DNA from: Perkinsus olseni
Taxonomy: Eukaryota
Direction: 5' to 3'
DNA length: 58,332 nt
NCBI GenBank assembly: GCA_013115125.1
Contig: JABANN010000168.1
Coordinates: forward strand, 1-58,332
Below, in pieces: positions 1-58,332 of the stretch (positions within the stretch are counted from its first letter, which is position 1; the number at the start of each line of letters is the position of its first letter). Made by a program: the position numbers and the translations under genes. The notes under the pieces were generated by a model. It made no database searches and was not told the DNA's origin. It saw only the letters and a program-made list of their open reading frames with translations.

Positions 1-542
1 AAGCAGTTGTCGTTGGACTGGGTGGAGAGAATCGCCATAGAACGGTGCGGTTGTCGCCGAACATCAGCATCGAGGGAGTGATGCCGGAGCCTAGGTCCCT
101 GTTGTTGCACCTGGAAACAGCTTTGCTCACATGGGCAGGCCAGCGATGCTCGACGGAGTCGATCAGAACCTTGATGCTAGCCTTCAGAGATTTGTGCTGT
201 CTCTCGAGAAGGGCATTCCGCCACGGTGCCAATACTGGTATATGCCAACAGCGGATGTTGTGTGACGCACACCAAGTAGAGAAGGTGGAGGAGCGAAACT
301 GGGATCCATTGTCTGCAGCAACTTCCTTCACCCGACCGAATATATCGATGACGTTCCGCTCCAAGGCGTTAACCACGGCCTCCGATGTAGCATAAGGCAG
401 CGGAATAGCTCCAAGGAAGTGGCTGGTGGCGTCCATCCACGTTAGCATGTACCGGAATCTTGAGGCTCCGAGGTGGCCAACTGGTAGAGGTCCAACTATA
501 TCGACATATATCAACTCCATCACTTCAAAGAGTTGTGGATGA
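1..542 (-). mobile_element. Ty3/Gypsy-type LTR retrotransposon integrase (rve) remnant, running off the window edge
   Basis: Manual minus-strand translation (not in the ORF track): ...MELIYVDIVGPLP...RYMLTWMDATSHF...KEVAADNGSQFRSSTFSTWC...PWRNALLERQHKSLK...GITPSMLMFG. This shows the D-D-E core with typical GPLP, DNGxQF and TPxxLxFG motifs. No RT/RNase H was recognised upstream. Confidence 0.85.
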
Positions 543-1369
543 ATGACAATTATCGCATATCCTGAATCGCTTCGCTCCGCTCTCAAGAGCGCAGTTTCAT
601 AGTCGTTTTACTTCTCAAAGATACTCCTCTCCATTGTATCTATTGCCCAACTCAGTAGTGCCGTATGATGCCGTATCAGTCTACTCACTCAGACTGGTTT
701 GAATTATTATTTGCCATCATTATGTAAAAGTATATAGTTAATTAGTCAGTCTTTCATGCCGAGTATCTTGTGGCAGTTTCAACTGTGGCAGTTTCAACAA
801 AGATACACTGAATTGGCGCTTGCCTTTGTGCAACAACACAAACAGGACCGAATTCAGCCGCTCAACACGCAGCGAGTCAGACTCCGAGAGCTCGGGGTGC
901 TCCAGCTCTTGCTTTGTACGAATGCGCCACATTAAGCCAGTTGGAATGCTCCATATCAAGATATTGAGAGGCGTCCTTCATACTCTTTCCTATTCACCGA
1001 GTATCAAGTGATGAGCCTCAATCGTACAGGTTCTCGGCGTGCAGATGGATGATAGCTTCATAATAATCAAGTATTGTGTCGTTTCAATGTATGGCGTCAC
1101 CTCCACTACTGTGTCTCCACGTTGTGTCGCAGCGCGTATCTTAGCCTAGCGTCGATGGAGTTCATCACTGATGATATTGATAAGTTAAGTCTCTCTATAA
1201 GTCCTTTAATGCAGCGTTCCCTCAATGAGAGATAAGGAAGGGATGACGACCCTCAACAGCGTCGCTGAGTCAGCGATACAGGCTGTACCATACAGGTATC
1301 TGTACACCATTTCCAGACCTACTCAGTAAAACCCCAGAGCAATTTGATGAAGCGGCTTCATTAAATTTT

Positions 1370-1800
1370 GATGATAGACAGGGTGGTAGGAGAGAGAACC
1401 CACGTTCGCACGAGTTCTTCTAAAGATATCATATCATGCCCTCGCCCCCTGTTTGGAGGACACTTGGACCATCTTCTTGTGGAGCCGATCGAGGTCTGGG
1501 ATTGTCTTGAGGTGGCGTCGGAGTAGGGTACCACAATGCAGTAGGTACGCGACTGCCAGTCGCAGCAACCGAGAAACGGGACTCACCATATCATACCGCT
1601 TGCAGATCTCTTTAACGTCCACCAGAGGGCTCCTCGCCCACCACACGATTTTGCGCTGCCCCCTCCTCTTTGCTTCTGATGGAGGCACCTGTATTAACGA
1701 AGAACACCTCTCCGAGACGTTCCTATTCTTGAAACGGGCATTCTACCAACCTAGTAGGCCAAGAGGAGACTTTCTAGACTGCTGTCAGAACGACTGGAGT
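1370..1800 (-). pseudogene. MSH2: Decayed partial duplicate of MSH2 (lever-region exons plus introns)
   Basis: Colinear with 9220-9700 (e.g. [14 protein letters not shown][12 protein letters not shown]). It retains intron sequence, has a +4 frameshift near 1660 and has deletions around a splice acceptor. Confidence 0.85.
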
Positions 1801-3110
1801 TGAGTAGTGACTGCTCAGCAGTGTGCTGAGCACAATACCGAAACACGAAACACACAATACCGCACGATCAGATTGTGGCAATCTGTCTCCATCCACACAA
1901 CAGCCGTCCTGAAGGTTCATGAGGCGATAATGGGCCGGAGTCGGTATCACTATGGCTTTTATCATCATTCATCATGTTATGATTACCAGCAGTCCTCTTG
2001 TGATCCTAGTAAGTGATAATCGTATCGCATTGTGGTCCCTTTCTTTCTGATATGCATCATTATCGGGGCATCGGACACCCACACTACGAGCAATGCACTC
2101 AAGGGCAGCGACAAGTGGCAGTAACATCCCACAATCCCCAAAAGAGACAGCGCGAGAGAAAAAATGATCAAAAGTGTAATAAGTTCGGAACAATCATGTG
2201 AATAGAAACCGTGGAACGACCAAACAACTACGGGAGCTGACTCACTCACTCACATCTCCGAGAACCAGGGCGGCCGATGTGACACTGAGCATGAGCGAAA
2301 TCTATTAGTCGTCGTAACGACTACTCGAGAGAACTTTAGACGGGAAGGGAGGAAAAAGAGAGGGGGGTAGAAGTGAATAATCTAGAATAATATGAATAAT
2401 CTTTAGTGAATAATAACAAGAGGGAGGAAAGGGAAAGAGGAAGTATCCGCCGCCACTCAGGCACCACCCGCCGGGTGATTGTCGAGCGCGGCAAGACTTG
2501 CCCGGCAAGTTTGGTTCAGCTTTGCGTTACGTCTTAACGGTTCAGACTCCCACGCCACGATGAGGCACTAAAGCAACGGGAGATCATTATAACGGAACGA
2601 TGGGTTCTACGGTGTGATGTTCCAGGAGGACAGCGCACAGCACTGCCGCGCGCACACCAGGTTGCCTAATAGACATTGTCTACTCGACAAAGCTCGTCCC
2701 AGCGAACACGTATGTCGTGCTGTTGAACATACGTTCACCCTAAATCCGCAACGAGGTCAGCTTTCTCCGAGCTCCTCTCGAGTCCGGTTTACCTTTCTTT
2801 GAGCCCCGCCTGAAATAGTCCCCCTGTACTGAGTTATAGTGCAGATGGGCTCTGGACTGCAAACTTTGCAGTGGAAAGCCTGGCAATAAGATTCTATTTG
2901 AGTGGAGCGTAGCCTGACAGCTGAGTAGTACTGAACCGGGTGACGGCTGTTACATAGCGTATAGTCGTCACAACGGCGTCATGAATTGCAGGCGAATGCC
3001 TCTAGGGCTCACCTAAAATCATCAGAAGTTCCCGACTTGAGTTCTAGAGGTCCAAGGGACCCGTCTACAATAGAATTTTGTAGTTTTTGATAAGTCATTT
3101 TTGTATTACC

Positions 3111-4814
3111 ATGAGGTTCGCTGTCGGAGTCATCTGTCTCTTTATCATGGCTCAGGGTGTTGTCGTGGAATCGAAAACGACGAGCCAGACTTACCGCCCT
3201 GGAGAGATCGAGCAGGCCTTCCAGGAGTTCATCAACAAGTGAGACGGGACGGTCAGCTTCAAGCCTAGCTTCAGCTGCACACCCCGGTTCCGTAGGTACG
3301 GGAAGAGGTATAGCACGACTGAAGAATATCGCGTGGCGAAGGATGCTTTCGCGGAAAACCTGAGGACGATAGCATCCTTAAGGGCTTCTGGTGAGCGGTG
3401 CTGACCGCGGCCTTGGTATTATCGCTGTGCCATCTAGGTGATTTAACACATGAGGTTGGCCTCAATGAATATGCCGATGTACCACGTGAACTCCTCCATG
3501 AATCGAGGAAGTGCGTGCCCGACCCGAAACTCCGACGTCTCGCTAATTCAACATGTAAGGCCAGTTCACTGATTTACCAGCCGATTATGGTGTGTCTCGT
3601 AGTTACGAGACGTGTCACAGCAACTCCTCCTTCGTCGATAGACTGGGAGGCTGCCGGGGCTTTGGCGCCGATAAGGGACCAGAAAACCCTTCTCAATTCT
3701 TGTGGCTGCTGCTATGCGATTTCAACCACTGGTAAACCTCCGAGGGCCTATAGCCTTTCACAGATGCAGTCAGCTTGCAACTTGTGCGTCCGCTGGTGCT
3801 AGTCATTATCGAACAAGCTGTTCTCTGTCAGTTGTCATGGAGAGTCGTTTCAAGCTTGCAACCGGTATCAGTAAAGTGGTCCCATTCTCGGTGCAACAGA
3901 TAGTTGACTGCAGTCAACCATACGGCAATGAGTAAGCCAGTAGTCTACAATGTAGACTCTACATGAGTCGCCGACTCAGAGTCGGTGACCTTCTGGATGT
4001 TATGGTTCACACAGAATCTCATCTCTCTCTTGCAGGGGCTGCGACGGAGGTTCCATCGATAGCTCCATGCACTATCTGGACGTAGAAGGAATAGTTAAGT
4101 CCTCAAGTTACCCTTTCAAAGCCAAGCTGGGCACATGCAAGACATCCGTCACCAGTAACCCTGCAAAGCAATGCGTCAAAGTAAGTTGAATTTACCAAGT
4201 TCCTTTGCAAACGAGTCGAATGGATGAATTCGCGGTCGAACCTCGACCCAGAAATCACTCATCTGGTGTTGGACGTTTCAGCCTACCCAGTTTATTTATG
4301 CATACGTTCCCCCCGAAGACGAGGATGCTATGATGCGAGATGTGGCTACGGGGCCCATAGCGGTCTCGATATATGCTTCCGCTCCATCATTCGAATTCTA
4401 TAAGAGCGGAATCATCACAGGTAAACCTGAGTGCGCTGCATCTGTCGGACGACCTTTATTTGTGCGCCTTTACAGCCAAGACATGCGGCGTGTCGACCCC
4501 GGATCATTTCGTTACGATCGTTGGCTACGGCACATCATCAACTGGCATACCGTGAGTGCAATATAGCAGTGGTAGTTCCGATCGTGGTTTGATTTGTTAG
4601 CTATTGGAAGATTATGAACTCCTGGGGGAAGTCTTGGGGATTAAAAGGTTTCGCATATATCGAAAGAACTGGGAACCAGCCTGGTAGCCTACCTCTACTT
4701 TCATTCTGTGTTACGAAATAATATCTAGGTCCTTGTAATATTCTCTCGGAGTCCACGGAGGTCGTAACCTACCTTCCTTCCATAAAAAGTTCTGTCTGCG
4801 CTGGGGGACGTTGA
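3111..4814 (+). CDS. Papain-family (C1A, cathepsin L-like) cysteine protease precursor, multi-exon
   Basis: Signal peptide MRFAVGVICLFIMAQG; I29-like prodomain (FQEFINKYGKRY...GLNEYAD); mature domain with SIDW, DQ...SCGCCYA (catalytic Cys), SVQQIVDC, GCDGG, DHFVTIVGYG (His) and YWKIMNSWG (Asn); GT-AG introns. Confidence 0.93.
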
Positions 4815-4943
4815 CCGTACCTCTCGTGCGATGAATCATCGCCGATGATGAGCTATTACACCATCATAATCATCTTTCTTTTATTGTATCGCCCCCACGC
4901 AGCATACTGAATGTCAGTTCGTGATAGCCAGTATGCCGTTCTG

Positions 4944-5202
4944 TCATCTTCTTGTTCTGTCACCATGTGTCATCGTCCGCTCATCTTCTTGTTCTGTCAC
5001 CATGTGTCATCGCCCCCTCATTTTCTTGTTCTGTCACCATGTGTCATCGCCCCCTCATTTTCTTGTTCTGTCACCATGTGTCATCGTTCCCTCATCTTCT
5101 TGTTCTGACATCATGTGTCATCGTTCCCTCATCTTCTTGATCTGTCATCATGTGTTATCGTTCCCTCATCTTCTTGATCTGTCATCATATGTTATCGTCT
5201 TT
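4944..5202. repeat. 37-bp minisatellite, ~7 copies
   Basis: Unit TCATCTTCTTGTTCTGTCACCATGTGTCATCGYYCCC starts at 4944, 4981, 5018, 5055, 5092, 5129 and 5166, with no spacers. Confidence 0.95.
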
Positions 5203-6407
5203 TCCACTCCGAGTGGCCTACTGGAGTAGAGAACTTTAGCAGCATGCCTTCAGTAGTCCGCCTATCGAGAACGCTACTCTAGTTTGCGTTTGAAATGAAT
5301 CATCCATGGTGGATGTTGCAGTAGTAACATCATGTTACTTACAATTACAATGCAGTAATATCAAGGACATCAAGGCTAAATAATCTATCGCTAGAAAGAC
5401 AACATATCTGGCAGTGGAATACCAGACACGATATTGAGAAATCGCAAGACAGCGAGATGATATTTCTATAATCGCGTACTTCTTACAGATGCGTCTGCGA
5501 GTGAATGTTACTCAAGGCAGACGCCGCTTAATGTCGACTCTTTGAAATCCTTACTCTCCTCAAGATGGGCCGCTCACCTCCACACTGAGCTAACGCACAT
5601 CATGCCATGTGGGGTCCATGCTCCATCGATGCGGGACCATCATCAACTTCAACTTCGGGACCAACTTCGACCGATACCCACATACCGATTACCTGTCGAA
5701 AGAGTAGAGTAACGTTGGGGGAGGAGTCACAGGAGGCCCACGGAGGGTGGTACCTGCCAGACGATAATATCACCAGTGACCGGCCTTGAGCTGCTATTTC
5801 TCTGACATTTTCGATGTCATCCAGCGGGACGACTGCGTCTGCAGGAGTGTCTCCGACTCGGAGACTCCGAAATCAGTTGCTCGAAAATTCCCGAACAGGT
5901 ATTCCCACATAGTCAGGAGTTCTGCCGACCTTTCGAACCCGACGAGGGTAAACCGAATAGAGCGGCCTTCGTCTCTCCACAGTTCAGCAATGCGGCTGAA
6001 TATGATGAGTGCGCCCGGTAACTGCTTAGTGATCATACTGGTTGATAGCAGCCCATGAGCACCAAGAAGAACTCTTGTTTCCTGAGCAAGGCCACTAAAA
6101 CTAAGACCAAGAGTCAGAATGCAGGTCCCCATACCGTCGAAGATGGCATGGTATTATCATAATACTATTATGGCAGGATGAGACGCGTCTTGCAGCTCTC
6201 GCAATAGAGCTAAGAGGGCCTGTTAGACCCTGCTAGTACCGCGCGCGTGTTTCCTTCGCGATTATCGCGATGCGAGTTGTGCTGAGTTGTCTTCATCACT
6301 GATGAATCATCAGGAATAGCTTCTTTTGCTCTCTAACGGAACTGTCCCAAGCCGGGGCACCCGTACGAACACAAGACGTCGGGAGCCTTGCATGCCCAAC
6401 TTCTTTC

Positions 6408-9400
6408 TCAGACTCGAAGAAGATGCGCCTTCTCGATAAATTCATCACGAGACTCTGATACTTCGGCCAGATGTCTTAACAACAGCTGCTTGATGACCTT
6501 GTCGGTAACCGCCGATAGTCCTGAGGCACGAGCCTCCGCCGACGCCACGACTTCCTCCGGGAATCCTGATAGGGAGTGCAGTAACACAGGCAGGTAGAGT
6601 TTTCACTCACCGGCCAGCCTCGCCACGTTCATGCCGTAGCTCTGCGTCGTAGGGCCTGGTCGGATAGAGTAGAGAAAAGTTATCTTCCCAGTCTGTTCAT
6701 CTACCGCTGCAGCTACATGAGCATTGGATACAACACCGTTCGGAAAGGTCGACTGAAAAATGTCCATCTGATGGACCAAGTGCCGTGCTTACCGCGAGCG
6801 TGGCCAACTCATGGAAATGCGTAGCAAAGAGCACAAAGGATCTCGACTCAGCCGCGATGTACCTGACGGAACTCTGTGCTGGGCAGAACACTGCCGCATC
6901 GACCGACTTAGTGATATGCCACGCCAGGCCGAAGCCGTCCTCGGTACTCGTGCCTCTGCCAAGCTCATCTATGATAACCAGGCTGTGCTCATCAGCACTC
7001 TGAATCTGAAATGAGATCTACTTGCTCCGCGGGCGCGTGTCTCGAGGATACTATTGATGCAGCATCGAGCATCTCCGCCATGAAAGTCGAAACCCCGCGG
7101 ATCTGGTAGTCCGATGCTCCCACTCGACACATTATCGATCGGAAGATCCCCAGCCGGGCCTGAAGGAAAGCTGTTTACACATAAGGTCTCAGTCGGTAAC
7201 CCAACCTACCCTCTCTGCTGGTACGAAGGACCCGATCTGATTGAGGAACACGCAGAGAGCAGCCGTGCGGATGTAGGTGCTCTTGCCGCCCATATTGGGA
7301 CCGGTGATAACCATCACTCTTCCGTTGCGACCGTCGGGCCTGTCTGTACCTTCCCTTTGCATTTTTACGTCATTCGGTACGAATCTAGCAACGTGATGAG
7401 CAGGCCATCGTAATTGTCAGAAATAAGGCCCTCTCACTCTCCCATGGCTTCGTCCATCCTGATATCGCCGTTAATTCTGGCCTCCTCTACCAGCACATGC
7501 CTCGCGCCATCGACGTCTATGCACGCTGGGGGAGATGATTCGTCGATCTCTGCTCGAACCATACGATGTGTAAGAGCACAGCAAGCAAAGGAGCACTGAT
7601 CGGGTGAAACTCTGAGAGTTCCGAGACCGAGCTCCTCGTTGCTCACTAGAACGTCAAGAGAAGCCAGTATGTCCGCCAGTCGAGCGACCGCCGGGTGGTA
7701 TGTCGCGGCTACCTCGACCGTGCGCTTCTGGATATCACTCGCCGCCTCGTTATACCTGAAAACGAGGGGATCAACAACTCGATCTGTTGCGAGACCATCT
7801 ACACGGTGAGCAGCGAAGTCAACGTCGCACGACGGTTTACAGGTTTTTATCAGAAGCCTCAGTGTATGTAGGCTTGACGTACCGGCTTTGGGCATCCATA
7901 AAGCGACCCACAGCTAGCTCCAGCGGCCCAGATGTGAACAGGAACTCCGCCTTGTTGATCTGGACTTTTTTGTACCTATATCAGAGTACTTAGCTTGACT
8001 CTTCGAGAGCTACCGCACGCTCTCGTCTTCTCCACAGCAGCCTGTTGTTTCTTAGGGACTCTCAGACACCAGTAATGAGGAGCAGCCGCCTGAAAGTATC
8101 CGAGTGAAAATCGAGTGCGACAGAGAAGGTCGATGGCACCTCAGCCAGCTTAGCCTCAGTCTTTATCTTCCGCGAGACTTCCTGTCTGATGGATTCCATT
8201 TCTTCTTTCGCAGCGTCTCTGTGCTGAGAAAGCTCCTCGAGCTGTGGTGTTATCCCACCTAAGACAAACTGCTCCAAGCAACCGGCATGCAAACCAACAG
8301 GGTGGCCGAAAATGGGGGATTATTCCGATAGTTCCCGGGAATATTCCCGGGGAAGGGAAGAAAGGAATCATTTCGGGGAATAATACCTGCCTTTTCGGGA
8401 ATTATACAAATTATGTATGAAATATCGACGAACCTTTATTTCTGAGCGACTCCTGCCTTTGTTGCCAACATGTTCATATAAAACGCCTCCGCAACGATGA
8501 AAACGTGCCTCACCGGTCCGACCGGTTGTGTCGATGATGATAAGAGGCTAGATAGCGGAGTGGCATACTAGGGCCCCCAGTACTTGCGCTCTTCGATGAG
8601 CGCACCCCCAAACGGGTGAATCGTGAAAAATGACAGGGCCCAAGCTGAATACACTAATTTTCTCTGGCCTAGCGGACAAGAGGGCTGCCAGAAGGGTTCC
8701 TCAGCGTTTCCGGGCTGATTTTGGGTTTTCGTGGGCGAAGGGCGATTTTTATGATAGTTCCTCAAATGAGGCCCATTCGTCCCCTTCCACGCCGGCCATT
8801 ACCCCGGGAACTAAAACGGGAATTATTGGGGAAGGGAAGAGTGATTCTTCGGAAGAATTTCTTCCTCAGCTTTCAGCCACCCTGCAAACCAATCGACCCA
8901 ATCGAAACTCCACCATGCGACCTCGAAACGACCGAAATCTTACTGCGGATTCTGAACTCTCTGTCTCTTGCGATGGCTTCAAAGTCGATGCATTTCTCCA
9001 TGAGGTCCATGAAGCGATCACAGCTGTGAACACAACCATTCATGGGCTTCACGAATTGCTGAGGACGAAGGAACCGGGCCTTCGCTTGCAAATGGGTGAT
9101 TCCTCTATTCCTACTTCCTCAACTGCCTGCTGAGCTTCAGGACTGGGCGCGGGAGTATTCTGGATCTCAGCGGCGATGTCCTGAGTACTGGCAAGGCACT
9201 CATACCTAGACAAACGGTGATGATAGATCGGATGGTCGGGGAAAACCCACATTCGAACAAGCTCTTCTAGGGATATCCTATCGTGCCCTCGCCCTTGTTT
9301 GGAGGACACTTGGACCATCTTGATGCGAAGTCGGTCGAGGTCTGGTATCGTTTTGAGGTGGCGACGGAGGAGGGCATTCCTCAAGGCATCACAATGCAGT

Positions 9401-12400
9401 AAATACCCGACCTAGAAGGGACTCATCACCTCAATTGCAGCCGTCGAAGCAACCGAGAAATGGAACTCACAATGTCATGCCGGTTGCGGATCTCCTTAAT
9501 GTCAACCAGGGGGTTTCTCGCCCACTGCGCGATTCTGCGCTGCCCGCCTTTGCTTCTGATAGAGGCACCTGTAGTAACAGACGACACCCTCGCCGCGAAA
9601 GTCATATGCTCGATAGTGGAATTCAACCAACCCAGTAGGCCAACGAGAGACTTTCCAGACTGTCCAACTCCGGTCGTTGTGGTCGGGAGTACATGTAGTG
9701 CTGTTAGGGCTGCCTAAGAAATCCAAGGACCGTTCATGGACTATAACATATACCAGCGAGCTGAGATATCGCTCATCGAAGCCCTTTAGCGGATCGCGGT
9801 TTGGCGAGGTACCTGGTCGAGCCTCAAGAAGGCGTCACACTTGAGCCGACTCAGGGAGCATCTCCTGTAGAAGGAGGACTCGCAGCCCAACTTGAGTGCT
9901 GAAGCCAAGGTCATCATAGCCAGCGAAGCGAGGTCCTGTCTATCAACCTAAAATTAGACCACTGGGCTGTGAAGGAGAGATAAGACCTCGCCATGGTCTC
10001 TCTGTCTGGTTGGAACTGGTTAGGCAGATGCACTACCGGTAGTTTCCGCGCCTCGTCCTCCGAAAGCAAGCTCTCGACCGAGAAATCCTTCACCATCTTC
10101 GTTCCAGAAACCTTCACGTTCGGCACGCAGCGTTCAAGTAGCTCGAGGACCTGAGAAGCAGCCTTCATCAGCGAAAGAACTTCTCTCGTGACAGCCAAGC
10201 TGGAAGTCACGATATGTCAGAGTTCACCTTTTCTGTCACAGTTGCGCTATCATTATCATAGGCACTCACAAACACGCGCTCGTCAGGGCCGGCCTGAAGT
10301 GATCGAGCAATATGATCACTACTTGTAATCGTGTAACCTTGTAATGGTTATGCTCTGAGCGAGCTTGATTCCCACTCTGTGCATTGAAATACGCCTCGCT
10401 TACGCAGTCGAGTGGGCGAAACAATTTCTTCAGCGCCTCGGGCCCAGTTTTCTCAGAAAATTCTGAGACCGGAGATAACGCACTCAGGAATGAACAGCCC
10501 ATAATGAGCCCGGGAGAGCTGTAGTTTTCGAGTCAACGCGTTTGTCGTGTTCCATGCGGGATTTTGTACAGACGTCGTGATGAATGGATACTTTGGACTG
10601 TAAGCACAATTCACCGACGCTTCGGGGCACCAATTTTGGAATGGCAATGGCATGCTTCACAATTGGGAAGTTGGCACTAGAGGTGACTATTCAGAAATGG
10701 GTCCCTGCAGTGCAGGGCCTGCACGCATCTGTGATCCATTCGCGATGATTCGACCCCTCTTTAAAGGCAACTTTCGTCGCAACATTGCTTGGAAAACTGA
10801 TTACTTACAGTTGCAGTTACTGCGACAAATAGTGAACTGGAACTTCCAGTCTGGAAGGCTAGTAGTCTCAGCCTACACGAGGCTAGACTCGTTTCTCGGA
10901 GACCCGAGAAACCCTCGCAGAACTTCAATTTGAGCTATTCCATCATCATCAGTCATGGTTCATCACCGATGTCTGAGGCATCCGAAACATCGGGTAAGGG
11001 TTCTTTTTGGAGGCCAGGGCCAGATGCGGCAAGAACTTCTGGCCGAGGCTCCGCAATCCTGACTGTCTCTAACTGACTCTGCAGACGAACTGCATCCGAC
11101 AACGGGCAATTCTTGGAGAATTGGTTCAAGTTGGACAGTCCAACCAAATGGGTCGAGAGATTCGTGGCCGAAACTCAGCCAGCTCCGCACTAGAATCTCT
11201 CCTCTCCCATGCGATCGTTCTCCAAATGGCCCCGCAGGTTGATAACATTCAAGCAGGTACACATAGCTTCCACGACGGGCTCGCTGAGGATGTTCCAAAC
11301 ACTCTTGCACTTTTCCGAACACGATGTAAAACTCCTTGGTCGAGTGGCAGCCTGCCACTGGCAGGGCTCCGGTGCAGCAAAGAAGGTCCTCATATCGGAG
11401 CAATACCTTTCAGCGCTCCAACAAGCTTGTAATAACTCCGACTTCTCATTGCACATCGTTGGCACCACATTTGCGCAAGCAATGGATGAACGACCGGCGA
11501 AGGCCAAAAAAGGAGGCGTCACATGAGTCATAGCTCTTATTTTATCTCCAATCATTGGAGTCCAATGTGTAGAACGGCCTTACTGAGTGGCTATTAGTGA
11601 TTTGTATTTCATTCTTTCATGAGTGAGTCACTGTGCTCCGTCACTCAGAGTGACGGAGCACAGGGTTATGACTCATGATGGCCAATCATGCAAGGGTGGT
11701 TTCTAGGGATGGGCGAGCTCAGCATGCATGATCACTGACCCGTGATCTTCTCATCAACCTCTAGGTATAGCCAATGGTCGGTAGCCAGGACATCACCCGC
11801 TGCATATGACCACTGGTTGGGTGGATTTCCCTTCCTCATCTGTGCCATGTGCCTCACGCTGCCTGAATAACCTCCCTTCGATTCAGACCACGTCTTCAGA
11901 CTCCTACTTTCCGATCACAGCGCCAGTAGACAGCATGCCCGCTCAGACCCCGACCAAGAACCCATACCTTCACCGATATAGCAGATCCTATCTGACGTGA
12001 GCTATTAGCTCACGCGCGAATGCTTGAGCGTAAGAAATGAATAAATCAGCTCAACCTTGCCGCAGATGGGCTCGGTGTCGCTGAGCCGTGACCCAAGGGG
12101 GAACCCGAAGAGTGAGGAGACGAACCCGATAGACCAACAGGCAGCAGAGGGGGCGATGGGCATCCGGGCTCTGCCCATATTCGCTACTCGAAAGACAACT
12201 GGCAGGCGTCAACTCGACACTGTCGACTATGCGGAACAGTTCCGGGAGTTACTCCCACTAGTCAACTTTTTCGGCCTGACCCTAAGGAGCCAGTGAATCT
12301 AGGATGGCGCTGATTGGCTCTACTACAAGATGCCCAGTGGAACTATAATACCTGGATGACCGCCGCTTCCAGAAGAGCCAAGTTCCTCCCGCCGGCGCTG

Positions 12401-12614
12401 GCAGGCTCCACGAATACTGTGGAGGAAAGGGTCTGAGATATATACGTACATTCTGAGGAGTGTTAGAACGCCAACTCACCAAAGTGAGACTGTCGAAAGT
12501 CGCGAGACCTATGGACGTTCCCTCAGTGCCGTCCTTAACGACGGCGCATAGCGACTTGCAAGGAGCTCTCATAGCTCCATCCTGCTCCACGCTACGGCGG
12601 TCAGTAGAGGGCAT
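6408..12614 (-). CDS. MSH2: DNA mismatch repair protein MSH2 (MutS family), multi-exon, apparently starting at the connector domain
   Basis: Spliced exons give [19 protein letters not shown]...[35 protein letters not shown], Walker [22 protein letters not shown]...GVSTFMAEM, Walker [20 protein letters not shown] and [13 protein letters not shown]. Stop TGA at 6408-6410; first in-frame ATG at 12614. Confidence 0.92.
8298..8884. mobile_element. 587-bp non-autonomous hAT-like DNA transposon (MITE) inside an MSH2 intron
   Basis: 14-bp TIRs CAGGGTGGCCGAAA / TTTCAGCCACCCTG (1 mismatch); exact 8-bp TSD CAAACCAA at 8290-8297 and 8885-8892; subterminal CCCGGGAA and GGGGAAGGGAAGA repeats. The flanking exons splice to [15 protein letters not shown]. 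Confidence 0.9.
10323..12321 (+). mobile_element. ~2-kb intronic insertion with a decayed tyrosine-recombinase-like reading frame
   Basis: MSH2 intron 2 (10294-12351) is 2058 nt versus the usual ~50 nt. ACTAC is directly repeated at 10318-10322 and 12322-12326. Frameshifted plus-strand motifs AMIRP (10742-10756), GTHSF (11256-11270) and ...[10 protein letters not shown](W) (to 11347) resemble the YR catalytic boxes. Confidence 0.5.
11631..11663. repeat. Perfect 16-bp inverted repeat with a 1-nt spacer
   Basis: CTGTGCTCCGTCACTC-A-GAGTGACGGAGCACAG. Confidence 0.95.
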
Positions 12615-12889
12615 GTCCTTCAATGAACAGCAGTTCCCCACGGATTGAACCGATGTCGCGACTTTCAGTGTCACTGGTTGAGCCCTCAGAGGCTCTGAGT
12701 CAGAGCGAGTGATACCCCAAAGGAGGGGAATACCCTCAGGGTAACCAATTCAGCGTTCTGCGTGCTACTCGGATACAGTCAGACTCATACGGCAGCCGTC
12801 TCTCAGCTCCCAGTGATTGAATGAACTCAGACTCCAGAAAGGCAATGAAACTATAACTATATCAGACACACGTTTTACTTAAGAGAAGA

Positions 12890-14756
12890 TTAGCCTCCGA
12901 GTGAGGGAGCTCGAAGGCTGTAGAAGCTCGAGCTCGAAGCAAGCCGCTGATCTGGTAGGCTCCACAATGGCGATGGCTCGTAGGCCGCATCGTAATCCTC
13001 CCCGCCAGCGACCTCAGGCCCCAATGGTGCGTTCGATGGCACTGATCGGGTCACGTCTGCGGACAGTGACCGAGACGGCTTGAGCATGCGAGTCACTGCC
13101 GGGAAAGCCATTGGCACCACCTGTAGTAATTTCGTACTCTCCTGACCGGCCTCCTCAACCCATACAATAACCAATCTCGTAGTAACACTGCAAGCTGCCG
13201 CCGAGAGATCACTGGACAGATCGCTCTCCCGTACAGGAGCGAAATCGAGAGCCGCCACTCTCAGGCCCTGCCTGGGCGCTGGGACAGTGCCGAGTAGGTC
13301 CACATTGGAGGCCCCCTGCCCCTCAATGACTTGCGATAGAGGCGGAAGAACTTCATAAACCCTGACTTCAGAACCACCGTCGCTCACCGCTAGCCTCTGA
13401 CCGGTCGATGGGCAGAGGGCGCTGTATGTGGCAGAGATAAGATCGCCACTGAAGTCGTAGACTTTGGGTAGAGTCGGGGTCTGTCCGCCAAAGACCCACG
13501 ATGCTGAGCCGACACCCCATTTGCCCTCACCTTCATCGAGACGAGGCCATATAAGCTCCGCCAGTCTATTACCCGAAGACACGTAGAGTCTTTCAGAATC
13601 CAACGGCCAGTGGAGCCTCCCCGTGCTAGAGTTCACACGGCCCGATGTGGCCTGGACGACAGTACAGCACTCTCCTGTAGAGACGTCCCAGGTTCGAATC
13701 TCCCCATTGGCATATCGCACCGCCAACAAATCCGAACAGGACTTCGCTGAGCACCAGGCCATAGAAGTGACCTCAGCAGTCCTCAGGCGCCTCAGAACAA
13801 GTGGGGTCGCTGCTGACGTTCCCACTGTAGCCGACTCCCAAACCAGCACTACGTTCGAGTACCCCACTGCTAGCAGAGAGCCATCCCTCGGTGAGTACTC
13901 TATGACAGAGGGCGCGAGAGGTAGACTGCGATTCGCTGTAATCTGCCAATCTTCGTGGATGCCGGAGAGAGAGGTGACGATGAAACCGGATACAGTACCG
14001 AGAGCTATCGTAAGAGGGCAAGGCGACGGAGCGAAGGCCACACAGCTTCCTGACAGGGAAGCTACTGTCTTTCTCTTAAGGAATGACCGACGAACTAGTA
14101 GTAGCGAGCGATTCGCCCTTACCCGTGAGTCGAGGAGTCTTCCTCGGCAAGGCCAAGCTGAAGACTTTGTGCTGGCTCCTGTCGATCAAGGTAACCTCTC
14201 CTTTCGGGGAGACCACAACACTGTAGGGTGCAGACGGATGCGAACAGCAATGCCATTGAGGGCTCATGGCTTCCGGTGATATCTACAACACACTTTGCGA
14301 TACCATTAAAGCACCAAATCTTACCCGAGGGGCTCTCAAAAACCACGACGTAACGGCGTAGTCGGCAGAGAGTTGGTCCAGCGTGCTCCAGGGGGCCAGC
14401 ACGTCATTGGCAAGGAACTGCAGGGGTCCCATAAGCGGCGCCGAGAGATTTTTCTCAACTACCTCTCCAACAGTTCCCCATTGTCGCAGTCTCTCCAACA
14501 GTCCAACAGCCCTTCCCTCAGCGGCGGTGTTAGTGGCAGCGAGCGTGGATGCGCTCAAGGAAGGAAGTGCCCCACCGTGCTCGTCCGCGGTCAGTGATGC
14601 TAGCCAAGCCTCAGCACTACAGCTACTTGCCTGACACTCACAGGAGAATCAACGAGCACTCTGAGGGCCGAGCAGGCAGTACTCCGACGGAGTCCAAGTC
14701 GTGACGTATTCTTCCCTCACTCTCGTAGCTGAGCTGGTCCTTCTGGCAACCTCCAT
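12890..14756 (-). CDS. WD40 beta-propeller protein, aladin (AAAS nucleoporin)-like; 5' exons uncertain
   Basis: A 383-aa terminal ORF with WD-like blades (LLAVGYSNVVLVWE; VTSMAWC...GEIRTWDVSTGECCTV), plus upstream exons at 14076-14756. Confidence 0.6.
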
Positions 14757-15313
14757 TGCAATCATCTGAGTTATATACACAATGCGAACTCTTTCAGACA
14801 CTGAATGATCATCATTAATTGCTGGAAAACGCTTACCACTACGTACCAATTCGAGAATTACTCTTCACACGATACAGGTTACTCACTGGGGCAGGAAACA
14901 TCAAAAGCTGCAAGCGACGATGCAAGAGGCCGAGCTCTAGCCCTCTTAGTACCGTCAGTATTATCCTCTCCAGCGGATACCGAGCTAGACCATCCAGTGC
15001 TCTTCCGACGGAACGTATTGGGACTGAGGGTAGGCGGGGTAGAGGAGGCACGCCGTCGCCCATGCTCGTCCCTTCCCGACCGAATTGGTGACAGAGAGGG
15101 CGATGCCAACATGGCTGGACAGACCCAGAGACTGCAGAAAAGAGTCCATTCCGGAGAATATCCCTCCTATTGAGTCACTAAGGCAAAAAGCTGCGCAAAC
15201 TCTCAAGACAATTATTAATGGTGACACTGTGTCAGGCCATGCTCCATTCAATGGCTGATCGCCAGTCAAACGTCAAAAACGGTGCAGTCAACTGAGAATC
15301 TCCTCTCGGCCTG

Positions 15314-16958
15314 TCAACTAAGAGGCCGTCCAACGGGGAAGGCCATGTACTGGGCAGCATTGTGATCCAAGTGGTGGAGGGATATGCTCCCTAGCAAACG
15401 CTCTGGCATATCCTCCTCCTCTTGGGACTCTACCTGAGCGAACGGCTGCTGCAGTAAGACCGGGGTCGGGCTCCGTGAGCCATAAAAACCCTGGATAGGA
15501 TTCTCCCTATCGTTTCATTGGAGGTGCTAACACTATTACTCCCCAATCTACACTAGCCCATAATCGCGAGAAATCTCGTCCCGGGTACTACCAGATATCC
15601 CACGTCCAATACCACATCTCTGAAACGGTCTTTCACTTGGGAAAGCGTCGTCCGCGCCACCAAGGACCATTTTCGCACGTCATAGTCGATCTCTACGTAC
15701 CGATAGGGCCTAGTGCCTGAGGGAGCGGTAGAGCAGAGGTCAGAGGCGAGGTGCCGACCTTCGAGAATAGTCGCGCTGCCTGTAATAAGGGCAGGTTTAC
15801 CGTTGTACTTTTCTATAATACTCAGGGCGGGTAAATTGGGGAGACTCGTGAGGTTTTGAACCCTACCGATAACCTTGAAGGGAAGACTCCGATCGGATAC
15901 ACCTGAGAGCTTAAACCGATCGGGCCAGTGCGGCGCATTGAGGGACGACCTCTGTCTAGTAGGTTGAGCCACAAGCGTACTGAAGCCGGAACGTCGGTGT
16001 CGTTGGGACGCGAGGACCTGGCAACACTGCATCTGTTAAAATTGCTCAGCAAGCAGGGAACAACGCCCCCCCCCTATCCAGCGGCTTTGAAGACTAGCCG
16101 ATTTTCCATCAGAGGTTTACTAATTTTCGTTATTCATTTCGGCTGGGCAGCAACCACCATCTCACCAGGAAGCCATCTCCCGCGTGATCACGAAGTAGAC
16201 GATGAGACTGTAGCCAGGGTCAGGCTTCTGTGCTGCGAAGGGGTTGAAAGACGGGCCTTCGCCAGGCACTTGCGCGTTCACTACGAGCAATGCTGGCGCT
16301 CGGCACTGGGCCGTGTACCTGCGAGTCGCCTTTAGACGATACCCGGGATACCGGACTACCATGGTGGGGGTGTAGGGAAGTTCATATGCCGTGCAACGTC
16401 CGACAGGATATCATCTCCCCTTAGTAGATCAGCCCCAATAGGTTCATACAGCGCTGGAAGGCTAGGCTCCTTGTTGCCAGTACGGGCGTAGTCCGGACCA
16501 CACCTCACACTGAAATGGCAGGCGTCTCTGGTGGACCACGCTGTTGTGACATAGGGAGTATCCGGTAGGTGGAGCGGCAGGGAGGTGCCCATGTTATGAG
16601 AGATAGTAAGTAGGGGGTCAGGAGCCGGTATCCACCGCTGAGAATCGCCCGTTTGCTCCGCAGTGACATAGGACACTTCGCTGACGGCACGGGAGAGAGG
16701 AGTGCCGAAGTCCCTCGGGATGAGCGTGATATCCTTCGGATCTGCGAAGCTCCCTGGTCGAGGTAAGATGCCAACGCTGAAGACCGAATGGTAGGCTGCA
16801 GCACTGCCTAGAGACGATCGTCTATGAGAGCTGGCAGGGGAAGAAACGTCAGCGTCCTCCCACAGACCGCTGTCGGTGGACCTCCGCCGCTTGTCGAATC
16901 GGTACGAAGCAGAAACAGATACCTTCTGACAGAGAGCACAGCATCCACAGGAGGTCAT
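15314..16958 (-). CDS. EDR2 C-terminal (DUF1336) domain protein, multi-exon
   Basis: FSVRCGPDYARTGNKEPS...YEPIGADL, RFK.IGRV, YNGKPALI, YVEIDYDV and LDVGYLVESQEEEDMPERLLG are the characteristic motifs. Stop at 15314-15316; start uncertain. Confidence 0.8.
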
Positions 16959-17305
16959 TCAACAAGAGGAGAACTGAGTGATGTAGAGAACGCGGTGAGC
17001 AGAGCCGGTGGCCTCTTGAATCCAGCTATTCACAATAGGCCCCCCGCCCTCTTTCTGCCTGCCAGTGTCCGGTCGACCGATCGATCACCTGTGAGAGATG
17101 CAAGATCACTGTAAGGGCCTCCCTTAATACGCTGGTTGCAGTAATACGGGCAGTGTCGGGACCTAGAGGAGGACTACACAGAACGAACAAGGTTGGCCGG
17201 GACGTTGGTCGGCTCTGACGCATAATTCCGGGCGCGCGCTTTTTCCCGCGACAGATTCTCTTTAAACTTTCGTTGTCGTCGTGGTCGTGGTTTATCCTCC
17301 CGAAG

Positions 17306-18972
17306 ATGAACAATGCCAGTGCAAGCTCCGGCGGCAAGGAGGAGACGGCTAAGGTCCTACTGATGGGCCGAGCAGGGGCAGGGAAGACCAGTATGCGGTC
17401 TATCATATTCGCCAACTACCTCGGTACGACGGGGCCTCGACTTTGAGACGCCGCATAGACGGTCGTGAAAATCGTGAACAGAAGGACTGAATTTTTCATT
17501 GGCATAAACTTAACTGTGGCTCAGCGATCGCTTTCGGTCATCTTGATTCTCTCGACGTCTCTCTTTTTCAGCCCGCGAGACCACTCGTCTCCATCCGACC
17601 AATCAGGTGGGGGAGCAAGCGTATCTTTTGGCTCCATGAGTTTCTGGGGTCGACCTCGCTTTAGGTGGAGCATAGCCATTTGAGATTCCTCGGGAATATG
17701 ACCTTATCGTTGTGGGACTGCGGAGGGCAAGACGTATTCATGGAAAACTACTTCGAAAGCCAGAAGGATCATATTTTCCGCAATGTAGTACCATCCCAAT
17801 CGTAGCTCGTGATAAGTCAAGCCGTCTCTCGACAATTCTTCCTGTGATTCGAAACTGATCGTACCGCTAATTATCGCCGCATACAGCGGGGCATCATTCA
17901 GTCTGTCGTAGTAGAGGCATGCTGTAGGTGCGCGTGATGATATACGTTGTTGCCCTCGCTGGTAACGACCAAAGGGATGCTGAACAACAGAAGGAGATCA
18001 CCTACTTCAAAAACTCGATGGAGTCTTTGCGGTCTTTGTCGAAGAGTGCTCATGTACTACACCGGAGCAGCCTCGCGACGTTTCATGAGTGTTTCTTTGG
18101 CGGGTGCAGGTGTACGTTCTTCTCCATAAGTTCGATTTGGTCCCGGAGAACGAGCGAGAGGCTCGATTCAAATAGTAGGCGTCGTTGTAGTTGTAACAGT
18201 TTCCGCCACTGATGTGCAGTTACTCGGAGCTGCTCTCTCCCTATTTCGCTGGGATGACGACTCAGATCTTCCAGACCAGCATTTGGGACGAAACGCTCTA
18301 CCGGTGAGTCCGGTGATTAGGGAAAAAGTTGGTATGAATAATGTACAGGGCATGGTCGGAGATCGCGCATTCTTTGATCCCCAATATGGACGAGCTGCAG
18401 AGGGAGCTGGCGAATTTCGCTAGTGCTGTTGAAGCTGACGAGGTGACCGAAATGCGTTGCAGGATGGCGACGCGAATGACCAACTCAGGTGGTGTTGTTC
18501 GAGAAGTCGACCTTCCTGGTCATCGCCAATCACACTACGAAACAGATGGCGGATCCTCACCGCTTCGAGAAGGTATCCAATATCGTTAAGCAGTTCAAGC
18601 TGAGCGTCAAGTGAGTTTGTTGTTGAGTCAATTGATCTTCGGACGCTGTTCCATCGCCTTCAGCAAGCATCACGCAGCCTTCAACTCCTTGGACGTCTCC
18701 AACTCCAACTTTCGGGCCATCATCGATCGCTTCACCCCGAACACGTTTGTGATGGTGGTGACTTCTGATCCGAACATTCGTGAGCTCCCATTTAGCGTCA
18801 GTGCTGGGAAATGCGCATCTCTTCTCAGATCCGGCAGCCACAACCTGCAACATTAATGCAGCTCGTAGCCACTTCCTTGCGGTGAGAGAAAGGGGGGATT
18901 CAACGTGTTCCGACTCAACGGTTTCTCCTTCAGCTGGCGGCCGAAGACAAGGGCATCGGGCTGCATCTCTGA
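17306..18972 (+). CDS. RRAGA: Ras-related GTP-binding protein RagA/Gtr1, multi-exon
   Basis: [78 protein letters not shown] and [10 protein letters not shown]; ends [12 protein letters not shown]. Confidence 0.95.
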
Positions 18973-19116
18973 CCAAAGGAAAAGAGCTCGTGTAGTATTG
19001 CTGGTGATGTTATCGTTGGGTAAATGAGGGCAGAGCGTATTAGAATGTTTCAATTCTGCGACAGAGAGTGTAGAGTTGGACCAATGACAGCGGCCTGGGC
19101 GTAGTTTTGGCAGGCG

Positions 19117-21392
19117 ATGCTGTCGGCGGATCGGAGGGCTATATATGCATCTCGCTTCTTGAGCCCACCGGGGTTCATGAAGCGGCTCAAACAGCGAGGG
19201 AAGCCTCGGAATACCGGTGAGAGATTGTGGGGAGAGGGGAGGGGAGATGGAGATTTTAGGACCGTTCGAGAACCCAGTACGACGTTTTGTGCGGCTGCGA
19301 GAGAAGGCTCGAGAGTTCTCGCGGATGCCGCCTCCCCGACGGATACCCTTGGCCAAGGCTCCCAGGTACCGGCCGATGATGCTCAAGGAAGTTGAGGGCG
19401 TGCCACAAGTGAGTCCAACGACTATGTTGGGGCCCGCCACTGAGGCTGTTGCCATGGGTAGCAGCTGGTGAAAATAGGTTGTCCTATTTGCATGCACCTA
19501 ATTCCGCTGACCGTTCGATTCAGTTGAATCAGAAAGTGACTTAGTCTAGGATTTCTTGAACTAGCTATAATTTTATCGACCTCCCCTGAATCCACACGCG
19601 ATTTCTGGATAGCAAGTGATTCACTTGAGCCGTAGGGCTGCCTACGTGAGAGGGTGGTGCCTCCGTAGGTCTCCCCATTAGCCCTCGAGAAGCGGTTGGA
19701 ATTTTTACTGTCCGAGGCTGCTGTGAAGCAGCAGCTGGCGGAGCCTCTCAGGTGAGATAAGCGGTTAAAGTAGTTGTAGAGCACTCTGCTGGAGTAGGGT
19801 GGGCTACACGCCTTATGTGGTGGAACGGTTGGCCTGGGAGAGGCAGATGAGGGACTTGCGGAAGATTTATCGGGCACAGTAGGGTCTCCTCTCACAGCAG
19901 CAGCAGAGGACAGTTGTATCTGTTGTCTTACTTCCACGTCGCGTTTCGTCGGTAGCTGCGACGGGCTCTCCTTGACGCTTTCAGATACCTACAAAAACTA
20001 GATGAGGTGACTAGAGAGGAGCAACAGAGGGAGATCGCTCTGTACAAGGCAGAGAAAAAAGAACGGTGGGAGAAGCGGCAAGCCCGGATACAGGCTATCA
20101 GTAAGCCCCCTGCATCGAGGTGTATCCTCGTGTTCGGTGAATGCTCCTTCACCTTTTTCACGTGCAGCATTAGGCCGGAAGTGGTACCGTCCGGTTTTCA
20201 GGTATGGACCAGAAGAGGCGAGCTGTCCTGAAGGATCGGCTGCGGATAGAAGCTCGGGTTAACGAGGCGATTGAGATGACGCGGCACTCCAAGTTGAAAG
20301 TGAAGCGAATGCTCTTCTTGCAAAAGCTGCAGGACAGAGCGCGGTACATCACGGACCAGAACTTGGATGCACGGTTGCCCGACTCGGACCCGACTGATCC
20401 TCAAGCGAAGGTCGGAGATATCTAACCGTTTCACATATCTTCGGGGCCGAGATATCTCGACGTTTCACGTATCTTTGCTTTCGAATATCTTACCGTTTCG
20501 TGGATGAGTCATTTCTATCATCTCTATGTCCAAGTGATAGGTCTTCTTGTATTCCCTCTGCAATTTAGGCGGCTCCCCTCCGAGGTGACCCTAAGGCGAT
20601 CAAGGAGAATCCGGAAGCCATCAGCTTGCTTAATAGGGATGTCAACACTGAGCTGCTTCTTCGACAAATCGGCGGCGCAGCGGAGTTTCCGAGGAATCGC
20701 AACCGGCGTATCCACCCGACGGCCAATGTCTTCCGAGAAGCAATGGAGCTTTCCTATGACGTCCTGCCGGAGGATGATGATCTTGAAGCTGTTGATGATG
20801 AAGCGGCTGATGAGGTGATGGTGAGCTGTTATGGAACGAAGTCTTGACTGTGTTTGTGTTAGCCTGACGCCCTCGGGTTGACAAGAGCCCTCTCGAATCA
20901 GCAGAGAGCGGATCTGTACTACGGCAACTTGACGGGCGAAGAGAAGCTTGAGATTATTGAGAACAAGATAAGCATGCTGCAGGAGAAGCAGAAGAGGGAG
21001 GAGGAGGCGAAGGGTAGGTCAAGGCCCACCTCATGCGTGTTACCCCAACTTCCTGGGGACTAGCGCAGTCGAGCCCAGGGGACTCTCTGGTGGTGGGTAT
21101 CAGTAAGCTTCAACCCGTTGAATGCTCCCCGTGTATGTGAGAGTCGAAGGAAGTTGTGAATCGCTAAGGGCTGATGGTTGGCTATAGGATGATGTATTCA
21201 TAGTGATACGGGGCCTTGTATTATATCAACCTAGTTCGGGACCTTGATGATTGTGTTGCTCCTGCTGTAGGGAGCGCTGACATCCTCACTACGAAGATGT
21301 TGGACTTGCTCACAGCAGCGAAGGTCGCGTACTTGGAAGCGGCGACAGTGAACCAGATGAAAAAGGGGATCGATAGAGATGATGAACAGTGA
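19117..21392 (+). CDS. Basic/coiled-coil protein, possibly mitochondrial ribosomal protein mS26-like, multi-exon
   Basis: Arg-rich N-terminus resembling a transit peptide; coiled coil followed by LQKLQDRARYITDQNLDA (resembles the mS26 FITxENLxA motif); ends KKGIDRDDEQ*. Exon structure only partly resolved. Confidence 0.4.
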
Positions 21393-21429
21393 CATCTCTC
21401 CATGTTCCGGTGTGCTTGTTTCGAGCGTT

Positions 21430-22164
21430 TCATGTTCCCGCGGAGACAAGTTGTGTTGCCTCCGGGCTCCACGTTCCTGTAGACGCTCTGTCCGGCTTTC
21501 GCATGACTACTGCAGTGAGAGTAGATGAGCCGAGTCCTTCGCACCCTCTGCGCCAGGGGTCGTGCGAGATGGCTGTGGTAAGGGGTTCACCCGTCTGAGG
21601 TGTCATCATGTTGTGGTACAGGTAACGGTGGAAACGCGCACTGGGAAGATTTTGACCACGGCCGGCCCGGTATCTTTCGACTGGGCTCGGCCACATCACC
21701 TTGGAGTTGATAGCTGCCGAATAAGATTGAGTGGGCGGACAGTAACTAAGCATCGGCAGACCGCGTGCCCTCCACAGGCGGTCCGTTTCGAGTAGTTGTT
21801 CAAGATAAGAGTGATCTTGGTGGAGCCAAGGTGGACCCTGACTTCTGCGACTGGGCCTCTTCTGGCATGAAAGCCATTGAGATCGACGTAAGAAATCCAT
21901 CATCCTCTACAAAGTGGAAGTCACAGCAGCCACACGTTCTGGTTTGTTCTAGTCCGAACTCAGCTGTGTTGTCTGCAGATATGTGAAGCGCCTGATGATT
22001 TCTTTGACGGCTTGCATTCCTTCCTGGTCTACGCAGGAGGCCGTCACCGTCTTTCCTGGGACCCCTGTGGAGCTGCCGAGAGCAACTTCCTCGATCATTT
22101 TTGCGACGCTTTGGACACTTTGTGTCTGCGACTCGCGGATAAGGCGGTTTGCTGTGTCTTCCAA
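21430..22164 (-). CDS. Hypothetical protein, probably spliced
   Basis: Successive plausible minus-strand frames (MEDTANRLIRE...; ...RYLYHNMMTPQTGEPL...); no family recognised. Confidence 0.25.
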
Positions 22165-22346
22165 TGGTGAGCATCACGGTCGAGTAGCTCTTGGCTCAGT
22201 ATCGCTAGCACTATGGGCCTTGTACACTCTGTTCTACCTCCCGTGCTGGGAAACCTTCATATCTCTAGTGCTTACGCAGTGCATGGAAGTCAACGGTAGA
22301 AGTAGCTTTCCTCTCCTAAAGTTCGGTCGTTTTCAGGGCTGATAGA

Positions 22347-22862
22347 GTGGCCGAAGCGTTCGGAGCTGATGATCTGACTCCGGCTCCCACTTCCGTGCGG
22401 TCAATTGGCACTGACGCCAAGGAGGAGGTGGAAACCGCAGCGAGCACCAGCAGCAGTTCGAGAGAACAGCGCAGTGACGAGAGCGATACGGATGATGCTG
22501 TTTTAGTGAGTAGGAAGGAGTCCACGCCAACCCTAACGGACTCCGAAGTGTGGCAAGATTGCACAACGCTGAACACTGCTGACACGTACCTCTCGACCAC
22601 TGGCGATGTGTCAACTGGTGATGGCAGAGAGAGCGTCACCGAGGCTGCTCCCGGTTCCCGTGCTGAAGCGAGAGAGCTTGTGACACGCACGATCGGTCTG
22701 GGTCTGATGATGACACCGATAATGATGGATGGTGGCAGTGAGGATGATGTACAAGCAGTCTTGGTTGATTGCGATGTCTCCAGCGAGTTCTGCGAGGTTG
22801 ACCCTATAGGAGAGTGTGATAGCGATACTGACTCTGATTGTGAATCATGGGTTGCTCTGTAA
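22347..22862 (+). CDS. Hypothetical acidic Ser/Thr/Asp-rich protein (terminal exon)
   Basis: 171-codon open frame with biased acidic composition; no family recognised. Confidence 0.3.
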   Translation: MAEAFGADDLTPAPTSVRSIGTDAKEEVETAASTSSSSREQRSDESDTDDAVLVSRKESTPTLTDSEVWQDCTTLNTADTYLSTTGDVSTGDGRESVTEAAPGSRAEARELVTRTIGLGLMMTPIMMDGGSEDDVQAVLVDCDVSSEFCEVDPIGECDSDTDSDCESWVAL

Positions 22863-23294
22863 TGGGGAGGTGGCGGCTGCTGTAGGACCCTCTCTATGAA
22901 GGGCTGGCATGTTATTATAGTAGGCGAGGGCGATTTCAGCCTTGTTCTTAGGAGAACGATTAATTTGTTGCTTTTGCCCGAGATTTAGCGGCAGAATTGT
23001 CCCAAGAATTGCTTCGAGTTCAGTGAATGTCAATCATGGTCTGTTCCGAAGTCATGTCTTCATCGCCCGTTCGCAGTAGAGTTTCCGATTTTTCGATTTT
23101 CGATTGGAATGATTTTCCACGTGGAATGACAGGGGGCAACTCCATGGAGATCGTCGTGGCCTACGGCTATCGCATGCCTTGTCATCAGTGAGCGGCTGTT
23201 GCTCTTCGCGACTGCATTCCGCTCTCGCTTCGCGACACTTTGCCGGTGCTGTGTGAGTTTTCTTAGTGAGTTTAGCGGTGTTCGCATCACTACT

Positions 23295-26200
23295 ATGCCC
23301 CCGCCGCATCCGAACGCCCTGTCGGGGCTTCCCAGAGGTATAATGGAGAATCTTAGAGTTTTGGAACTGTCGACTTATATCGCGGGACCAGGAGCTGGTC
23401 TTATCTTCACCGAACTCGGCGCTACTACTATCAAGGTAAGGCAATTCTTCTTTACCGCGCAGGCAGCACGATTCCGGTCGCTCATCTTGGGATTGGTAGT
23501 CTGTTGTCGTGGATATTAGCCCACAACATCCACATGACACTCATTGGCATTTGTTGCTTTCGAAAGGTTGAGACACCGTCGACAGACGGGTCGAATGCCG
23601 GTGGCGACCCCATGCGGCAGCTTCTGCTGCCTTTTGAGCCCGGCAGACCCCACAGCAGCATTTTTGAGATGTTCAATCGTGGCAAGGAGAGCATTTGTCT
23701 CAATCTGAAGAAGGAGAAGGTGGCCTCAGCTCCGCTCTTCTGTTGAACTACCCCGCGGCCTCTCAGGATATTCAACTATTCTGGGAGCTCCTCAAGGAGG
23801 CTGACGTTTTCATAACTAATGTCCGTATTGACTCGCTGTGCAGTCTTGGCATCGACCACCGGACAGTCTGTGCGCAACTACCGTCTTTGATCTACGTCCT
23901 GATGACGGCCTGGGGGACCAAGGGACAAGGATATCAAAAGCCCGGTAACAGAGACAGTCAGGATAGGCCACCATCCCCTCGCTTCTGGAGTGTCGATCCC
24001 CTCCGCGTTGAAATCGCAAGCAGAGCGATGCATTCTCACAGCCGGATCGTGAGCTTCAGAAATACCACGGCTTGCACTGGAGGGATTCTATACTCGTCCA
24101 TGGTGACAAGCGCATCGTTGCTCGGATTTTACGGCGGCATTCGACCTTGCCATGTCTCAGGGTATGATGTTGGAGCTTTCTGGGCAGCTAGTGGGGCTAC
24201 ATGGGTTCTACACGAGGAAGGGGCTTACTCTATTTTCCCACTAGGACTGGGTGATTCTACCACGGCATGCGCTGCTGTCGCGGGCATCGCCACAGCTCTC
24301 TACAGGAGAATGAGCACCGGCAAGGGGCAACTGGTGAGTCAGCATCGAGGCTGTGAGTGCACCGCGGACGTCAGGTGGACTGCTCTCTGCTGCACGTGGG
24401 CAGTTGGTGCATGTCGTACGAGTACGGACTAGATAAGCCGGGGAGGACTGGTCGGAGGGAAGATCAATATCTGCATCTCCCTGACGGAGAGTGGGTGGCG
24501 GTTTTGGATGCAGCGGATGTACCGAAGGCTAGGCTGGCTATCAAGGGGTGCAAGAGACAGGCGGACGGTTTCGCTGCTCTAGCGAAAAATAGGGTGCCGT
24601 GCTTCCCGATCCGCACAGGCACTGTCAAGTACTACCATATTTCCGTGACCACTCACCTCGAGAAATCGCGGCAGGTACTTCGAAGAGTTTCCCGAAGACC
24701 CAGTCATCAAGCCGTGTCTGGTGAAGTCACCTGCGGTGGATAAGACTTGCATTCTTTCGGCCATTCCCTTCCACGTCACGGGCATGAAGCCCCCTAAAAG
24801 CGGAGCACCCGTCTTCAACGCCCAGGAGAACTTGGTGCGAAGGAGAGGGTTCCAAGAGGCGGGGCCTCGCCGCTTCCTGCCATCGGAGATTACCAAGGCC
24901 CCAGTGAGGGCTCTAGAGGGGGTGGTCGTTGTGGAGCTGTCTGTGGGCGACTGCTTGGGCATTCGAGCTGCCGGCGCGATCTTGGCTGACTACGGCGCGA
25001 CGGTGGTCACCTGCAATATGCTGCCTGATAGTCACTTCGAGCGAGGGAAGCACTCAGTGACAGTAGCTGAAATCCACCAACTCTTCCGGGAAAAGGGCAA
25101 GGTTACCGGCGTCATATGCGAGCAGAGCGACAAGTGGCTGAGGGATAACGGCCTGGATGCCTACCTTGCTGATGGCGATGACATGATCGTGCTGAGATTC
25201 AGAACGGGTGAGTCTGATCATCAACTAGAGTAACCATATCGCTCTCGTCCTCTCCAGGTATGGGTATCGAGAAGGATGGTAGCCCTCAGTATCACACTGA
25301 TTTCGCGGGCTGGTGGGTCCGATCGGGCATGATTAGCCTGGTCAAAGGAATTGGTGGTCGCGCGCTGCCTAGACTCCCCTGGCACTACGGGGACCTTCTT
25401 ATCTCGACCCAAGTGAGGCCGCTACCCGTTGCTGCTGCTGCGCGCATCACCATGCACAGTTCCTATCTGGCTTCCCTCGTTAGGTGTGTGCCGGCTTCCT
25501 CTGTGGTCTGCTGCACCGTCGTATGGCAGCCCAGGGTATTGCAGTGAACATGTCATACATCCGCAGCGGCATGTGGAATGGAGGCTCAACGGTAAGCTTA
25601 GTAGCAACCGTTGTCTTCCCTGCGAGAACTGCTAGGCTGAAGGACCTAGGCTCTCGATAGTTGCCCGATTGGAACCGACGTGTGCCGCGGTTCTCAGTTG
25701 GCTCCAGTAGTGGCAGTTCCCACACTATGCACTCTGGTGCTCAAGAACTACGAGATTTGCCGAAGGACTTGGCCTCTGATCACCTGCAACAGCCACCGCA
25801 CCAAGGACGGGGTCTGGATACAGATGCTCTGTAAGTCGGGCAGAAATCCTCTAGTCGGGTCAAAGGAAAGACGAGAAGGCACCGGCCTACTCGGACGAGT
25901 CTTCTCAGGTGTGGAGTCGGGCAGAGGTCTGAAGTGCTTCTGGGCGGCTATGGGGCCCTGGTACCGTGCCCGCCTGCTGAACGCGGTCTCCAAGGGCGGC
26001 GCTGACTACCTGTAGGTCCCCCAGAGGTTTCGTGGTGTGAGCTGCTTCTCCCTTGGCCTTATTGTGGCTGGAAAGCATCATCCATGGGACAGGCTGCTGC
26101 TCTCAGATGGGCCAAGTTGTCGCCTTTCGATCACTCATCCATGGTGGAAAGGTCGGCCCCCCTGCTGGGGTACCTTTTTGACGTTATCGAGTCCTTCATC

Positions 26201-26498
26201 TCGAATCACACTATAGAGGAGATGGAACACTTGGATGAAACTTATGGGCTTTGGTTCACCAGGTACGACTCCCAAGGGCCGGGCGCGCTCGATTTGATCT
26301 CCCTTGTCTGTCAGAATCAACAAGCCCGAAGACGCGTGTCGCGTAGAGCAAGCTCACGACACCGGTATCTGGGGCACTGCCGCGAACGGGAAGAAGTTTG
26401 TCACCGCGCCATTCAATCTGTCTGACTGTCCTCCAGTACGATCTGGAGTACGTCCCCTGGCAGAGCCTGGCGTGCTTACCCAGTTGTCCAGGCTATAG
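23295..26498 (+). CDS. CoA-transferase family III (CaiB/BaiF) with two tandem domains, multi-exon
   Basis: Domain 1: LRVLELSTYIAGP...LGATTIKVE...GDPMR...NRGKESICLNLK...ADVFITN...GYDVGA. Domain 2: LEGVVVVELS...AGAILADYGATV...ERGKHSV. Confidence 0.88.
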
Positions 26499-27113
26499 TG
26501 GTTTAGAACTGTCGTAAGCTACCGTCGATCGTCACCACTGCTCTGAGCCATCACTACGTTGTTGTGGCTACGCATATCCTCCAACGCCGCTGAATCCCCC
26601 TGAAAAAGTTCCTGAGTCGTTCACCTATCTTCGCCGTCTGTCAGGCCTCCTTTCCCGTGGTAGCTGAGTGGCAGCCTTTGACCCCTCCTGTAACATCATC
26701 CATACCACATGCCATTTGTCTCCAGCGGTTATTTGTTCACTAACCAACCATTATTAGTACCCCCCTCCCCATCATGTGTGACTCCACCTCCTCCGTAGTC
26801 GCTATTGGAGCCCATCGCTAAGTACGCTCTCTGGCCGGGTTCTCCTAAGATTTGATTTTTAGAACACGGAAGTGTCGCGTTGGGTCTCTCCAGGCCTTGT
26901 GTCGTGGACGGTAATGCTCTCGGTAGACGACTGAGCGTAGCGGAGCGTGTGGTGAAGTGTGGAGGAGGAACTGGCAGATGGTGCCTCGCTGCTACCGGCT
27001 TCTGGATTGATATAACAGTCTCGGCGTATGCCTCGATAGGTTCACTGGTTATTGAATCAGAAATCGTGTTGTCTCGGCATCATCAGTTTTGCTATTCAGA
27101 GCTAGTTTTATCG

Positions 27114-28108
27114 ATGAGCGGCCGCCGGTTAGGAGACGGCAGAGCAGCGAAGAAGCAATGCACGATGGACAGGTTCCTCACACGACCAAAACGCCTCGCG
27201 GGCCAACCCCTGGTAGTAGGAGTTGGGGCGAATAAGCTGATACGAACTTTTCCTCTGCGTTGCAACGCCGAAGGATTCTCGTCGCTGGCGGTTGTGGTTT
27301 ATGAGACGGAGTGCATCTGCACCGTCGAGGCGGATATTGTGTCCATTCTGCAGCCCCGAATGATATCAGTGGATATGGATGGAACTGTGGCTGACATCAC
27401 CAAACGGCTGGACTATGCCACAAGGCACGCTGGTACCGACACAGGCCCCAGGTACGCAGGTCCGAACGCCCTGCTCGGATTACAGAGCCCTTTCAGGTTC
27501 TATAATATCCTTCTCAACGGTTCTCTGTACAAGATGGATGAGCCGATCACGATGGCCCGGGAGTTTCTCGAGAAGTAAGGGGCCGCGCAGTCATCTGAGA
27601 GAGTCAGTCCCGGGGTCAGATACGCAGCCTCGAGGGGAGACATAGTGTATTTGTCGGGTCGTCGGGCGGGGACGGAAGGCCAATCGAACGCGTGGCTTCG
27701 GCAACATGGCTTTCCTAGCGGCCGGATAATTCACCGAAGGAGTGGTACTAGCTCGAGTGGGATGAGCACGCGATAGTTATCAGTGTCAGGGCAAAACTCG
27801 CATTACTTCAAGCAGAATACATTGCTGAGCCTGAAGAGGTCTCACGACGTTGAAGCCCATTTTGGGGATCGGCCGAGTGATGACGGCGGAGCAGCGGCGG
27901 GAGCCGACGTCCGATTCATTCAAGTACGGAGCGAAGCATTCTGGTTGCTCATGACCGTTGAGCTCGTCAGGTCAGCGCTTCTCACTGGCCGACATTTGAG
28001 GAGGTCTTCGGGCAGCGTGTGGAGCCGTCATCATCTACTCCGTCTCAAACTGATAACACCAACTCGAATGAAGCTGAGGAGGCAACAGTGGAGCCCATCC
28101 GGGCATAG
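27114..28108 (+). CDS. HAD-superfamily phosphatase (PNKP/LNS2-like C-terminal phosphatase fold), multi-exon
   Basis: Motif I SVDMDGTVAD, motif II VYLSGR, WLRQHGFP, motif III Lys (YFK) and motif IV HFGDRPSDD. Confidence 0.75.
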
Positions 28109-28357
28109 TTCTCGGTTAGGCCAACGTCCATTAAACTTAGCCATCCGTCGAGTCCTCTGGGTCGTGTACGATGTAGCCTTTCAAGGGGAGCGAGAGTGAT
28201 GAGTTAGAGTTTCAGTCGTATTGCTGCCAACTGTTGGTTGCAATGGGGCTCCTCTCAGGGATGGCCGAAGTTTCTTCTATTGCCCTACTTGCCCTTCTAT
28301 TCTCTCGGTGGGAGTTGCTCAATCTGTCGGATTCAGCACGTAATTTCCTATTCATTC

Positions 28358-29354
28358 ATGGAGCCCACTTCCGCAGAGTCCGAGACTCAGCAGCCTCGCG
28401 AGACCGCCGAGGCTCCCGACACTGGATGCCTCACCGGCTGGGAGTGGATCACGCCGGAAGTGGTCACCAAATTCTCCTGCGCTACGGATGAGTTCCTATG
28501 CCCGGCCTCCGCCAACACGTACGGGATAGACTTCCTGGGCTTCACAGTACGCGACGTGGACTCGGGTGTCAAGTTGCTTGAGATAACGAAGGTAGTATTA
28601 TCGTGTCCCGTAACTCGATATGCCATAGCGCTGGCTTGGATCTCCTCGCATCAATATACTGGAGGCTCGGTCCTGGCGGCGTGAGCTGGTGCTCAGATCT
28701 CTGGTTCTTTAGGATCCCCCAAATCCGGGTGCAAGCAGCAGCAGTTCCGTTCCTAAGCCTGAGGAAGATACCCAGCAGCGCAGTATCCGCTACCACTTCG
28801 GTCCTGAGTTCCTCGATCTCAGAAATATCGGGACCAAGTAGGGCATTCGTCGCGGCCTCATCCTGTCACTGCCAGTGGTTCAGACTGGAGTTTTCTGTCG
28901 GGGAGAAGCCGATACGGAACTTCCGTATGATCGAGCGTCACTACTACAAGGACAAGATCCTCAAATCCTACGACTTCGCTATGCCCTATTGTATCCCCAA
29001 TACGGTCAACACTTGGGAGGTGGGTTTCTCTGTCGGCACGCTACATAGCTGACCGTCCCGGGCGAGCGAGTTCCGCGGTCCCGCCATTGTCGCTGGCTAC
29101 TGGGGGTTTAGAGTCTCGTCTGCGAGTGGTGACTCTAGGTGATATACGAGCTGCCTGAGCTTACGGATGAGCAGAAGAAGGAGCTGATTGACAATCCCTG
29201 GGAGACCAAGAGCGATAGCTTCTACTTTGTGGATGATATCCTCGTCATGCACCACAAGGTGGGTAGCCAGCCGCTACCTAAGATCTTCCCCCAGGCAGAC
29301 TTCCTAGGCTTCTCCTATCAGGCGGACTACAGCTACGCTGACGAGATGGACTAA
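28358..29354 (+). CDS. UNC119: UNC119 lipid-binding chaperone (GMP-PDE delta family), multi-exon
   Basis: [14 protein letters not shown]...[74 protein letters not shown]. Confidence 0.95.
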
Positions 29355-29868
29355 TCTTCGCTCCACCAGCATGTTGAAGCTTGCGTGGCTCATGTATATA
29401 TGACTTCTCTAGAGGGAGCCACCGCAGTCTAGCGGTCGGAGGGAGTCTTGCGTTGGGTTATCGACAGCGCAATGGGTGATGTTAATGGCTGTATGCCCTA
29501 GCTCGGGTCCAAGCTGTGATAGCTATTCTCGGAAGCTAAGTTGGACTCACGAGTTTGGAGCGAATTGGTCATAGGGACAGCGGAATTGTGTAGGTCCCGA
29601 AGCTTCGGTGGCCAGGCCGGCCCTCCGGGTTTTCGTTCGCTCGCATGAGGGGTTTGCCTTATCTTCGTGACCCCCAGGTATAGCCTCGGGGAGTGCGTCT
29701 GCGAGCTCTTGCCTGCCGCCTCGGTCACACTGTGTTGATCCACAGCGGGACCGGCAAGATTCGGCCTTTTCTCTCTCGAGCCCTCGCAAGTGTAAGTTAG
29801 CATTGCTCTGTCTTAGCGTTGGTTATTCCGACTTTGTAACACCTTATTTCCCTGACTGACCTTCGCTC

Positions 29869-31726
29869 ATGGCTGCTTCCAATGAACCCGTGGTGAATAC
29901 CGTGTCCGCTGGCGAGGCCGGCGCGTCCGAGAAGAACAAATTCGTGACCGTCACCAAGGGCGCCTACACCCGGATGGTCATCATCGGTATCGGCTATTTG
30001 TTCCCCATCTCTGGTGAGCCATCGAATCCTGTTTCCGCTGGTACAGGACTGCTTCTTTTCTTCAGCTATCTGGGCCGCCTTTGACTACTGGAAGACTCTC
30101 TTTCCCGATAAGAACATCGAGTTCGTGGTCACCTGCTTGTACCAGTTCGGCTCCGTGATGACGGTTCTGATTCTCTCCCTGGGCAAGTCCATGAAGTTCC
30201 ACCGCCGGATCCTTGGCGGCTTCAGCGGACAGTTCTGCTGCTTGTTCGTCATCTTCCTCTTCCGTTGGTTGGGCCTCCCCGTTAACGTGGTCTACGGCAT
30301 CCTGCTCGGCCTGGTGTAAGTACCCTAGTCGCTTCGGGAAGTGGTTGTTGGAGTAGTGGACTGGTGAGGGCGGTCGTTACAGGTTCTTGATGTCCGTCGT
30401 CACCGGTTTCTTGGACTCGGCTCTTCTAGCTCTCAACTCTCAATACTCGCCCAAGATGCAGGAGGCTCTCCAGATCGGCATCGGTACGTCCCTCTGTGTG
30501 CAGGTTCGCCTTGTCGATCACTACTGGTTTCCTTGATTCCGCTTTATTCGCACTCAACTCGCAATATTCGCCTAAGATGCAAGAAGCGCTTCAGATCGGC
30601 ATTGGTACGCCTTTACTGTGGCGCGGAGTGGGCCGTCACTCAGGCGTTTTCTTGACTCGGATCAGAGTGTTTGAGTTCTCTTGTTTCTTGCAGGCTTCTC
30701 CACCTTCGTGTCCGTCGTCTACAGAGATATCACCAAGCTCATTTCGACGTCCCAGGCTAACTCAACATCTATCTACTTCTTGGCGGCCCTCGCAACAGTA
30801 AGCACAGCTGGGCAGCGACCGCGTTACGTTCCTCAATCCCGCTCCTCTGCAGGTGATTGTGTGCATCTCGGCTTACGTGTCCCTCATGAGGATGCCTATC
30901 TCGGCCCACATCCACGAGGAGGATGCCAGCTCTCGTCAGCAGCCTCTATTAGGTAGGCTCGTCGCGGTGCTGTCAATTTGCAAAGACGTATCCTTCGTTG
31001 ATTCTCAGAGAAGAAAGAAGAGGAGGAAGTTAACATTTGGAAGGTTCTCCGCAGAGTGTGGTTCAACGAGCTCGTGATCTTCCTCAACTTCCTCTTGACT
31101 ACCGCTTGCTACCCTGCTGTAAGTCTATGGCCTCTGTCGTCAAACGCCTTGGACCTCTCCCGTTCATGATCAGATCCTTACGGCCATCCCCTGTTACACT
31201 CTAACGGTCCTCGCCCCTGCTCACTGGTACCAGACTATTCTGTTGTCCGTCTTCACAGTCTTCGACGTCATCGCTCGATTCTGTGTCCGTCATCGCGGCC
31301 CTCTCTATTACGGGAACATCTGGATCACTGCGGCTGTTCGTGAGTGTGCTGCTGTCGTTTGTCAGCCTGACGGTAGATGTGGTTCTTCTCAGGTATGTGT
31401 ATCTTCCCTCTGGTCGTCTTGTGCGCCACGGGCACTTTCCGCAACGACTGGTTCTCCATGTTCATTGTCGCTCTCTTCGGCTTCGGTAACGGCTTCGCTG
31501 GCAGTCTCTCTTTGATCACTATCAACGAGATTCCCGGTCTTTCCGGCCCCGAGCTCAAGGCGACCGGTCGTTTCTCTGCTGTGGCGGTGAACTCTGGTGA
31601 GATGAGGGCTCTTCGAGCAGCTCACGGCGGGGATATGCTTTCGTCTAATTGTTCGTCTCCTCCTCAGGTCTCTGTGTCGGTGGTTTCGTAGCCATGGGTC
31701 TTGGCGTCTGGCTCGGATTGGCATAA
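29869..31726 (+). CDS. Equilibrative nucleoside transporter (ENT/SLC29), multi-exon, with a duplicated alternative exon
   Basis: IGIGYLFP...AAFDYW, QALQIG-like TM5 entry, NFLLTTACYPA, FTVFDVIAR and FGFGNGF motifs with multiple hydrophobic segments; ends GLGVWLGLA*. Confidence 0.92.
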
Positions 31727-31997
31727 ACAGTGGGCTGAGAGCCGACGCCCTACGACGTCGGCAGCTGGTTGGTGACGTTGAATGCAGCTGCTGCTCTGAG
31801 TATCTCGAAATGATACATTAGTATTGTACTTTACTGCCACTACGATAATTGTTCGAAACAAAGGTTTTTTCCTGAAGTGGGAGTGTGCTTGGCCAACTGA
31901 TGTTGAGTTAGTTCTGAGCTGAGTGTCGAATACCATGTTGAACGCGTGAGAAGCTATTTATACTGAAAAACTCAACGCAAGGCTCGTGTGAGAAGTT

Positions 31998-33040
31998 CTA
32001 CTGCAATCTCGTCAAGGGTGAGACACGAGTTTTCCATCGTGTCCTTAACTTCAGCTCAGTTTCGATCACAATCTTGGCACACTGTAGGCGGTAGGTGTCG
32101 GCTTTGTCCAGTGGCCGAAGTCCCTTCATGGCCTTGTCGTTAGCCTCCAAGCACACCTGGGCCATTTTATCATTCACTATTCCTCTGGAGGAAAGGTAAC
32201 CCTTCAAGTCATCCGGTATGATCTTGTCGTCGTCCACATCCACAGCGAAAGCGGCATCAAAGACTTCGATCGTTATGTAATGGTCGTGAGGGTTGTTGAG
32301 CTCAACGAACCCATGGGTTAACAAAAGCATCTCATTGGTGTACATGCCGTAGTTATTGAAAATCTCCTCACCCTTTTTCACCGCCCTCTCGGCCAGCATC
32401 TGGAAACCTTCTTCAACTTCCCGGACTCTCGTATGCCATGCAGTTGAGGAGTGGTTGAACTGATCCGCGAGAGGGATTACGCAGAGCCCGCAGACGTCCG
32501 ATTCGAACGCTCGTGACATCATAACCTCTACGGCCCACCGCACTGCCGCTTTAGAAGAACCGGGGCAGAGCTCAGCCACGCTGTCCACGACCTCTAAGGA
32601 GAGCTGATGCATCTCCCACACTGTGGTGCCTTCCAGACAGGCAAGCTCACCGGCTGACCACTCGAGAGGGTGGTCGAACTCGGCAGGCAAACTCTGCAAA
32701 TAGTCGTGGAAGGGCGAATCGGGGTCAGACTTGTACTTCACCAAGGAGGCGGCCAGCATCACCTGTGGTTCATACAGACCGTGAACTCCAGAAGGCGTTA
32801 CGCAGGAAGTGTGCGGAACATAGAGAAGCCGCTCGCCCTGACGAATATCGGCCGTTGCCGTGCAGCCGATCATACCGTTGGTGGCATGGAACCAGGAGAC
32901 GGCCGGGTGAAGTTGTATGCCTGATTTACAAAGATACCGGAAAGTCCGTTGATCACCTAACTACCGTGTTGACTGGCCCATCGCTCGGCTAGCGGCCCGC
33001 GAGCTGCCCTCCGTTGCTCGTCATCTGGAGTGAGATCCAT
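31998..33040 (-). CDS. SET-domain protein-lysine methyltransferase (Rubisco LSMT/SETD6-like), 2 exons
   Basis: MDLTPDD...WASQH/GIQLHP...; ATADIRQGERLLYVP, YLQSLP, SRAF, IPLADQFNHS, GEEIFNNYG, LLLTHGFV. Confidence 0.9.
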
Positions 33041-33122
33041 CAACTACTGTAGCGACCCATCGTTCCGTACTAAGGCAACGCAACATCTCGCGGACGTAAG
33101 GAATACGTGCATTTTACAAACG

Positions 33123-34242
33123 CTAATCACTGGCATCTTCACTAGAGGGGCTCTTCTCTCGATCAACGTCATCGGCACTGCGCACGGCACAGCCTTCAAA
33201 AGCTGTGAACACCGCTGCATTATAGCTCTCCATTCCGGGGTAAACTGACGCTCTCCTCGCCCGGGACCTTTTCGTCGGTTCAGTATCATCCTCACTCGTC
33301 ATCTCGCGAGAGCGCTTGGCCCCCTGCTTCACCGCTCCATTCTCATCGGCGCTATGCACCTCCTCAGAGACGACCGCAGGGGTACCCTGAGTCTCAGGTA
33401 CATCACTTGTTGCTGGTTGCTTTTCACCAGTAGAAGGTGTCAGATCGACGACGTAGAGGTCGGGGCCCACCGTCGTGACGCTGTGGTGATTCTCCTTAAA
33501 GCAGTGCATAGCCTTGGCATTCGCTATAGGGTCCCGAGATGGCTGCATCCAGATGAATTTCCGTGCATTATTCTGCTTTATCAAGTTGCGGATGGCGGCC
33601 AGGAGAAGATCGACGTCGGCTTCCCTGTAGATGAGGTCAGCGCCGAGAACCACGTCACAGTCGCCCAACTCGGCCGAGTCTTCCCCGGGCCAGGCCAGCG
33701 GCTTGGCCTGCAGGTCACATGTCCACGTCAGAACCGAATTAGCGCCGATGTTCCGCTTGGTCACATCGTTCAGCACCTCCGGCAGATCAGTGAGAGTCAC
33801 TTTACTGGCGTCAGCGGCAGCACATGCAAGACCACCAAGGCCACATCCGGAACCGAGCTCAATCACCCGTTTGCCGGAGACATCCAGGAGACTACCGCTG
33901 CCACTTTCGTCGATCAAACGGGAAGCGAGCTCAGCTGAGGATGGCCATACAGTAACACCCGTGTTGAGGGGATCCGCCTCTTCTTGGTCGAGCCCTTCTG
34001 ACGGGTTCGTGGCGGACAGCGAAGGGGCCCTGACAACGAGGACTGCGAGAGGGCCCAAAGGCGGCCAATGGTGTAGTACCTCTGATGGAGCATGATAATG
34101 CTGTTGCCGTGCTGGAATTGATACGGTTCTATGAACCTCGCTCGGAAGTCCGAGGAGCCAGCGGAGTCGGTGTTAGATGCAATTCTGAATTATACTACAC
34201 CTACCGAGAGGACCATGGCCGAGCGTCAGGGGGGCCACTCAT
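33123..34242 (-). CDS. Class I SAM-dependent lysine methyltransferase (METTL21/Methyltransf_16 family); start approximate
   Basis: TGVTVWPSS, KRVIELGSGCGLGG, VTLTDLP, LAW and DVVLGADLIY motifs. Confidence 0.88.
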
Positions 34243-34330
34243 AGAACCCAACGAGGGCAGAGGGTCAGAAACATCGTTTTGGGTGAACGGGGCAGTGAAT
34301 GATACGAAGACGTAGAATACGTTGGAGGAA

Positions 34331-36297
34331 TCAAGCTTTGGCAGCATCCACCATGTCGACATCATCAGTTTTCTCACCGGCTGAGCCCGCGTCAGCCTCA
34401 GCCTGGGAAGGCAGCGGCTCGGGAGGGCCAGCGATGATCCCGTTGGAGGCCCCTTCAGAGCAGGGAGATGTTACGGCAACTCCAGGCGGAGGCGGCAAAC
34501 CCTTGAACGTATCCGGTACAACCACAGGCTGCGGCTCAGGCGGAGGAGGCAGCTTCGGTTCGGCAGGTGCGGACAACTCTGGCGCCGCTTCTTCTGGTTC
34601 ACTGGCCGGAACAGTCTCGCTCTGTTGCTGAGGTTCTGCTGCCACCTCGGCAGCGGCAGCGGATGGAAGTGCGGCGGAGAGCAGCCCCTCTGGGGCACTG
34701 AACTTGACCACCGCAACTCTATTGTCTGTCTTCGGCTGCAGCAGCTCCGTGTTCTCATCATCACCCATTGAAACATACCTGGAATAAACACTGTCGGCAC
34801 AACCCTACTGACGCCGCAGCGCCAGACGAGGCCCTCAGCTTACGTGGGCCACACCCTCTGTCCGGTAGCCACGGCGATCCTACTGCAACTGACGGGCTCT
34901 ATTTGAGCGGCAACACACGGCGTACCCGAGGAGGACACGAGGCAGCTGCTCAGCAGCTCCCCAGTGAGAATGTCATACCTGTATCCAAAGACGTGCAGGG
35001 AGCAGCAAGCCGGAGGAGATGATACCAGAGGACGTGGCCGCTGTCGTCGCCAGTGGCCAGTATCCGACTATTGCCAAGGAATGAGAAGTCGAAGCGCTGG
35101 TTGGTCTTGCTCGCTCGGGGCAGTGTGGTGACAGGCTCCGTCCCCGAAGACCTTATGTCCCAGACACGCATGGAGGTGTCTGTCCGATGGCCACTGACCA
35201 GCAACCCTTGAGGAGACAACCTGGCCAACTGACGTCACGCATGGCTCGCGAAGAGGGGAGAGAACCGACTTGAGGGAGGTGATTCCACCACCATCCGGGG
35301 CCGACAGCATCTTAACGCATTTGGCGTTCTTCTTGGACCCATGGCGTTCGTCGTAAATCCCGATCGTTCTGAAGGAACCGCAAGAATCCCTCCCGATGAG
35401 AGGAGAAGACACTCACCGGCTATATGTACCCAAGGCGTAGCACTTGTCGTCAAGCCAGGCTGCCGCTGATACGATGCCACGCTGGCCAGTCTTCCCCTTG
35501 CGAGTCGACAGTACCTAGAGCATGGTGTCGTTGCTGCGGCCAGAGAGAGATTGAAGGCGCACTACACGATGGTAGGTGCTCTTGCCGGGGCGGGTGAGGT
35601 CCCACAACCAAACCTGGGGCTGCCCAGCAACACCACCGAGGAGCCGAGAGCCATCCTGGGAGAAAGAAAGGCACGAAGCCGCTGTGACCTCGTCAGTAAG
35701 GGAGAAACCTTGGTAACTGAGAGGACGCAATCGGGCCGTGTGGGAAGAGAAGGCGGGCCAACCTGGCAGCCACTTCTCCTGTTAGGAGGTTGACAAGATG
35801 GATCGGTCGGTCTCTGACGGAAACTGCATAGTGGAAGTCCGAAGGCCTGAGAACGGACTCAAGTCACAAGGGATGATCACTGGCTCAGCGAACAACGAGC
35901 AGGCTGAAGATTTCCCAGGGCCGTCCAAGATTCTACGGTCACAGCCACAAACGTGCTGACGGCCATTCGAGTTTGAGGCGGGTACTAGGCCCGACGAGAG
36001 CTACGAGGAGGTACCAGCTCGACGTGAATGAAGCACTCACTCGGACCCTAGTGGACACATCTCCATGGCCGTTATCGTCCCAGGAGCCCGCTCAGTCCGA
36101 ACCGGCCGCGCCAAGCCTTGGTCAGCGTCGAAGACTCGGCAGGTATTATCCGCAAAGTAGGACATCAAGTGCTTGCCTCTAGGGGCCCAGTAAACCCCTC
36201 TAGGGTAGTTGTTGTACGAACCATTGTAATCATCATAGGGGGTACTCACGGCACCGGCCGCATCACAGGAGATGGACGTCGGTGGACAGCCAGTCAT
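34331..36297 (-). CDS. WRAP53: Telomerase Cajal body protein 1 (WRAP53/TCAB1), WD40, multi-exon
   Basis: NYPRGVYWAPRG...ADNTCRVF, DEVTAASCLSFSQDGSRL...RPG, GGITSL, VWDIR, TNQRFDF and ATGQRVWP match the order of TCAB1 motifs; Pro/Glu-rich tail. Confidence 0.85.
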
Positions 36298-36357
36298 GAA
36301 AGCACTACTGACAGAAGACTGTCGAGCGCAGCGCGGAGAACCCAACAGGATAGGTGG

Positions 36358-38301
36358 TCAGGAAAGAAACGTTTCACTGTGGGACAAGTCTTCATTGGCA
36401 GCCATGCAGTCCAGGTCTGCTACTCGATGGACCTCTATCCACTTGTCGAAGCGACCTGAGGTAAACTTCATCCTCAGCAGCATTTGAATGGATCGGTACC
36501 TGGCCGCACGACTGCTGGGTCTAGCTTGTCCGGTGGGGTAGTTGATGTCGCCACCACCGCTAGGGACTCCTCCACATCAGCATCCACGCCATCCAGGCAA
36601 GTAAGAAGGGTCGTCAGCGTCCGACGGTATGTCCCGGATGTACCTGCGGATAACAATAGACGCCACATAGGAGTTAGTAATCTTTTGAAGTCGAAGTAAC
36701 AGTTTAAAGAATGGAGAAGGTCAGACACGGGAGAACCGAAGGAACTGCGTGTGTGCGAGGGTGCCGAAAACGGGCTCACTCAGACTAGCACCGCGGTGTT
36801 CGGCTGACATATCCCTCTTACATCAGGATACTTCGGTACCGATGTATCCTGATCTATCAGGGATTGGCTCAGGCAAGTGGATGAATTGCGTTGGTCTTCG
36901 CCTACTGTCCTGCCCGGTACTCACCATCATCGTCGGCCGCTTCCTCTCGCGCTGTTGCGATGGATTCGAGGCCGTCCAAGATGAGGACGGCGGGGAGCTT
37001 CAGCCGAGCAGCATCGAAATGCCGCTGGAGGTTACGCTCCGTCGAGCCAAGATACTTCCCGAAGATTCCCGCCACGTCCACCTAGAAGGACCGATGCCAT
37101 AAGCGGACAGGCGGCCGGGGACTCACCCGCACGATGGACACCCTAGAGGGCATGAAGTCAGCCAAAACCGAGTCTATGAGCGTCGTCTTGCCGCTGCCAC
37201 TGGTGCCGTAAACGAGGACCCTGGCACTTGGGCGCAAGCCCATTTGTCTGTAAAGGTTGGGGTAGACGAAAGGGAACACTACAGCCTCTTTGAGGAGCTT
37301 CCGCTGCTCCTCCAGGCCGAAGCACGGCACGGAAGCGGCCGCGCTGGTGCTGACAGTGGAGTCCTCTGTGACGGGCGAGCAGTCGATCATGTCACCTTTG
37401 TCGAATTTCGATAGCCACGCGCCAGCCACGGTGGCAAGATTGTCCCGAGCCACGACCAGGAGAGGCACTCGTAGCCGATGGCATGCCTCCCACAGGCCAT
37501 CACACACCTCGCTGTTGACGGGGGTATGGGAGACATCGAGGAGGGTGACGGCCTTCGGGCGAAGGTTGTGCAAGAGGTTGGTAAAGCTGCGGCGGTCAGG
37601 GCGGAAGGTGAGGATCTCGAAGGCACTGAGCGCGAGACTGTCAGCGAAGCGGAGGTCCTCGTGGGAGTTATAATAGAGGCAGTCCTTGGCGGGAGGTGGC
37701 GGCGTTACACTGTGGCTCCGCGGTAAGGCGAAGCCAGCTAGAAGTCCGCCCCCGAGTTCTGATTCCTCTAAGGTGAATTTGACACTTTGGCCGAGCAGGT
37801 TGAGGTAAACCGAATGCCCCTGCGCCAGGAAGGGCCACTGCTGTAGCTGACGCTCTGCTGCGCTCCGAAGGACTTCCGGGTTGAGGGAGATGGCCTGCAG
37901 CACGTCCGGCCAATGAGGTTGGCAAGCAGGGATGATCAGCCTCCACGATGCTGGACTATCATCCTGGTCACCTGAGACGAGGAAAGTGGGAAGAAAGCCT
38001 AGCCGTGGAGCAGAGTACTTAGGACACTGACGGACACCTCTGAGCCCAGCTCCTTCCGAGCCCACGAAGGCAGCTCAACCCTGCCCGCCTCGAGTTCCCG
38101 AGAGCGCAGCGCCCAGAGACATATCTAAGGTCGCCGTATCAAGCATGAGTGATAGGGGAAGAGGTCGTCCCGTACCTTGTGACTGTTGTTGGTGCCCTCG
38201 AGGAGAATGGCAGTGGCTTCTGGCAGGTCGATCGGTGAGAGCAAGCAGGAGTGCCTCGGCCATGATTCCCGCGTGACCGTGACTGCTGTGAGGGTGGCCA
38301 T
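36358..38301 (-). CDS. CDC48/PEX1-like AAA+ family protein with one recognisable, degenerate ATPase module, multi-exon
   Basis: FGLEEQRKLLKEAVVFP...MGLRP, Walker A GTSGSGKT, pore loop GKYLGSTERNL, Walker B VLILDG and SRH LDPAVVRPGRFD; stop at 36358-36360. Confidence 0.8.
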
Positions 38302-38384
38302 GAGCTAACACCCTGAAAAACGAAGAGGGAAGAGTGCCAGGAAACCCAACAAGCAGGCCGCCAAGAAACAACTCAATCGTCGAA

Positions 38385-40145
38385 TTACTTCCTCCGTCCC
38401 CGTGGGCCATGGAACCAAACTTGTAGATCGACATCAGGGTACCGGCTCACGAACTGGGCCATTGCGGCCAAGCTGGATACGCAGGGGGCTCTGCTGATCA
38501 CGAGCCGCACCCAACCGCAGTCATAGACGTCTTTGTGGGCTTCCAGGACTCGCGCCACCGACTCTAAGGCTTGGAAATCTGGCTCAGTGTTGCGAACCCA
38601 GCCGTGGCGGTAGGGTGTCAACACGCTAGCTGAAGAAATACCCTGAGGGACCGGAAGATAGACCGTCGGCGGCCCTACAAGGGACTCCCCGTCTCCGTCT
38701 TCTGGCATGAGGGAGTACTCGGCAACAGCGGCGAAACGGCGGCCTAGGAGCTTCGCCTCTAAGTGCTCCGGGACCTCACTGGAAGGTCCTAGGATACCCA
38801 GCTCTGCACATATTTCGCGCGTACCGAAATAGCCGACTGACCGGATCTCAACGGGAGCTCCCTCCCGCATTTGCCGGAGGTTCTCCTTCAGAGCCTCCGT
38901 CCAGGCCGTGGTGAGGGCCACCGAGGGACATGCCTCGCCGAAAAGGTCGACCACGGAGAGCAGGGAGGCGGTGTCCAACTTGGACGCCACCAAGGCTTCC
39001 TCTGCTGCGACCAGTAGCTTGTCCTTAGCAGCGGCCCCGACTCGGTCCTCTACCGGCAGCATAGCCTGAGCGAAGGTCGCCAGGTTGCCGTCAATCGAAC
39101 CAGCAGCAGAGATTGAATTTAGGACTGCCACCAGTGCGTCAGTAGCGTGTCGGTCCTCCTTCTCGGCTTTGAGGACATAGCTTGACAGGGCGGTGGCGAC
39201 CATCGCCAGCTCCTTGACGTTGAAAGCGCACGAGCCTTCCTGTCCTAAGACGAAGTCACACGCCCGTTCTATCACCTCGCGCACCTCCTCCGAATTTGAT
39301 AGAGTCTCTGTCCTAGTAACCGCCCACAAGGTCTTGCTAAACTCCTGGACGGAGAATCCTCGCGGCCACGAACGGAGCATCGACCCTACCGCACGCCGCA
39401 CGATAGGCAGCACGGCTCGGCCGGAGTCCTCCCTCCAGAGCTCGAGGGTTGCTACCGCCCAAAGGGCCCCAGACACTTCCCCAGGCTGAGCTGTGGGGTC
39501 CGATAGAACCCTCTCAGCGAGAGCGAGGAGTAGGTCAGAGGGCAGTGGTTCCGCACGGCGGTGCTTCCAGTAAGTCGCGAAGGACCAGAGTAAGATTCCT
39601 GCTCCCCGCAGCGCTACGTCGTCCAAGGAGGCCAGATTATTGCTGAGATGTTGCGCCGCCACAGAGAAGACCTCGTCGTGCCCAGGCGTCTGGGCGGTCT
39701 TCGCATATGCCCATAGTAGACCTGCCAATGTGCCCGAGTTTAGCCGTCCTATTCTCCGACAACGGTCGCCCTTCTGGTCGTCGCAGAGGGCGGCCGAGAG
39801 GCACTCTGGCAGCGGCGTCGAGGGCCGCGCCTTGGCCCAGCAGTAGCAGAGGCGAGCGACAGACTGCGGGTGGGTGAAGCGACCACACTCGACCTCTACC
39901 ACAACTTCGTCCAGAATCTTCCCAGCGAGAGCCAGAGAATCCTCGCCGCTGGTGGACACTAGTCGATACGCCGCATGAACCTTATTGCGATCGTTCAACG
40001 CTTGGTCCCTCTGGAGAACCTCCACGTTCCTCAGAAGATCCTCCCTTCTCCAAGCATTCAGTAGGCGTCGGACCTCCACCTGCCGGCTCGCATCGGCTGA
40101 TGTCCGCAGAGCGGCGACGCATAGACGGCAGCTTGACCGATACAT
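38385..40145 (-). CDS. Helical-repeat (HPR/OPR-like) protein with a C-terminal AID/APOBEC-like deaminase-fold domain; intronless, ~586 aa
   Basis: Arg/Ser-rich N-terminus; repeats such as PQSVARLCYCWAK, LAGLLWAYAK, PGEVSGALWAVATL and FSVQEFSKTLWAV; C-terminus RNTEPDFQAL...GWVRLVISRAPCVSSLAAMAQFVSRYPDVDLQVWF. Confidence 0.7.
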   Translation of the reverse strand: MYRSSCRLCVAALRTSADASRQVEVRRLLNAWRREDLLRNVEVLQRDQALNDRNKVHAAYRLVSTSGEDSLALAGKILDEVVVEVECGRFTHPQSVARLCYCWAKARPSTPLPECLSAALCDDQKGDRCRRIGRLNSGTLAGLLWAYAKTAQTPGHDEVFSVAAQHLSNNLASLDDVALRGAGILLWSFATYWKHRRAEPLPSDLLLALAERVLSDPTAQPGEVSGALWAVATLELWREDSGRAVLPIVRRAVGSMLRSWPRGFSVQEFSKTLWAVTRTETLSNSEEVREVIERACDFVLGQEGSCAFNVKELAMVATALSSYVLKAEKEDRHATDALVAVLNSISAAGSIDGNLATFAQAMLPVEDRVGAAAKDKLLVAAEEALVASKLDTASLLSVVDLFGEACPSVALTTAWTEALKENLRQMREGAPVEIRSVGYFGTREICAELGILGPSSEVPEHLEAKLLGRRFAAVAEYSLMPEDGDGESLVGPPTVYLPVPQGISSASVLTPYRHGWVRNTEPDFQALESVARVLEAHKDVYDCGWVRLVISRAPCVSSLAAMAQFVSRYPDVDLQVWFHGPRGRRK

Positions 40146-40332
40146 CCTGGGGCGAGGAGAACCCTGACGAGTACTCAGCGTCTCACTATCCAACTCAAGG
40201 CAAGCAGGGCTACGGCTTTAGAAACGCGCGAGATTGGCACACAGTATGGTAAATGGTACAATAGGAATGCCAGTCACTAATAATGGTACGAAGGAGCAGC
40301 AGCAGGGCGAGGGTCACTTCCGTGATGCCAGG

Positions 40333-43300
40333 CTATCCCCAGCGGCACAGCTTGCACTCCCTCACTGTGGGGCTAGGGTTCATCTCGTCGGGCTCGGGTT
40401 GACAGCACTTGTCGTGGTAGGTGTGGCCACAGTCGAAGACGGTGACCTTGCCGGAGACGTTACTGTCGCCGACCAGTGCCTTCTGACAAGCTTGGCACAC
40501 GACCGAGCTCACGCTCAATGCCCGACTCTGCCGCGACACCAACCCAGAAAACAGCCGACTGGCGTCCCGTCGCGATATGTCTTCGGTGGATTCAGCGAGG
40601 GAGTAGGAGAAGCCGACACCGCCCAGTAGGCTGACCAGTGGCTTGCGCAAGGCATCGTCATCTACCCTTCTTCCCGGCCGCTTCCGCAGGAGCGTCTCGA
40701 TGGACTGACTAACCGGCACTAGGTCGAGTACACCGCCCTTACGCAGCAGCATTTGGGAGATCTTCTGGTCGTCACAGGCCATCGCCAAGCAGGGCATCCA
40801 GAGCTTGGAAATCTGCTCAGGTTGGAGTCTCTCGGCCCGCCTTAATGTGAAGTCTGCCGCCATGGAGACGAGCTCCAGTTTCTGTGATTCATCCTCAGTG
40901 CTCGACAGGGCGTCCAGGATCGTGGCAATAACGCCGTCATCGTCATCAGCCTTCTCATAGAGACAAAGGAGGCCCTGCGTGCTGGAGTACTTCTGGCAGA
41001 GTTCCCGTGCCTGGTCAACTGGTATCGCTCCGTCGGCGGCTCTGAGCAAGAACTTGGACACGCCTGACTGACGATCGGTGCGCAGGAGCAGCTCCAAGCC
41101 AGTCAAGGCGTGAGCGTGGTAAAATATTCTCCGACCGTTGGCGTCCTGCCAAGTGGAACTAGGGTTCAGTAAAGGCAACAAGAAGGCACAGTAAAGGTCG
41201 TCAGGGATCTCCCCCAGCTTCACGACGGGCTCGTTGGAGTCCTCCAACTCGAGCACGCCATCCATGAATAGACGTCCCGTCTCTGCTGGATTCAACTCTA
41301 TCAGCCTCTTCACCAGCTTCAGAGCGGCAGCGCGCACCCCTTGCCGAATGGCCGAGTCATCCGTACGTATAACATCTTCGAAGATATCCTCACTGAGCTG
41401 CGGTGTATCCAAATAGCAGCACAGCATCTCCTCATACTCTCCCAGGCAGTGGCCCAGTGCCCAGGCCTGGACAGACCGCATGCTCCTCGCGGACGCTTCC
41501 TTCACAAACTCAGTAACGTCTATCGACGCGCACTTGTCGTCCTCATAGATCCTCTCGAAGGCCACCTGGACTCGCTTCTCAGGGAAGGCCTGTAGCATGA
41601 CCTTCAGAACCTGCTGCCGGACCTCCTTCGGCACAATCGCTATGCCTCGGACTTGGCAAGCTTTGGCGATGAATAGATAGTAGCTGCGCAGTACTTCCTC
41701 CTCCTCGTCCTCGTTGCGGCCCGACCTCTCCGTCATCCGCACGCTGCACTTCTGGATACACTCCTCAGTGAGTGGCAAGCACTTGAAGAACTCCGTGGGC
41801 GAGACCTCGAGGAGCTCATCGAAGCAGCCAGGACTATCGTCAAATATCGCCCTAAGGAGATCGTTGATGGCTGTGGCGGGCGGCTTCGGCATGGCCGTCG
41901 GAGTCTCGAGCGGATACGCCTTCCCCGCCAGAGTGAAAGTAAGATACCCATACAGATGCTCCACGAGGGGCATGCTAGCGAGCTTCTCAGACACACCATC
42001 GCCCTCGGCCTGCGCCAGTCTCTTCTTAGCCCGCACTGCAGCGTCGACGAAAATTTGTAACGGAGTAGTGTAGTCACCGAAGGCCGCGTTATAGACATAC
42101 ACCAGAACCGACCAAAGGCCGAATTCCGTCGCCATGCGGGTCGTGAAATTGAGGTCGAGGCTTCCAGGGTTGACGCTTAGACAAAAGTCCTCTGCCGCCC
42201 GGCGTACCTCCACCGTGGGGTGCTTGGCAAGCTCGTCCCGGAATCTCGACAGTACGATGGCCACGACCTCCGAGTCCACGGTGCCGGGAGGAAGGACCCC
42301 CGACCGTAGCCTGGTCTCTACTACCTTCAGATAGACGTCCCGTACTGCCGCGCCGCAAGCCTCGCAGCGAGCGAAGACCACGCGATAAAGGAAATCCCAT
42401 AAGGCCATGCTAGCACAGGCGTCAACGGCCAAGGTCACTCGCTCTTGTACGGCCTCGAGGTCGTCGTCCTCGGGAAGATCGGAGAGGTACACTCGAAGGA
42501 GGGCCTCCATCTCCATCGGGTTCGGCCGGGAGGCGTCGGCCAGCTGGGGAAGACCGCCACCACCTATACCAGACACAATCGTGATGGCCGCCTTCATCTG
42601 GTGGCCATTCAAAAGCCGCTTGATCTCATCCTGCCAGTACCCCACGGTGACTTCCGTGAAGTGGTGAGTGTCCGCCCCTGCCTGGTACCCCGGGAGGATA
42701 ACCGTAGGGCCATTGACCGCTATAAGGTCAGGGCAGTAAGTCCCTAACAGTCTATGCCGATAGACGACGTTCCCAGAGCCCCGGAGCATCGTCGTGCGAG
42801 GTCGGTTCGTCTGAACTAGAATAACCTCACGCGAGCTGGACTCGTGCGCTGGCGCCACTACTGCGGCAAGAAGGCCACCGCCGACGCAACGGAGGGCTCG
42901 GAAGCCGGTCGTGAAATCCTTCGAGGGCAGAAGGACCTGTCCGACCACATCGAACACCGCCAGGTCTGTCCGGGGCCTGAGCATGTGTATGGTCCTGCCC
43001 ACCCCTACGCACAGCGTTACAGGATCCGCGCACCAACAGACGCACAGAGATTCTGATTCCGACAGAGGCATTTCAAAAACGAGCCTCGGGGTCGGGGCCA
43101 TGCTGATCACCGTCACCACCTCGGAAGATACCATGGCCACCAAGCCCGCATCGGCCATTTCAGATCTTCGCAGAGCCGCCATAGCCTTCACCGGCTTTTC
43201 CTTCTTCAACAACAACTTCTTCTCGCACGTCATAGTCACCAAAAACGTATTGAAGGTGAGCATGTAGCAGCGGCCAAGTTCATCAGCGGTGACGATATTT

Positions 43301-43734
43301 TGCCGTCCCGCAGCCCCCCAAAAGACTCCGGCCGTCACTGCGCTGTTCTGCATGTCCCGGACCAATTTTTGTAGTACATAGGTTGTGGCGTCGAAGAGCG
43401 CTACGGACCCCGAGGCGTACCCTACTACCAGTCCTGACCCGTCCGCTGACCAATCCACGCTCCGGGCTGGTCCTGCATCCTCCGCTGGGGGCCGTATCGT
43501 TCGAACTCGCTGCGCTCCGAGCTCGTGGGATACGACGATGGTGTGACCGTGCTGAGTGCCGAGGGCCACCTTAGGGCCTTGACACGCAGCGATGCACGTG
43601 AAGCGGAACGTCGATACGCCCGTGCGGACGCCTTTGACGGCAGCTCTTATCGGTAACTCCACAGAGGAGTAGTCCAGAGAGGTCGATGGCTTAGCTGCTG
43701 GAGTGGAAGGTGTTGGCGCGGGCGAGGCCGTCAT
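40333..43734 (-). CDS. VPS8: Vacuolar protein sorting 8 (CORVET subunit), intronless, 1133 aa
   Basis: N-terminal beta-propeller (LVVGYASGSVALFD), Vps8 core LDLNFTTRMATEFGLWSVLVYVYNAAFGDYTTPL, and a C-terminal RING-H2 CQAC...CGHTYHDKC...CKLC. Confidence 0.85.
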   Translation of the reverse strand: MTASPAPTPSTPAAKPSTSLDYSSVELPIRAAVKGVRTGVSTFRFTCIAACQGPKVALGTQHGHTIVVSHELGAQRVRTIRPPAEDAGPARSVDWSADGSGLVVGYASGSVALFDATTYVLQKLVRDMQNSAVTAGVFWGAAGRQNIVTADELGRCYMLTFNTFLVTMTCEKKLLLKKEKPVKAMAALRRSEMADAGLVAMVSSEVVTVISMAPTPRLVFEMPLSESESLCVCWCADPVTLCVGVGRTIHMLRPRTDLAVFDVVGQVLLPSKDFTTGFRALRCVGGGLLAAVVAPAHESSSREVILVQTNRPRTTMLRGSGNVVYRHRLLGTYCPDLIAVNGPTVILPGYQAGADTHHFTEVTVGYWQDEIKRLLNGHQMKAAITIVSGIGGGGLPQLADASRPNPMEMEALLRVYLSDLPEDDDLEAVQERVTLAVDACASMALWDFLYRVVFARCEACGAAVRDVYLKVVETRLRSGVLPPGTVDSEVVAIVLSRFRDELAKHPTVEVRRAAEDFCLSVNPGSLDLNFTTRMATEFGLWSVLVYVYNAAFGDYTTPLQIFVDAAVRAKKRLAQAEGDGVSEKLASMPLVEHLYGYLTFTLAGKAYPLETPTAMPKPPATAINDLLRAIFDDSPGCFDELLEVSPTEFFKCLPLTEECIQKCSVRMTERSGRNEDEEEEVLRSYYLFIAKACQVRGIAIVPKEVRQQVLKVMLQAFPEKRVQVAFERIYEDDKCASIDVTEFVKEASARSMRSVQAWALGHCLGEYEEMLCCYLDTPQLSEDIFEDVIRTDDSAIRQGVRAAALKLVKRLIELNPAETGRLFMDGVLELEDSNEPVVKLGEIPDDLYCAFLLPLLNPSSTWQDANGRRIFYHAHALTGLELLLRTDRQSGVSKFLLRAADGAIPVDQARELCQKYSSTQGLLCLYEKADDDDGVIATILDALSSTEDESQKLELVSMAADFTLRRAERLQPEQISKLWMPCLAMACDDQKISQMLLRKGGVLDLVPVSQSIETLLRKRPGRRVDDDALRKPLVSLLGGVGFSYSLAESTEDISRRDASRLFSGLVSRQSRALSVSSVVCQACQKALVGDSNVSGKVTVFDCGHTYHDKCCQPEPDEMNPSPTVRECKLCRWG

Positions 43735-44018
43735 ATGAAGAATTAAAGCAGCCCAAATACATGCCTACCCAGGAGTTAGACATTGATTTAACCCTATTCG
43801 TATCTTACATGCTTCAAGCTAAGATACTCCGCCCGCTGATACTACACACAACACTGATCGTCAATATTAGACAACATGACCAAGTCATGCATCCTGCCAT
43901 TGGGAGGATCTGGTGGGCCTGTCAGGCTCGCAACACAGCGAAATCGTAGTAAGTGTCTCGGGGAATCCCAGACGTAGAGCGTCCATTAGACGCAGCAAAA
44001 AATATGATTGGCAGATAC

Positions 44019-45308
44019 CTACACGGGCACCGACATCTCCCTGACGCCTTCTAGCGCCCTCTCCGATATGGAGACCCCGCTTGGTGCGTAGTCCTGGCCA
44101 GGGTATGGCATGTAGGGAGAGGGCGGGGCGACTATTGGGTAGGGGTGCGGGGCTATAGGAGGATAGTAATAGTAGCTTGGCCATGGCGGATTGGTCAGAG
44201 GTGCGCCTGTGGAGGCGGACTGGAACTGATGGGTTTCCTGTACGGTCTTAGCGGCAGTGGTACCGTCGGAACCGGCTGTAGAGCTGCAGTAGGAAGTCAT
44301 GATGTACTCTGAACGAGAGCAGTCCGCGAACTGTATGCGGGACTTGACGCCAACTCGTTCCAGTAGAGAGGACATCGGGAAGGACACTACCTGGAAGGCG
44401 GAGGACCCCTGTGCCGGTGAGGCGCTGCTGGTACTACTGCCACCACGACCAACGGTGTAATGAACCATGCTGGTCGGAGGGCTGCCGGAGACGCTGCTGG
44501 TCACCGAATGCTCTGGGGTGGGCTCAGCGGAGTCGTCGCAGGGCTCGCCAGCCTCGCAGGGGTTCGCCGCGACCACAACAGGCGCCGTGTCACCACAGGG
44601 GTCGCGTCCGTTGCACGGCGCCGAGACCTGGCTGTACACGACATGGCCCATGGACTGATCGCAAGGGCCGCTGCCCTGGCAAGGGATGGAGGCGGTGACC
44701 ACTAAAGGTGAGGGCATCTCACAGGACTCCTCCGTGCAGGGGTCGGGCATGTCGCAGGGGTCCGGACCATCACAGGGCAGAGGGGCGTACTGCTGGAAGT
44801 ACTGCATCACCTGAGGCATCAGTTGACGCCACAGCGGGTGGGCCCTCGGGGAGGCCATGAAGAGGCCGTACTGGGAGGTGCCGGCGATGGGCAGATTGAG
44901 CATGGATACGTGACCACCTGCGAGAAGGTCGTGAGGGAACCCAGGCTGGACGACAATTCCGGGGTCGGCAGATACACCGCCAGAGTCGAAGAGGGCACAG
45001 TATCTCATCGAAGCCAGCCGAACAGATGTCTCCTGCTTGAGGTAGAGTGGCAGGTAAGCAGGGAAATGCTTTCGGAAGCAACCCGTGGACTCGGGGCCGA
45101 GGACGTCCCAATAGTGATGGTAGTAGACCGGCTCGGGGAAGAACTGCTGCCAAGCGTCGGAGAAGCCTCGGAGCCAGGGCGGGTTGTTGCCGGCGCCCAC
45201 TATGTGGAGTACCCTAGGGATATCCCCTGTACTGCGGAAGATGTTAGTGACTAGCCCTATTGCGGTGGAAGGCAATGCCGCTAGGAGTAGGGGTAGGAAG
45301 AATGCCAT
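44019..45308 (-). CDS. Secreted glycosyltransferase family 32 (SUR1/OCH1)-like protein with Cys-pair repeats, intronless
   Basis: Signal peptide MAFFLPLLLAALPSTAIG; IPRVLH, RYCALFDSGGVSADP and FMASPRAHPLW motifs; five PCxxxxxC-type repeats; Pro/Tyr-rich tail. Confidence 0.75.
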   Translation of the reverse strand: MAFFLPLLLAALPSTAIGLVTNIFRSTGDIPRVLHIVGAGNNPPWLRGFSDAWQQFFPEPVYYHHYWDVLGPESTGCFRKHFPAYLPLYLKQETSVRLASMRYCALFDSGGVSADPGIVVQPGFPHDLLAGGHVSMLNLPIAGTSQYGLFMASPRAHPLWRQLMPQVMQYFQQYAPLPCDGPDPCDMPDPCTEESCEMPSPLVVTASIPCQGSGPCDQSMGHVVYSQVSAPCNGRDPCGDTAPVVVAANPCEAGEPCDDSAEPTPEHSVTSSVSGSPPTSMVHYTVGRGGSSTSSASPAQGSSAFQVVSFPMSSLLERVGVKSRIQFADCSRSEYIMTSYCSSTAGSDGTTAAKTVQETHQFQSASTGAPLTNPPWPSYYYYPPIAPHPYPIVAPPSPYMPYPGQDYAPSGVSISERALEGVREMSVPV

Positions 45309-45686
45309 GGTGTTAAGCCAAAGCTGCTCGACGGGCGAGGCTCGAGGTCGGGTCCGAAGGTTCATGGACCGTTACTGACGTCCACACAGGGTAACGACTT
45401 CGATCCGGAACAGCCCGACTAAGAGGAATCTTACTTCCTATTTTTCCGAGCATCAACATCACCACACGGAGGCGGCGAGAGTACCAACGAGACATCATTC
45501 GCCACATCACCGAAAGGTACTCCTGATAAGGTCGATCGTGAGGAATCCAATGCTAGTCCAGTCAGTTTACAGATGCGTCTGCCAATTTCCGTTAGCCCGG
45601 CACGATCGCAGAAACTTGGCCACTAGGCGTGACTTGCATTTTCTTAACGCGCGCGTCCGTCGGGCCAAGATCGTTTTTCGGTTACA

Positions 45687-47162
45687 ATGCGGCTGAGGGA
45701 CGGTGGAGCGATCTTGTCCACTTTCCGACTCGCCGAAAGCAGATGTGGTAAGCTCTCGGCCTTGACTAAGTCGCTGATTGTGAAAGGAATCTTTCAGGTC
45801 GCTTGAGTGCCGACCTTGCCCGTGGACAAATCCCAACGGTGATAAGCAGGATACGGGCGGACCCTATTTCCCCAGTAGAGGGAATCAAGGAGGTTAGAGT
45901 CCCCTAGGGAGGGAGAGAGGGTTGATGAGTTCTAGTAGGTGGAGCGGCTGCTGGACGAAGCGTACACGAAGGCCTGCGGGAAGAATCATCGGGTCTTCGG
46001 TGACGTCCAAGTCGGGTAGGGCTGTCGGGCGTCCATGGCGAATTTCATGGCGCAGTGACAGGTCAAGGGAGTACAACCGCGTGTGGAGGTCGCAAGGGTT
46101 CTCTCCGACCTATGGAGAGATCACCTCCACTGGTGTGGCCTACCTTTTCGGTGCCATGCTGCCCCCTAGGGAAGAGGAGCACTTCGTTGACTTGGGGTCG
46201 GGTAATATCGCGACCACCGCCTTGGGAGCCCACTGGGGCTCTGTCAGGAATGGGAAGACTGTGCCTCCAAGCTTGGCTGCAGTTCGGCCATCAGCTGGCT
46301 TCTGTTACGGGAGTTGAGCTCAGTAGGGTGAGGCACAGCAGAGCCGTTGCCGCCTCCTTGGAGCTGGTCAAAACGGAAAGTATCCGAGGTCGATGGATGC
46401 TCGAGAGCGGTCCAGTGGTAGTACTGGTGGCCAGTGAACTGCCGTGAGGAGTCCTGTCAGAATTTGGTGGTAGGGGACATGCTCAGACTGCCCCTGCACG
46501 ACAAGACCTTTATCTATTGCGCGAACCTGACCTTTAGTGCTGAGGTAGGGCCTAAAGAGGCGATCTCGCCGGTGACCGGCTTCGACCTAAGATACTCCAA
46601 CGGCTGACTAGGAAGATCTTACGGGAGTCTCCCATCGGGACGAGGGTCGTCTCGATGCGTTCGTTGATTGACAGTGCCGTCGTGCAGCCGATGGAGTGCC
46701 CGTTGGCCCCTCGAGGTAGGGCTTTCCCTCCTCATTGATCTGAGATTAGCTTTAGGGATTCCCCAGCCACCACCTTCACCCAAGCTAGCATCGCGGATGC
46801 CGTACGATGATGAGTGTGACGATTTGCCTTTCATGCCGGCCCCTCCTATGCCGTCTGGCCCTGAGTAGTTTCGGGTTTTTGTGATAGGGTTTGGAGGTCA
46901 TCTCGCCAGGTTCGATGATGACATTGATGTACACTCGGATGAGCCCAAGGTGGCGTCTCGATCATTCCCGCGGACTCGATCGCGCAGGAGGGCTCTCGGG
47001 AATCCTCGACTTTATCTGCCGAGACTCGGCCGACGAAGGGCCGACGATCCGCCGGACACTGATGGAAAAGTGTTGAAGTTAGTTGACCACTTGGACCTTC
47101 CGATGACCTGGAGCAGCCATACTCCCCTTTATGTCTATGAGGTTACCATGGACCCCCTATAA
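45687..47162 (+). CDS. DOT1-like class I methyltransferase, multi-exon; start approximate
   Basis: TYGEIT, FVDLGSG/MGRLCLQA, GVELSRVRH, IYCANLTF, GTRVVSMRSL and terminal MTWS...LYVYE motifs. Confidence 0.75.
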
Positions 47163-47289
47163 TTCACACAGAAGTAATTCATACCAAGTCGTTTCCGTAA
47201 CGGTTTCGGAGCCGAGGCTGTTGGGTTGGGTGGGATCGGGCTGGCCTTGGCATGAGCACTCACCTTCTTTTGAGTTGGATCGCTTCGCT

Positions 47290-48684
47290 ATGCCACCGCA
47301 AGTCCTACTAGAGCCGCAGGGCCGGGAAGGAGGCCTCTTCGTGGACTGCCGAGACATATTCCGGGCAGAGACAGGCCTGGTGGGTGTTGCTAGGGAGAGG
47401 TAGTAGCAGCAGCTTTGCACTTCTCTTGGGTCGGTGGCGTGTGCGCTTCGCTCTTGTTTGTCGAAAAAGTTGGTATGCTGGTTTTTCACTTAAGGTTTGG
47501 CATCCCGGAAGATGTTGATTTCGAGCTCCGTTACGGAGGGTTCTGCGTTGGGACCCCTGTGGTAGGTCATGCTTCTGGCGTATCTTTCACCCGTGCATAT
47601 TATGGGTTAGGTTACCGTTGCTTTCGGATTGGGATTGGCGGGCGGAAAGGGAGGCTTTGGTTCTTTACTTCGAGGCCAGAAAGGACGTAAGTTATCTATG
47701 CTGAGGATTTCCAGCGCTGGTCGTATGGCGGTTCGAAATGATGTTGTTGTAAATCTCGTATTGGGTACGCGACCCGAGGCGCCGTCTCGGCTATCGCCAT
47801 CGCGCTCAACTGGAACTTATGCGGTGATTTCGGTAGAATAATTACGGCTCTATCCGCAGGCGGTAAGAAGACTACTAACTTCGATGCCTGTCGAGACCTT
47901 GATGGACGTCGGATACGCCACTCGAGAATGACGGAGAGAATACAGGAGTTCGAGGAGGGGCAAAGAGAGGAAGATGAGCTGGTAGTAGGAGTCATCGTTT
48001 GCTGGGCCTTATTCGCTAATGTCGTCCCTGAAGGATCGGGGCAAAGCATTGAAGTGCGTCGCATAGTTCTGACCCAAGGCTTGGTATTGGCAGTCTGCTG
48101 ATGCTGTTGGCGTTGTCAGGTTGCGGCCCTGAAGGGTCCCGAGGAGGATAATGCCACCAAGGCTACTCGAAAAGCAGTAGAGAAGGAGGTGAAGCTGGAT
48201 AAGGAGTAATCAACCAACGCAGTCGACGTTATTCGATACCGAACTTGATGGTATCAGGTACACCAAGGCGTTGAAGGAGTCGGGAAGGGACCGATCGGAC
48301 CTCATCCGGAAGGGCCTCAAGAACAGTGGTCTGACACCCTCCGAGGCGATAGCTGGGGTGCTGTCTTCCTCTTCCAGTAGTAATAACGGCTGGTCCAGTA
48401 GTGGACCTAGTGAAGGACTGACTGTGGCATACTCTGATAGGCTCCTTCGCTCCCTGCTCGAGTCCGAACGCACTGACAGGTTCATTGTGGACTCAGGTTC
48501 TAGCAGTACCTCCTCCAGTAGGCCTAAGAGGGCTGTGGACGAGGAGGGCGATGGCGAGGAAGCCCCGGTCAAGAAAGCGGCCAAGAAAGACAGTATGTCG
48601 AGGTTTGATGCCATGCTGGGCCTCGGTAGCAGCGATGAGAGCTCCGACGACGATGATGAGGAGGAAGAGAGGAAGAGCGGTTAG
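47290..48684 (+). CDS. SDE2: SDE2 (ubiquitin-fold-activated splicing/replication-stress regulator), multi-exon
   Basis: Cleavage signature LAGG^KGGFGSLLRGQ followed by KKTTNFDACRDLDGRRIRH; acidic tail. Confidence 0.88.
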
Positions 48685-48811
48685 GAGTTGACTAGGAAGA
48701 CTACCCTGTACTATAATGAACGTTGGCAAAAGTCAGAGACTTTGGTATATTAGACGCCCTTCCTTTCGGGTAGTGTTGTTAATGCCACGCAAAGGTCAGC
48801 TCTGTTGCCAG

Positions 48812-51329
48812 ATGTACTTATCTCAACCCCGTCTTGATGTGCCAGTGCCGACAGACAGTCGCCGGTTGTCCACCCCAGCGCACGGCGGCTCGACGGCCAT
48901 GGCTCAACGGAGGAGAGGGATCCGTCTGCCTGATGCGGGAGGTCTGCAGGCGGGAGGGAAGTCCTTCGCGGCCTCGAACGCCGTGCTGGAGCAATCTATT
49001 GCTATGCGAAGGAAGCTGCTAAGTGACAGTGGAGGGGCGGCGCAGGCTGAGTTCTCTCGGGAGTGTCGGATAGGCCTTCGCAGTGCCATACCGGACATGG
49101 TGGACTACCTCTGCAACAGCATAGACTTTGAGGATGAGGCTGACATCAAACGGGAGATCAGCAGGGGCTTGGAGGAGATGGTCGATAAGACCATCAGGGC
49201 GGGTTGGTCGAAAGTGGGGGAAGATTTGGAACGCTTGCACCACTTAGAGAGGAAAACTGCAAGTCTGGAAAAGCATCTCACGGAGTCCCAAAAGGCCTAC
49301 TTGCTGGAGGTGGTTGAGATGAGGCAGCAGCTGAGGCGGAATAGCCTTTTGGTTGACGAGGAGGCCGTCGTCGTGTACCCGGAGGATATTGCCAAGATCT
49401 GGTTCGACCCGCTCAATCACGGTGAAGCCATCCTGTGCTATCTCGATGGTCTTGCGAGTATCTCCTTTGTAGGTCTGGACTTTCCTGAGATCAGACCAGG
49501 GCGATCGGGCTCGGATGAGCTGCAACAGGTCCGAGAGGAAACAACTCAGGTAGGAGACTCTCGCCCGTCCCAGAGATGTGCTTGCCGTTCTCCTAGAGTT
49601 TGAAGGAGCTTGTCCGTCTGACGGTGGAGGAACGGCTGCGTATAATACTGTCGGACCCGAGCATGATTGTGCGGAAGCTGAGGGAGATGGGGGTAAGCTT
49701 CTACCGAGTACACCACTCTATCACTGCCATCAAGGGAGAGGCAGAGGCTTGTCTTGGCTGTGTTAGAATCTATCAGCATTGATTACTATCCTAACTGCGG
49801 ATGATGATGGGTTCGGATACGGTGATGATACTTGGAGGTAGTAGTATGGAAGCGGGAGGCTCGCCGCCGCGAAGCTTCGGTTTAGGTCGATTGGCGGGGG
49901 AAATGTTTTTTCTTGTTAGGCTGGGTTTGCGCACACCCAAGGGTGAGGGCTGTTCTGAGGCGCTGTGCGAGGCAGTGCAGACTGAGGTGGTCGAGGAGGA
50001 CGAGAAGAGAGAGCAGGAGGAGGAACGGTACCAGAGGCCGAGAAGGGGCTCCGAAGACTCTCAGCTGGAGAGCAGTCCGCTTGTCCGTCAGGACGAAGGT
50101 GAGTTCGGCCATCGGTGTTTTGGGGACAAGAGAGACCAGAAGGGGTTTCCCGTTTCTCAGTTGAATCAACATCACCGAGCCCTGCGGGCCTCACCATCCG
50201 GCGTGAGTTGCAGCGTGTCGAGCTGAAGTTGGAGGAAGCACAGAAGGAGGCCTCGGTGCAGAAGAAAGCGGCTGAGGACTCCAAGGCTGAGTTGGAGGTG
50301 CTGGGAGCTCGGGTAGTAGCTTAGGAGACGGGTGGCCTGCCAAAGGATCCGTGCCAGTTTGGTGCGGCCAAAGCGCGAATCCATGAGCTTGAGAAGGGCT
50401 TGGTTGTGGAGGGAAAAGGGAGAGCCCCTGTCTCTGCGGCTTCGCCGGTGGCTGTCGAGGGTGTCCGGCCCAAGGCCAAAACATCGTCTGAAGCGGCTGA
50501 AGCTGCGTGAGTCTGAATGCTGTTCTTGTGGAGTCATTGATCGACTGCCCCTCAGGCAACCTCGTCGGGCCTCGAAAGCGGATCGTAGCGAGGGTAGACC
50601 ATCGATAGAGAAACTGGCGCTCAAGGAGGAGGTACGACTGAACTTTGAGGGGGCTGCCTTGACGAGCCGCTTTCCAGGTCGAAAGGCTACGGTATCGCCT
50701 CAAGATCACCGAGGATCTGAACGCTGTGATGGAGTCCGAAATACTAAACAGGAGCGTGGAGAAGCCGTCTTCCGTCGATCAATCCCAGGTGTTACTGAAA
50801 CGGTCCTCAACTTGGGCTGGTCGATTCGAGACCCATCAGGTGCATGGCCCTGATGGATTCTTGCCCTATCTGAAGAAGCGGAGTAGGAGGGCATCGGCAC
50901 CAGTGCAGCATACTAAGAGGGATTCCTGCACGCCTGAGTTGGACTGGCAGAAGGTGTGGCTCAGACTCTACCTGGATGCATTCAGGAGGGTGAGACTGCA
51001 CCTGCCGTACCAGTCTGCGATGTTCTGTGGCAGATAAAAGATCTCGACTCCTTGAGGGTGAAGCAGCTCCTGATGAACAAGGATAAGTTCTTGGAGGTGG
51101 GTGGGATCCTCGTCGAGGCGAATCCATCAATGGCCTCCCGCAGATGATGCGGTCACGAAGAGAGGACGCCTTCGATGGCCATTTCGACTTCCCGGGCGAA
51201 CCGGACGATGACAGTGCTTTCCTGAGCAGCTCTTTTGCGCCCTTCCGATCCACGTTGTCCGATCTTTGGACGATAGACTCGTGGTTTGAGTCGAGGCAGA
51301 GTACGAGAGCGGACAAATCGCGGAAGTAA
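48812..51329 (+). CDS. Hypothetical coiled-coil protein, multi-exon
   Basis: Long exon frames with heptad-rich segments (LERKTASLEKHLTESQKAYLLEV; ELQRVELKLEEAQKE) joined by GT-AG introns; no family recognised. Confidence 0.5.
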
Positions 51330-51359
51330 GGATGAGGGTAGGTTTGTTGTTGTGCAAAA

Positions 51360-51432
51360 TACCCTACCCGGGGATCGAACCCGGAATCTCCACCTTAGGA
51401 GGGTGGCGCCTTATCCATTGGGCCAGCAGGGC
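51360..51432 (-). tRNA. tRNA-Arg (anticodon CCU)
   Basis: Reverse complement GCCCTGCTGGCCCAATGGATAAGGCGCCACC-CTCCTAA-GGTGGAGATTCCGGGTTCGATCCCCGGGTAGGGTA: 73-nt cloverleaf with TGG D-loop, GTTCGA T-loop and a 7-nt anticodon loop. Confidence 0.95.
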
Positions 51433-51884
51433 GCTTACTAGTGTGTCATTTGGCATATACCCACTCATAGAATTTTACTCTCAGTCGCTCTCGACCGGCC
51501 TCAAGATGGCCATCCGAGAGCCAGAATAGTCACACGAGCCTCGAAGAAGGGGCTCAATTCATAGTCACCAACAGTCGCCCCACGTCAGACCAGCTGCTTA
51601 CGCGAGCTAAGACCGAAGGTAAGCACCCGACCGTCTTACAGCACACATAACCGTATCTCAGGAGACTTATGGAACCTCCAAACGGCAGCTCCCGCTGCTA
51701 TGGCTTACCGCCAAGGGCAGTCTCGGCGGCCCCGCAGGGTGTTAATATCGCCACATGGAACCTCATGAGGTCGGCATCCGACCGCCCCACTCGGTGTGCT
51801 CCGGGACTCCGTGGTGTTGCGTCTTCTGGCTTGTCGGCTCAACAGTAGAGGTTGTCTCGAGTCAGTTGTCTATGTTCAATCGGT

Positions 51885-52447
51885 ATGGACGATGAGGGTC
51901 TCCGCGCGGTTTTCTCCAGCACTGCGCATATTCTTCGATCACATAAGGAGGCAGCGCGTCAACTCGACAGCGTTGCTGTTGTCCTTGGGAGGAAGTTGCG
52001 GGAAGCTAGTCGAAGGAATAATGATTTGGTAAGATAAGATATGAGCTTGGAAGTTTAATCTCTGCGGTCTCAGGCGATGTTGTCGAGGAAGCACGCCAGT
52101 CGGGTGCGAGTGCTGCCCCAAGCTCAGCCGATCGTGAAGGACGTCAAGTCTTGTACAAGGACTTTGCCAAAGGTGTCATGCGATACGAGAGAACTTGAAC
52201 GAATATACGGCAAAGGCACGTCGAATCGCGCGTGGAAGGTTGAACAGCGACGGGAGGTTCGGCAAAGGTAATCGCGACTTGTTGACTGAATAACACGGGC
52301 CTTCTTGATTTCAGACTGAAGACGCCGGTGCCCGGGCGCTGTGATCTCGAGGCCGGGTTGGTAGATTTACAGCGCCGCTACCATCGCATAGTAGGGAGTA
52401 ATGGCCCTCATGGGTCTAGCACCCATAGACCTGATACAGCACCTTGA
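51885..52447 (+). CDS. Hypothetical protein, 3 exons
   Basis: MDDEGLRAVF.../AMLSRKH.../LKTPVPG...DTAP* joined in frame through GT-AG introns. Confidence 0.35.
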
Positions 52448-52635
52448 GGCTGCTGCTATGCCCCTCTCATCGTTGAGCCTGTAAGTTCCAGTGAGGGCGC
52501 CGTCAGGACCCAGCATGTGACCACCGATGTTGCTGCGTCCAGCCATGTGTTCCTCCGCTGTCCTGATGCTCTCCGGGCGCTGTGTTGGGGCGGCTGCTGG
52601 GCTATGACGGTCCTGGGTAGTATATTACCACTTCA

Positions 52636-55414
52636 ATGACTCGTCCAGAAGATACCGAGGGCCCGGCTGGATACGGCAGACCGTGCAAAGCAGGTGGGAC
52701 TGAGCCTTCTCGACTGTCGCCCTCCACGACCGCCTTATCAGTGTCTTTCTGCCTACTACACCCGGAGTGTAAAGGACGTATACTGCCCAGTGCCAGCGGG
52801 AAGTCGGTGCTCATCGACAACGCTGCCATCGGGGGAGACGTCATCTTCGACTCGGTGATGAAAGGCGGCAAACCGCAGGACGAATTATTTGAGATAATTT
52901 GCAAGGTGAGGACCCAGCGCCTCTTCCAGTCTTGAATTGAGTCCCTCCGTCAGCCGTACCTAAGGACCCTTCTTGTTGACAAGCGCGGGAGCAGCAGCGG
53001 TCTACTTGTGCTGGCTGCTGGGCCTTCGGGGGCCGGCAAGACCTTCTGCGTTACTGGCGGCGCTACAAAATTCTCCGACCGCGGTTTGATACCTCGAACG
53101 TTGACTCACTTGTTCGACCACAAGGCCAACTCGATGAGGGTGGAGATATCATTTTACGAGATATACAAGGAGGAAGTCATTGACCTCCTGTCCCCGGAGG
53201 CGAAGATCTCCCACAGCGACGACCTGACGAGGATGCAGGTGGAGAACGAGTCGGGGGCCTACCAAGCTCTGTTCACTGGCGACAGCAATCGCCACTTCGA
53301 GAAGATGACGCAGAACGCGGAGGCTAGCCGCGGCCATGCAGTCTTCGAGGTCCTGATCAACGGCCAGGACAAAGTAGCATGAAGGGAAGTGGAGTGCTCG
53401 GGGGACTTTTGGTTTCAGATAACCTTCGTCGACTTGGCGGTTCATGTGCCCAATTGCCGCACCTCCACGAGCCGGCTGAATAAGAAGTCCCAAGACGCGT
53501 TGAGGAATGTGATTCACTCGATGGCTCAGCAGGAGAAGTGGCGCAGCAGCCACGGCCGAGACTCTTCGCACTCTCAGTCTCCGGCATTCCGTCAGAGTAT
53601 GCTCACGCTGGTCTTGAAGTAGGAGTAGTGCTGCTTCGTCCGTGCGCCGGCGTCCAGTTCAACCGCTCAGGCCGTACTTGCAGTCTGTCCAGCACGGGCT
53701 CATCGACAGCGTACTCCTCACGTGTCTGGGTCCCGGTGGGCCTTCGTCTTCCAGAGGGTGGAGTGATGGAGCGAAGGCGGACAACCAGCAGTGGACTCGG
53801 TAAGGCCAAGTTGGGCCGAGGTTATGGTACGGAGAACCTGTAGGTTCGCGGAGTCGTGGTGGCGAGCCTTCCACAGACGGAAGCCTGTGCCCCCGTCGAA
53901 GGCGGCGGGCAGTCGGAGATCTCCGGTGCGAGGCCATGAGAAGGAAGAGCGGCAAGCTGTGGACGTGTCAACGGACGTAGGGGTTGAACGTGGTGAGAGG
54001 GGGGTCGAGGGCTGTTCGTGCTGCAGGACATCGACTGGAGCGAGGAGCCTACCATACCTGCCGTGCCACCGATACAACTGGCAGCAGCTCAGCACATCGG
54101 GAGCATGATAGCCGGCACGACGTCGTCGAGCTCAGTGAAGGGGACGGCCTGGCACAGCAGCAGCAAGCCGCCGGTGCATCCTGTGGCGACCCGCCAGGAC
54201 GCCAATGTGGATGAGGTGAGGACCGGCATGGTGGGCCTGGTGTTGTGGACTGCTGGTTCAGGAGCCCCTTATGAACAAGTCGATCTCGAGCTCCGTAACA
54301 GGGGCGTTCTCGAGGGCAGAGAGCCCCGCTGCGTCGCTCCGTCGTTCCTTCTCCGCTGTGAGCGGTATGAAAATGTCGTCGGCGAAGACCGGTGCGGCTC
54401 AGCTATCGACCTCCCAGCCGCTCACGGCTCTGCAAGCCTTCTCTATGGCATCAACACCAGTGGCTTTGACGCCTCAACAGGCGTACCGTACGCACGGTAA
54501 GTCTCGGCTTCCTTTGACCGTCTTCACTGTGCCCAACTCGGCAGGTCCATCAACGGTGGTGCCGGGTACTCCGCCCGTTATGTGGACCAGTCCGCCGATC
54601 GGTGCAAGGACTCCTATGGCAGCACCTGGCACGCCCCAGCAGATGGTCCGAACGCCGATGCTCCCGATGAGAGGGACGGTCGGGGCACCGATGCCTCTCA
54701 CGCCCCAGAGCCAGCTTCGGGAGGAGCTCATGCTCACGCCTCAGTCGCTGAGTCGGTACCGGCAGACTCTCCCTACTCGAACGTTGAACTCTGTGGAGAG
54801 TCATGCCAGGGTCCAGGTAAGATCGAGCGGCCTCGGGTTGCTAGGATGCTGACGGTGTTTTCAGACGGTGCAGCACACAAGCCCTACGGTCCTGTCCCAC
54901 CAAAGCCCTCCTCGACCGTCATCGAGTTCGCTGTCGAAGAGCCACTCAGTGAGCACTCTACCCGGGCGGAAAGTATCGACCGTGTCCAGCGTTACACCGG
55001 TGTACGCTACAAGGGCTCCCTCAACCGCGCAATCACCACAGGTTTACTATGAGTACGAAGCCCCGCCTCGGGTACGGCTCACCGAAGATAGTATTCAGGA
55101 TAATTCTTCGGTGCGTTCAGGTATCTTCTCAAACGGTTACCCATCAGTACGTGCAGGACCCCCGTGCGATGCCAGCAACTGCCTACGTGCAGGGGTTCAA
55201 CTACAGCGCCCATCCTGCTGGTGTCTCTTATGTGGGTCAACAAAGCCGTCCAATAGTCCACGCCTACGCTTCCAGCGGGTATCCTGCAGCCGGTCCGACC
55301 TACACCACTGTGTCCCGAGGTCCGGTGGCGGCGGGGCAGCTCCCGAGCCGAATGAGCGTGCTGACGAAGCAGCAGCCGCCCACTCGTCAGCTAATGCAGC
55401 CTTTGATAATCTAG
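52636..55414 (+). CDS. Divergent kinesin-9 (KIF6/KIF9)-like protein with a Ser/Pro/Thr-rich tail, multi-exon
   Basis: P-loop GPSGAGKTFCVTGGATKFSDRGLIPRTL (kinesin-9-like), ISFYEIYKEEVIDLL, NAEASRGHAVF, TFVDLA and FRQSMLTLVLK. Confidence 0.85.
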
Positions 55415-55868
55415 CAACGATGATAATAATGATGACGTTGTCGGGTAGAATTAATGTTCCACCGCCATGATGATTGTTGTTGATGACCTCTCGCAAGGCC
55501 GGGCAGGTGATTGCCTCAGTGCCGAGCGGACGGCGACGCGAGAAGTTGCCATGAGAAGCGACCATCACGTGGTGTTTGGTTGAGTCGGGTAGTGGTGGCA
55601 CCTCCGAAGCATCTTGCGCTGAACTCAGCTGCTCTCGCGTTGTGTGAGACTGTCCCTTCTCGAAAGAACCTCAAAATCACTTTCATCTCTTACGCGAACC
55701 CACAATTCGACGGCAAGTGTTACCGTATCTGCCTGTCGAGGCTAGCCATGGCGAAAGCTGAGCTAGGAGTGGTCGTGGGCCCCCCACACAGTCGCGCAGC
55801 AGAGCTGGGTGCACGCGAGACTGACTCATGTCGCAGCTTCTCTCGGTATAATCTTCCCTCTCCGAAGA

Positions 55869-56775
55869 ATGCGTGGATACTTCGTGCTGTCATCGCTTAT
55901 CGGTCTGGCTGCAGTGGCACAGCCCTCCATGGAGGGCGCGGATGTGACCGCTGACTTCGCCCTGGACATGCCCGCCGCTCAGAGGACCAAGTTCGATGCT
56001 GAAACGGTAGCGCTACACCAGCTCCGACTACAACTTGTATGGTGCTGCTTCAGATTGCCAACGTGTCCGAGCTCGAGAAGGACATAATAGATGAAGCTGA
56101 TTCCATCTGGTCCTGGATGCGTCAGGTCATCGCCTCGCCGTTGTCCACCGGCGACTACGCCTGTCTGACTATGAAGGCCCATGGGGGAAAGAGGCGCCTG
56201 AGGCAGACCATTCAAATTGGCTACTGTGAGCCGCTCGGAACGAATATGTAACGACGAATCTTTAGGGAGATTGATTCTTTGCCGAGAAGTATCGCATCAG
56301 GTCGTTCGAGGTGTCCATAGGGCATGTGACCAAGAGTCTGCACTTACCTGAGTGGCTCGACCCCAGTGGCGGCTCTATCACATTCCCCAAGTTCTTCTCC
56401 CAAGTGTAGGGAATAGCACACTGATGTAGGTTGATGATGGTATGCCTTAGGTACGATGATACTCAGTGCACCGTTAACAGCACCATCGCTGATGCTGGCC
56501 TGGCTTCCCTACCGGACGTTCACCACATTCACATCGGGAATGGGAAATGTGTGGTGAAGATCGAGGAGGAGCCCTTACCGACTCTTCCTCCCACCGCGGA
56601 GGAGACCACTACCACTCCTTCCCCAACTCAGACCACTACCACCCCTTCCCCAACTCAGACTTCTACCACTCCGGCTCCATCGGAGACCCCTACTCCCACG
56701 ATCCAGAGCGATACTCCTGTCCCTTCAGCGGCTGAGCCCGAGATAGACGTGAGTGCGGATGTGACAGTGAACTAA
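55869..56775 (+). CDS. Lineage-specific secreted protein with a Thr/Pro mucin-like tail, multi-exon
   Basis: Signal peptide MRGYFVLSSLIGLAAVA; TADFALD and YCEPLGT motifs shared with the next gene; TTTTPSPTQ repeats. Confidence 0.7.
56605..56680 (+). repeat. 27-bp coding tandem repeat (TTTTPSPTQ), ~2.7 copies
   Basis: ACCACTACCACYCCTTCCCCAACTCAG units. Confidence 0.85.
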
Positions 56776-57392
56776 GCTAATGGCTGTCATGGCATCTTGT
56801 AAGAAGGTGTTGTCCCGTGCTGTTAAACAAGTTCTATTTTTCGTTCGAAGATTTCCCATTCTGGAACAGAGAGAATACTTGCGTTGTAAGCGATTCAGTG
56901 TTGCGGTCTTAGAGGAACTTAGGAGGCTGATCTTTGCCTCATCGGATTCCCCAAACCCAGTCGATGGCATAGACGAGAGAATTCTGAGCATCTTATCCGG
57001 TGAAAAATGATCACCCCGCCACTGAGCGTCCGACCCCTCCCCCTCTTCCCGTAAGGTTGAGTCTGACTGCAAAGATTGGAGGTCGATTGAAAGGTCTATG
57101 TACCCCTTGGGATTCTGGGGAGCGCGGACCCGAACTTGTGTAGGGGCGAATCATCAACGGAACTTCTGCTCCGGGCCGGAGGATCCTTTACCGCGCACCG
57201 CAAAGCGAAGATACTGGTCAGCGGCGCTGACTCAGCGCTCGCCTCTGCTAATAAGAAACGGTCAAGCTGCTCCCGACTGTCATTAGACTAGTCGCCATAA
57301 CTAAATCACTCCTCGCATCTCCTGGGTAATGAGCTCCGGGAGATCGTTCAGGCCATGTTCCGGATAGCTCGTTTTGTGTTGAGACTTTTACT

Positions 57393-58332
57393 ATGACGGT
57401 GTCCCGTGTTTGGTATTCCCTGGCTTCCTTCGTGGCCGTCGTCGCCTACGACATGACTGCTGATTTCGCTCTTGACGTACACGACTCGATCAAGGAAAAG
57501 TTCAGCGAGGCAGCTGTGAGTCTCTTAATACGTCCTGCAGCAGGGCTCCGTACTTCGGTTCATATACACGCTGCTTTTTCAGAGGGAGTCAATGCTGGAG
57601 GTTCAGAAGCATCTGAGAGAAGTCCTGTCCCCTCTTCATCACATGGTCATCCCGGCTCCTGTTGCCTCTGGCGATCCGGTCTGCGTTGAGCTGAAGGACG
57701 CTGAAGGCGACGTCGTCCTGACTCAGTCGGCCCAAATCGATTATTGCGAACCATATGGAACTGATATGTGAGTTTGTGCTCGACCTCGCCTTGCCGCGCT
57801 CAACAAGGAGTCCGTGTCGTTGAGGAATTGTGTCATGATCCCTCAGGTCGTTCGTAGTGAAGATCGGCTCTGTAACGAAGACCCTCAACTTGCCTCCTTT
57901 CATCGACCCTACTGGAGGTTCTATCACTGTTCCTCGCTTCTTCTCCCACCTGTAAGTCACACGGTTGTGCGGGCGATTTCCAAGCAACTATTTCATCATA
58001 GTCGTTTACTCGCTGGCTCAGGTATAACGGCACCGACTGCGATGTGAGCAAGAAACTAGATGGTGGTCTCGCTGGAATCACGGAGGTGATTTCGGTGCAC
58101 GTGGAGAAGGATGTGTGCCCTGGCGATGACCCCGCGGTCCTCTGGCCCGCCGTGAAGACCACTAAGTCTAAGGAATCTCTACCGAAGCAGAAGGCTGAGT
58201 CCGCGGAGCCCGAGAAGGAAGAGGCCACGCCCGAGGGAGAAGAGGCCAAGCCCAAGAAGGAAGAGGCCAAGCCCAAGAAGGAAGAGGCCAAGCCCAAGAA
58301 GGAAGAGGCCAAGCTCAAGAAGGAAGAGGCCA
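57393..58332 (+). CDS. Paralogous secreted protein with a (KKEEAKP)n tail, incomplete at the window edge
   Basis: Signal peptide MTVSRVWYSLASFVAVVA; TADFALD and YCEPYGT motifs and intron positions matching the upstream gene. Confidence 0.7.
58212..58332 (+). repeat. 21-bp coding tandem repeat (KKEEAKP), at least 5 copies, running off the edge
   Basis: AAGAAGGAAGAGGCCAAGCCC units. Confidence 0.9.

Follow-up and report, generated by a model that had tools for sequence, protein, structure and literature searches.

The gene for an equilibrative nucleoside transporter (ENT) of Perkinsus olseni contains a real and old tandem exon duplication, which is a textbook candidate for mutually exclusive splicing. 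The two copies, exons A and B, lie within a window of 58,332 nt (the whole stretch of DNA that was analysed, from contig JABANN010000168.1). Exon A is the default exon, and exon B is an alternative used rarely or under certain conditions, or else an exon that has recently been silenced, with the case for two isoforms and the case for recent silencing about evenly matched. The explanation that we favor, and to which we give an even chance of being right, is that an old tandem duplication created a mutually exclusive pair in which A is the default and B is an intact minor or conditional alternative.

The window has a eukaryotic base composition (48 to 60% G+C), and in the gene model the ENT gene is transcribed from the + strand as nine exons, from the ATG at 29869 through the stop codon ending at 31726. 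The product of the exon A form is 412 aa long and identical to a P. olseni protein (P0001), which matches exon 2 at 100% identity. In the P. olseni and P. chesapeaki records examined, this protein is named 'Epsin-1', which is wrong, because it matches Pfam family PF01733, its predicted structure has eleven helices, and its structural matches are to human ENT1 (hENT1). The gene product is an ENT, in agreement with the assignment to a parasite ENT in an earlier note on this DNA. P0001 scores 47.8 bits against PF01733 (E 1.7e-12, residues 131-402), above the curated cut-off of 29.8 that defines the SLC29 family profile. The AlphaFold (AF2) model of the A-form protein (pLDDT 82.4, pTM 0.82) has 11 long helices (30-52, 66-87, 93-117, 121-150, 155-182, 186-212, 243-267, 285-310, 320-338, 344-371, and 377-408), the number of transmembrane helices in the ENT fold, and a Foldseek search with it has human ENT1 6ob6 as the best match (E 7e-14, TM 0.78/0.88), with human ENT1 entries in all of ranks 1 to 4 and Plasmodium falciparum ENT1 (PfENT1) next. 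A single-sequence search of solved structures gave no match, and a profile search found hENT1 at E 0.0015, a score owed to the C-terminal half. From sequence and model, the predicted function of the gene product is nucleoside or nucleobase transport. The features of the locus, in window coordinates, are as follows.

29815..29816, + strand: spliced-leader AG acceptor, with the mRNA body beginning at about 29817
29869..30013, + strand: ENT exon 1 of the gene model, its junction 30013>30066 present in four of four RNA runs
30066..30315, + strand: ENT exon 2 (end of TM1 to the first half of TM4), from the gene model and RNA contigs
30316..30382, + strand: 67-nt intron ahead of exon A, removed in four of four runs
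30383..30483, + strand: exon A, 101 nt, residues 133-166, in all RNA and annotations examined
30484..30503, + strand: 20-nt spacer, consisting of the 5' splice site of A (GTACGT) and then the pyrimidine tract and CAG acceptor of B
30504..30604, + strand: exon B, 101 nt, same phase, with CAG/G and G/GTACG intact and no stop codon, from the sequence
30605..30693, + strand: 89-nt intron from B to the next exon, within the 210-nt A-form intron 30484-30693
30694-30797, 30853-30952, 31009-31118, 31174-31339, 31393-31596, and 31668-31726 (stop included), + strand: last six ENT exons, from the model, with junctions in four of four runs

Exons A and B are each 101 nt long and 20 nt apart, CAG precedes and GTACG follows each of them, and both have phase 2 at entry and phase 1 at exit, so that the coordinates, lengths, splice sites, phases, and spacer given in the earlier note were all reproduced. 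The spacer is GTACGTCCCTCTGTGTGCAG, and the translations are FLMSVVTGFLDSALLALNSQYSPKMQEALQIGI(G) for A and FALSITTGFLDSALFALNSQYSPKMQEALQIGI(G) for B. The two copies agree at 74 of the 101 nt and at 28 of the 33 residues; 13 of the 33 complete codons are unchanged, 15 have synonymous changes alone, and 5 encode a different residue, as expected from the claim of many synonymous changes and only five replacements. In the output of a repeat finder the pair forms a direct repeat of 109 nt with 121-nt spacing and 75% identity, and it is the sole exon-like tandem duplicate in the window; Tandem Repeats Finder did not report this pair (two copies at 75%). The other two tandem families of the window are short-unit arrays of 37 nt and 21 nt.

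The reading frame tolerates exactly one of the two exons. Either A alone or B alone gives an open frame of 412 codons. Joining A to B shifts the frame, with the first stop at codon 235, as the earlier note had anticipated; the stop comes at codon 154 if both exons are skipped and at codon 183 if the spacer is retained. No confirmed intron of the gene (range, 52 to 210 nt) is as short as the spacer; the intron that skips B is 210 nt and the other seven A-form introns are 52 to 71 nt, which upholds the claim that the spacer is far shorter than its neighbors, and an intron of 20 nt would presumably not be spliceable in Perkinsus. The pair has the homology, equal length and phase, usable splice sites, and freedom from in-frame stops by which a mutually exclusive cluster is recognized, and the frame shifts, early stops, and short spacer together supply a mechanism barring joint inclusion or double skipping. 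The spacer is similar over its first ~15 letters to the beginning of the intron that follows B, and over its last five to the end of the intron preceding A; by sequence these ends are the expected remnant of a tandem duplication of 121 nt whose breakpoints fell just beyond the exon. The acceptor of A has only 6 pyrimidines in its last 17 nt, the weakest of the gene, compared with 11 of 17 for B and 10 to 14 of 17 for the other acceptors, and because A has the poorest tract and that of B is ordinary, a regulated choice between them is conceivable. Of the 8 confirmed introns, 5 lack the branch-point motif yTnAy, and branch points can therefore not be placed by motif in this gene.

Exon use was read from RNA. 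The gene or part of it is present in twenty runs, of which fourteen carry about half of the sampled words and are mRNA-like, and transcript contigs were compared from four runs of four studies: X7 and X10 (organism A) and X8 and X12 (organism B). The DNA runs marked as possibly the source of the window also bear the organism A label, and organism B is presumably the host; the four runs cover cultured-parasite and host-labelled samples. The contigs confirm all eight splice junctions of the A-form model. Ahead of 29815, the X7 and X8 contigs have loose 5' letters (ATCTTGGCTCA and CTTGGCTCA, respectively) that agree with the 3' portion of PmaSL1, the P. marinus spliced leader, published as ACCGTAGCCATCTTGGCTCAAG in a passage of PMC3101222.

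All four runs have one contig with the whole mRNA, in which joints 30315>30383 and 30483>30694 include exon A and skip B. The joints 30315>30504 and 30604>30694 and any A-to-B joint are absent from the contigs of the four runs, although assembled contigs lose rare variants and show presence rather than absence, and an assembler may collapse an alternative branch of equal length. Of the junction pattern that had been predicted for two isoforms, the A junctions and the lack of an A-B joint were thus observed in four of four runs, and the B junctions in none of these contigs. Ten further runs (X9, X11, and X13-X20) carry 0.47 to 0.51 of the sampled words, against ~0.53 expected by our own arithmetic from mRNA with A only, a comparison that reflects word share and not junctions.

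The only RNA cover of exon B is a 158-nt X7 contig matching 30542-30699, with a depth of 2.25 compared with 234 for the mRNA. It is colinear with the genome from the middle of B through the downstream intron, and is thus unspliced, and it has zero differences from the genome. In the X7 depth table the remaining introns of the gene have no cover, which makes genomic contamination unlikely, and the contig is best read as slight retention of the long intron or of the intron following B. Within the contigs, X7 has no RNA cover over the spacer or the initial 38 nt of B, and X10, X8, and X12 have none anywhere in B.

Annotated proteins likewise carry exon A. It is present in all 11 of the annotated Perkinsus proteins examined that span the exon, and exon B is in none of 15 retrieved Perkinsus proteins. 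When the 40-aa in-frame translation from 30484 was compared with the protein collection, it matched only A-form proteins, at 85% and none higher, and it had no match among the 22- to 70-aa proteins of the collection. The collection also lacks the window's own 123-aa ORF containing B, which makes this negative weak; it seems to hold only annotated Perkinsus proteins and so shows just that annotators chose A. To date, then, the proposal that two isoforms are made has not been borne out, with A-only contigs in four of four runs and no annotated protein with B, and the splice-level switch in purine salvage suggested in the earlier note is a hypothesis.

These observations would also be expected if exon B is silent, an explanation that we place somewhat below an even chance. 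Exon B would have been used formerly and would always be skipped in present-day P. olseni, as a young pseudo-exon within the 210-nt intron; removal of the 67-nt intron first would leave the donor of A with 30693 as its only acceptor, a mechanism to which we give the same weight. The exclusive A-form junctions in four runs of four studies, the use of A in every annotation, and the low-depth unspliced X7 contig over B, which fits intron retention, all favor silence, but contigs are unable to show the absence of a minor isoform, and exon B itself has no stop, no indel, and no lost splice site.

The pattern of substitution bears directly on this question. The 27 differences between A and B fall at codon positions 1, 2, and 3 in the ratio 7/2/18, and the Nei-Gojobori estimates are a pS of 0.763, which is saturated, and a pN of 0.123, giving a pN/pS of 0.16. 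When 27 substitutions were scattered at random on exon A, 0 of 100,000 trials had five or fewer residue changes and no stop; the mean was 16.9 changes and the minimum was 9, compared with the 5 observed. By our own reasoning, neutral expectation with only A constrained since the duplication is a pN/pS of ~0.5, and the observed 0.16 argues that B has been constrained for most of its history. On these sequence comparisons exon B looks to be under selection as a coding sequence, and the earlier suggestion of purifying selection on both copies is well supported. Past use alone would account for this signature if B is now silent, although our estimate from pN and the saturated pS allows neutral drift no more than a short and recent part of the interval since the duplication, and only 2 of the 27 differences are at second positions.

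Alignment with 29 homologues (Perkinsus, Symbiodiniaceae, and unnamed environmental proteins) identifies 18 family-invariant columns within the exon, and exon B retains all 18, which also weighs against silence. Among the residues specific to B, F147 is found in 2 of the 29 relatives and I137 in 5, and A134, L135, and T138 are found in none, though these columns are variable. Relative to A, exon B has no indel, and both of its splice sites are intact. Its codon usage has drifted from the norm of the gene, as silence would predict: a CAI-like score is 0.479 for B, compared with 0.688 for A and 0.60 to 0.86 for 33-codon windows of the remaining exons, and exon B also has a lower GC3 (0.55) than exon A (0.76) or the rest of the gene (0.74). 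Seven stop-to-stop ORFs, taken as putative genes, served as a second codon-usage reference set. Amino acid constraint combined with relaxed codon choice fits a rarely translated exon, and equally one that is lately out of use.

A noncoding role for B, as a splicing regulatory element or an RNA structure in the long intron, could similarly conserve its sequence, and B does sit in an intron that is actually removed. We consider this very unlikely, as the codon-framed 7/2/18 pattern and the 15 synonymous versus 5 nonsynonymous codons are unexpected for a noncoding element. The RNA fold of 30316-30693 is also no better than that of shuffled sequences (z -0.05, with 45 of 100 shuffles doing as well), and there are no notable inverted repeats; folding and the inverted-repeat search thus gave no sign of competing RNA structures that might act as an exon selector, a third textbook route to mutual exclusion beside steric interference and frame incompatibility.

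The duplication probably predates the separation of P. olseni and P. marinus. Among proteins spanning the exon, those of P. olseni, P. marinus, and P. chesapeaki share the same exon A peptide, and a truncated P. marinus model of 180 aa (P0002) reads through the donor site of A. The P. olseni spacer and the beginning of B accommodate the 15-residue tail of P0002 at a threading cost of 13, with 10 mismatches plus one additional codon; shuffled tails had a minimum cost of 16, and none of 300 was as good as the real tail. A B-like sequence in the same arrangement, with a spacer of ~23 nt, is therefore probably present in P. marinus, which argues for a duplication before the species split and is consistent with the saturated pS. 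In this threading the stop codon of the tail falls on the B-frame codon of Gly140, a residue that all 29 homologues share. Should the threading be exact at this position, these 15 residues would suggest that the P. marinus copy of B may be damaged, and the possible loss of Gly140 lends some weight to silence of B.

More distant relatives provide an upper bound on its age. A metagenome scan with a degenerate pattern for NSQYSPKMQEALQIGIG gave no matches, and a scan with protein alignment gave 10 loci, none of which is from Perkinsus: eight are cDNA-like contigs of distant relatives, with 41 to 50% identity, and two (L009 and L010) are genomic and dinoflagellate-like. L005 and L008 are the same gene, as are L006 and L010. 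The two genomic loci have a single copy of the exon region, which indicates that the duplication is too young to be common to these loci.

An assembly artefact, such as two haplotypes merged in tandem, is rejected as exceedingly improbable, which disposes of the corresponding caveat in the earlier note: no point in its support was found (DNA runs with 98 to 100% of the words may be the source data and so are not independent), the 27 differences in 101 nt are mostly synonymous and not allele-like, the X7 RNA contig, from another study, matches 30542-30699 without difference and so places B and the downstream intron in independent data, and the P. marinus model reads through the homologous spacer and start of B.

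In the predicted structure, the exon (residues 133-166) encodes the second half of TM4 (helix 121-150), the following loop, and the start of TM5 (helix 155-182). All five residue differences between A and B are in TM4, consistent with their earlier placement in the helix preceding TM5. The duplicated exon includes the TM4 motif TGFLDSAL, which a profile alignment (3.0 bits for this N-terminal half) places on the hENT1 stretch FGAILQGSLF. This stretch carries Gly154, Gln158, and Ser160, residues tied to ligand and inhibitor binding, and in the same weak alignment the invariant Asp143 aligns with its Gln. By helix periodicity in the A-form model, residue 147 (L in A and F in B) would share a helix face with Asp143, and the other four differences would lie on other faces.

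Returning to the explanation that we favor, a 121-nt tandem duplication would have copied the exon together with its splice sites, and hence the coding sequence from the middle of TM4 through the TM4-TM5 loop to the start of TM5. Joint inclusion would be prevented by steric exclusion, with the 20-nt spacer too short to be removed as an intron, and by frame incompatibility, with both exons or neither giving a shifted frame. Once A is spliced in, its donor could pair only with the acceptor at 30693; choice of B would require the donor at 30316 to pair with the acceptor of B (a 188-nt intron) rather than that of A (67 nt). Exon B would then most likely be a minor or a condition- or stage-specific alternative, and the B form would alter five TM4 residues, L147F included. 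A further and tentative extension, which we would sooner doubt than assert, is that Perkinsus switches the substrate-lining half of TM4 of an ENT by mutually exclusive splicing, with B used in an unsampled stage or condition, such as the hypnospore or zoospore, and with a pair that predates the P. olseni/P. marinus split; it would then be the first record of such a pair from Perkinsozoa, and a parasite that salvages purines would be altering transporter specificity at the level of splicing.

Use of B would mean that one single-copy gene, in a parasite that causes commercial damage to shellfish, gives rise to two transporter proteins. The TM4-equivalent helix of human ENT1 bears residues that contact ligand and inhibitor, and as the two forms would differ only in that helix, nature would have provided a simple experiment on ENT specificity. 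With B silent, the pair is an ordinary exon-duplication relic, notable mainly for its slow decay. In either case there is a lesson for annotation, as every gene model chooses A and leaves B in an intron, and the P. olseni and P. chesapeaki records examined name the protein 'Epsin-1'. Among the matches listed in a literature search, there were no reports of mutually exclusive exons in Perkinsus, no relevant report of such exons for an alveolate, and, judged by titles and the starts of abstracts, no alternative exon in TM4 of any ENT, and use of B would add an example of mutually exclusive splicing in a lineage without such reports in the literature searched. A 2011 paper in Protist, cited in PMC3101222, reportedly deals with the introns of P. 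marinus pcna and cyclin and with their alternative splicing.

The transporter shares PF01733 and the 11-helix fold with human ENT1 (6ob6, 6ob7, and 8tzi) and P. falciparum ENT1 (7wn0), although the Perkinsus protein is only 17 to 18% identical to hENT1, and the N-terminal half with the exon aligns at just 3.0 bits. Exons 2 and 3 of alpha-tropomyosin are an example of mutually exclusive exons. The classes of such exons given in passages of Hatje et al. 2017 (PMC5740500) include steric hindrance, with a donor-to-branch-point distance of <50 bp in a human survey, and frame incompatibility, and the predictors described there look for exons of similar sequence, the same length, and the same frame. 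Unlike known pairs, the second exon here is not in the spliced contigs of four runs, so that A and B are a candidate pair; the 20-nt spacer is extreme, with the donor of A abutting the pyrimidine tract and acceptor of B, and the organism is a perkinsozoan protist with introns of 52 to 71 nt and spliced-leader trans-splicing. Unannotated tandemly duplicated exons have been found by homology within introns in surveys of human, fly, and worm, and some of these animal exons are expressed only in particular tissues, according to excerpts of PMC9013439. Exon B resembles the cases in those excerpts as a duplicate exon inside an annotated intron that gene predictors overlooked, but it is a single case, in a unicellular parasite, with its RNA known from contigs only. 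Like the known mutually exclusive pairs in those passages of PMC5740500, A and B are adjacent homologous exons of equal length and phase, with GT-AG sites and a spacer presumably too short to splice, and they satisfy the sequence requirements of the predictors; their length is also not divisible by three, such that joint inclusion or double skipping breaks the frame, as in known pairs.

Records for the product of the gene at 29869-31726 conflict in name. P0001, a 412-aa P. olseni protein identical to the exon A form of the gene model, and its cluster members are called "Epsin-1, required for endocytosis and actin patch assembly" in P. olseni and P. chesapeaki records. Pfam, fold, and P. marinus records agree on an equilibrative nucleoside transporter (ENT). 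The Epsin-1 name is an annotation error spread across several records. The P. marinus locus is glimpsed only via P0002, a 180-aa protein model whose end reads through the exon A donor into the spacer and then B-like sequence; P0002 is a mis-predicted fragment.

Long open reading frames (ORFs) with domain matches neighbour the ENT gene in three regions:

12890-14185, minus strand
31998-34172, minus strand
40333-43764, minus strand

The domains in these regions are a WD40 propeller, a SET domain, a Methyltransf_16 lysine methyltransferase, and Vps8; the neighbours seem to be routine housekeeping genes that have no obvious connection with the ENT. The window also contains two tandem repeats:

4907-5239, 37-nt unit repeated about nine times in an array, copies 63-100% identical to the reference copy
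58186-58332, 21-nt repeat continuing off the window end

If coding, the 21-nt repeat would give a peptide repeat rich in Lys, Glu, Pro, and Ala.

At the 3′ end of the ENT mRNA, a 2,593-nt transcript contig from RNA run X10 extends beyond 31900, more than 1 kb past the stop codon, and heads towards the opposite-strand SET-domain ORF (31998-32960). The extension is either a long 3′ untranslated region or convergent overlapping transcripts merged by the assembler.

Near the 5′ end of the ENT mRNA, whose body starts at about 29817, lies one splice site:

29815-29816, plus strand, spliced-leader (SL) acceptor AG, with the ATG 52 nt downstream

Upstream of 29815, contigs from two runs (X7 and X8) carry ATCTTGGCTCA / CTTGGCTCA. 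These 5′ letters match the 3′ part of PmaSL1, the P. marinus SL sequence published in PMC3101222: the ENT mRNA is SL trans-spliced.
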